DNA of 64,000 nucleotides from Eutreptiella sp. 'Long Island Sound 2002' (GCA_964036045.1 OZ038378.1:147126001-147190000), one strand, 5' to 3'. Shown: positions 1 to 64,000, numbered from the stretch's first letter. The notes: a model not told the origin generated them from the sequence alone. Numbers and translations: made by a program.

Positions 1-116
1 GGGGGGTTGTTGCACAAGGCGGTCGCTGTGCAAGGGGTGGGCCGGGTACATAGGGCACTGCAGGGGCCAACCAGCGCCTCAAGCCTCACCACAATGACGC
101 GCATCGGGACACATAC

Positions 117-1602
117 GTCACGGTAAAGAAAGTTGTCGTACGGGAAGATCTCCAGATGCCGCTGCACGTTCTCTTTGGTGATGACCCCTGCGATGAACGG
201 TCGCGGGGTGCGCCCGCATGCGCGCAGGAGGTCGGTGTGGGGCTCGACACCCAACCGCACCACCTTGTCCTTTGGCTGGAATGTTGGTCCCTACTCATGC
301 CCTCGAACGCAGAAGCCTCCCATCACAACGCTTACCGTACAGCAACACATTCGAAGCAACATATCATGCGGCGCGGGGGTGATCCAACCTGATGGAACCT
401 GGAGGATTCAAGGGGGGTGTTGTTGCACGGTGCGGCACCTTTCTGATGTTTCTGGAGATCTTACCCGGTCAAGAGGCCCGCCGCAAGCCACTTTGGCGGG
501 TGTTCCCGAATGCTTGTGGATGGTCGCCAGAGGCCTTTGGATGACACCTGGTGTATACCGAAACTTTGCACCGTGGAAGGGGGGGGGCGTGCAACACCCT
601 CAAGGGGTACCCTTAATTTTGGGGGGGGGGGGGGGGGCAGACCAAGTTGAGCTGCCGTACCCTGCTCACTGTATGATACCCAAGTCAACCTCTCGGGATC
701 AACGTCCAGTTCACCGATGATCCCACAACTGCCTGTGCTAGCGGATCTGACACGGATCTGACACGCAGTTAAGATGAGCCGACTCTGATACCAAGGCTCG
801 ACATTTTCCTTAATTTTTCCACCACACAAAACAAATTCCCCTGACCCTCAATCCCTAGGGTCAGGGCGGGGCAAGCAGATAAGGCTGGCGGGCGCCACTG
901 CGCCCCTCCGTGCTGCACACCACTGGAGGCACTCACACCCATCCCCATCTGTGACATATGCCCTGCGGGTATGGTGCGGTCTTTGACTGGACCAAAATCC
1001 AGTCAAAGACTGGACTTTGGTCCTCCATTTCTTTCACTTACAGCGGAGGGCCTCGGGCTTTTCTGTTCTTTTTCATACTTTCTTTTTCGCGCGAACTGAT
1101 GTCGCAGTCAGGCACAGCCATAGAAGATCAAAGGGATGCGGGAGGGGCAAAGGGAGGCTGGGGCATGCCGTGCAAGAGGACCACACGGCGGTGACAGGCG
1201 GCGACCTGGGTCCGATGCACACGCGACGATGAACGTGCCGATGGTGAACGCCGTGCACATGGGCCCCGTCCAAATGTGGATGGTGTCCCGCGGGATCATG
1301 GGGTACACCTGCTGGTACCAGATGTACACGGAAACAGCCATGAGGATCACATACAGCGACTGAATCAACGGGTTCCGCCGCTCGCAACAGTAATGCTCCA
1401 CGTTGGCCCCGTAGTGGGAGCCCCGGTCTTTGCTGCAGCACAGCACCGTGCACAGGCAATGCACCAGCACGCTCGGGCCGTTGATCAACAACAGGTACAG
1501 TGTCCCCACAATGCCATCGCGGTGATACCGCGTGGGACCGCAAATGCATATGTACACGAGAACCGCCACCACAAAGATATACACAAACATGAGGTAATCC
1601 AT
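117..1602 (-). CDS. DHHC-type palmitoyltransferase (ZDHHC4/Swf1-like N-terminus), exon 1 (1602-1206) and exon 2 (187-117); gene continues beyond the left edge
   Basis: MDYLMF... has hydrophobic TM segments and NPLIQSLY. ...ACASDPG joins in phase 1 across GT(1205)...AG(188) to GVITKENVQRHLEIFPYDNFLYRD, followed by a GTATGT donor at 116. This is the SDPG-x-IT...YD segment that precedes the DHHC-CRD, which is itself not in the window. Confidence 0.8.
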
Positions 1603-1628
1603 TGTGGTGCAAAAGCGGAGGCGAGCCC

Positions 1629-1665
1629 CTAACAACACATGCGGTAGGCCAGGCAAGAAGAAAGG
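1629..1665 (-). promoter_or_regulatory. Pyrimidine tract plus AG, candidate (trans-)splice acceptor upstream of the DHHC ATG
   Basis: The minus strand reads CCCTTCTTCTTGCCTGGCC...TTGTTAG, ending 27 nt before the ATG at 1602. Confidence 0.4.
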
Positions 1666-1698
1666 GCTTCGGTCCAGCTCAATACCTCAATCACCATG

Positions 1699-3812
1699 CT
1701 ATCCTTCAGAGGGAAGAAAGGCATGGGAGTGGAGCCCACGGACCTGCTGGCCCTTCAAGCTTTCGCAACGGATGACCAGCGGATCAGGGCCGCCATGCCG
1801 TCGGTAGAGCAAGAGACCACCCCTCAGACCAATCAGGTCGGAGGGGCAATTGCTCGAGGGTTGCCGGGCCGTGGCCATCCAGCCGACCATGTGCTGCTTC
1901 GTGTCTGCACGCCACTGAATCGCACTAACAGAGCAGTCCAGTTCCTCCTGAATATTCCAGCCTGGCACCATTGATTGCGCCATCGATTGACTGTCCGCAG
2001 ATGATTGTTGTTACACAAGACATGCCCATGCCTCCATTCCAATGGGGCCCGCCCTGTACCAACGCGAAATTGGGTGAGCGCCCAACACTGCCAGTGGCAG
2101 AAAAACTCCAAAGCAAAATCGAGAGCAGTTTGCCAGATTGGCAGCGCTGCTGAAAACTTAGGCTTACTGAGGCTGAGAGGGTGGCCACGTGCCAGTGGCA
2201 AAACGGGGAGGAGGCAGTGATAATCAAGTGTGGGTCAGGCCAAAAGGGAAGACAGAAGGGCAAGGGGGCGGCGCGAGAAACGGCTGACAAACTGAAGCAG
2301 ACGGGAGAGGCTGCCATGAATGAAGGACACGAAGAGTGCGCGCTACTGGTGTGTGTTCAGTGGCTGCATTGTACCGAAGCAAAGGATCATCAACCAGACC
2401 CTTCTGTACCCTTCGCTCCAAATCCCGGCTGTTGATGCCCCAATCCCGCAGCGTCCAAAACCCCCCATCGTTGTTGCCTTCGTGGATCTGCGTGTCGCAT
2501 GCAGGGGCTGCAATGAATCCTGTCCACACAACCTGAAGGGTTTTTTTTTTTTACTGACTCCAGAAGTTCAAAGAGTACTCAAGACTGTGCTTCGGAAAGT
2601 GGGTGACTCCAGCATATGAGCATATGATACAGTGGATCCCCGCAACGCGGGGCACATGGCAAAGACCCAGAGTTCACATGCGTATACCAGAGGGCTCTCT
2701 CGGTAGGCAAACCGCCACGCCATAAGGCAAACCTGTAATGTGTTAGAGTAAAGGGGAAAGAGTAAAGGGTGACAAGCTTTCGTCGCTTTGCAAGGGCCAT
2801 GTCCGGTGGCGGCCGTTGGCCCACGATTCCGGGTCTTGTGCGACACTGGCGCTCAGCCAGAGGCGACTCCACTCGGTGGGCGGCGCAACCTGAAGGGGTT
2901 GTTTGGCCGTCCACTTGTTCGCTCCCATTGCACTGTTAGCCCCGCCCGTGCACTTGCGCGCGCATGATACTGCATTGCTGGGGGTGGGGGTGGGGGGTGG
3001 GGGGGGGGGGGCAGCTTCGTGGACATTGCAAAGAGCTGTCGCAGAAAAAATGGAGCAGTGCGATGAAAAAAATACCACACCTCATAACAATTTCACACAC
3101 AAACCAATGCAAATTGGAATAGGGTTCTGGAGCAAAATTGCATCATCAACCCATGGCACTTAGTGGCGGGATGGTCTCCACGGTGGTTGTAGGGCGTGTT
3201 GGTGCCAGTTTGAACAGGCTTACTGAGCACTGGACGTAGCATAGTCCCCATGCACCAACCAGTTGGCAATCCTTGCTTGAGGGCGGCCTAGTATTTGAAG
3301 GGGGGGGGGATTGGTTTTTTTGGTGTGCTTTCAGTGAACAAAGTCCGACCGCTGCCCAGGTGAAGTCTCCTCACAAAGAGAGCGGGACACCAAAAAGAAA
3401 GGAGAAGGCGCAGGCGCAGCCACTACCGATCCCGATCGCAACAAGGGCGGCCAAAATGGCATCCTTCTCGGTGTAAGAGCGGACCTTCGGACACTTCGAA
3501 CATATCCTCCAGCACTGTGGCCGCACTTTGCCCAGCAGCAATGAGGCGGGCAGCACAGCGTGATGCCAACGGCCGCTTGTCCGACCCGATGGCAAGAATC
3601 AACACCTCACGTGCGTCACAATTCTGCACCAAAGTCTCGCAGGCATCGGAGACACGGCACAATACACTCCGCAATACTTGCGGTGCACTACGCTTGTTGG
3701 CACGATGTGCATCTACGTGCTTTGCCAATTTGACGAATCCTAGCTTGAAATGCGGGTCGCCCGAATCTGCATTTCGTTCTTCGCCCACCACTTGCACATC
3801 TTTGGGTTCCAT
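1699..3812 (-). CDS. Two-exon hypothetical protein, about 196 aa (exons 3812-3485 and 1961-1699)
   Basis: MEPKDVQ...MFEVSE G|GT donor at 3484 joins in phase 1 to CCAG|GC TGG (GWNIQEELD...HAFLPSEG*). Both pieces are protein-like in composition. Family not recognised. Confidence 0.6.
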
Positions 3813-4384
3813 GGACGCCCGTGGCACGGAACGCAATGCAATTTCTCCCGGGATTCACCACCACGTGCCATTCCGGTGCAATGGGGGTCCAAGGAAACGG
3901 TCTCCATACTGTCCACATGTGTCTAATGAACCTTCTCGGGTGCATGCTGCATCACGGGACATTGACCACGCAAGGGATTGACAATCGGAACACCAAATGG
4001 CAGTGCTGGTGTGCACTTCTAATCGGCACCTAGGGCAAGAGCGCTACCCTCTGCCTCTGGGCACTTGTTGGAACCTCATCCTCCCCATCCATCTCTCTAG
4101 GAGGAGGCGCATCAGCATGGCAGCCCGGGCAGGTGCAGCAGCGGCAGAAAAAAATTGAGAAAACTTGGCACTTGGCACTTGGGCTTGGATGGCGGGACTA
4201 TGCCTGCCTTATGTTTCTTGCCCTAGCAATGGAGGGGCGAGCTGCCGTGTCTCCAGACCTGCCAAAATTCCATTCAATTCCACGGACTTGTAGTGTGGTT
4301 CGCCCATGCAGCGTCCAGCGTCCTGTGAGGAAGAAAGCAAGGGAGATGACATGTGCTGGGTCTACAATGGAAAGCACAATCAGG

Positions 4385-4720
4385 CCCCTGAATTCTGCAC
4401 CCTGTAGCACCAGCCCCAGTTGGTGCAACAAGAATTTTTTTAATTTAATGTGATGCTTGCCACAAGTCCTCGGGTCTTGAATTCTGCACCCTGCAGCCCC
4501 TACTGGTGCTCCGGGAATTTTTTTGTTTTTAATGGGATGTTTGCCACAGGTCCTGGGGTCATCAATTCTGCACAGTGCAGCCCCTACTGGTACACCGCCA
4601 TTTTTTTTGTTTTTAGTCTGCTGTTTGCCACAGGTTCTGGGGTCATCAATTCTGCACCGCGCAGCCCCTACGGGGACACCCGGAATTTTTTGTTTTTGTC
4701 TGATGCTTGCCACAAGTCCC
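4385..4720. repeat. Tandem minisatellite, about 4 diverged copies of an ~81 bp unit
   Basis: AATTCTGCAC...GCAGCCCCTAC...TTTTTTG...TTGCCACA recurs at about 81 bp spacing. Confidence 0.85.
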
Positions 4721-5314
4721 TACCCTGTCCTACTCAGTGATGAAATATGCACAATCCATACATCCTGTGAAAGCAAGGCAAGGAGCAGAATGGGGCAGGG
4801 GCAAGGGCAGTTTTGGAAGGAGACCAGTTCATGACATGCAATGTGCAAAGAGGTGATCCAAAACATTGACTGATTTGGTGCAAACAACACCAAATCCGTA
4901 CAAGTTGTTGTCGTCGAGAATAACATTCCAAATGCTACAGTTTGACCGTGACAGTTTGTTTTCGCGATCAACCCCCGAGAGAGAGAGGGGGGGCGGGCTA
5001 TGAAATTCGTCTCCAAGTGCGATTTCCACCACCCCACCTGGACAATGACGGTGAAACGGGTCCCGTGCTTACCCAGGGGAGGGGGGTCAGCATGCTCTGA
5101 GCAACATTGAGGCCTGGCCAAAACACTGGGGGGCAGAAGAAACGGACGAACTACCGCGGACGTAGACCCTTGAAATGCCCACATGCACGTGAGGAGGTAT
5201 AGGGCGTTTGATAATGTGATAGCGACTCAAAGATGTGGAACAGGCCGGGATTATGGACGTAAAATGGTGACTTGGGTGGAACGAAGGGTGTGTGTACAGA
5301 CCCCTGCAACCCTA

Positions 5315-5888
5315 AAAATGCTATTGCCTTCGGCAGTGCACCTCAAAGAGAGGCTGACAGTCAGCCAATCAGTCAGTTCGTTAGGCAGGCAGTCAGTCAG
5401 ACAGTCAGTCGGGCAAGCAGGCAGGCAGACAGAAACACAAAGTTTGGGTTTTTTCAGTGGCAGACTTGGCTTCAAGCAGTGGGGAGGATGGATAGTGTCA
5501 AAACCAGAACGGTCGAACGGTAATGCATCCGACCGCAGGCGTGCAGATCGGCGGTTCGAATGCCGGTTGGCCGATTGCCGGCGGTGCCGGCTGACCAGTC
5601 ATGTGTGCCCACTCTGACCCTCGTTCAAACCCTGCTGAGCACAAACTTCTGAGCACAAACTATAGACCCCCCCCCACCCCCAAAAAAGTGATATCCAGTT
5701 TCAGGGGATAGAGGCCTCAGAATCAAAAAATCCTTCGGGGGATTGTCTTATAGGGCAAAATGATGATTTTACAAGGGGTTGACATCCAATATCATGCCTT
5801 GGGGTATGCTACGCGAATGACCCCCAAAAATGGGGGAATAAGACGCCTGCGCCTGCGCTTGATCCAACAACCTCTCTTCGAGGTGATT
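5315..5888 (+). mobile_element. Composite SINE-like repeat (family S) with tRNA-Cys-like module at ~5500-5572
   Basis: Block R1 (CTATTGCCTTCGGCA..CACCTC..GAGAGGCTGACAGTCAG, CAGT/CAGG microsatellite), then A/B-box module, then block R2 (GAGCACAAAC..TGACCCCC..GGTATGCTACGCGAATGACCCC..GCGCTTGATC.AACAACCTCTCTTCGAGGTGATT). These blocks are shared with copies at 8790, 9590 and 41390. Confidence 0.7.
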
Positions 5889-6480
5889 TAGAGCACGCCA
5901 CTGTTCAGCTCTGTCTCCTCTTAGAACAACTCAGGTGGGCCGATGAAGCCACAATATGTTCATATACAGTGATGTAATCCAGGTTCTGAGCCTTTGTTTG
6001 TGTACATCAGGACCACCCTAGGCCGCAGCCATGCTGTAGGCACATCTACAACATGTGTGCACTCTCACTGTGTGCATGTGAGCAGAAGGTGTCTACTTGT
6101 AGGAAACAGCATGTACAGACCACCGACCACCCTGTACAACCCCCCCAGACCTGCCCCCTTCCAAGGCACACCAGGGGCGCTTCATGCCATACATGGGGCT
6201 GCCAGGGGGGGGCTGTCACCCACCGCAATTCGAAGGAGCAGCATACGACAGCCATTGAGAAAGTCCAACATTCGGGCGAAATGGAGGGCCGGCATTAAAG
6301 GGCAAGGACTCGACCACCAGTGAGGTCCGTGCTCCTGTCTGCACAATGCAGACGCTTGTCGCGCCCAATCTTGCACGCTGCGTGCCGCGGTGGTTTGAAT
6401 GCCGGTCGGTGGGGGGTCTGTGTCCTTTTTGGCAACCTGCTCAATGCCCGTTAGTCCTGCTGATGAGCCAGACCATGATA

Positions 6481-6843
6481 CCGCCCCCTTGTAATAGCTA
6501 CGCAAAAGTCCCAAATTAATACGGTCCCTTCGCCTACCGTGGCTTGGAGGCCGTGGACGCCCAGGTTCACAAAGAGAAGATTGCACGGTGAGCTGGTACC
6601 AGAAAGGGGAATATCATGCACAAATATCCCCAAAATCAGAGTTATGTGGGTTCACTTGGGCAAACACTCATAACAAATGTATCCATGACTCTATGTAGCT
6701 GGCAAGTTTGTCACCGAACCCATGTCTTATGTGTCTTATGTGGCTGCACTACATTGGTACCGAATTAAATTGGGTCCCAAAATTAATACGGTCCCTACGC
6801 CCGCTGTAGTTTGGACAAGGGGGTGGCTATTACAAGGGGGTGG
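6481..6843. mobile_element. MITE-like element with CCCCCTTGTA terminal inverted repeats
   Basis: Left end CCGCCCCCTTGTAATAGC, right end GCTATTACAAGGGGGTGG. The interior is homologous to 62419-63191. TSD not resolved. Confidence 0.7.
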
Positions 6844-7351
6844 GGGGGGGGGGGGGGGGCACTGTGCCTGCCCACTGTTTTCCCCAACCATCGATTGCCA
6901 CCCCTTTGCAATCACTCAAACAACGCAGCGGTAGACAGGACAAGGTGTCCATCGAGGGTTGTTGTGACGGCAGGTTCAAAGATGTCCAGTCAATCATGGC
7001 CTCGGACGGTCCACAACCGCCTTCTTTTGGCCGACAACCAGTGCCGAGCCGCCCACGCATGCAGGACAAGAGGTCCAAGGCCCCTGCCCATGACCTCCAT
7101 CATCACCTCTGAAACGGCGTGCACCCCCTCTTTACTCCCCCACTGGACGAACACACTCCTGTGGAGCCATGGGTGGGACGACAAAGGGTGGATGGGACCA
7201 CAAATACTCAGGCTCGCGCACCGCGGACTCCCTCAAACAATCTCCTGCCAATGGCCGACGGCAACCGAAGGTAACCGACGGTGGTTGAGTTGTGTTGGGT
7301 GCTGCCCAAGGGCGCTCCTTGGCCTTCTCTGCTTCTGCTAAACACTTGGAG

Positions 7352-7566
7352 GAGGGATGCATTAGAAGGGAAGGGACCCGCGAAGCGGCCCCAGAAGCGG
7401 TTAGACAGGCGGTTGGAGAAGGTTGCCGAAGCGGTTGGGGGCGGTTACTGTGGGTTTCACACGGAAGCTGGCACTTGCCGTCAGGGGGGGCAGTGGCTGG
7501 GCGTAGGCTGGGCACCCTGGGAGGGGGGGGGGGGGGGATTACCCCCCCCCTTCCAATGCATCCCTG
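7352..7566. mobile_element. hAT-like MITE, TIR (C)AGGGATGCATT
   Basis: AGGGATGCATTAGAAGG ... CCTTCCAATGCATCCCT. The 8 bp flanks ACTTGGAG / GCTTGGAG match 7/8. The TIR resembles the Ac terminus CAGGGATG. A homologous copy lies at 39874-40082. Confidence 0.75.
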
Positions 7567-7600
7567 GCTTGGAGTGACAGCACCCACCAATGAGCCCGCC

Positions 7601-8200
7601 TCATTCAAAAACCTTCTCGTACTCCCTAAGCCCCGGGAGCTCCTTGTAGAGGACCTCGTCAAACAAGGTCTCTGTGAATGCCTTGTAAGGGGGCGACACC
7701 ATCCGGAGGCAGCTCTGCATCGGGGGCGACACCGTGTCGAACACCTCGGCGAAGGCCCGCGCCGTCGCGGCCGCGTGGCCCCGGGGGTCGGCTGCCGGGC
7801 GCGGGAAGCCCGCGGACTTCTCCGTCCAGAGCAAATCGAACTCCAGCGCGGCGTTGGGGTCCATTTTGATGAATAGGGTAAGCAGCCCGACCACGACCCC
7901 CGGGACCTGCTCCTCGAAGCGCGCCTGCACGGCGGCAACCAGCGCCACGTGGAAGGCCACGTAGGCCCGTTGGTCCGCGTTGAGCCCGGCAAGGCCCGCC
8001 AGAGCCGCCCTCACGTCTGCCAGGGTCTCGGCGATCTCTGCAGCTCGTTTCTCGGGGTCGCTGGACAGAACGGTCCTTGACTGAGAGATGGACTGCACCA
8101 TTTTGGTGGCGCCCTCGTGCAATGTGGCGTCCTGCTCCACTCGGTCAAGGAATGATGTATCCAGATCGAGTTCCGGGGCGGGTCCTGTGCAACGGGACAT
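7601..8200 (-). CDS. Intronless hypothetical protein (~199 aa), paralogue of 12979-13662
   Basis: Open frame MSRCTGPAPELDLDTSFLD...VLYKELPGLREYEKVFE*. It shares the blocks DTSFLD, LNxDQRAYV, QARFEExVPGV, PRGHAxATA and VLYKELPxLRE with the second copy. Confidence 0.75.
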   Translation of the reverse strand: MSRCTGPAPELDLDTSFLDRVEQDATLHEGATKMVQSISQSRTVLSSDPEKRAAEIAETLADVRAALAGLAGLNADQRAYVAFHVALVAAVQARFEEQVPGVVVGLLTLFIKMDPNAALEFDLLWTEKSAGFPRPAADPRGHAAATARAFAEVFDTVSPPMQSCLRMVSPPYKAFTETLFDEVLYKELPGLREYEKVFE

Positions 8201-8789
8201 GACAATGAAATGGAAGCGCACCGGACGGTGAGACGAAGGGAACATGGAGTGCAAAGGACCTTTGACGGTCCAGCCACCGGTGCTGCACATGGGGATGATC
8301 GCGAACCACAATATGCCAGGCACTCTCCCGAAGGGCGCTCACTCATTCAAAAAGGTGGGGGGGGGGGGGGGGGGTTGCAAGTGGATGACCATACAATGAA
8401 TCATATTTGGGCAGCAACGGACGGCGGTCTGGCGGTGGCCGACGCCAGTTGGAGGGTAGCCGATGGTGGTTGAGTTGTTTTGGGTGCCGCCGAAGGGCGC
8501 TCCTAAGAGAAAGAAAAGTGAAAAGAAAGGACAGCGTGATAAAGCAGCGCCCTTCTCTGCCTGTCCAGTGTGCGAGGCCCGTTCTGGAACCCTCCACTCC
8601 ACCCTAGCGCACCGACGAAAATTCTATTGCCTTCCAAGCACCTCGAAGAGAGCAAGAGAAGAGCCCCCGGCTACATGGGCGTAGCGGCCACTACGTGGGT
8701 CCCCATGGGTGCTCAAGTAGCCGCAGTGTCATCAAATGATCACCCAAACCCATCCGAGGGGCGGCAGGAGGGTTTTGGAAAAAGTCGAA

Positions 8790-9410
8790 TTTTTGAAAAT
8801 TCTATTGCCTTCAGCAGTGCACCTCGAAGAGAGGCTGTCAGTCAATTAGACAGGCCAGCAGTCAGTCAGACAGAAACACACACTTTGGGTTTTTTTTTAA
8901 CGGCAGACACGCGTCCAAGCAGTGGGGAAAACAACTGTCTCAGAACCGGCAGTGGCCGAATGGTAATGCAGGCGACCGCAGGCTATATGGTCGGCGGTTT
9001 GAACCCCGGTGCGGCCAGTATGGCAGCCACCGGCGCCGACGCCGGCACCCACCAGGATTTGAACCGCCGACCGAAAAATCTGCGGCTAGGTGCGTTACCA
9101 TTCGACCGGGGGAGGATGTGACACACAAGTCTCTCCCATTGCTTGGAGCCTTCTCAGCGAAAACTTTTGACCCCCCCCCACCCCCCCCACCCCCCCCTCA
9201 AAAAAGTGTTATCCAGTTTCAGGGGATAGAGGCCTCAGAATCAAAAAATCCATTGGGGGATGGTCTTATTGGGCAAAATAATGATTTTACAAGGGGTTGG
9301 ACATCAAATATTATGCCTTGGGGTATGCTACGCGAATGACCCCAAAAAAGGGGGGTATAGACGCCCGCGCCTGCGCTTGATCTAACAACCTCTCTTCGAG
9401 GTGATTTTTC
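8790..9410 (+). mobile_element. Family S copy with two inverted tRNA-Cys-like modules (8946-9017 plus, 9043-9112 minus)
   Basis: Same R1 and R2 blocks as 5315-5888. The modules read GTGGCCGAATGGTAATGCA..CCGCAGG..GGTTTGAACCCCGG and, on the minus strand, GTCGAATGGTAACGCA..CCGCAGA..GGTTCAAATCC. Confidence 0.7.
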
Positions 9411-9589
9411 AAATGCCACTAGATAGCCTAAACAACAGCAATTCCGGGACTTTCGAGGGGCCCATGGCCCAGGCTACATGGGCCTAGCAGCCACGATGCG
9501 GGTCCCCGTGGATGCTCAAGTACCTGGGTTGTCACCAAATGATCACCCAAACCCATCTCAGGGGCAACGGAGGGGTTTCAGAAAAGGTC

Positions 9590-10075
9590 GAATTTTTGAA
9601 AAATTCTATTGCTTTCGGCAAGGCACCTCGAGGAGAGGCTGACAGTCAGCCAATCAGTCAGTCAGTCAGGCACGCAGTCAGTCAAGCAGTCGATCGGGCA
9701 AGCCGGTAGGCAGACAGGTAGGCGGAAATGCACAGTTTGGCTTTTTTTTAGTCGCGGACTACATCTATAAACGGTGGGGACTATAGTGACGCAGGGCCAA
9801 TAGGTGAACGAGTGGTAGAACACTCGCTTTTAGCCGGAAAAGACGTCCGTTCGATTCCCGGCCAGCAATCGCCAGCGCGGGTGGATCAAGCTATTTTTTT
9901 TCACCCGAGGCTAGTTCAAATCCCTCTGAGCACAAACTTTTGACCCCCCCCCCTCCGGACCCCTCCCCTGAAATGTGACATTCAGTTTCAGGGGGATGGA
10001 GGCCTCAAAATCAAAAAATCCATTGGGGGATCGTTTTGTCAGGCAAAATAATGATTTTTACATGGGGTCAGACAT
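9590..10075 (+). mobile_element. Family S copy with tRNA-Gly-like module (~9795-9866), tandem to the previous copy
   Basis: R1 + GAGTGGTAGAACACTCGC...GTTCGATTCCCGGCCAGC + truncated R2. The upstream block 9440-9600 is homologous to 8660-8800. Confidence 0.7.
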
Positions 10076-10084
10076 CTAGGTCAA

Positions 10085-10725
10085 GCAGCGATCACGATAG
10101 TACCTCCACACATCATCATCAACATCCCCCACCCGAATCTAGAGCAACATGTTGTAGAACTCATCCGCAGCACCTTGCCTGAAAGGTCGGCTGAGCACCA
10201 CCACGTCCTCAAACTCGAGATATGCCGCACACCCTTGGGCCTCGACCGTTCCCCCGACGGCACCTTCGCGGACGTACAGATGACGGCATTGGTCAGTGGG
10301 ATAAAAATGAGGAGATTGTCCAACAGTCCAAGGTGAACCCATAACTCAATGTTCCGTGGCCCTTTTGGACACCATACCCTTGTTGCTTCGCTTGAGTACA
10401 AATGGACTAGCATGCACGCGGAAGTGAAAAGCTAGGGGACCTTCCTTGCCTAACCGTGCTGCACATAAAATAATGAGGAGACCCCAACCGTGAACTCATT
10501 AGACACAACATAGCGTTGGGGTGATCAAGCCGCGGTGATGCCGCCGCCCCCACCATTGCTGTTGTGTGTGATGGGGACTGCAGGTGCTAGAAAGTCTTAT
10601 TGCATGAGAGGGACCATCAAGACGCTTGCACCGACAGCGGCAGCCATGAAGGAGAAAATGGTCCGGTGGGCTTAACTGCACCAACCGGCATTGCGGCCAG
10701 CAACATCCGCGGTGTGACGTTAATA
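10085..10725. pseudogene. Fragmented PIF1-family helicase remnant
   Basis: Plus strand: LCVMGTAGARKSY (Walker A-like, ~10565-10600), then after a frameshift VGLTAPTGIAASNIRGVTL (~10665-10722). Minus strand: FEDVVVLSRPFRQGAADEFYNML (motif IV-like, ~10142-10212). Confidence 0.7.
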
Positions 10726-11739
10726 TCGTGCCTTTGGGTATGCTACGCGAACGACCCCCAAAAAGGGGGGTGTACGCGCGTGCGCTTGCTCTTCGAGGTG
10801 ATTTTCACCCAACGCATGCCAGCCTGGAAATGGCTAAGTCCTCACCGGCAAGGGCCCATACTTGGGGGGCCAACCAAGGGGGGGGTACCCAAAGGTTGGA
10901 CCCGGGACCCCTGCTAATGGTTAGGGGGTCCAGATACAAGAAAACAGTTCCTGGGGTCCTGGGTCCAAATCCACACACAGCGGCTGCAATCCGCAAGGAT
11001 TTTTCCACCCCCACCCCCTCCCCCTCAAAAAGGGGGTGCCCAGGTATAGGGGATCAATGGTCGGTAACGATCGCCTGGAAGTCCCCGCCATAGACACTTT
11101 TAGCCATTAGTTCCGTGGTTCTTGCACAGCACCCAGGTACGGGGGGGTAGGGGGGTCAAAATGGAAAAATTCATTGGGGGATCATCTTGTGTCCCAAAAT
11201 GATGATTCTACAAGGGGTTTGACATCCGATACCATGGCTTCAGGTATGCAACGCAAATGACCCCAACGGGGGGGGGGGCGGGGTATATGGCGCCTGCGCC
11301 TGCGCTTGATCTAACAACCTCTCTTTGAGGTGATTGTTTGCCGTCTAGGCCCGCTGTAGGGTTCTCATCCTTTTGTGGGTGTCTGTCAACGGCCAGGCGG
11401 CGGGCAACTGCAGGGGCTATACTACCCCCCCTTTGCAATGTACTCGCTGGTGCGTGATTGTTCCCTCAAACCCCCGAGAAAACACGCCCAAACTGGCCAG
11501 TGGGTTCCCTCTCCCCCCATGAGGGGATTTAAAAGAGGGTTCCCTCTCCCCCCATGAGGGGATTCAAAAGAGGGTTCCCTCCCCCCCATGAGGGGATTGA
11601 CGTGTGGCACAAAACAAGACATGCACACAAGAGCATAGGATGCACAAAATGACCAAGAAACAGCAAATCACAGTGTGGTCTATGGTGGAATCTTCGTCAA
11701 ATGACAGTATGGGCAGGGAACTGGTTCTTTATCCGCTGG

Positions 11740-12680
11740 TCAATCAAGAATGGGTGCCGGGCGAACAAATTGCTCCACATGTGCCCCACACTGCTGATTC
11801 TCTTCAGCTTTATTGCACCCTTGTGCATAGGGGGTCCCATTTGGAGGGCTGATGGGCGCATGCTCCTTTTACGGCGAGCACACCCAGAATGTCCTGATTG
11901 TTACCCCCGCCCAAAACGCCCCTGAGGAGAGCAAACACTTTGGCCACAAACATTGTATCAACACCCCTCCTTCCACCAAACATAGGGGGAATGTTTGCCC
12001 GGCGCACGCCCGGCGCATGCCCGGCGCGCCACCTTTGTATTAAGTATCTTATTCCTTGCCCCAGGCTTATCCTCCCCCAGGGAAGTCCCCCAAGTAGACC
12101 GCACTAGACCGCAAACCTTCTCTGCAAGGCACCTTGCATAAGCCGAGATATGAGAATTCAACCACACAAAATGTCACCCCCACCACTTCCAACCACCACC
12201 CTTGCCATTGTCATAAACTGGGTGCAAAGGATGGGCCAGATTCTTGGACACGGCGAGAAGGTACTCCAGATTGTTTGGTGAGGGGGGGGCAAAAACAGGC
12301 ACGGGCGGGGAATGGTCAAAAAAGGATGCCCAGCGCGCTAACGCTCCCCCATAGCACACTCAAGAGCACAATACAGTTGGCACCCATTGCGTTATCTTTG
12401 AAAGGGCCCAGGGCCTGTTATGGCCCTTCACAGTCCCAAATACGCAAATCTGCAGAGGTGCCCAGGGTGAGAAGACAAATCCAAACAAACACAACACCTT
12501 TCCAATGGATGCCACCAAAGAGCCGTGCCGCATGCACCGCATCAAGTGCTCCCCCAATGTAAAATCAATGTTGCGCAGATTTTCAACATGATCAACATTC
12601 ATGATTGAATTGCAAAAGAAATTAGTGGTTTGTGTGATATAGATGAAGCATTGCCTGACATGCAATCAATGCATTTGCAC
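11740..12680 (-). pseudogene. Degenerate PIF/Harbinger (DDE_Tnp_4-like) transposase interrupted by a MITE
   Basis: Frameshifted pieces WICLLTLGTSADLRIWDCEGP (~12420-12483) and AHVEQ/LFAR (~11755-11785) match WICPLAPGTSADVLIWDGYGP and RARIEQLFAR of the 18800-19111 fragment. Confidence 0.55.
11985..12350. mobile_element. Harbinger-like non-autonomous element, GGGGGA TIR, 3 bp TSD ATA
   Basis: ATA|GGGGGAATGTTTGCCCGGCGC ... GCGCGCTAACGCTCCCCC|ATA. The termini are shared with 18381-19158. Confidence 0.75.
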
Positions 12681-12978
12681 CACAACGCAAAATGGTATTG
12701 CTGTAGACAGCCTGAAAAACCACTGTTCCTGTGTCTCAAGGTGACGGTTCCCTCGCCCCTCCTAGGGAATTGCAAGGGCGATTACATTGCAACGGGGGGA
12801 AGGGGTGGCTGGTTGGTAGGGATCAAGGGTAACACAGATGCAGAAGGGAGGGAAGTGTGAGCGGAAAATGCGCTGGACTGCCACCGCACAGACCCCAGAA
12901 TTAAACACTGCCACCGCTCCTGTTGCCAATCATGCCCATTCACTGACAGGGGTCCTGCGAGGGACCATTGCTGCCGCA

Positions 12979-13662
12979 CTATAGGGTCAGGTGGAGGTGG
13001 AGGTGCGGGCAAGTGGAGGTGGAGCGATCGGCACCTGGGACAGCAGCTTGAGCTGCAGAGGACGCCGCCGCGCTGTCGCCGTCCGACTGGAAATGTTTGT
13101 GCATTTCCCGGAGCTCGGGCAGCTCTTTATACAAGACTTTGTACAGCTGTTGGGACAGTTCAATGCAAGGGGGATCGGTGCGCTGGAGATACAGCTTGTC
13201 CTGCAGGGGCAACTCCTCAAACAGTTTGGCAAAGTGTTGTGCTGTGGCCAGGGCATGTCCCCTAGGGTTCTGCCTTTCGGTGGCGGCATTGGCCTTGGTC
13301 CATTGTGCCACACCATCGATCGTGTCTTTAAACCGGCCGGCGCTCGACTGCATGAGGTCAGTGATGTTGCAGTACAAAACCCCCGGAACATATTCCTCGA
13401 ATCTTGCTTGAATGGCAGCGTCCTTGGCAATGCTGAATACCACGTAGGCCCTCTGATCGGAATTCAGGTCGTCGAGCTTTTCGAGACCCGCCTTGATCAT
13501 CTCATCAGGACCCGCTGGTTTCCCATCAGCCTCAGCCTCAGAAGGGGAAGGCCGGATGAGCTGCTGCAGTATGCAGTTCGCGCCAGCCAGGGTGACCACA
13601 TTGGAACGGACAGCATCCAGGAACGACGTGTCCAGTTCCCCTCGACCGGCAGCATCAGGCAT
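12979..13662 (-). CDS. Intronless hypothetical protein (~227 aa), paralogue of 7601-8200
   Basis: MPDAAGRGELDTSFLD...LNSDQRAYV...QARFEEYVPGV...VLYKELPELRE. A candidate acceptor CTTTAAG lies about 20 nt upstream of the ATG. Confidence 0.75.
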   Translation of the reverse strand: MPDAAGRGELDTSFLDAVRSNVVTLAGANCILQQLIRPSPSEAEADGKPAGPDEMIKAGLEKLDDLNSDQRAYVVFSIAKDAAIQARFEEYVPGVLYCNITDLMQSSAGRFKDTIDGVAQWTKANAATERQNPRGHALATAQHFAKLFEELPLQDKLYLQRTDPPCIELSQQLYKVLYKELPELREMHKHFQSDGDSAAASSAAQAAVPGADRSTSTCPHLHLHLTL

Positions 13663-15381
13663 GGTGGTGGTGGGGCGGACACTTAAAGCGCCAAAGGGCC
13701 GACCCGCTGAGTTCCTGGACAGCCTCCATGTGGACGCTGAGGTGCCAAGCCGCCAACACAGAGGGGACGCCGTGCAAAGGAAACGCACCGCACACGATGC
13801 TTTGGCGTTTAACATGGGAACCAGCAACAGTGCCTACAAATGAGTGAAGTGTGCATGCCACGTCTGGTCCACCAGCAACCACAGAATAACACGGAGAACG
13901 ACGTAAGAGGGGGTTGCGTGCTGTCATATGACCTCTGGTCAGAATCACTTGGTCAAGATCTCCCTCTCATTGGGGTCCCAGTGTGCATTCGGGCGTTTAC
14001 ATTGTTTTTCCCCCCACGGCCTTGGAACTTGCTGCCTTGCCCAAGGCCCAGCACATTCGCCCCCCCCCCCCCTCACTCCCGGACGCCACACTCATGGCAG
14101 GCAGGGCAACAGCACACAGGCAAAGACACAGGCACGGACGCCGCTGCCGTCTGGTCGCGTGACCACGTGGCTGCTGTGCCGGCCACACCCCGGCACCACC
14201 ACCACCAGAGAACACGACGGCACACCACAAAACAAACAAACACAAGGTGCCCTCCTCCCACCCCCTAGTCCAATCTAACCTCCAGTTTACTTCATAAACT
14301 TTAGTTTAGGCAGTGGCTGGGGTGGGATTTCCCCCAATGTGGGGCCCCACTCTTCCCTAGGCCGTTTGTGGTGGAAGAAAGGTTGTTGGCGTATTGTTTT
14401 TTTCTTTTGCTAACACCAGACTGAGTTGAGGCCATCCGGCCAATGGTGTACTTGGGCTGCCAGGCCCAGACTACATGTACAGCATGAATTGGGTTTTTGG
14501 TGGATTCTTCTGGTTGACGTCTCGTAGTAGTCAAGGGTAATCTGTTACGCATCTTGTGCCGTGCGCTCCCTGAGTACCCACTCGGATTGTTGGCCATACA
14601 CGAGGTTCTCAAACACTCCCCACAGCCCCTCAAGGTGGGGTCTACGCAATCAACAGTGCATGGTGTGATGAGCGTGCGACCACAGAATTTGGAGATCAAA
14701 GACCTTGTCGGGATTGCTGGAGTAGCATGGAGTAGCAGGTACGCGCATGTTGAAAGTGCTGTTCTGTGTGTGTTTGTAGTACGTGTGTGAGGGCTGTGTA
14801 CCTACGGTGGAGGCGCAATGCGTTTTTCACGTCTTCGTACTGGCCATGCACCACTTGTTCCGCTGCTTGGTTTTCGTGGTGTGTTGCTTCGTACAGTTTG
14901 TGTCGCCAGTTGCGTAGCAGTTGCAGGGGCATGTGGTCTTGGTGTTGATTGGCCATCAAGATGTTATGCCCGTTTCACCTCGATAGGTTGGTATAAATTG
15001 TCTTCAATGGCCTTATGCGCGCCATTATGTCTTCAGCCAAGTTGTTGCACTGCATGCATACTGCGCACGCAGAGGCCGGGATACTCACCCAAGAATACCT
15101 GTCACCTGTCTGGTAGCACGGCGAAGCAGCAAAGCCCACATGAGAACAACGAAACTGCCTTCAACTTGGTACTCCATTGTCCCTATGAACAACTCAGACT
15201 TGTAGAGTACAACTATGAAGGGGCATGCAAGATGCACACATGTTCAAGTGGCAAGTGCCACACTTGGATATATCACCAAGACGCACAATTGGCAACAAAC
15301 ACCATCATCATTTTCCTCCTCCTCAATGGTTGCCTCCTCTTGTGCCCACACAGACTCAGGCACATGAGGCCAAGGTCCATC

Positions 15382-16153
15382 CATACATGGCATTAGCGTC
15401 CGTTTCAACGGACGCTTACGGACGCACCCAAAAATCAAAACGGACGCAAACGGACGCACCCAAAAACTGAAACGGACGCAAACGGACGCACCCAATCTGG
15501 AAAAACATGTCATTGCTCACAACACACCACATGCCCTCACAACTTCTACAATATGCAGGGAAAGTCAAAACAAAAAAAAGCAAAAAAAAATTCGCGTGGT
15601 ACCCTTGACCTGCCTTCAGTCCTGCAGATTGACTCCACTAGGGTTTGAACTCAGCACCTTCAAGTTGCAGGGCACTGCTTTACCACTAGGGTAGGGCCCA
15701 TCTCTGACATACCTTTGCACAGCAGTGGTATTGATATTTGGTCCAGTTTGGTTTTCATCCACTATTGGGTTCTCCTAAAAAAACTGAGTATTTGGAGCAT
15801 AGACACATGGGGTGAAAACCCAATTTTTCACCCTCTACTAAGTCAAGCAAAATTTCCTTAGGGCGTCTTCGGCGCCCATGGTCCGGCACTTCCAGGCCAA
15901 AACCTGGCAGGGGGGGGGGGGGGGAGTCGGCGTAAAGGGTTGGACTAGCATGACACCCCCCCGTGGGTGTCATGCATCCAAAGCACTCTATGTGGCCGGC
16001 CATCATCCCTGCACAAACACACCCAAAAAGGAAAAACGGACGCAAACGGACGCACCCAAAAATCAAAACAGACGCGAACGGACGCACTCAGAACTCAAAA
16101 CGGACGCAAACGGACGAGTACCCATATCAAAACGGACGCTAATGCCATGTATG
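15382..16153. mobile_element. hAT-type non-autonomous element with 24 bp perfect TIR and 8 bp TSD
   Basis: GGTCCATC|CATACATGGCATTAGCGTCCGTTT ... AAACGGACGCTAATGCCATGTATG|GGTCCATC, with subterminal arrays of AAACGGACGC at both ends. Confidence 0.9.
15630..15700 (-). pseudogene. tRNA-derived (Cys-like) module inside the hAT element
   Basis: The minus strand reads TAGTGGTAAAGCAGTGCCCTGCAACTTGAAGGTGCTGAGTTCAAACCC: A and B boxes present, stems disrupted. Confidence 0.5.
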
Positions 16154-16162
16154 GGTCCATCG

Positions 16163-16290
16163 CATAGTGGGGAGAGTTCAATATGGCTACATCACCCCTA
16201 CCTTCTCGGAGTCCCCATAGTGGGAAGAGTTCAATATGGCCACATCACCCTTGCCTTCTCGGGGTCCCCATAGTGGGAAGAGTTCAAATG
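16163..16290. repeat. ~55 bp tandem repeat, about 2.3 copies
   Basis: CATAGTGGG.AGAGTTCAATATGGC.ACATCACCC.T.CCTTCTCGG.GTCCC is repeated. The core resembles a subterminal motif of the Harbinger-like elements. Confidence 0.8.
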
Positions 16291-17144
16291 CGGGATGGAA
16301 AATGGTAAAAGTGGGTGAAAATGGGTGAGAATTCAAATGTGCCACATCCCAAATGCATGGAAAGCTAGAAACACCCCAGTATGGAACCAAAAACTTGTCA
16401 ACGGGGGCCAAAAGTATGATCTGAGTACCCTCAACCCCCCTTGTCCACCCCCCCCAAGGGCGACGGTCCCCCCACCCCGGGGTGGGCTGTCACCAAGTGA
16501 CGGTCCCCCATGGGGCGGGGGGGCCTCAATTGGTCAGGTGTGGACCCGCCACTTAGCTCCAGCCGCGCCTGCCTCACGACCTTCATCGCCATCTCAGTTC
16601 CATGATTGTCCGTGTCACGCAGACAGTGCTGGCGGGGGGGGGGGGGGGGGGACACCAATCCTGAGTTGCCAATTCTAGTAGAACCCAACTAAAATTTTTC
16701 CTCGGCGCCTGTGATGTCCGATTGATTTCTTATCGCTCATGGGCCAAGTGACGGTCTCCCCCCCCCGGGGGGGGGGGGGGGGGGCTAGACAAGGGGGGGA
16801 GGGGGCTTGGACACGGGGGGGGGAGGGCATTTGCCGACATCCAAAACGTCGCACTGTGTGCACGGCATTCCCTTCTAACATGCAGGTATGTTGGTAGGCC
16901 TTAGTGACTGCCCGGAGGTGGTTCTTGGTATAATCCTCCATGTACAATGGCGGGTCCAACATGCACTCAATGCATGCAGGAGGCGCGGCCGTTTGCCCGG
17001 GGCTACCACAGCGGGCGAGTGGTTGAGTATGGTCTCAGTGATACATGCACCAACACACAGTGAATTCATTGCAATAGCAGGAACCACCTAGGCCACTGGG
17101 CTATCTAGCCCTGAATAAAACAATAAATAAATCTGTGTGACATA

Positions 17145-18115
17145 GGGGGAATCTTTGCACTGCGCGCGCACTGCGCGCTACTTTTAGACTATGTTCCCCC
17201 GGAAGAGCCCCCAAGCACACCCCTTGGAAACGCCCTTAGAATTAGGTGACCCAAACTGCCCCAGCTCAAGAAAGTTGCAAACCACCTTCCCTGAACATAA
17301 CACACATCATGCACATCTGGAAAGGCCATGAACAGCGCATTGGTCGCCACCCTCAAGAACACACAACTGTCTTTCTGGTCCATTGTCAACTAAGTACACA
17401 TTGAGAATACGCAACTTGTGTGCACAACATGACACATTTGCAGAATCAAAGAAATGTCACACTGTCACATGTGTGCGTGTTTGGATGATTTGAATTTAAA
17501 TTGCATTGTCTCATGTTCATATGTCTCTGCTTTATCAGCTGATGAGGACCTAAGCCGGGTCGAAACTAGTACATGTTCACTGAGATTGTATTGTGATTGT
17601 GTTGCTTGAGTTCAGCTGCAAGGGCATCATCGAAAACGAGAAGTTTTTTGATTCCCAAATTGCAAGGATTGGTTTTATTGGCAAAAGCAAGTGTCAAAAA
17701 CATCATTGTCCCGGTTTCCTCAATAGCACCGGAAGGTTGGGGCCCAAAAGAGGGCGGAAATGCTACGTCACCCCTGCATTCTCGGGGGTCCCCAAAAGAA
17801 GGGGAACAAAATCAGAAGTCAAAACCTAGGCCAAGGGTCACCATGATGCACCACGCAACAAAGCGTGGATTCAAAGATTGTCCCGGTTTCCTCAATAGCA
17901 CCGGAAGGTTGGGGGCCAAAAGAGGGCGGAAATGCTACACCACCCTTGCATTCTCGGGGGTCCCCAACAAAGGGGGACAAAATCAGAAGTCAAAACCTAC
18001 GCTACGGGTCACCATGATGCCCCTAGGGGCCCCTAGTATCACAAAGTATGGGTCTCTAGTACGGCCAGACGCCCAAATAGTTGCACTGCGCGCGCAGTGC
18101 GCTTAAGGCTCCCCC
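17145..18115. mobile_element. Harbinger-like non-autonomous element, TSD ATA, with internal ~172 bp tandem duplication (~17705-18020)
   Basis: ATA|GGGGGAATCTTTGCAC ... TTAAGGCTCCCCC|ATA. The left subterminal block is shared with 18381 and 22547; the right block is shared with 22547. Confidence 0.8.
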
Positions 18116-18380
18116 ATACAGTCAAGCTGGGAGTCAACACAGAAACCACCGTTCACACGGCAAACGATAGTTCTGGCAGGGGGCCGGTAGAAAAAAAAAA
18201 TCCTGGTACCACCGTGAGATTTTTTTTCGGGGGGTACCGCGGAAGGGGAGGGGAGTACGAAAAAAACTTTGTGCAAAAAATTTTTTCCGGGCCCAAAAAA
18301 ACTGAGATTTCTTGAAATCTATCCTACTCCTTTGAATTTGGAAAGTGCATTTTAGCCAATATGGGTGGTATTTGTGTTTA

Positions 18381-19158
18381 GGGGGAATGTTTGCCCGGCG
18401 CGCGCCCGGCGCGCTACTTTTAGACTATGTTCCCCCGAAGAGCCCCCAAGCACACCCCTTGGAAACGCCCTTAGAATTAGGTGACCCAAACTGCCCCAGC
18501 TCAAGAAAGTTGCAAACTGGGGTACACAGTACTACTCTCGCTCCTTTAAGGGCAATCTTGGTCAACACCTTAGCAAGTTGGGAGAATGGGGGGTTAGGAT
18601 AGCACAACCGCATCGATCTCCAGTGGGAGCGATAGGCGCTATTGAGGTATCGCGAACAGTAGAGCTGCATCATAACATTGGTCCCACAAGTATGGGTGTC
18701 AATACATTCAGTACAATAGTGCTCCTTACACTCATCACAAACTGCGACGGTGGAGCGTTCTGGCAACACAACACACACACTTCTGCCTCATCCTCTGCCT
18801 CATCTTGCGTGCCACAACCGAGCAAACAGCTGCTCAATGCGTGCCCTATACCACCCGTGCACGTCATTGCAACATCGTTGGCGGGCTGTCAAAGTGCCAT
18901 TCTTTCTTCCAATGAATGGCACAATGACATGAATCCGGCCCTTGTAAGCACCATCATGGCCCCCAACTTCGAAATCAAAGAAATCACCTCGGGCACGAGA
19001 AGGTCCATACCCATCCCAAATCAAAACATCTGCTGATGTCCCGGGGGCCAAGGGGCAAATCCATATAATGTTGCCCAACATATCAACGGCAACGGTCCAC
19101 CGGTAGGGCACGGGTCACAAAAGATGCCCGGGCGCGCCCGGCGCGCTAACGTTCCCCC
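18381..19158. mobile_element. Harbinger-like element carrying a transposase C-terminal fragment, a Cys-rich finger and an adenine-MTase-like fragment
   Basis: TTA|GGGGGAATGTT ... AACGTTCCCCC|TTA. Minus-strand 18800-19111 encodes VAVDMLG..PG..D..DGAYKG..P..LT..Q..N..H..RARIEQLF, a DDE_Tnp_4 pattern. Confidence 0.85.
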
Positions 19159-19388
19159 TTAAGGGCACCTTGCCACTGGCGCCCCACCCAGGCTGAACCA
19201 TGCCTTTTTTCGGAATGCCGCTCTCTGTGGCTGCATAACCCCTGCCCTCTTGGGGACCCAAAAGTGTGCGGAATTGCTACGTAACCCGTGCGTTCTCGGG
19301 AGTCCCGGGGAAAGGGGACAAAATCGCAACAAAAAAAAGGGGAAATAGTTTGCCTTTGTGTCCCGACCAATGTTGGAGTTCCTACACA

Positions 19389-19460
19389 TTGTCCGCAGCG
19401 GGATTTGAACCCAAGATGTTGCAAACACAGCACCACTACCTTTCCACTAAGGGACAAGCC
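19389..19460 (-). pseudogene. tRNA-derived (His-like) module
   Basis: The minus strand reads TAGTGGAAAGGTAGTGGTGCTGTGTTTGCAACATCTTGGGTTCAAATCCCG. The flank at 19505-19555 is homologous to 15755-15805. Confidence 0.45.
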
Positions 19461-19899
19461 AACTCTGCTAGGGGGAGGTCTTGATATAGGGTCCAATATA
19501 TTTTTCATCCATTATTGAGTTCTCCTGAAAAGTCTTGAGTATTTTGAGCATAGATTTCCCTCCTTGGGTTCTGGTCTCACAAGCACAACACAAACTCAGG
19601 CATGTGCTCCATCACTTGCCGGACCACGCAAATATAAAAATATTCTGAGATCAGATAAGGACATGCATGGGAAATCTGGCGGTTCCCTACCGTGAATCCC
19701 TGACCACATGGGGTGAAGAACCATTTTTTCACCCTCTACGGCATCAAGAAAATTTTTCTTATGGCGCCGACAGTCGGGTACTTCCCTGGGTTCTGCCTGC
19801 GAAAAAATTTTCCTAACAAGTGCAGTACCTTTTTTTCCGGGGGGTACCTCTGGAGCGGGGGGGGGGGGGGGGATTCGCCGGCCCCTTGGGTTCTGGTGA

Positions 19900-20430
19900 A
19901 CCATTGTGTGTTTTTCTGCATGCCTATTTGTTTGCCTGCCCGCTTGAGAGACTGCTTGACTGACAGCTTGTCCAATTGAGTGACTGATTGGTTGACTATC
20001 AGCCTAACCGACTAACTCTAGTTTGTCTCTCTTCCAGGTGCCTTGCCGTAGGCAATAGAATTTGGTTAACATTGTGTGGGTATGCCCGGTCTTACCGCTG
20101 TGAATCACACGGTTCACAGCAATGGTTTGGCTTTTTTTGGTGGCAGCCTACAACTACAAGCAGAAGAACAATGAGTGGTTGAGTGGTGGAACATTTGCTC
20201 GAAAAGCTCTAAGCGTGGGGCCAAAACATAAGTTCCTGGGGAAACTTTGTGTTCCAATCCCGGCTGGCGACTGCCGGCGCCGGTCAGTTAGTCCATCGGT
20301 TGTGTTACTCGACCATAGTTCAAATGCTTCATAGCACAAACTTTTGATACCCCCCCCCCGCACACCCACCCAGGGCTCAAAGTCAAAAAAAAAACCATGG
20401 GGGGATCGTTTTGTTCGGCAAAATAATCAC
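19900..20430. mobile_element. Rearranged family S pieces (inverted R1, then tRNA-like module and R2 start)
   Basis: Reverse complement of AATTCTATTGCC..GGCAAGGCACCT at ~20030-20065. GTGGTTGAGTGGTGGAACA...GTTCCAATCCCGG and AGCACAAACTTTTGA follow. Confidence 0.55.
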
Positions 20431-22546
20431 ATCCAATATAGAGGGATGCCCAAGATCACCTTTTTTTTTTACATCCGCCAGTCCTGCGTGCAGCCCCGGT
20501 CAGGGAGCAGAATCATGGCCACACCACGGTCCGTAATGGTTTGACATGTTTGTCTGGGGTGTTTGACAAAACGATCCAGCAGATTCCCACCCAACAGTGC
20601 TGCATCCAACCATCAGGGTATGCCTTTCAGCCACCTGGGACACACCGGGACTGCAACTTCACAAACCGATATCATCTTCTTTTTTCTGATCAAATTGGCC
20701 AAAACTGAGAGTTGCCAGGGCCCGTAGGGCAGGTTCACAAACCAATATCATCTCTCTCTGCTCCTCACCTCCCTCTTGCTCCTAAGCTCTGTCTGTTTCC
20801 TACCTAATCCTAAGCTCTGTTTCCTGACTCTTGTAGCTCGGCGTTACCCTCCCCCTCTAGTCATTGCGTGTCATGTTGGCGTCTCAGAAGCCTGTGTTGC
20901 TACCGTCTCCCTTTTTTTTTGCGCGCCTCTCTGGTGTCCCTCCAAACCACAGCCCAGAAACCTTCTTCTTGGTCTTTGTGGGATTACACTAAGGGGATGC
21001 TTAGGATTACAAAGGAAGTTACCGGGTCACGTGGGGGACTGTGCAAAGCCGCAATGGGTCAGGCTTGCTTCACTGCGATTGGCTCCAACCACACCTGCCT
21101 CCATGGCCTACATCACATCGCTCAGTGTTCCATTCCATGTCCTTAGCATGTTGACTGATAGACTTGTTCAGCCAGTGGTAGTCCGCCTGGCGATAGAGTC
21201 AAGGAACCTCCTCTGTGCCGTGCGCTGTGCCTGGTTTGCGGTGGCCTGGCGGGGAAGGAATTCCCAGGGGTGTTTGGATGCTTGCTGGTAATTCCTGGAT
21301 GCTGGATGTTCGCTCGTATGGAGGTATGCTTCTGTCCTTTGTCAGCACCTGTGCTTCGCACCAGAGACACTCAACCAAAGGCTGGGAATCTGGAATGCGG
21401 GATACAGAGCTGTCTGACCATTGTTTTCAGACACCAAGAGGGGGGGGGGGGGGGAAAGTGTGGTAAGAAATTGGCACGAATTCTTGAACACCATGGCAAC
21501 AAAAATTTTCCAGATTGTGGCATACGAACAAGCATACACCGCAAATGCTAACAGGGAAAAACTAGTGGGTTGAAGGTATGGGGTAGAATCCAATACTTCA
21601 ACAACGAGCTACCAGGGGAGCCCATTAGTACTGTGTAACACAGTTCAAAGCTTGAACACGGTGTGGTGCTGAACAAGATGCGGTGCTAAATTCTCTTGGA
21701 CGGAATGGGCGAAACTCGGTGCAGGCAAAATTTGGCAAGAAATCGTAAAAACAATCGCAAAATTTGGTACTATTCTGTGGTGCCAAATTTCGCCATTCCG
21801 GATTTCATGTATTCCAAATACCCCTCCCCCCCCTGTACCATGCATACAATTGATGAGAGCCCTCAGCATGGCACAACGCAGGCACAGGATACACGCAGGG
21901 CATTCAAAGGGGTCAACAGTGAGAGTGCGCCTGGCCTGGTAACGTCCCTCTGAACTTCACGGTAGAAGCATGAAACGTCATTCCATAGACCATGACACAA
22001 AACTTTAAAACTTGTTAGGCCTCTGCTGCCAACAAACAACAAGAAACCATGTAAACATGTCATGAATTTGAACTTTTGTCAGTATTTCTCTTTGGAATCT
22101 GAGAGATTGCGCAGACTGGATCCAAAGACCCCAACACATCAATAAAGGCAATGATTATATGGCTGGTAGCAGGTGGATGACCCCACTCCTGAGGTTTATG
22201 GAACACAATGTCAAGAGCACCCAAACCAAACCAAACCCCATCCAGAGGGGGGTTGGTGGGGCACACAAACCGTGCAGGGGCTCGTATTGCACTGTTGTGT
22301 TGTCTGTGTGATCGCATTGCATCGCATTGCAAACCCACTCCAGCTAAGGCCCTTGTGTCCCACAGCCCAGAAAGAAACTTAGAATGAGGCTGCAGGTCTC
22401 AAACAACACATGGTCCCGTGGTTGGGAATGTCTCTACTGCAATGCATACTGCCATGTTTCAGAACAAATCCATACGTACGCAACAGAAAATCAGTTCGGC
22501 TGAAAAGCATGGGTAGTCTACCTGTGTACACTGCAGATCATTCCAT

Positions 22547-23301
22547 GGGGGAGTCTTTGCACATCGCGCGCACTGCGCGCTACTTTTAGACTATGTTCCC
22601 CCCAAAGAGCCCCCAAGCACACCCCTTGGAAACGCCCTTAGAAATAAGTGACCCAAACTGCCCCAGCTCTTTCCGCCCATCGAATTTCAGCGACAACACC
22701 ATTCAAGCAAGAACGAACACGATGCACACTTGCCCACCAAGCCTCCTCAGAGCACCCTGTTGCTCCAGAGAGGAGATGAGCACACCTATGAGGTGGAGTG
22801 TGCTTGAGGAAGAAAAAGAAGCGGAACAAATGTTCGCGTGGAAGTAAATCATCATGCCCATACTTTAGCCAAAACTCCTCGGCAGAGTGGGCATCAATAC
22901 CCATATAACTGATTTGCATCCTTAAGGACCGAGTTCCGCCACAACGCTTAATCCACCACTCAACACCATCTTTTTGCAGGTCAAGAGGGTGAGCTCCGGT
23001 GCTTTTCTCATGTACATGGAGCAACATCTCCAGGATCTTGCCTTCCGTTTGTTTGTTCATTTTTGCCACCTCCTCCTTGGTGAATGTCCAAGGTTCATCG
23101 GGTCAACCCTGCATTCTCAGGGGTCCCCAAACAACGGGGGACAAAATCAGAAGTCAAAACCTCCGCTAGGGGTCACCATGATGCCCCTAGGGGCCCCTAG
23201 TATCTCAAAGTATGGGTCTCTAGTACGGCTAGACGCCCAAATAGTTGCACTGCGCGCGCACTGCGCGCACACTGCGCGCGCACTGCGCTTGAGGCGCCCC
23301 C
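22547..23301. mobile_element. Harbinger-like element carrying a transposase N-terminal fragment (22670-23069, minus)
   Basis: GGGGGAGTC ... GGCGCCCCC with CAT/ATG flanks. The cargo encodes EHLFRFFFFLKHTP...G.SEEAWWASV...EIRWAER, resembling the HTH region of Harbinger/ISL2EU-type transposases. Confidence 0.7.
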
Positions 23302-26300
23302 CATGTGGAGCAGAAGCATTGTTTGGGAACCATCGCTGGAGGGTCTCCCGCAAATGGGAGGTCGGGTAGCTGCGCAACACTGCATGAGCCGTCACAGTTG
23401 GTTGCATCTGATTCGTTGATTGTATTTGTCTGGAAGCTGGCCGCGAAGTAACTGTCCGCGCCAAAGTACCTTCCATGGAAGGTTCCTTCATGCAGCCGCA
23501 TGCCCAGCAGGTAATGGGATCAGGCACCAAGATGGGACGGGAAAATGAAATGACCTGGAATTGAATTTTGCAAGAGTGAAGCACGCAACTCAGATACACA
23601 TTGCCACGATGAGTGTGTCTTTGACATCATCATTTCTACGCAATCCTTGGGATGCACCGGCAGTCTTTCGTGTGTGCATGACCTGGGGCATTCTGTACGG
23701 TATTGATGGCACAGGTTGACGGGGGTGAGAAGGGGGGAGGGCATGTAGCATGGTCCATTCTGTGGCTGATCCAATGCCTTGGTTCTGCTGCGGATGTTTG
23801 TATCTACTGCCATGACTGTACTCACACCCTGTTCCATGCTTGGCAACTCATGGATACACCTGCGCTCGAGTCCGTATCACGGTTTTCGCAGAGCGTTTAG
23901 ACACGACGCAAGCAGAGTCCCTAGCCCTAGCCCTAGTCCTCATACAACAATGCGGTAGAGCGACCCATACAACAAAGGGGCACTCCACAATGACCCGTGT
24001 TTGGCTGGTTCTCTGGATCCTCCCTGCCCTCAGGACACGGGCACAGCGTAATTCGAACAACCATCTGACGGGCGGGACCGCGCGTGTTTCAAGGTGGAAA
24101 ATTGCACAGCATGAGGCATGGCATCTGATGCTCGCGGTTGCAGTGAGACATTCTGCTTCGCCCTGTGTTACAACATACACTGCACGCACTCTCTCACGGG
24201 CTCCTGCGGTTGGGGATGGGGTGCGAGACAGAAAAGGAGGTCAGTGTTTGTATGGCCTGTACTCGCACCCTCAGACGCACTAACATTCTGGAGTTATTCC
24301 ATTACTCACAGCAGATTGCCGTTGCAGCGCTGCCACATCATTGCATGAACTACATGGGACAAGAAAGGAATGACAGGGAGGGGGGTCACTGCACCCCTCG
24401 CACTCTGTCAGGGAGAGGCTGGAGGGCAGGGGGTTCTATTGGGCACCAAAACGCATAGAAATGCAAAGATGCAGCTTGCACGAAGGCACATGCATCAACA
24501 GAAGATTTCTTAGGAGAGGGAAAGGGAGTGGAGTGTGGGGGGGGGGGGGTCCCCCGGTGAGTATGCCGCTTGATCCCATGCATTTTGTGGTCCTCAGACA
24601 TCCGTTTCACATGTTTGGACGGTGTGTCATTCTCCCCTTCTAATCAGCAGTGATTTGGACACTGCTCCTTTCAAAAACCATTCTGCCGGAACTGAGGGGG
24701 TGGTGTGGAATGCGACCCTATCTGCAAGGCTGTTGCTCCGTTAATGCAATCGCTCCCTTGCTCAGTCCAGAGAGCGTCCACGGGACTGTTCACACTGGCT
24801 CGCCTGCCCTACGTCTACCTATCGCTGCCCACCCAAGGGCAGGGGGAGCACACATCAGGGAGGGCACCGGCTGCAGGGGAAGGGAGAGGTCCGCATCCGA
24901 CGGGGGGCACAAAGGCCCTGCGCCCGGAAGGAGGTACTAACCCTAACCCTCACCCCAGCCCTCACCTGAGTCACACAGGGGGAACCTGCCCTCTGGTGTT
25001 TCCAGGGACCCGTGGTGGCGCTAAAGGCGCCGTGTGCCAGGCCATGCGAGGGTCCAGAGGTGAAGGGCCCTGGCCTCTTTGCGTTGGGACGCTGAGCCGC
25101 CACAAAACCCCCCGTGCACTGCCCCACTCCCGACAAATCCGAGGCATTTAGCACATCCGGCCGGACCGGTGCACATGTGCCATGGGAAGGGGGTGGGTGC
25201 AGACCCCGGGACAAATACCAACGACCCTCCAACTCCTACGTCCTCTCGGGGCATGTTAGTAACCAACCAGAAAACCAATAAAAAAAAAAGAGGTCGGATG
25301 TGGTTGCAGGAGGGCAGGCGGTGAATCCCCCCAAGCACAGAACATGCCAAATGCCCTCAGTGTGCAGCATAGCACTGCGGCTTCGCAGGATTCGCCCCCA
25401 TGCCACACAAAACGAAAACAGTGCACCTGAGGAAGCGCCGTCATCCCCTGGGCACCCACATGCGACTCAGTGGGACCCAACCGCCACCGATTGGCGACCC
25501 GGTATGACTCCCTCCCATTTCGCGACTCCGGCGTAACGAATGTGTGTGACCCCATGGGGCGCCCAAAGACACGTGCGGTCATGCCCCCTTGCGGGCAGCC
25601 GCCAGCGCCAAAATGAGCCAAAGACCCCTGTTTGATCACGGGAATTGATTGCACTCAACAGTCTGAAAAAAAACATGATCTTGGGCTGTTGGCGCCATGA
25701 TCCCAGGGCCTGCCTTGTGCCCATGCCTCTGGCTCCCAAAACACATTTCGCGGGAATCGCGGGCGGTCGCGGGCGGGCGCGGGCGATCGCGGGCAGTGAG
25801 CACCCCCAACGGGGCCCTCTCCCACTCCATTTAGGGCCTTCCCACGTCTGATGCGTGACTCAGTAGGACCCACCCACAACCAACACACGGGCCATCCCCA
25901 TCCCCCGTGCGCCCCACTTCCCCCCAGGCGCACAACACCACACTCAATGTGCGACTCGGAACTCCGGTACCTGCGCCGTCACTCCGGAGCACACGGGATG
26001 TGTATCTCCGCAGGGTCCCTCGCGCCACAAAACAAAGAGGCCGGACCTCCGGTACAGCTGGGCCTCGGAAGCGCCCCGGCCGGCCGGCATCGGCGGTTGG
26101 TGCCCGGCCAACGGCGTTGGTCAACCATCACCCGCCGTCGGTCAGGCCCCCCACCGCCGTCATCCTGCGACCCAAGATCTCACACTTTCCTTGGCGAAAA
26201 AAAAAACAACAGAAGTAAAGGCCAGCCCTGGGGTGCTCTGTCCCCCGATGAGTGACTCAGTAGGACCCACCCTCATGCCACGTGCGACTCAGCACCACAC

Positions 26301-28961
26301 CAGGCGCCGCTAGGATGCGCCTCTTTGGGATCCGCCCCCTCAGTCTGTGTGCCACTCCGTAGGACCCAACCGCTTCCAACGTGTGACTCCGTGGGACTCA
26401 AGCCCAGACCACAACCATCGGGACACCGCAAGCCACGTCAGCCTCGGATCTCGGGATCCATAAAACCCTCTGCGTTCCCCCCAGCCCCCACGACAGCAAC
26501 GCATGACAGTCCCCTGTGTCCAGACCACTGCCAGAGGCCTCAAGGTTGTGGACGCGGACAAGCTGCACTTTCAAGCGCCAAGACAGGATTCGTCGGGAGG
26601 CAGCGGTCCGCCAAGCCCAGTAAGTGCCCCCACGGTGGCCCCCAAGCCCTGCCCACAGCCGAGCGGCCACATGGACAACAACATCCAATGAGCTCTTGCA
26701 AAGCCAACGGAAGATGGGAAGCTCATTGCACCGTCAGCGGTTTGGACAGACCCTCTGAGAGGGGGGGGCTGGGGGGTTACAATACAACATGAGCCTAGAT
26801 CATCAACAAAAACTTGCTTTGTGCTGGCTCAACATGTACCAGGCAGGGCAGGAAGATCAGACATACAAAATGTTAGGTATGCTACAGGGCTGCCAGCACG
26901 GGCGCATGCATATCGGGGACGCCGCAACAGACAGGGAACAGGGGCAGCACAGGGGGGGGGGGGGTAGACCGACCCCCCCCCCCCGCCTTTATCAGTACCT
27001 GCCTGTGTGTGACGGTATCCCCCTGCCCCTGGGGGAACGCAGCCAAAGTGACAGGTCCCCCCCCCCCCGGGGGAACACCACGCACCCGTGACACAAAGCA
27101 AGACATGCAAACCCGAGGACATACAATCCACAAAATGACCGCCTGCCTGTGGGGGATGCACATTCAGCTCTACCGGGAGACGGGCGCCGTGTGGTCCTTC
27201 GTGCCACTATACGTGCACAACGCCTGTGTTCCACAGCATAGCACCTTTCTACATCATCGTGTGTTTGTGCCCAAATCCTATAGCACGTGTGCAGAGCAGA
27301 GGGGCTGCAGGGGCTGATCGCACCAACAAAAAGTAACCGGGAGTGGGACCCAAGTAGACAGCAATGCACCAATAATACTACTTTGTCCAACCAGCAGGCA
27401 CACAGGAGGACTTAAACCTTCCAACCTTCTACTGAAAATGGTAGAATGATCCCCCGGGTACTGATCAAGGGCGGGTACGACTCAAGGGGGGGCGGGGGGT
27501 ACCACCATGTGCCTACAGCCCTACGGCCCCCAATTTACAACGCAGTGGGCATTCCGTTTGTCAGGGGGTGTCAGACGAGGCTTGCGGTCTGTCTCGTACC
27601 CGTGTGGCAGTGAAAGGATGTGGCAAACCAGGGCAGACAATAATACATGAGAACTGAGGCTTATTCTCCATCTCCCGACCCAAGAGGAGCAGACGTGATG
27701 GTAATGGAGCAGTGATTTGAACCACAGATACAGGGCAACACCGTCCGGCCGGGTGGGTGGGTGTTTCGAGGGTACAGGAGCACGCTACAGAGGGGGCGGC
27801 TGCGCGCGCACCGCGCCCACCACTGGATCAAAACTACTGCGAATGGTCCCCCATCCGAAGCCCTCAAAATATGGTTGTCCCGGGTCATTTTGTGGTGCCC
27901 TGGGGGACCCCAAATGGTTGCATTTGGGTCCTTGGTTGGGGGGTTGACTAGTGTAACTTGTTGGTGGCTCTCAGGTGACTGTTCAACATGTCCAGGACTC
28001 TTGCCGTTCCTCTGTGATCGGCCCGCCTGTGCCGTGGAGACCTTGGGAATGACACAAAAACCCGCAAGAGGCCTACCATTGTCGTGTCGAACACATGCAA
28101 GCGATCAACCAACGACAGGAGGACCGACACGGGCACCGTTTACACAAAAGGCCACCTCCATTGCAACTGCATGTGCATCACCACCAATGCCAACGGCTAA
28201 AAGTAGGGCAGGGAAATGGGCACAGCAGCAAACAGCGGCTACAGATTAGGGGGCATATCCTGCACCAATGTGACCACTCACCTGCAAGCAGTACCCTCCG
28301 AACTGGGTGTGTGGGCTCTTGTGACACCCGCACTATACGCACCGTGCGTGCACCGCACCTACGACTCCCCCAGAGAGTGTAAAGAGAACCCCGAGAATCC
28401 ACTGTCCGGGTTCTTTCTTTCTTTCTTTCTTTTTTTTTTTTGATTTTTTTGCATCACTTTTTTTGAGGGGTTTCCTCATTTTTTTCACTGTGGAATTCAG
28501 TGCTGCCGACTTGACGCCCCTCCCCTGGCAGCCCCGCCCACAAGGTGTGCGTTGGCAGCCTGGCGGAAGTGCCATCCGCCAGTGGCACCCAGGGCGTGAG
28601 GGTGCAGGCCCTGCAGAGGCAGGACTGCCGAGCTGTGCACCTGCACCACCCGCAGGGGTCCGTTGTTTGTCAGTCGGAGCCATGGCTCTGGGCAAGGGGA
28701 TGTGGCAAGCATCCGGGGAACACATGTGACCGTGTGTGCGCCCGTAGACCGCAGGTGGCGCCGCACGCGCACCGCGCGTCACCGCAGTGCGCGGTGGACG
28801 CTCTGGCCGGCACTCAGCCATTTCCAGACAAAACTTGTCTGTGGGAGGCTTACCCATATTGCCAAAAGCGACTGGGGGGCGCAAGGACGTGGGTCTGTCT
28901 GGGACGTGTGGTAGCACGAGGGGGGGGGGGGGACTGTACACCTCCCCCCCCTCCCCCCCCC

Positions 28962-29337
28962 GGGGGGGGGGGGGTGGCAGGTCAAAGAGCGCTCCACACA
29001 TGCATGTCCTGGTATGCAGATGCAGCAATGTGGAGGCAGCTCCACACGGCTGACTCAATCATGATTCCACTGCAACAGTTTGAAAGTCTTTGAGATACTC
29101 CACACGGCTCCACACAGTTCCACACGGCTGACTACAGGCGGGGGGGGGGGGGGGTGGCAGGTCAAAGAGCGCTCCACACATGCATGTCCTGGTATGCAGA
29201 TGCAGCAATGTGGAGGCAGCTCCACACGGCTGACTCAATCATGATTCCACTGCAACAGTTTGAAAGTCTTTGAGATACTCCACACGGCTCCACACAGTTC
29301 CACACGGCTGACTACAGGCGGGGGGGGGGGGGGGGGC
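28962..29337. repeat. Apparently exact 180 bp tandem duplication bounded by G runs
   Basis: TGGCAGGTCAAAGAGCGCTCC...GACTACAGGCG occurs at 28975 and 29155. A diverged partial copy lies at ~31565-31625. Confidence 0.85.
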
Positions 29338-29424
29338 AGTTCACCGGCAGGGCTGTCCTTCACGCCAAACAAAAAAGAATCTTGTTGAATCCCGCTTGAC
29401 CCCACAACAGAGACGGGGGGGATG

Positions 29425-29642
29425 GGGGTCTGAAAGGGGGGGGGGGGTAGGGGGATTTGGCTGGGACCTTCCCTCCTCCTTGGGTCCCCCTATGGTCCCC
29501 GCCAAAGGCGGGCCGAAAATTTTCAAGCTTAAAGGCTCTTGGGGCTGAAGGCGTGGAAGCAAAATTTTGGCTGTCAGCCTCAAACATTGGAAGGGGAGGA
29601 GGGGGGGTACCCCCCCCCCCTCCTCCCTTCGAATACATCCCT
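29425..29642. mobile_element. Partial MITE, homologous to 43369-43627
   Basis: Shares GGCTGGGACC..GGGTCCCCCT.TGGTC.CCGCC.AAGGCGGGCC...GGCTGTC.GCCTCAAACATTGGAAGGGG and ends in ATACATCCCT. Confidence 0.65.
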
Positions 29643-30658
29643 GCCCCACAAACACGCACACGGAGAAGGCCACCGGGCAATACACACAGCAAAATTCCAC
29701 ATCGTTCTGGCATACCTCCATCCGGAGTTGGGGTTTGCCTTGAGGCCCGGCCGGGAGGAGCCGGGGTCTCCCGCTGCCCGTATCCATCCATTCGGAGGAG
29801 CACCTCCACAGCGAGCGCACAGTACACGGGCGTCACGCAAGCGTAACTCCGGGGGGGGGGGGGGGGGGCATCGTGACGGAACGCCTTTGGTTTGTTCTGG
29901 TCTGCTGCCGCCGGGCAGACTCTCAAGGGAACTCGAGGCATGACTGGACGCGGTGGTCCATCCACGTGCCCGTGTTGGACCATCCCCGGCGTTGTATCCA
30001 GAGCCGTCTGGTGCAGAGGGAGGGGCTGCCTGTATTATATAGTGTACCCCAGAAACCCCTGCTTTCGGAATGACTGCGCGTCGCCCACTCACCGCATGGC
30101 ACTCGAGATAAAACTCGAGATGAAGATGCAGAGCCGTCACTTCTGCCGCTGTCCCCCCAAAACCAAAACCCAATCACCGCCAGACCCCAACCCCCTTGGG
30201 ATGTCCTGCCTCGGCGTGCGGGGCCGCAGCCCCACGTCCCGCATGGCGGCCCAGGGACAGCACGCTCGCAGCATGAGAGCGGACCAATCGCGGGATTGTC
30301 CCCCAGGCGCTCTGTGGGACTGTGACCCAAAGTGACAGAAAAAGTTTTGTGCGAGGAAATCAAGCGGCACCAGTTCCGGGGATTGTCCTGAGGGCGGCCC
30401 TTCCCGGCGGACAAAAGAAGAGAAAGAAAACCAACAGAAACGGCCCTGGGCTCAAGGGGTTGGGGGTGGGGTGGGTGTGAAAGACAGAGACGTGATGATG
30501 CAACAACAGACCCGGCCATTGAAAGCCCCCTCCACTTGGCGGTTCCACGCTGATTGGGGATCCTTGCAACGCGCTGCTTGCCCACCAACGAAGAGCGCGT
30601 GCACATGCTGTGAATGTGTTTGCTTTGGGGATGTGCATGACAGCCACACATGATGGAG

Positions 30659-30661
<3 letters not shown>

Positions 30662-30702
<41 letters not shown>
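30662..30702. repeat. (GA)n microsatellite
   Basis: Seen directly. Confidence 0.95.
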
Positions 30703-30703
<1 letters not shown>

Positions 30704-33700
30704 CCACTGATAATGATGAGGATGCAAACCTGGGGGACAATGGACCCAAACTTGGAGAACCCGTTGCAGGGAGGGTGGACGCTTCAGCAGGTCTGTACAC
30801 ATTTGTTGTGTTAGCGGTTTCTGCTTTTTTTTAAGAGGGGGGGGGGGGTTGTCATCGTTGTCAAATATGCAAAGTGTCAGTGCACGAGACCAGAAAGGGA
30901 GGGTGGGCAGTGCCGTGGGCTCTTGTAATACACACAAAGCAGCCCAGGCCGGGACCTGTGCCGAGGCAAGCGGGTGGGACTCAGACGAATGCAGAGGGGG
31001 CAGCGGCCCCCAAAAGAACAACTTCCAGACCACCATCACTTGTGCGGGGCCGCCCTGCCCCGGCACACCTGCGGACTGATTCTCTGAAGGGACACTGCAG
31101 GGCCTACAAAGCAGACGAGAGCAGCTTCAACGACCTGCTCTGGCCCCTCTGTGGGCAGCGGGGGGACGGGGCTGCAAGGCCGCGTCAGGGGCTGCAAGGG
31201 GATGGGAGGGGCTGTAGGGGGGATCCTGCGTCCACTTGGTGCTGCCTCAGGCCGTGGGCCTTGGCCCACACTGCAAGTCCTACCGCAGCTGTCCTTCCTC
31301 CGGATGGCACAGCAGAGGCAGGCCCACAACCCCTGCTCTGACCCACCCGGTCGCTGGTCTGGGGGGACCCTCCGCCCTTCCCGGTCCACGGCTCCGTCCC
31401 CGGGCCAACTTCTGTCGGGGACAGCCCCCCAAAGGCCTGTGGGGTTGCCCGGGTTGGATCTGTGCCGAGCACCTCCTGCAGTGAATCCACGGCACATGGG
31501 AACTCACAAACAACGGCAAAGGGACAGGGTATAGTAAAAGTATGGTAAGAGGGCGCACGCAGGGCTCAAAGCGCTCCACACATGCACGTCCTGGTCTGCA
31601 GATGCAGCCATGTGGAGGCAGTTCCATGAGATCAGTGGTATGATACAAATGTGCTCCCGTACAAATCACTGCGCCTGTTGGCCTTGTTTTGTCAACACGA
31701 GAGTGTTTATATGCTACAAGACAGAGAAAGGCCCCCTAATGCAACTGTCTTTCACCCGTGTCCCCTTGCGTGTGCTGGCACTCCTTGGCCAAGTAACCTG
31801 GACTGGGACTGGACTGGACTGGACTGGGACTATGGTAAGAGGGGGGGGGGGGGGGGCATGGCACGGCGCTGGGGCGCGGGGCCCAATAGGGTCTCCGCAC
31901 CTTCAGACCACTCCATTCCCAATGGGGGCCCCGGGGCTCGTGGCGGGCGTTGGCTTCTTCTGTGATGGACAGTCCGCGGAGCACCTCAGGACCCGGGACT
32001 TGCGTCGAAGCCAACGGAAGGAGGAGGGGCAGGCGGTGGAGGGGCACCCACACCGGGGCCGGTGCGGGTGGTGGTGCCATGGAGGTGCTTCGACACTGGG
32101 GGGCCGATCCTCTGGGCAGACTGGGCCTGGGTGACTGGGGAGGTGCACCGGAGCGCCGCAGCATCCGGATGCAGATTGGACCGGGGACTTGCGGGAGGAA
32201 GGCCCTGTCCGTCCGGCCGTCGCTGTGGGCGGTGGCGTTGTCGGGTGGTGTCCGTGGCGGTGGCCGCACCGCCGCTCTATGTGCCCGACACGCCCCCCTC
32301 CCCCAACAACACGGCCCTTTGCGGATGGCTCTCGGCCCCTCTCTGGCACCGTCACGGGGGGATGATCGGGCAAAGACCCAATCCTCTGGGCCCTTGGTCA
32401 CCGGCAGGGGCCCAAAGAGGCCTTGAAGAAGTGTTCAGGGACGTCCTGCCAAAACTTTGCCACACACAACGGGGCCGTGCAACGACATTCCGGGGCCCCA
32501 GCACCGCAACCGACGGCAATCGGGCGGTCATGTGTTGCCAAATCGCCGAACAGCGTCGGATAAAAGGGGTGACGGGGGGCGTCCCGGGATGACGGGCGCT
32601 TGTGCCACGTCCTGTGGCCAAATCTCGAGGGTTTCCATGATTCCCCGCAGCCCCTCAAAGCTGGGATCAATGCCGCAACAGTTTCACAGATCCTTCAAGT
32701 TCAGCTGTTTTAGACAACCACATGACTTTGTTGCATTTGGTCGAGCGGAGTGAGGCAAACGGGTAATTATGGACCGCACCCGGTGGTCTCTGCCGGGAGG
32801 CGCGGCAGGAGCCGAATGCGTGCGCCGGCACGAGGCCTCCTGTGATCTGTAACAAAGCCAGAACCCGGAGGGCGGCGGGGCGCGAGTCAACCGCAGATCT
32901 ATGCCCCGTTGGTACCTGATGTCCACCGTATCCACAGACACGGTGCTCACCCCCATGCGAAGGGGCGTGAAAGTGGGGGGCGCAACGGCGGCAGATGTGT
33001 GCGGGGGACCAAGGGCGCGGGCAGCCAGCGCCCCGAGGGGATGCGCAGCCCCGGGGATGGACGCCCGCCGGGGGGCAATGACAGGAACCCACGTCCCTCC
33101 GCAAGGCATTGGTGCTTGGAGGTGCACCGCGAGGGACGCGAGAGGGGGCAAGGGGACCTCCGGGACACGCCGTCAATGGGCCCTGGTTAGGCCTGCCAGG
33201 CATGCTCTCACCCTTAGGGGGATCATGCGGGGGTGCAGGGCGGGCACACTGTCTTCTCCGACTCCCCCCACACACACAACCCCCACCCCATCTACTTCCT
33301 CCCAGGCCCCTGCACTGGGACACGCGGACCGCGGCCAGCAACAAGGCCAGGGGGATAGACCCCCAAGCACATCAAGCACGGCCACATACACGCCCGGCGG
33401 GGCGGCACACGTACTGCGCGGAGCGGCACACATGCAGACGGGGCACGGCCTCTACACCGCACATACCAACGGACCCAGGTGCACACAGAACCCGCGCAGA
33501 GTCACACGCACCCACTCACTGTAGATACCCCGGACAGGCACAGGGCAGTGGCAGGCACTGGTCGTAGACAACAGCGTGTCAGGCCAACATACACAAAAAC
33601 ATGGGCACTGGAGGCGGGGCGCCTTTCGGCAGACAGTCGCCCACACAGACACCCACCCACAGCCACCAGACATACGCACGCACGCAGGCACGCACACATA

Positions 33701-33970
33701 CGCCTCACAGACACACACAACACACATAAACGTCTTACACATACGATTGAGGCGGCCGAAACCAGCCTTACGTCAACCAGCCCTATGTCATACACATGCA
33801 CACCCCAATGGATAACACATACATACACACACACAGTGTGAAACAGACCAAGAGCACCCCAGTGAGCATCACAGGGGCACGAGCACTGGTCAAAATAACT
33901 CGTCAGGCCACAACATAAAACATGGTTGTCATTGAGGCTGGGCGCCTCGTAAAAAAAAATAGAAACTCAG

Positions 33971-33971
<1 letters not shown>

Positions 33972-34044
<73 letters not shown>

Positions 34045-34106
34045 CACAGCACAGCACAGCACAGCACAGCACAGCACAGCACACACAGTGGCATCACAGA
34101 CAGACA

Positions 34107-34152
<46 letters not shown>

Positions 34153-34403
34153 GGGAACCGCGAGACAAGAACGAAGCAAGAAAAGCGGTTGAAAGAAAAC
34201 TTCTCAGGAACAGCAGAGCTGTCCTAGACGTCTTTCGGTCTGTTGGTAGAGAATGAGCAAGTGCAGTTCCGGACAGTGGACCTTCCCTTTTCCCGAGTTC
34301 AGTTCTGCAGCGCCCAACAGACCATAAAAACCGCCCGCGGAGGAGCTCGTGCACTACCGTTGCCATAGCCTAGATTTATCGTGTGCTGGGTGCCACCACC
34401 CCG

Positions 34404-34469
<66 letters not shown>

Positions 34470-34530
34470 CACAGCACAGCACAGCACAGCACAGCACACA
34501 CAGTGGCATCACAGACAGACAGACAGACAG

Positions 34531-34553
<23 letters not shown>
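33972..34553. repeat. Two copies of a compound (CA)n-(CAGCA)n-GTGGCATCACAGACAG-(CA)n microsatellite block
   Basis: The blocks at ~33972-34149 and ~34405-34553 have the same order of motifs. Confidence 0.9.
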
Positions 34554-34561
<8 letters not shown>

Positions 34562-37332
34562 AGTGACATAGTGTGCCGTGATATTATAGAACAACAGGGC
34601 CCCCTCTCCACCTGCCTCAGCCCTGAGGGGCAGATATAGCCATTCCGTCGTTGCATATCGACGACGGCGGCGGGATTCCCATTCTTTTCCAAACGGGAAG
34701 TGCCCCGTTCTCCAATGATCGCCATTCCTGTGCAAGTGCCTGACCTCTCCATGGCACTGCTCGGCACTCGCTTGCCCACGCCCCCCCTTGGGCTTGCCAA
34801 CGCCCACCCGGGTTTGGCCGCTGTCCCGCCCTTGTCCTCCTGACACAGGCACAGTACAAGTCGAACAACCATCTGACGGGCGGGAGCGATGCTGTACACT
34901 GTTGTAAAGAGGGGCAGTGGCGCCCAACTTGGGTTTCTGGGGAAACCCGGGACCCCTGTGGGACTTGCCTACACTTGCCTGCAGTGCAGGACCCTCCTCC
35001 CAAGGACGGCGATGCAAAACACAGCATCCGCACATGGGAAAGGGCCGCAGACGGGAGGAGGGGGAGATCTAGTGGGCGTCGGGGGGGGGGGGTCCGTGTT
35101 GAGGACGACCGACGGGGGTTGAGGATATGGGGGAGGGGGGGGAGGGGGGCTGAAACCTGAGAGCAGCGGAAGTGGGGGGAGATGTGGGAGACAAAAACAG
35201 CGGCGGTGGGACAGCGGTTCTGCGAATGCGTTGACCCAATCCGTTTCAGAGCTCAGCAGACTGGCGTGTGGGTGTGTGTGTGTGCTCTGTGTGGGTGTGT
35301 GGGTGTGTGGGCTCTGCACTAGTATCGAGGGCAAAGGCCGAGTATGGTCCTGGCGAGACCCATCTGAGGTAGCAGACACATGGGTCATGCATGCGGGCAA
35401 TGAGCGCTTTGTGGCAGTGCCAGCCCCTTCAACGGAGTCAGCCCCTCATAACACTTTGGAGAGGGAATCCCAAGCCCATGCCCCGCCGTGCCCCGCGAAG
35501 AGGGCGCGTATGGCCTCCTCATGTCCTGCGGGTGGCCTGCGGGCCTGCGCGTTGGGCAAAGCAGACGGAGGAGGGCCCCCGGCACAGGTCCGCAAGGGGG
35601 CAGGCCGCGAGGGAGGGCCCGCACACCCCTGCCCCCATGTCCCTGCCACGGACCTCTCTATCGGGGGCAGGGGGGGGGGGGGGCTCCCTGGGGACGTGTG
35701 GGGGGTCACGCGCATGTGCCAACGCTCTGAAATGCCGGGGACTCCAAAAGGCGCATGCGCGTGCCGGTGCATTGGGAGGGGCATGAGGGGAGGGGTGGCA
35801 GGGGGGGAGGGCAGGGGCCTATCAAGGCTCCAGGGCGCCCTTGGGCCCGGACCACGGCGGCGCGGGGGTCACCGTGGCAGGGCCGCGGCGCGGCACAAAA
35901 AGCGAAGGTGTTTGCGTGGGGACCGCCTCGAACGCAGGGCACGAGCCCGTGGAGGTGCAGGTCATCGGCACACGTCATATCACTTCCGGGGGGGGGGGGG
36001 GGCATCACTTCACCGTTGGGGTCAGCGGGAGGGCGGGAGGGTCAGACGTGCAAGTGACGGGGACGGTGGACGTGTGTCAGGGGGGGCGGTAGGGGTGCAC
36101 GGGGGGAGGGAGAGGACCACGGATGGTTAGGCACGGCGGCAGCAGAGTTGAGTGCAGGGCGCGGCATCACTTGTGGTGCGGAGGCGGTTTTGCCAGGGCC
36201 AGGGCCTTCCAGACCAGCCCCCCCCCCCCCGGGCGGCGCCGCCGGCAACGGCACGGCCCTGCAGCACCCGACGACGTGCTGCATCCGAAGGGGCCGGGGC
36301 CGGTACAAACCACAGCCTCGGGGTCTTGGTGGTGACGGACCCGCGCGCTGTGGAGCGCCTTGGCCCCGCGCCCAGGCCACCGAAGTGACGGGGGTGCGGG
36401 GCGAGGGCAGGGGAGGGGGGGTTGGGGGTGCCCAACGCCAACATTGGGGGGGGGGGGCTGATCCAGCGCCGGGGGGATGGACAGACGGCGCCACATGGGC
36501 AGTGGCCTGAAGGGGAGGTCCCTCTGATGATCCAGCGCCGGGCAGGGGGAGATCCCTGTCGTCCAAAGCGAGAGGCTGACGGCCTGGGCCCCCCCGGAGG
36601 GTGTTAAGAAGCGCCCCCGCAGCAGAACACAGTCCGCCCATTCGGAAGTGTGCGCGCCGCGCGCGCGTGCGTCTGCCCGCGTGTCGAGCCTCCGGATCCT
36701 TGTGGCTGGTCCGGTCGACCCTGCGGAAGGCCCCGATCGCTACTGTACAGAGGGCCAGTCGTGGGGCGTGGGGGCCGGTGACCCGACCCCTGCCCCCCGA
36801 GGCTAGTCCCTCGGAGCGCGGCGCGATGGAACGGCCTGATATCGAGGGAGGGGGAGGAGGGGCGGGCTCCGTACGCCACACCGACCCAGGCCTCCCAGGA
36901 AACGACACGGGGGATCCAGCCCCCGCGCCCCCGGACTCGTGTGGGCAATGAGGGATCCCACTGCAGCACAACTGCCGGTGAGGCGAGGGCTCCTGGACTC
37001 CCCGGGCGTCTTGGCGAGCCTCGGCCCGTGGCTTGCGGAGAGATAATGCGGCCACGCTGCCGGCCAGACGTCACATCGTGTCCCAATACAATCCAGTCCC
37101 AATCCGAATAGGCCGCCAGGCCCAACTATCATCTCCTGCACCGCACGGCACCGGGAGGTCCTGCAGGACTATCACACTGCGGCCGGAACACCGGTGCTGG
37201 AGCCCGTGTGGGCGTCAGTGAGTGAGTTGTGAGGGAGCGAGCCGGCAAGGGAGCGCATGCATGCGTGAGGGAGTGAGTGACTGAGTGAGCGAGCGTTGGC
37301 CAAGGTATCAATTCCAATCATGCTCAAACTGC

Positions 37333-37519
37333 GTGTGTGTGTGTGTGTGTGCGCGCGCATGCCAAGGCAACGTTTCCAAACATGCGCAACCGTGTGCGTG
37401 CGTGTGTGCGAGACGCCCCAGACGATTTGAAACCCAGCACACTGCAAGTACAAACTCCTGACTGCCTACTGATCAGCTAAACCATATGTTCTTGATGCTC
37501 TCCGGCCCCGTGCGTGCAC

Positions 37520-37561
<42 letters not shown>

Positions 37562-37611
37562 CAAGGAATCCATTCGAATCTGCTCCAACTGCGAGGTTCA
37601 ACAATCCTAAG

Positions 37612-37702
<91 letters not shown>
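37333..37702. repeat. Cluster of (TG)n microsatellites
   Basis: Runs at ~37333, ~37522-37560 and ~37615-37702. Confidence 0.95.
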
Positions 37703-37705
<3 letters not shown>

Positions 37706-38591
37706 AGGGACGGGGTGACATCAGTTGAAGTGGTGGGTTAGCCTGTGTCGTGGGGGCTATAATGCGTCAGGGGGGTAGACCCGTGGAAGGCCCATCAGCC
37801 GCGGGCCGGGGGCGGGGCCGGTCCCCTGTTCATGTGTGTTCGCGGATACGTCCCGGTGTAAAAGAGGATGCCGCCCGTTCGGGGGCGCGTGTGTCGGCCC
37901 AGCGCGGAGGTTAGAGGAACAGAAGGCGCAGCAAAGGAGGATATTGAGGGATGGGTGCGGAAGCATGGCAGTGCCTACACGCGCTTACATGCACTGTCCC
38001 GGGCACGGCATCACCCCCCATTGTACAGCTTGGGCACCCCAAGTGGGCACAAGAGGGACAACTGCATCCACATGTGCCCGGATGCCCAGAAACCAGATCG
38101 AAAGATGTGAACTCAAAATTCAATCCGCCCACAACTTCTGTAATGCGAACGGTGAACGCTCAGACGAAGACCTGAAATCTTATGACATCAGAGTCCGTCG
38201 GATGGTGGAAGGTACTCAAGACCAAAGCCTAATCCAGCCCTTCCGCCGCATCAGTGCGCCGCGCGCGCTTTCCTCTTGGGCTCCGGTGGCCTGATTCCCA
38301 TGGGGCGCGGGAGCGCGCGACCGCCCCCCAAAACCCCCGGAAACGGGCAGTACATTCTTGCAATCAGCGTGTCGACGAAACTCGGAGGATCGGGGGGAGC
38401 GAATGAGGGGGGGAGGGGGCGGGCGCCCAGGAAACTGGCATTGACCTCCGTTTCAAACAAAACAACTTCCAAAAGACCACAGGCCTCTGTCCCGGGCTTC
38501 TGTCGAGGCCCCGGCCCCCGGGGGCCCATTCCTCCGGCACCCCCGAAGAGCATGTCCCGGTGTGCCCGGCGGCCCGCACCACGTGCCCCAC

Positions 38592-47665
<9,074 letters not shown>

Positions 47666-47710
47666 GGCAATCAAGTGCGGGAGGGTGACGGTCGACACCG
47701 TTGAAAATCC

Positions 47711-47730
47711 TGGGAACAAGGCAGCAGCGG
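47711..47730 (-). promoter_or_regulatory. Candidate splice or trans-splice acceptor upstream of the MTRR ATG
   Basis: CTGCTGCCTTGTTCCCAG ends 45 nt before the ATG at 47665. Confidence 0.45.
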
Positions 47731-49397
47731 GTACAACGCCCCTTCCAACAGATCACAGCTGAAGGGAGCCCTGCTGATTGGAGGTCTCGTGTTTGTTGTT
47801 GTGTTGGCACACCCGGTCCCAAGTGAGCTCTGGAGCGACAGCTCGGTTCAAAGGGCACAGAAAATGAGAAGAAATGAAGTTGGCAAATGCACATTTCGTA
47901 TGAGGCTACACGGAACCTCGACTACAAGAATGCATCCGGTGGAATCCTTGGGGGTCGCCCCGGTGGAATCCCTGGCAGTCACCCTGGTGTAAAACCCGCC
48001 AGTCCCGACGGTTGCCCGGCGGAGGCCCCCATGGTCACCCTAGCGGAATGCGCACGAGAAAGATGCCGTGTGACACAACGAAATTTAGCTCCAATCAAGC
48101 CGGTGACATACGGAATCAAATGCACAGTCACATGTGGAATGCCATATTATAATGCATACCTCACTCCCTCTTGTGCAAAGAATGAGACGGTTTGCGAAAG
48201 CACAAGAGAAATGCTTCAGAATTTGGGACAGTGCAAGGAAAGTGTCCAACACCGGCGTAACCGGCGATGGTAATAGTATAAAACAGTGTGAATACAACAG
48301 CACCCAGCTGTCGCGATTGCCCATACCTGACGCAGACATGACCACGACTCAAGGGTGCTTAACCAGCCACTGATCGAACACGAGGTTTTCACTGCTCCCC
48401 ACGGCCCCTCAAGCTGGGATTGTCGCCTCACACATATTCAAGTGTGCAAGAGTTCTCCAGCTATGTACATACAGAGATGCTTTCGCTGGCACATTTGCGG
48501 CCTTCTCCTTCTGCACTGGATGTTGTGTAACTCTCCCTAATCCTAATGCTCTCTCCCTCGGAGACCTGACAACCTAAACTAACCGTGGTAAGAAAAGATC
48601 GCATGGCTGGCCAAGGTGGGGGCTTGCCCCACCTTGCCCTGCTTGTGCCTTGTGTGCGCTCAGGTGGGCGCTATGATGACCTCTTCCTCGGGGGCAGTGC
48701 GCAGCTTTGTGCACTTGCACCCAAGCCTTATATAAATAGTGGCGTAAGGCCATTTGACCAGTGACCAGCTCCTTGTATATTGGGCTGTAAATTTTTGTTT
48801 TTACCCCAACTTTTTCAACAAAATGTTTGCAAAAATGGATCCTTTTGATGATTCTTGTGACCCCTATTCGGATCCTCATGACCAAATCATGGGAAACATT
48901 TTTCTGCATGCCATAGGTGCTTTTGATCACCATATATCCTTTGCATATATGTTTTGGCATGTGCACGCCCTGCCCTGCACCGCCCTGCACTGCCCTGCAC
49001 CCTCCTGCACTGCACTCCAGGACTCCTGAACCACAGTCAATCACAGTATTTGCAGGCCCCTTGGGGGCACGATGATGGCCCACGGCCGCGCTTATAGCGC
49101 CACATAGTGCAATGTTCACCCCTCCCGGGCGAGCAGTCCCCAGGAGGTACACTCAGCAAAATAACATCAGCTGTACAGTACAAGGGGGGGGGGGGTCTGC
49201 CTCAGTCTTAGCCTCAGCCACTGCACCCCCCCCCTCCCAAAACCTCAGTTTTTATGGAAAACTTCGGTTTTGGCATGTGCACGCCCTGCCCTGCACCGCC
49301 CTGCACTGCCCTGCACCCTCCTGCACTGCACTCCAGGACTCCTGAACCACAGTCAATCACAGTATTTGCAGGCCCCTTGGGCAAAAATTTTTGACTG

Positions 49398-51176
49398 TCA
49401 CCCACCCATCCAGGCAGGGAGGGGGGCTGTGCACGGGCAGACCGCCTTGTCGCGGTCCGCAATTGCTCCCCACGCTGCCCACTGTGGCGAATGGACCCAC
49501 AGGCGCTCCTTGGCAGCCGCCTCGATCACCGCTGCTCTGCCCCCCCTCCCGTCCCACGCTCTACTGATGGAGTCCGCTGGGTTGAGCTCGGACTGCACCC
49601 AGCACAGGGTCACCTGCAGCCCCGTCCAGCGGAGACGGTGCGCAATCCTTCGTAGGATGCGCTGCTGCTGGACCCTGCCTGCCCCCGCCCTCCCCCAAAG
49701 CAGCTGGGCCAGCGCCCCCATGTTGTCCCCCACGAGCACGAGGCGCCGCGCTCGCCGCGCGTGCGCATCGTCCAGCGCCACCAGCGTCCCCCATAGCTCA
49801 GCCGCTTGCTGGGTTGTCACCCACGCTGGACATAGCGCCGGATCTGCCCCCCCCGGTCCCCAAGAGCCGACGCAGTAGGAGGGGTTAGCTCCTGTGGTCA
49901 GGGCATACCTGGCGGCGTCCACAAAGACGCGCACTGCCGGGCCAGCGCTCGTGGTGTCTGGCTCCCAGCCCCTGTAGCACTGGGCCATGGCCTCGCAGAG
50001 CCCGCGCACCACTGCCGGTGGTGTGCGCCAGGCCCAGCGTGGGCCCCAGCGCAGCCAGGACCGGGCACCCGCCAGAAAGCAACCCCCCAGGTTCCCTGGC
50101 CTCCCCAACCACCCGAGCTTCCCTAGTAGCCGCCTCAGGGCGACATAGGTGTATGGCTTAAGTGCCAGCTTTACCCATGCCGCCACCACTGCTGCCACCG
50201 CCGAAGCCGCCGGTGCCACCCTGCGCCCACGCAGATCTACATCCTTGCCCATCCACCGCAAGGAGCGCTGCGGTGTGCACACGGACTTCTCACTAATGAT
50301 GAAGCCCGCACGTCGGAGGAGGTGGGCCGCGCTGTCGGTGACCGCGGCCACTTCCCCCGGGTCATGTCCGACAAAAAGGATATCATCTAGGTACTGTACC
50401 ACCACCACCCCCCCCCCTCCCCAGATCCCCCAGCAGGTCCGAAATGAGGGCCTGAACCAGCCCAGGCGCCTGGTGCCAGCCAGCCAAAAGGCACCCGCAG
50501 AAAAGCGTACGTGCGCCCCTGGGCTGCCACCCGGATGGTGCTCGCCAGGGGGGGGGGAGCTCCACACTCCAATAGCAGTTTGCTATGTCCAGTTTGGTGC
50601 CCCACAGCCCCCCCCCCCCCCGGCCCTGCCCCCCCTTTTTCCCAGATCCCTGAGGAGGACCGCCAAGCCCTCCAGCGACGGGAGCTTAAATGGGCGGGCC
50701 TTGTACTTGCACCCCTTGTTGAACATCTTCATGTTCACAATGAGGGCGCATTTGCGCTCCGATTTCCACTTGACGAACACCTCCGCATTTGCATCCCCCC
50801 CCACCACGCTGACCAGGCCTTGGGACGCTAGGGTGGACAGGAGGGCCGCCACTCGTGGGCAGCGGGAGGGGGGGAGGGGATGGACACGCCCCCCCGCCCT
50901 GCCAAACTCGGGGTCAGCCCAGTCCTCCCACACGTGCGCCGGGACCGACACACGGCCCGCGTCGCCCAGCCCACGCGCAGCGAGCTCCACAGTGACGCGC
51001 GACTGGTCGTTAAGGCGCGTCGAGGATCCCCCATCGAGCGGGATCTCACCCCCCGCCAGGAGGTGCAGCGCCTCCTCAGCCAGCGCCAGGTCTGCGGCCG
51101 CCGCCCGCTCCTTCCACACTGGGCGATCCACAGCCCACTTGATAGACTCCGCCCACCACGCCTGCAGGAGGGATAG
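49398..51176 (-). pseudogene. Reverse transcriptase + RNase H of the YR element (frameshifted)
   Basis: VFVKWK..KCALIVNM..FN...PFKLPSL, KLDIANCYWSV, YAFLRVPFGW, YLDD, VFVDAA, AAELW, GDNM and WVQSELNPADSISR. Frame breaks occur in C/G runs (~50545-50625) and at a 4 bp duplication (~50475). Confidence 0.9.
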
Positions 51177-52643
51177 GACACTGTCAGCGGGGGGCCTTCA
51201 AGCTGCGTCCCATGTGGCGCGATGCTGCCTCCAGGTGGTCGTTCCAGTCGAGGCCGCACCTGGCGCACCGGGCAACCGCCAGCTGCATCTCCAGCCGCCC
51301 CGCTGCGCCGTCTCGCCGGCGCCCCTCCGGGTGCTTGGGTGCCTCTGGTGCTGGCTCGGGCCAGCGTGACCCGGGGCACCGTCGTGGAACGGGGAGCTGC
51401 TGCGGGTTGGCGGTCGGCTGCTCCAACAGCGGCGTGCTTGGGCTGGGGCTTCGGGGCGGGTGCAGCCCTCGTCGCCCGCGCTGCGGGTGCCGATCGGCCG
51501 CGGGCCACGGTTCGGTGCACATAGGCCCTGCGCTGGCTTTCGCGGGGGTGCCGAGCGGCCCTGCGTGCCACCGTGTCGGGCGACTCGTCACTAGAGGAGC
51601 CCAGTACGATGGTGTCCCGCATGTCGGAATCGCTACGCAGGTCGGCCCCTTGGCTGCCACGGTTCCCAGCGCGGACATCGGGTGGGGCCGGGGCGGCGTC
51701 CGTCCCGCCGGGGCCACGGGGCCCAAGCGTGCCGAGCGCCCAGAGCTGGTACGCGTGGACCGGCCGGATTTCGACGCCAAATCCCGCCGTGGGCCAGGGC
51801 ACGTTGTCGGGCAGGAAGAATTCCCACCCAGGGGGCGCGCTGGCGTACCTGTTGGCCTCCGCCTCGTTGTCCCATCGCCCAGCCACCGCGATGCTGGCGA
51901 TGGCGGCTCTGAACGCCCGCATGGCTCCTCCACGTCTCCAGGCGTGCCATCCCATGGATTCCCATCCCGTGGCAGCCAGCAAGCCATGGATCGCTGCCTG
52001 AAGGTCGAACGCGGCAGCCATGAGCGGCACCGATGCGGGCCTGCTGGAGACCCACGGGTGGGCTGCCATCGCCGCGCGCCATGCATCGGGCCATGCCCCC
52101 AGTCGTACTGTGACCCAGTCGTCGTCCTTTTTGTCATCGAAGAACCCCAACGTGCACCGCGTCCGGATGTCCACGGGTCGTACGCTGGCTGCTTCACCCA
52201 CCCTGAGGAGAGTGGCAAAGGAGATGACGGCAAGTCCCAGGCAGAACCTGTCGAGGGTGGTCCTGATGTTCCGGGCCATGAGCCGGAGGGTGACCAGCTC
52301 GGCCCACACTTGGGTTGGTCGTGGCGCGGCAGTGGTGGTCGCGGCGCCTCGTGCCATGAGCCAGTGTACGGGCCGCACAGTGGGTGGTTATGCAGCCCAG
52401 CTTCTCTGCCAGGCGGAGGGCGGATATGACGCCTCGCAGCGTCCCAGGCTGCTGGCCCATGGCGGCGCGCCTGACGAGGTACCGGGACAGTGCCCCCGCT
52501 GCGTCCAGCTCGGGCCAGTGCGCCGCGAACCGGCCCACATCCCTGAAGATCGCGGTCCAACGCTCCACGGTACCCGGGGACCACCGCCGGATGGCCAGCG
52601 CGAGGAGCTCCTCCATGTAATTGCCCCACCATAGGCTGTCCAC
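50828..52643 (-). pseudogene. Tyrosine recombinase of the YR element
   Basis: N-terminal helical domain (MEELLALAIRRWSPGTVERW...LRGVISALR), a +1 frameshift at ~52390, then LLRVGEA, WHAWRRGGA, GRW and ANRYA (R, H-x-x-R, W, Y catalytic pattern). The long C-terminal tail overlaps the RT start. Confidence 0.88.
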
Positions 52644-52789
52644 TGCCGACCCCGCGTATCGCAGGTTGAGCGCTCCGCCTCCCTCGTCATCGGCGCTCCC
52701 CTCGCTGGCGGGCCGCTCGCCGCCGTGGGCACTGGGCCCTTCAGCAGTTGGCCGGCGCTGGGGCCGGCCCGGCCGGAAAGGGCTGGGGG
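52343..52789. repeat. 447 bp direct duplication, copy D2 (copy D1 at 59308-59754)
   Basis: Constant offset of 6965 bp. Three substitutions were seen by eye. Confidence 0.95.
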
Positions 52790-53220
52790 ATCAATGGTCG
52801 GTTCTGATAGACTGAATGTCCCCGCCATAGACAATTCCAGCCATTAGTCCAGCAGTACTGCGAAATCCAATCAATGCACGTGTCCCCTTCTTGGTTGGGG
52901 TGCTCCACTATGTAAAATACAGCGAGGCGTTGCGGTTAGCTCCGTGGGTCACTTGTGTGCTTGTCCTTTGCTGCCGACTCTAGCGAACAACCTGGATCAA
53001 TATTAGCCTTCGTCCATAAATGTGGACTGCATTCACTGTGTCACATGCGAGCTGACTGGGTTGCAAAGCATGGCACTCATTCGGCCTTACCCCGTCTGTC
53101 GCTGTTTAGTTTCAAAGAGTGAAGGGAGTAACATACATTAAGGCTCAGAAATCAGAATGCGTTACAGATGCATGTGTGCCATGTGGCTGTGTGCTTATGG
53201 GATCATATTTCTGGTGAGGT

Positions 53221-53290
53221 GCCCCGTGCCTCAGTGGAAGCACCCTGGATTCCAGCGGCGCTGGTCCCAGGTTCGAGCCCCACTGCCCGA
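53221..53290 (+). pseudogene. tRNA-like module 3' of the LINE ORFs, opposite strand
   Basis: GTGCCTCAGTGGAAGCA...GGTTCGAGCCC gives A/B-box similarity, but there is no clean cloverleaf. Confidence 0.4.
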
Positions 53291-53579
53291 GCCGCGGAGG
53301 CTCGGGCAAGGGCAAGCAACGGGTGGGGTGGCAGCCACCCATCGGGCGTGGGCGGTGGCGGGACGCACTGCTGCAGGTGGCCGAGAACATTTTGCTAGTT
53401 GATGATGGTATATGTAACTAAAACAGCGCATTAAGAAAATGGACCAGGCCAATGTGAAAAAATAGATAGAAACGGGAGGGGCCCCAGTCCCCTGTCGGGC
53501 GAGGCCGGTGGGGGGGAGCACTGCTACAGGCCGGGTTCGAACCGGCGGTCTACGTGACGACATCCGACGATGTTAACCA

Positions 53580-54491
53580 CTATACCACACTGCCTCCCAT
53601 ATTGTCTTTGTAAGGGGAAAAATTCAAAACTTGCACAATCGAATCCAGCTCGGCGACAGTGGTCCTGCGCTGTCGCTTGGTGGGAGGGGTGTACGTGGGC
53701 ATGATGAAGTCCCGCGACGGGGTCTTAAGTACAGGGCATCTGGGATGGGAGAGCCTTCCCTGTTCAGCCAATCTATCAGCTTCGTTGTTCCCTAGAATGT
53801 CCACATGGGACGGCACTTTAATAAACTTGATGGAGCCTGTGTGTGTACTGAGGGTGTCCAGAAGAAGTTCCCAGAGAGGAACGTTAGAAAACGGACCGCT
53901 GCTTCCCGTCCATCCCCTGAGTTTCCACCGGCGCGCCGCGCCAGTGGCTCCCAGGAAGACGTACTCACTGTCTGTGCAAATAGCGACTTTACCAAAAGAG
54001 AGGATTTGCAATGCCCGAACCACGGCCAGGAGTTCTGCCGTGTTGTTTGTCTGCCGGAAGTGTACCGGGACATATGCAGAGATGCTGATGTCAGGGTGCG
54101 CGTAGATGCCATATCCTGCTACCCGGCCCACACCTTCCGTTTCGGCGGATGAGCCATCCGTGAAAACCAGGGTGTATCCGTCCGCGGAGAGGGTGTCAAA
54201 AATTCCTTCCAGCTCCGCCGCCCGTTGCTGTTTGCGCAGTCGGCGCGCCGTTTCTTTGCGTTGTTTTTTGCTGGGCGGGGGAGTGGGAGGTGTGACACGC
54301 AGATGGGGGTGTTGTAGCACTCCATCATGGAGTAGCGGCTGTAGCGCTCCGATGAAAAGATGCAGGTCATGATCAGAAATAGGGATGCTCGATGGACATG
54401 TAGCCCATAGTTTCAAGGTGGCAATCCAAATAGAAACAAAGCGGGACCAGGTAGCTGAATATTGTCGTTGGTATTTTTTCTTTTGGCGGAC
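53580..54491 (-). CDS. RNase H1-like domain, in frame with ORF2 after a single TAG
   Basis: FTDGS, QTNNTAEL, TDSEY, W..RGW....N..LW and VPSHVDILGNNEADRLA. The frame is open from 54491 to 53580. Confidence 0.9.
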   Translation of the reverse strand, partial: VRQKKKYQRQYSATWSRFVSIWIATLKLWATCPSSIPISDHDLHLFIGALQPLLHDGVLQHPHLRVTPPTPPPSKKQRKETARRLRKQQRAAELEGIFDTLSADGYTLVFTDGSSAETEGVGRVAGYGIYAHPDISISAYVPVHFRQTNNTAELLAVVRALQILSFGKVAICTDSEYVFLGATGAARRWKLRGWTGSSGPFSNVPLWELLLDTLSTHTGSIKFIKVPSHVDILGNNEADRLAEQGRLSHPRCPVLKTPSRDFIMPTYTPPTKRQRRTTVAELDSIVQVLNFSPYKDNMGGSVV

Positions 54492-57400
54492 CTACCAATT
54501 GGCGTATACCGCCGCCCAGGCCAGGAAGCCTGTCGGGCATTGAAAGGAAAACTGAAGGAAGGAGGAAAGCAGGGCGGTTGGACGTTCCTCTACAGTGGCC
54601 GTGGGAAAGCATTTGGTAATAGTGTCAAAAGCGACTTTGAGCAAGGAGCACTCCGTGCGTGCGTGGTCGATTGTCTCTAGCTCACCGTCAATTGGGCACC
54701 ACACGTCATCCGGTTTCCAATCTTTTTGCCGCTCCCCCACAGGGAGGCGGAGCCATAGCACCTGTCTGATGAAGTCTTTGTGGTGTGCAGGAAAGTTGAA
54801 AAGGTGAAAGGCCTTCCATACCTCAGGTGGTTGCCTTGGTGCCAGGGAGGTAGTGGAACAGAGGAACAAAGCCATGGATTTTGTGGTCCATCGAGACCAC
54901 CCATCCGCTCCCGGAACCGGGTGGAGGGGTGGGTTCGTGGGTGCCTGGCCGAGATTTGCGGAGTGATAATGAAACACTCCCTGCTGATAAATGCTGGCCC
55001 AAGTGGGTGCGATCTGCGAAATATGTGTGCTGTTGTTGATTAAATCTCCCACTGTAATGACCCCCTGCCGGATAAGCTGGGGGCAATAGTAGGTGAGGGA
55101 TGCTGACTGGGAAAACAGTCTGTTGTGCCAGAGTGGAGTGTCAGACGATAGTGCTTCAGGTCGGTTGAAAGTCACTTTGGCAGTGACGAGTGAATATGCT
55201 CGTGCGCTCCAAGCCAGATAAGGCATTTTGTGCCAAGCCACATTGCTCCCCATTTGAAAAGTGTGGAGCGTGGACGGGGAGACATTTATGCCATACTCAG
55301 TGGCAAAACGCTCATAAGGCTCGGTGACACATTTAGGAATGGCCTCGGCCTTGTAGACACGACGAATAAAGATAGTGGAAAATTGCCAAAGCAAGAAAGT
55401 GTCAGGGGGGGCCAGCTCGAGCCCCCCATGCTCTTTGCTGTGTGACAGGATGTCTAGTGTAATGCCCCAGTTGCTGAGCTTGAGGGCAACCCGATAAATT
55501 GTTTTGACCGCGGCGATGACATTGTTTGTAGGGTAGACAACACGAGACGGGTAGACCAAAAGTGGGAGAATCCAGCTTTGGAGGAGTTCCACCCTTTCAG
55601 CGAGTGAGAGGGACCACGACTGCATGGAAAACGCACGACCTGTGGCTTTTCTGAGTGCAGGTCCATAGGCCTCCTCCGCTGTGGTAGCCCCAAGGACAAT
55701 GCCCAGGTACTTGTATTTGTCGACTATTCTGAGGCCTGTGCTCAGGAGCTGAACCCTGTGTATGGGGTCCCAATGCCCCTTGAGCAGAATGTTGGACTTG
55801 TCCAGGTTTGTGTACAAACCTGTAACTGTTGAGAATTCCTGAACCCTGCTCCAGACCAAGAGGAACACCCTTGTCCCAGTGGTGGGGTCGCATTCAATTA
55901 TGATGATTAAGTCGTCTGCGTAGAGCAGAACTTGCACATGTTCTGACAAATCCATAAGTTTGTGGATGATTGGGGAAATGAGCATGGCAAATATAGTCGG
56001 TGAAAAGGGGCACCCCTGTCGTACACCCGAACGGGGGAGAATTTTGTGGTCTGTGTAAATGTGATCACGGACAAGGACACAGATTGGCGCTGTAAACAGC
56101 AGTAAACATAGGGAAATTAGACAGTCTGGCAATTGCATTAGATTAAGAAACGTGCGGGTATACTCATGAGAAACAGAATCAAAGGCCTTTTTGAAATCGA
56201 TGGGACAAAATAGGGCGTCCCCCGGGGAGTTCCAGGAGCCAAAAGTATGCCACAGATTCGTGAAAATGGACCGTCCCCTGATAAAACCTCGTTGCTGGAT
56301 AGGGGTGAGGGCATCAATGTAATCTTTGAGTTGCAGGGCAAGAATGGCTGCTACCCATTTGTGTGAAGTGTTTTGCAGCACCAAAGGCCGTAGATTGTGT
56401 ACTGAAGCGGTCCCAAGTCCTTTCGGAATGGGATTAAGAAGTGCCAAGGACCAATCATCGTTGAGTGTGTTGGAGTCCAGAATGCCCTTGTAAATGTCAA
56501 GCATAAGAGGGCAACAGAAATCCGAGAAGGCCTTGTAGATGGAAACCTGTACCCCATCAATTCCGAGTGCCGAGGTGCCGTTCAAGGACTCCAGCGCGGC
56601 GTGCACTAGGTCCAGTGACAGCGGTTGTATCAGCATTTTTGCCATCAATGCTGTGTTTTTGCCATGGAAAAATGTTTTGAGGTAAGGCTTCACCTCCATT
56701 TGTGATTTTCCGGAGGGGTTCATTGTTTGTTGCCAATAGGAAACAATTTCAGAGACCATGGACTCAGGGTCGGGCAGAAGCTGGCCGGACCTATTGCGCA
56801 AAGAGTATAGTTTTCGTTTGAATTGTAGTTGTTTGGTGAGTCGCCAGATTTCTTGGCGGCGGCGCCATGGTTGCAAATGATGTGGGTCGTGTAGGGTAGT
56901 TTTTAGCTTATCCAAAACCTGCTGCCCTGAACGGTCGGTGTCGGACCGTTCGGCCAGGGCTGTTAAAATTTGATAAGCCGCTTTGGCGGATGAGGGGGTG
57001 TACCCGTGATCCTTGAGGTAGCGCCAGGCCTCTTCCGAAAGGTGATGCGTAGGAGAGACCATCAAGAGAGATTGCAGTTCCGTGATGCCTGTGGCTCTGT
57101 TGGCCTTCTCATGGGAGAAAGCTGCAGTTTTGATACATTCCAAACCGTCCGCCCACTTGGAGTAACCTTCAGTGTTGATGGAGTGCAGTTCAGCCTGTAG
57201 TTGTTGGAGGGTGTCCTCCGAGGATAAGAAAGATGTAGGGATTCTGAGTCGCTTCCCTTGCTTGGTAGGCTTGGCCGACAGTGAGGCCATAACTGCCTTG
57301 TGGTCCGAATTGGCCACAAAACGGGTATAGCACTCTACCACGGAGTTTTGGAAATTCTCGTGAAGGAGAATTCTATCGATCCGTCGTCTCCTGTCAAGGA

Positions 57401-58202
57401 CGGGGGCGCACTCGTTTGCGGCTAGGTCGGGCCTAGCCGACGTAGTCGGCTTGGCCGGGGCAAAGCCCCATGTCCAGCCTTCTAAATCAAAATCGGAGTG
57501 TCTGCCACTGTGGAAACATGCATATGTGTCGATGAGCTGATGGTTCGTCATAAAATCAAGTTCCGCTTCACGGGCGGCGATGACAGTGGAGTGCTCAGAA
57601 GATAGATGCGGTGCAGAAATGTCCCTTGAGGGGACTGTGACCGAATTGTGGTCGGACAGATAGATGGTGTCTCCCGGGACGAGAGTGGGCGAGACTTGCG
57701 AGAGCAAGGTCCATTGGCGCTGCCTTTCGACTGCGTCATGATGAAAATGATAAACACAGAAATGGTGCTTGACCCCATCGGGGTCAGCCAGCTGAGCAAA
57801 AAGGTGGCGTTTTTCAATGGCATACGAATTCAGGAGTGTCCAGGTGTTGTGAAAAATCAGTGCCGATCCCCCTCTACCTTTGGGGCTCAGGTTGGAAAGG
57901 AGGACGAACCCCCAGTCCTTAAACCGTTCAGTAAGCTGCTCAAGGCATTGTTCATCCTTGATGTGCGCTTCCTGAAGCCCCATTACATGTACGGAGTTAC
58001 GATACAAAAAACGGCATATCTGGACCTGCCTATCTTCCGAAAAGTTGTCGCTGACGGGGACCTTGGTGGTCAGCCCGTTGGCGTTAAAAGTGGCTACCTT
58101 GGTGTGTGCTGCGGCATAAACCACTGGCTGTTGGTTGTCTCCTGTCGGACGCCCAACCGCTGGTGGTTGGTGGTGTGCTGGATTTTGTGAATGTGACGTC
58201 AT
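54492..58202 (-). CDS. LINE ORF2, 1236 aa: AP endonuclease, reverse transcriptase, C-terminal zinc finger
   Basis: TFNANGL, LQEAH, RIDRIL, SDHKAV (APE). PIPK..RPL, QRGF, IDFKKAFDSVSH, GVRQGCPFSP, YADDL (RT). CPIDGELETIDHARTEC (zf-RVT-like). Confidence 0.97.
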   Translation of the reverse strand: MTSHSQNPAHHQPPAVGRPTGDNQQPVVYAAAHTKVATFNANGLTTKVPVSDNFSEDRQVQICRFLYRNSVHVMGLQEAHIKDEQCLEQLTERFKDWGFVLLSNLSPKGRGGSALIFHNTWTLLNSYAIEKRHLFAQLADPDGVKHHFCVYHFHHDAVERQRQWTLLSQVSPTLVPGDTIYLSDHNSVTVPSRDISAPHLSSEHSTVIAAREAELDFMTNHQLIDTYACFHSGRHSDFDLEGWTWGFAPAKPTTSARPDLAANECAPVLDRRRRIDRILLHENFQNSVVECYTRFVANSDHKAVMASLSAKPTKQGKRLRIPTSFLSSEDTLQQLQAELHSINTEGYSKWADGLECIKTAAFSHEKANRATGITELQSLLMVSPTHHLSEEAWRYLKDHGYTPSSAKAAYQILTALAERSDTDRSGQQVLDKLKTTLHDPHHLQPWRRRQEIWRLTKQLQFKRKLYSLRNRSGQLLPDPESMVSEIVSYWQQTMNPSGKSQMEVKPYLKTFFHGKNTALMAKMLIQPLSLDLVHAALESLNGTSALGIDGVQVSIYKAFSDFCCPLMLDIYKGILDSNTLNDDWSLALLNPIPKGLGTASVHNLRPLVLQNTSHKWVAAILALQLKDYIDALTPIQQRGFIRGRSIFTNLWHTFGSWNSPGDALFCPIDFKKAFDSVSHEYTRTFLNLMQLPDCLISLCLLLFTAPICVLVRDHIYTDHKILPRSGVRQGCPFSPTIFAMLISPIIHKLMDLSEHVQVLLYADDLIIIIECDPTTGTRVFLLVWSRVQEFSTVTGLYTNLDKSNILLKGHWDPIHRVQLLSTGLRIVDKYKYLGIVLGATTAEEAYGPALRKATGRAFSMQSWSLSLAERVELLQSWILPLLVYPSRVVYPTNNVIAAVKTIYRVALKLSNWGITLDILSHSKEHGGLELAPPDTFLLWQFSTIFIRRVYKAEAIPKCVTEPYERFATEYGINVSPSTLHTFQMGSNVAWHKMPYLAWSARAYSLVTAKVTFNRPEALSSDTPLWHNRLFSQSASLTYYCPQLIRQGVITVGDLINNSTHISQIAPTWASIYQQGVFHYHSANLGQAPTNPPLHPVPGADGWSRWTTKSMALFLCSTTSLAPRQPPEVWKAFHLFNFPAHHKDFIRQVLWLRLPVGERQKDWKPDDVWCPIDGELETIDHARTECSLLKVAFDTITKCFPTATVEERPTALLSSFLQFSFQCPTGFLAWAAVYANW

Positions 58203-58206
58203 TAGG

Positions 58207-59307
58207 TCATGTTGGCTGCTTCACAGTTTGTGCGTAAGAGGGCTTTTTGGACTCAGCAGAAGCTGGTTTTTTCCTGTTGGCCATGGATTCACGCTTGAGA
58301 TTATTAAACTCATCTATGGGGATGATGGAAATTGAAATTTGTTTAGCTTCGTCATGAAGCATGACGCTTTGGTTTGCGGAGGCAAATTTGCCTTTTATTC
58401 GCCATGCGGCGGTGGAAAAGCGTCCCGGGTTCCATGTTGACCGGACCGCTGATTCAGCATGAAAACCGTTTTCATTGAGGAAAAACAATAGGGCTGGGCC
58501 CTGTAACCAAATGGGAACGTCATAAACGACTTTTAGATCAGAACGCCCCTCCGGTGAGGACGAGGCGGAAGAGGCGGAAGAGACTGACTCCGTGTCGGAT
58601 TTCCCTTTGAACCAGTCACGCTGGCGTTCGTCCTTGAACAGTAGGCCATTGGCCTTCATTTGGACATAGGGGCCAGATATGAACTGCTCAGTGGCGGACT
58701 CAGTGGAAAGGCCCAACCGCAGTTTGTTAAACCCGGTGACCTTCAGATACGTAGGGTCAGAAATATCAGAGAGAGCTTGCTTGACATTGCGCCAGAGATG
58801 TTTGGCGTAGTTTTCCTTGTGGGTCTTCTTATAGAAGACATCGAGAACGGTGTGGCAGTGAGGGAAAATAGAGCCGTCGAATTCCGACATGCTCATAAGT
58901 GCGAAAAAATCCAACTTTTTAAAATCAGCAGTGAAGATAGCGCACTGTGGTGCATCAAGATTGACCAGAAAGATTTTTGATTGTATGCCTTGCTGTCTCA
59001 GATTGACCGGTCCCGGAATGTTGAAACATTGGGACCCGGTCATGCCTAGCTTCAGCATTGTTTGTGTCATATCCTTTTCCGACATATGCACCGCATGGGA
59101 GTGGAGAGGGGACTCCGGCAACTGGCAGGGTTTGCGGTCCAGGCTTCGCCCCTGGGATAGCAATCTCGTAGAGAAACGGGCCGGTTCCAGCCTTTGATCT
59201 ATAGAAGTAGCAGTGTGCAGAATAACGAAAAAATCCCTGGGGTGTCCATCAGTGTCCTGTAGCTGTCTGGAAAGTCTTGAAAACGCCTGTGGCGTACAAG
59301 GTACTGT
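58207..59307 (-). CDS. LINE ORF1 (start uncertain, possibly 5'-truncated)
   Basis: Open frame of about 365 codons ending in TGA 4 nt before the ORF2 ATG, with a basic C-terminus. No recognised motif. Confidence 0.7.
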   Translation of the reverse strand, partial: TVPCTPQAFSRLSRQLQDTDGHPRDFFVILHTATSIDQRLEPARFSTRLLSQGRSLDRKPCQLPESPLHSHAVHMSEKDMTQTMLKLGMTGSQCFNIPGPVNLRQQGIQSKIFLVNLDAPQCAIFTADFKKLDFFALMSMSEFDGSIFPHCHTVLDVFYKKTHKENYAKHLWRNVKQALSDISDPTYLKVTGFNKLRLGLSTESATEQFISGPYVQMKANGLLFKDERQRDWFKGKSDTESVSSASSASSSPEGRSDLKVVYDVPIWLQGPALLFFLNENGFHAESAVRSTWNPGRFSTAAWRIKGKFASANQSVMLHDEAKQISISIIPIDEFNNLKRESMANRKKPASAESKKPSYAQTVKQPT

Positions 59308-59585
59308 GGCGCCTCGTGCCATGAGCCAGTGTACGGGCCGCACAGTGGGTGGTTATGCAGCCCAGCTTCTCTGCCAGGCGGAGGGCGGATATGACGCCTC
59401 GCAGCGTCCCAGGCTGCTGGCCCATGGCGGCGCGCCCGACGAGGTACCGGGACAGTGCCCCCGCTGCGTCCAGCTCGGGCCAGTGCGCCGCGAACCGGCC
59501 CACATCCCTGAAGATCGCGGTCCAACGCTCCACGGTACCCGGGGACCACCGCCGGATGGCCAGCGCGAGGGGCTCCTCCATGTAA

Positions 59586-60750
59586 TTGCCCCACCATAGG
59601 CTGTCCATTGCCGACCCCGCGTATCGCAGGTTGAGCGCTCCGCCTCCCTCGTCATCGGCGCTCCCCTCGCTGGCGGGCCGCTCGCCGCCGTGGGCACTGG
59701 GCCCTTCAGCAGTTGGCCGGCGCTGGGGCCGGCCCGGCCGGAAAGGGCTGGGGGGGCGGGGCAGGCGGTGCCGGGCACGGGCCGCCCACGGCCCAGTGGT
59801 TGCGGCCGCATCGAAAACATGGGTACGGGGGGGGGGCCAGTCGCGTCATAGGTGCGGCCCGTGCTGTGCGCAGTGTACAGGCTCTGGCTACCTACGGTAC
59901 TGAACCCCCCCCGGTACGAGCCGGCGACGGAACTTGCGACGGAAGGGGCCCGCCCCTGCCCACCACTGGCACAGTCCCTGGCGCAGTGCCCGTGCATGCC
60001 ACAGCGGAAGCATGCCCCGGGCGGAGCAGGGGCCGGGGTCTGCGCCTGAGGTGACGGCTGCGTCTGGGCCTGTTGCGGTGCAGGCTGCTGGGCCTGGGCG
60101 TACCATCCCTGCGGCGCTGGCCGTGTCGCTGCCCCAGCGGGGTGGGTGGGCGCGGGCTGGCAGTCCCTGTAGACCACCTTCCACACCGCCACCACAAGCG
60201 CATTGCCCTTCCCCATGGGGTCCTCCGTTTTGAGCCAGGTGTTCAAGGCCTGGATGAGCTCCTGCTGCCAGAGCCAGGGGTGCTGCCCAGAAGCTATTTT
60301 GGTGAGCTCTCCCTGAGACAGGGGTGGTACCTTTGGCAGCTGGAGCTCTCGGATGCGAGCCTCGAGCCGTCGTATCTCCGCCTGCTCCGCGGTCTCCTTC
60401 GGCTCCTGCGACTGATGGTCCCGCGGCGGCTCCTCCTGCTGCTCCCGGGCAGGCGGACTGGGTTGGGGTACTGCCTTCCACGCAGCCGCTTCGACGTCAA
60501 GCCGCAGGTTTGAGGAGCGCTCAAAGAGGGCCATGTATATCAGGGCCGTTGGGGCGTCAAGGCCGCCGCCAGCCCACTCCACAGCCCGTTCAACGCCCGC
60601 CACGGACAGGCCATCCTCCATCAGGCGCTCTTGGTACTGGGCGGCCATGATGCCAGCGTCCGCGCTGTCGAGGAACCCGTACGCGGTAGCCGCAGCAATG
60701 TCGCGCCACCGCTCCCAGCGCGCGTACTCGGGGGTCTTGACGGGGTCCTG
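59586..60750 (-). CDS. gag-like ORF of the YR element with zinc knuckle(s)
   Basis: Coiled-coil-like EIRRLEARIRELQ and CFRCGMHGHCARDC (59971-60013). A second CFRCGRNHW appears after a frame slip in the G run at ~59830. Confidence 0.8.
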
Positions 60751-62418
60751 GTTTGGTCTAAATTCACATCAGCCAACAAGCAAAAGCACATGCACACAGA
60801 AAACGATAAGTAGCGTCGGTATGCGAGTCTGGCCATCGACATACAAAATATAAAAGACAACTGAGCGGACAATCAGTGCAGACACATATACACCCAATCC
60901 TGCACAGACCAAACTTGGGTTTGCTTATGGCAAACCTCATTCCATGTCGTCCCGATTGAAGGCCAGCCTGGCCCGCTTCGCCCCGCGGCTTTCCCCACTG
61001 GCCGCTTCCGCTGATCCATTTGAGGTACCCTCTGGCATTTAAGCAGTCCCCAGGAGGTACACTCAGCAAAATAACATCAGCTGTACAGTACAAGGGGGGG
61101 GGGGTCTGCCTCAGTCTTAGCCTCAGCCACTGCACCCCCCCCCCTCCCAAAACCTCAGTTTTTATGGAAAACTTCGGCTTTGAGTGTTTATTTCTGCTTC
61201 TTTTTTGCCATCACTGTTTTGTTCTGGGAGAACTCTGATGGTATGTAAATTTTGTTGTGTTGTGTTGTTGTGATGGTTTCCGTTTGTCAATGTTTATCTG
61301 TGGGGTATTTTCCATAGAGCCTTGTATATTTTTGTCGGGGCCGTTGTTCTTGGTGCGGTGTGGTTTGCATGTTGCTGTTTGTTTTTTCAAGGAACCACCC
61401 GCTGGCGAATGCAAGTGGCGAAGAGCGGCAGCGACACTCGGGAAGTGCATCCAAGTAGCACCTTCGGGTGCAACTAGGCCGAGGGGACGCATCCATAGAT
61501 CAACACCCATCCCAAGGACTGGGATAGGAAAAAGGGTCTGAAAGGCACCCAGGATGAGAAGAGAGGGGGAAATTGTGAGTTGCACAACCAAGGGGCGCAC
61601 AACCTTCGGTAAACAATGCGCGGAGCACCAAGGAACATCAATAGACAACCGTGGTTGCTAAAAAACAACGATGACAAGGCGTACACAAAGAACTATTGTG
61701 CTCACCAGTGTTGGACGGAATGGACAAGAAAAAACGACACAAACACCTACCCAAAATGGCAAGAAACACACAAAATGCACAACAAGGCGGCCCAAAACCT
61801 TCACCAAGCAATGCACGAATATGAAAAAACACAAATATACATCAATCTACATCGATACACATTGGTGGGCCCCCAAAATCTGGTGTTTTCGGAAAATAAA
61901 CGTAAATATACGTATACTTTTGATTTGACCAGTGCCACGACCACCATTGAATTAAAGCTTGCTTGAACCTTGGGACGGGGCTATCACTGAAATCAGCGCT
62001 TTAGTCCTCCCTGTCACTAAAAAGGACCCGTTCCACCGGTTCCGCAGGTTTAGGGTCTAGTACAGACTGCAAGCGTAGGTAGAGGGTTGGGAGGCCGGCG
62101 ACGGGGTTTCTTTGTCCCTGGACTTTTGGTAGGCTTCCGTCATGGGTTCTCAGCCCAGTGCCTGCCAAACTGCTCTAGGTGACGGTGTGGCCTGGGGCAG
62201 TGGGGTCCTCAGCACAGTAAAGAGTGTTGGCAAGGACGGGGCTAGAGAAATTGCAGCATCATGAGATGAGCCATCGGAACTTGCTTGGTCTGGGTTATTG
62301 AACAATGCCATTGCCAGAGGGCAATCTATCTCTATATCATAAATTGACAGTCATGGCCTGTAATGTTTATCTGGAGCTGGCGGGCTTGGTTCGCCCCGTG
62401 GGTCCTCTTTTTCTGGTA

Positions 62419-63191
62419 CCCCCCCCCCCCTTGTATAAGCTACGCCAATGTACGGAATTATTACGGTCCCTACGCCTACTGTAGCTTGGACACGGGCGTA
62501 GCTTACGCGCAATAAATACAACTACTGACACACACGTGCGCGCGCGCATGGTATGAGTGCCCCTTGACCTCCGCCCACATTACCAAGTGCATGCAAACAC
62601 AAGAAGGCCTTGGGAACATGAAAGTTTCAGGTTTACACAAATGTTGGCACAAGCAATGAGGAATGCGAAGCCTACAAATGTTCGGCTCGGAAACCCTTCT
62701 TGCGATCATACACCATGCGGAACAATTGCACATGCTCACCACTTGAAGATGCCTTTGGCTGAGGCTTAGGGGCTGGTTTGGGCTTGGGCAACGTCAAATT
62801 CTTGGGAATGAAATTGCCTTGCATGTGGTCCCTTGTAAATTGGTCCCCCTTTTCTGATGGTCCCTTCATTGTAGCATCCACACGGTCACCGGTGGAACGT
62901 GTGAAAATAACTGGACGGCCAGGTTCAAAAAGAGAAGATTGCATGGTGAGCTGATGCAAGAAAGGGGAATATAAAGCACAAATATTCCCAAAATCAGAGC
63001 CATGTGGGTTGAAGTGGGTGAAGGCTTACAACAAATGTGTCCATGGCTCCATCTAATTGGCAAATGTGTCACCAAACCCATGTCTTTTGTGGCCGCACTA
63101 CATACCGTACGCAATTAAAATTACGTACACAATTATTACAGTCCCTACGCCTACTGTAGCTTGGACACGGGCGTAGCTTATACAAGGGGGG
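62419..63191. mobile_element. MITE-like element with 21 bp perfect TIR, longer member of the 6481-6843 family
   Basis: CCCCCTTGTATAAGCTACGCC ... GGCGTAGCTTATACAAGGGGG, with an internal direct repeat GTCCCTACGCCTACTGTAGCTTGGACACGGGCGTAGCTTA. Confidence 0.8.
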
Positions 63192-64000
63192 CCATGAGGC
63201 AACGGAAACTGGGTTCGCATACGCCCCCGTGTCACAGGCGCATGGTCATAACCACAATTGTTCAATGTCTTGCTTGCTGCACTGCAGCGTAGACCAGTTC
63301 TGTACCACACCAGGTGGTTTCTGACTGTGCATTGGCTCTGCTCCTCTGGACAGTGAGGTCAGCTCGCACCCACCACCCACCCGCAGTGCCGGTTAGACTC
63401 TAACCCGTGCCCTGCTGGTCGTGCCCCTGGCTTGCACTCTTTCCCTGGCACGTAAGGACGTGTCGTTGTCGTGCCCCTGGGGCGCAAAGGCGCCTGTGTT
63501 GGTGCAAAGGTCTCTACACTTCAGCATGTGCTCCTGCCGTCAGGTGTCTCAACAGTTCATTGCTCTACCGTGTGTGGCGTCTACCTTTTTCGCTCGACAC
63601 CATTCATGCGCATGCTGTCCTTTTTTTCTTGCCCACTGGCTTCCAGCTGCCTCACGTGGGCCGCACTCTCGCAGCCCCTGTCATGCTTGGGCTGTTCAAC
63701 ACGTGACGACGTGTCGAGCCTGTGGCTCAGGGGCGCTACGGCGCCCTGCTTTTTCATTTCTTGACTGTTCCATGCTGCCGTGGCGTCCCATTTACCCTGG
63801 TCAGCTCGAACCCACCACCCTCCCTTTGCGCCGGTTAGCCCCGGTCTCTTGCTCTGTGGGTCTCTCTCCTACTCTCTCCCTCCCAATCTCTCTTGCTCTC
63901 CCCTGCTCTATCTCTCGTGTTGCTCCTCTCTGTTCCTTTCCCACTGTGCTCTACCCTCTCTCTCTCTCTTTCTCTCTCCCTCTCTCTCGCGCCCAAAAAA

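Follow-up and report, generated by a model that had tools for sequence, protein, structure and literature searches.

Among retrotransposons that carry a tyrosine recombinase (YR), VIPER (found in Trypanosoma cruzi, Crithidia and further kinetoplastids, and placed in the VIPER-like group of the DIRS order) and TATE have a gag-like gene, the YR and the reverse transcriptase/RNase H (RT/RH) in that order, bracketed by split direct repeats of the form A1..B1-A2-B2 (PMC6681497), and the two are monophyletic in the RT phylogeny (Ribeiro et al., 2019). The VIPER repeats measure 173 bp (A) and 219 bp (B) in T. cruzi, and A measures 136-144 bp in C. fasciculata (PMC6681497). VIPER has no methyltransferase, its RNase H ends in NPAD..SR and its Gag contains a CCHC motif in the T. 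cruzi, T. theileri and Leptomonas copies. TATE (Leishmania braziliensis, Bodo saltans and others) shares the ORF order and, in L. braziliensis, the A1..B1A2B2 pattern, with a much longer YR ORF, a Gag without CCHC and an RT motif C of the MIDN/YIDN type. In Leishmania, TATE is telomere-associated. The authors of the VIPER/TATE study found almost nothing similar outside kinetoplastids (PMC6681497); in the literature searched here, YR-first retrotransposons are described in kinetoplastids only and no paper ties VIPER-type elements to Euglena.

Ngaro elements (fish, fungi, Cafeteria and others) have A1-[ORFs]-B1A2B2 repeats and no methyltransferase, but their order is gag, RT/RH, YR. DIRS1-like and PAT-like elements (including kangaroo) combine a YR with an RT/RH of motif YLDD(F/I)L(F/I), carry a methyltransferase domain after the RNase H and place the YR after the RT, inverted in kangaroo. 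DIRS1-like elements additionally have inverted terminal repeats and internal complementary regions, and their junction is often AAC/GTT; the proposal for them is insertion without target-site duplication (TSD), through recombination at a junction sequence of 3 bp (PMC3266345). Cre and other tyrosine recombinases share a two-domain fold with catalytic R, K, H-x-x-R, W and Y, and the motif HSFRRGGA is common to oomycete Cryptons; neither Cre nor Crypton comes with a linked reverse transcriptase, and split repeats are absent from Cryptons.

The element described here lies at 48951-61182 on the minus strand of the window (the whole stretch of 64,000 nucleotides that was analysed). It is very probably a dead copy from a young YR retrotransposon family of the DIRS order, several hundred copies strong, which inserts without TSD in a Euglena-type genome. 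Its order, A1, gag-like gene, YR, RT/RNase H, B1-A2, 66-bp spacer and B2, bears out the original prediction of a delimitable element with the YR upstream of the RT/RH, coordinates included. The prediction had treated the split repeats as a Ngaro/PAT trait combined with VIPER order, which is incorrect because VIPER and TATE themselves carry them (PMC6681497).

Organization, copies and host

The gene order was read from motif positions on the minus strand, from the gag ATG at 61038 to the RNase H at 49569 (Table 1). The Pfam zf-CCHC model matches the intact gag ORF of one copy, L001 (E=3.7e-5, 24.1 bits versus a cut-off of 20.8), and RVT_1 matches the RT of L001 and L006 (E=1e-13 and 2e-12). Pfam alone leaves the YR below threshold (E=0.27) and likewise makes no call for the RNase H. 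A YR profile built from 41 homologues matches Cre (E=2e-6) in an alignment that pairs R, HxxR, W and Y, and residues R241, K265, H327 and Y362 show a conservation of at least 90% among these homologues. The AF2 model (pLDDT of at least 90 over residues 85-400) finds Cre chains as its best PDB matches in Foldseek (best E=4.7e-7; TM 0.55-0.63 normalised to Cre), so that both the catalytic residues and the two-domain fold of the tyrosine recombinase superfamily are present. For the RT/RH model the matches are RTs of retroviruses and of Ty3 (E about 1e-11); every Euglena subfamily has YLDD as RT motif C, with D248 and D249 invariant, and the D-E-D-D residues of the RNase H are kept across subfamilies. 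Neither an additional ORF nor another Pfam match follows the RNase H, and there is no methyltransferase domain; the RNase H ends about 25 nt before B1 and therefore leaves no room for one.

Table 1. Positions of features of the element and of sequences nested in or adjoining it.
Feature	Position	Strand	Remarks
gag-like ORF	59704-61038	-	ATG 61038; CCHC zinc knuckle 60012-59971; 3' end approximate, inside duplicate copy 1
Tyrosine recombinase domain	51729-52677	-	Frameshifted here; ORF tail to about 51187
YR motif LWWGNYMEE (N-terminal)	52634-52608	-	Motif mapping; second occurrence 59599-59573 in other duplicate
YR R box LLRVGEA	52210-52190	-	Motif mapping
YR FFDDKK motif with active-site K	52144-52127	-	Motif mapping
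YR HAWRRGGA	51946-51923	-	Motif mapping
YR GRW..Y	51880-51842	-	Motif mapping
RT/RNase H	49405-51155	-	Frameshifted here; RT motifs 51128-50376
RT YLDD	50396-50376	-	Motif mapping
RNase H motifs VFVDAA, QQAAELWG, VGDNMGA, LNPADS	49928, 49811, 49733, 49586	-	D-E-D-D spans 49928-49569
A1, 5' split direct repeat	61042-61176	-	G11 and C10 homopolymer runs; 97.9% identity to A2
A2, internal copy of 5' repeat	49132-49266	-	Repeat alignment
B1, internal copy of 3' repeat	49267-49381	-	115 bp; end in element orientation ..ATGCCAAAAC
B2, 3' terminal repeat	48951-49065	-	115 bp, 100% identical to B1
Unique spacer between A2 and B2	49066-49131	-	66 bp; in all fetched copies
Target-derived hexamer adjoining A1	61177-61182	-	GCTTTG on + strand; CAAAGC in element orientation; empty sites
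Imperfect palindrome over B1|A2 junction	49237-49273	.	37 nt; 16-nt arms 88% complementary, 5-nt loop; repeat search
Private insertion inside gag	60753-60940	.	188 bp; absent from L001 (pairwise blastn)
Three length-variable homopolymer runs in RT coding region	50608-50621, 50548-50557, 50408-50417	.	18 aligned copies
Fourth homopolymer run, gag/YR ORF overlap	59827-59836	.	18 aligned copies
Nested LINE	52790-59307	-	~6.5 kb; without poly(A) at 3' end; junctions read
LINE ORF2 (APE + RT)	54492-58202	-	RVT_1 5.7e-25
LINE RNase H ORF	53580-54416	-	RNase_H 4.7e-27
Possible LINE ORF1	58207-59343	-	ORF
Duplicated host segment, copy 1	59308-59754	-	447 bp; about 1251-1696 in the element, covering the 3' end of gag and the 5' part of the YR; mapped to L001
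Duplicated host segment, copy 2	52343-52789	-	447 bp; repeat alignment

Twenty other copies from 15 contigs share this layout, with a mean pairwise identity of 96.9% and a length of about 5.05 kb (5,015-5,093 bp); within-element identity is 98.7% for A1 versus A2 and 99.0% for B1 versus B2. The predicted length of ~5.3 kb agrees with the window copy after removal of the LINE (5,267 bp) but is inflated relative to the family, because the private 188-bp insertion is retained in that figure. In all 20 fetched copies the A1..B1A2-spacer-B2 repeats bracket the same internal region with the conserved motifs in the same order, the YR preceding the RT as in the window copy. First-look counts gave 358-512 candidates, of which 40 full-length matches were scored, which suggests a family of at least 350 copies.

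Distant relatives, whose YRs are as little as about 25% identical, keep the order of YR and then RT, in single gene calls (P0020, P0214 and P0226) and on contigs (L066, L068 and L053); the P0065 contig has gag and then YR, followed by a truncated third ORF. Relatives are also present in environmental contigs and in other assemblies and metagenomes. The host is called Euglena-like because its genome has 5,458 occurrences of the 24-nt Euglena spliced leader (reversed control, 0), followed by a GT donor in units resembling SL-RNA genes. It was earlier described as non-trypanosomatid-looking, but it is a euglenid, of the same phylum as the trypanosomatids. In the published Euglena gracilis assembly 33% of the repeats were left 'unknown' (PMC11252322), and the family and its relatives may be among them. 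With an abundant young YR-first family in a euglenid, the layout has a wider host range than was known.

Ends, target sites and insertion

Across the family A starts at CGAAG, immediately preceded by an invariant C, and the 3' end is CAAAAC in 19 of 21 copies, with one-base variants in L007 (TAAAAC) and L020 (CAAACC). In the window copy GTTTTG is found at 48951-56 and 49267-72 and GCTTTG at 61177-82; the GTTTTG at the B2 end is element sequence and not target. Four empty sites for this copy, which are paralogues at 73-83% identity and not alleles, read ATAT-GCTT(T/C)(G/C)-(A/G)GTG and contain the hexamer once, and the single target hexamer now adjoins A1 only. The insertion site of L020 is spanned without interruption in 12 paralogues. 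With a single hexamer in the empty sites and a B2-end GTTTTG that is part of the element, insertion is TSD-free; the junction-like sequence is present once in the paralogous sites and is not duplicated, much as proposed for DIRS1-like elements. Two features of the original prediction need revision. The A pair aligns as 49132-49272 versus 61042-61182 (97.9% identity, 142 alignment columns), and GTTTTG had been read as an overlap of B1 and A2; given that 61177-61182 is target-derived and that A starts at CGAAG throughout the family, there is no true six-base overlap, and B1 and A2 abut or share one base. Nor does a 6-bp core G(T/C)TTTG mark both ends of every copy, as the hexamer at the 5' end is target DNA and varies among 19 copies.

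Within this hexamer the base C is invariant (19/19 copies) and the remainder varies, with a graded preference for AAAC that is much like the AAC of DIRS1-like junctions. Target positions 1-5 match CAAAAC at 50 of 95 positions in the 19 copies (p=4.7e-9), the controls being flat, and the likeness to the end of B extends over 1 to 5 contiguous bases. There is no similarity 3' of the exchange point, where 27 of 114 positions match (28.7 expected). Such one-sided likeness is not predicted by the textbook two-strand YR exchange with 6-8 bp of identical overlap. The imperfect palindrome is whole only at the B1|A2 junction; its outer arm comes from the end of B, whose CAAAAC completes the 37 nt. As single-stranded DNA the junction folds with -18.4 kcal/mol (z=-4.6; A1 end, z=-1.6). 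With a CAAAAC-like target, insertion restores part of the palindrome. The termini are direct repeats, and a search of 47000-63500 for inverted pairs of 40 nt or more found none.

In the pathway that these features suggest, the element would be transcribed and then reverse-transcribed, the split repeats would let its ends join in the way that B1 and A2 meet inside the element, and the YR would recombine the joined junction with the chromosome. The copies as observed would be its products: no TSD, fixed ends CGAAG... and ...CAAAAC, and a position directly 3' of the target hexamer. The predicted recombination of a B-A junction with a target core of ~6 bp is consistent with the single hexamer in the empty paralogous sites, but the circle and the role of the YR are inferred, because a circular or joined B2|A1 junction was not observed. 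The graded, one-sided target similarity, the lack of homology beyond the exchange point and the strong hairpin could instead reflect insertion without a double-stranded circle and two-strand exchange, by way of a single-stranded or hairpin junction, exchange of one strand followed by replication, or annealing of linear cDNA at microhomologies. This is unlikely: hardly any copy departs from the exact ends, those that do are one base off, and the invariant adjoining C is more readily explained by a site-specific enzyme than by annealing followed by repair. Intermediates of neither kind were observed. The paper that defines the VIPER/TATE repeats holds no integration-site data (PMC6681497), whereas here the insertion site can be read directly, with no duplication, an invariant C, an AAAC preference and a palindrome that is complete only at the B|A junction.

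Origin of the YR-first order

The predicted membership in a VIPER/TATE-like family is upheld by the layout and not by the motifs that speak to kinship. In ORF order, direct split repeats of like size, CCHC-containing Gag, absence of a methyltransferase, NPAD..SR terminus of the RNase H and euglenozoan host, the element resembles VIPER; it differs in its euglenid rather than kinetoplastid host and in the spacer between A2 and B2. It also has YLDD in place of x(I/L)DN in RT motif C, W and not H before the catalytic Tyr, and HxxRRGGA as box II of the YR. These signatures, which are our own reading of the alignments and not a published criterion, differ from every VIPER/TATE sequence read in the PMC6681497 alignments and are of the DIRS/Ngaro/Crypton type: the Ngaro YR motifs LLRVGE, HSFRIGAA and GRW..Y resemble those found here, and its RT has a canonical xxDD. 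DIRS/Ngaro-type catalytic motifs in a YR-first element bear on the question of a single origin of the four groups of YR retrotransposons.

An independent origin of the YR-first order, within a euglenid lineage of the Ngaro/DIRS/Crypton type, is quite possible if short of probable. The RT YLDDILFVG and the YR LLRVGE.., H..RRGGA and GRW..Y match Ngaro, DIRS and Crypton alignments, YR-element structure is known to be homoplasious (inverted YR domains, for example, were gained twice; PMC4157794), and YR elements seem modular in their evolution (PMC6681497). The motif comparison with VIPER/TATE, Ngaro, DIRS and Crypton was, however, made by eye on published alignments, no Ngaro or DIRS proteins occur among 30 sampled YR homologues, and the host phylum, the NPAD motif and the whole set of common architectural traits speak for shared ancestry. 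Descent is possible as well, the element being a true VIPER-like member, with the YR-first order and split repeats pre-dating the euglenid/kinetoplastid split and the kinetoplastid motifs being later changes. Beyond the identical three-ORF organization and the common phylum, this is favoured by NPAD..SR, which occurs 51 times in the VIPER/TATE alignment (DrNgaro1 has NQADSLSR), and by the Bodo YR sequence VRRGGCMRLA (RRGGAMRAF here). Against descent stand the uniform YLDD of the Euglena subfamilies and the contrast of GRW..Y and HxxRRGGA, as in Ngaro, Crypton and Cre, with the GH(T)/KH..RYLG and IRKGA/SIKRGA of VIPER/TATE; moreover, all 30 sampled YR homologues came from sources other than NCBI and UniRef, the databases in which kinetoplastid proteins would be expected, and the homologue searches gave no sequence-level match to named kinetoplastid proteins.

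A nesting or misassembly origin of the order, such as a Crypton-like YR gene inside an unrelated retroelement, might be suspected from the nested LINE and duplication of the window copy, but it is extremely improbable and is refuted by the copy comparison, in which 20 independent copies on 15 contigs share order and ends; the order recurs, too, in the distant relatives, which come from other assemblies and metagenomes. A more specific form of shared ancestry can be put forward tentatively, in which the Euglena families would be a little-changed sister of kinetoplastid VIPER/TATE, the YR-first order preceding the split and the ancestral YLDD and GRW..Y being kept. If this is true, the VIPER-like group would be linked to Ngaro/Crypton-type recombinases, which would root a superfamily whose relationships are unresolved, and young copies by the hundreds with recoverable empty sites would be the best available system for target choice by a junction palindrome.

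Lesions of the window copy

The window copy is broken by frameshifts, the 188-bp insertion and the nested LINE, and no copy with all three reading frames intact was shown among those fetched. The frames of the conserved motifs shift at four homopolymer runs, whose lengths vary among the 18 aligned copies (e.g. G11-18), and these frame differences could be assembly errors. In the LINE, the Exo_endo_phos match is weak (3.4e-4, below the Pfam cut-off). The 447-bp duplicates that flank it are 99.3% identical.

Coding domains and gene order

The element at 48951–61182 is a VIPER-organized tyrosine recombinase (YR) retrotransposon of a euglenid, and the original prediction that described it proves sound overall. 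Read on the minus strand, it consists of A1, the coding region, B1-A2, a 66 bp spacer between A2 and B2, and B2, with the predicted B pair, A pair and spacer all recovered in place.

Features of the element copy in the window
Feature	Position	Strand	Length	Remarks
B repeat, two copies	48951–49065 and 49267–49381		115 bp	Identical
A repeat, two copies	49132–49272 and 61042–61182			97.9% identical
gag motifs	61038–59971	minus		Motif mapping
YR motifs	52634–51842	minus		Motif mapping; N-terminal motif present in the other duplicate too
RT motifs	51128–50376	minus		Motif mapping
RNase H motifs	49928–49569	minus		Motif mapping
Private insertion in gag	60753–60940		188 bp	AT-richer; absent from another copy compared
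Segment duplicated around the LINE, two copies	52343–52789 and 59308–59754		447 bp	99.3% identical; 6,518 bp with the LINE between them
G/C homopolymer run	59827–59836			gag/YR ORF overlap
G/C homopolymer run	50608–50621			Inside RT
G/C homopolymer run	50548–50557			Inside RT
G/C homopolymer run	50408–50417			Inside RT

Because of frameshifts in the window copy, a Pfam search with its own ORFs (E ≤ 0.01) left the host element without a match; domain calls were made on intact ORFs of other copies. In these, ORF1 contains a CCHC zinc knuckle and ORF3 an RVT_1 domain. An exhaustive HMMER search with the middle ORF found 241 homologues, and residues R241, K265, H327 and Y362 are conserved in a YR alignment of 41 of them. 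The profile of these 41 sequences matches Cre recombinase (E = 2e-6), with the regions of Cre R173, H289, R292, W315 and Y324 aligned; Cre was reached only by this profile; when phmmer was run against PDB sequences with the YR ORF alone, it returned no match. The AlphaFold model of the YR (pLDDT of at least 90 over residues 85–400) has Cre chains as its best PDB matches, over ∼320 columns. The model of the RT/RNase H (RT/RH) resembles retroviral and Ty3 reverse transcriptases, and a BFVD fold search with it produced generic pararetrovirus, hepadnavirus and retrovirus RT/RH matches (HBV protein P at rank 6), which do not discriminate between families. The D-E-D-D pattern of RNase H is kept in five Euglena subfamilies. 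Mapping of the motifs onto the window upholds the predicted order of YR before RT/RH, and the element has no room for a methyltransferase.

Frame changes between copies fall almost only at four G/C homopolymer runs of 8–18 nt, the lengths of which differ in almost every copy (e.g. G11 to G18). These runs could be either assembly errors or slippage sites able to fuse or separate the ORFs.

ORF2 of the nested LINE gives a weak endonuclease (APE) match and a clear reverse transcriptase match and is followed by a separate RNase H ORF; the LINE has no poly(A) tail. The direct duplication of the host element around it (52343–59754) is far larger than the usual LINE target-site duplications. Without the LINE, the window copy measures 5,267 bp compared with 5,015–5,093 bp for other copies, the difference arising from its private insertion. 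This insertion interrupts gag after ..GACGACATGGA.

Genomic copies and integration site

The family was searched for with a 431 bp 3′ terminal block and a 2,961 bp internal block. For either block, 40 full-length matches were scored (91–98% identity), out of 512 and 358 first-look candidates, respectively. Twenty copies were retrieved from 15 contigs, and all 20 have the A1..B1-A2-spacer-B2 arrangement around the same internal sequence, with a mean pairwise identity of 96.9% among the 18 that were aligned. Among the copies sampled, A and B repeats always accompany the coding body; their occurrence independently of the YR ORFs would have refuted the original prediction. Within elements A1 and A2 are 98.7% identical, and B1 and B2 are 99.0% identical over the last 80 nt, a stretch that leaves out a 10 nt indel differing between subfamilies. 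This high identity fits repeats that are renewed at each transposition.

[quoted passage not shown] On both sides, the window copy is bordered by sequence of a dispersed repeat; four paralogues of this repeat represent empty sites with the sequence ATAT-GCTT(T/C)(G/C)-(A/G)GTG, one of them carrying exactly GCTTTG. The filled site reads ATAT, element, GCTTTG-AGTG and the empty paralogues have one hexamer at this point; thus, what is left of the target hexamer is the single copy next to A1, and there is no duplication. The predicted hexamer core is borne out as a single copy in the empty sites, but not as a general core at both outer ends; the GTTTTG at 48951 belongs to the element. Twelve paralogues of the site of another copy (L020) agree at lower resolution. 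The paralogues of the window flanks (48750–48950 and 61183–61390) show 73–83% identity and lie on many contigs; a second, more conserved repeat (91–97% identical) is found from ∼200 bp further on, at 61383–61482.

Among 19 copies, the base adjoining the element is always C, and the target has A at position 4 in 15 and at position 5 in 11. Comparison of target positions 1–5 with CAAAAC gives 50 matches out of 95 (p = 4.7e-9), and no target signal was found in these copies in the six bases further upstream or in the 3′ flank. The sequence CCAAAACC..GGTTTTGG forms a 37 nt palindrome. It is whole at the B1|A2 junction alone, where the single-stranded DNA fold is strong (z = −4.6 versus z = −1.6 at the A1 end), and is partly rebuilt by a CAAAAC-like target. 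From the sequences of the filled and empty sites, an integration without target-site duplication can be reconstructed, in which the joined B2|A1 junction would read ...ATGCCAAAAC|CGAAGTTTTCC.... This fits the accepted model for elements of the order DIRS (PMC3266345), whereby recombination takes place between a short junction sequence and a target resembling it, without any target duplication. A variant of this integration that proceeds by single-strand exchange is also possible, since the target homology is one-sided.

Relationship to known YR retrotransposons

VIPER and TATE consist of a gag-like ORF, YR and RT/RH together with A1..B1-A2-B2 repeats, and have been described in trypanosomatids and Bodo, matches in other organisms being few (Ribeiro et al., 2019, PMC6681497). 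Since they themselves carry these repeats, the architecture observed here is entirely of the VIPER type rather than a hybrid of Ngaro-type repeats with the VIPER order. Membership of Ngaro, PAT or DIRS1 is ruled out by gene order, methyltransferase or terminal structure.

Structural features of YR elements recur independently (PMC4157794). Motifs were compared by eye with the supplementary alignments of Ribeiro et al. (2019, PMC6681497). Motif C of the RT is x(I/L)DN in VIPER/TATE, whereas every subfamily here has YLDD, the motif of DIRS and of retroviral/LTR-type RTs (LLDD in DrNgaro1). The residue before the catalytic Tyr of the YR is His in VIPER/TATE, whereas it is Trp (GRW) here, as in Ngaro, Crypton and Cre, and box II is IRKGA or SIKRGA in VIPER/TATE compared with HAWRRGGA here and VRRGG in a Bodo YR. 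The C-terminus of RNase H, NPAD..SR, is common to VIPER/TATE and the present family. The RT, YR and RNase H characters do not settle whether the family descends from VIPER/TATE, and kinship with them is a possibility.

The YR-then-RT order is kept in relatives with ∼25–30% YR identity, which come from a second large assembly (ERZ25074135), two sequencing runs and an environmental metagenome. In three ENA gene calls (P0020, P0214 and P0226) and two contigs (L066 and L068) the YR and RT either share a single open frame or occupy overlapping ORFs, the YR preceding the RT, and gag followed by YR is seen in one further metagenome contig. The presence of divergent relatives in several sources indicates that this type of element is diverse and extends beyond a single genome; the order is old within its clade. 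Protein searches with the RT/RH and with the YR profile identified only close, unnamed ENA/JGI proteins, and no relatives were found in prokaryotic genome contigs, a search directed at the MAG contaminants that Ribeiro et al. report. The searchable literature yielded no report of VIPER-organized YR elements in Euglena; DIRS elements with a methyltransferase, which are of a different kind, are mentioned for Euglena in a 2026 preprint.

Spliced leader and integrase genes of the host genome

The source genome was searched with the 24 nt Euglena spliced leader. When up to one mismatch was allowed, 5,458 occurrences were counted, dispersed on both strands, while the reversed control gave none. A GT donor directly follows the spliced leader in both of the loci read (L021, C1:27992-31015; L022, C1:111846-114869), and the conserved units around it at these two loci look like SL-RNA genes.

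Dense clusters of canonical Phage_integrase genes are present in the same assembly (G000) at C16:21.8-22.3 Mb, C25:20.65-20.97 Mb, C22:19.45-19.53 Mb and C23:11.93-11.99 Mb. These genes, which recur on several contigs with Pfam scores of 65–97 bits and open frames of 300–730 residues, are unrelated to the YR retrotransposon and may be parts of large integrated elements.
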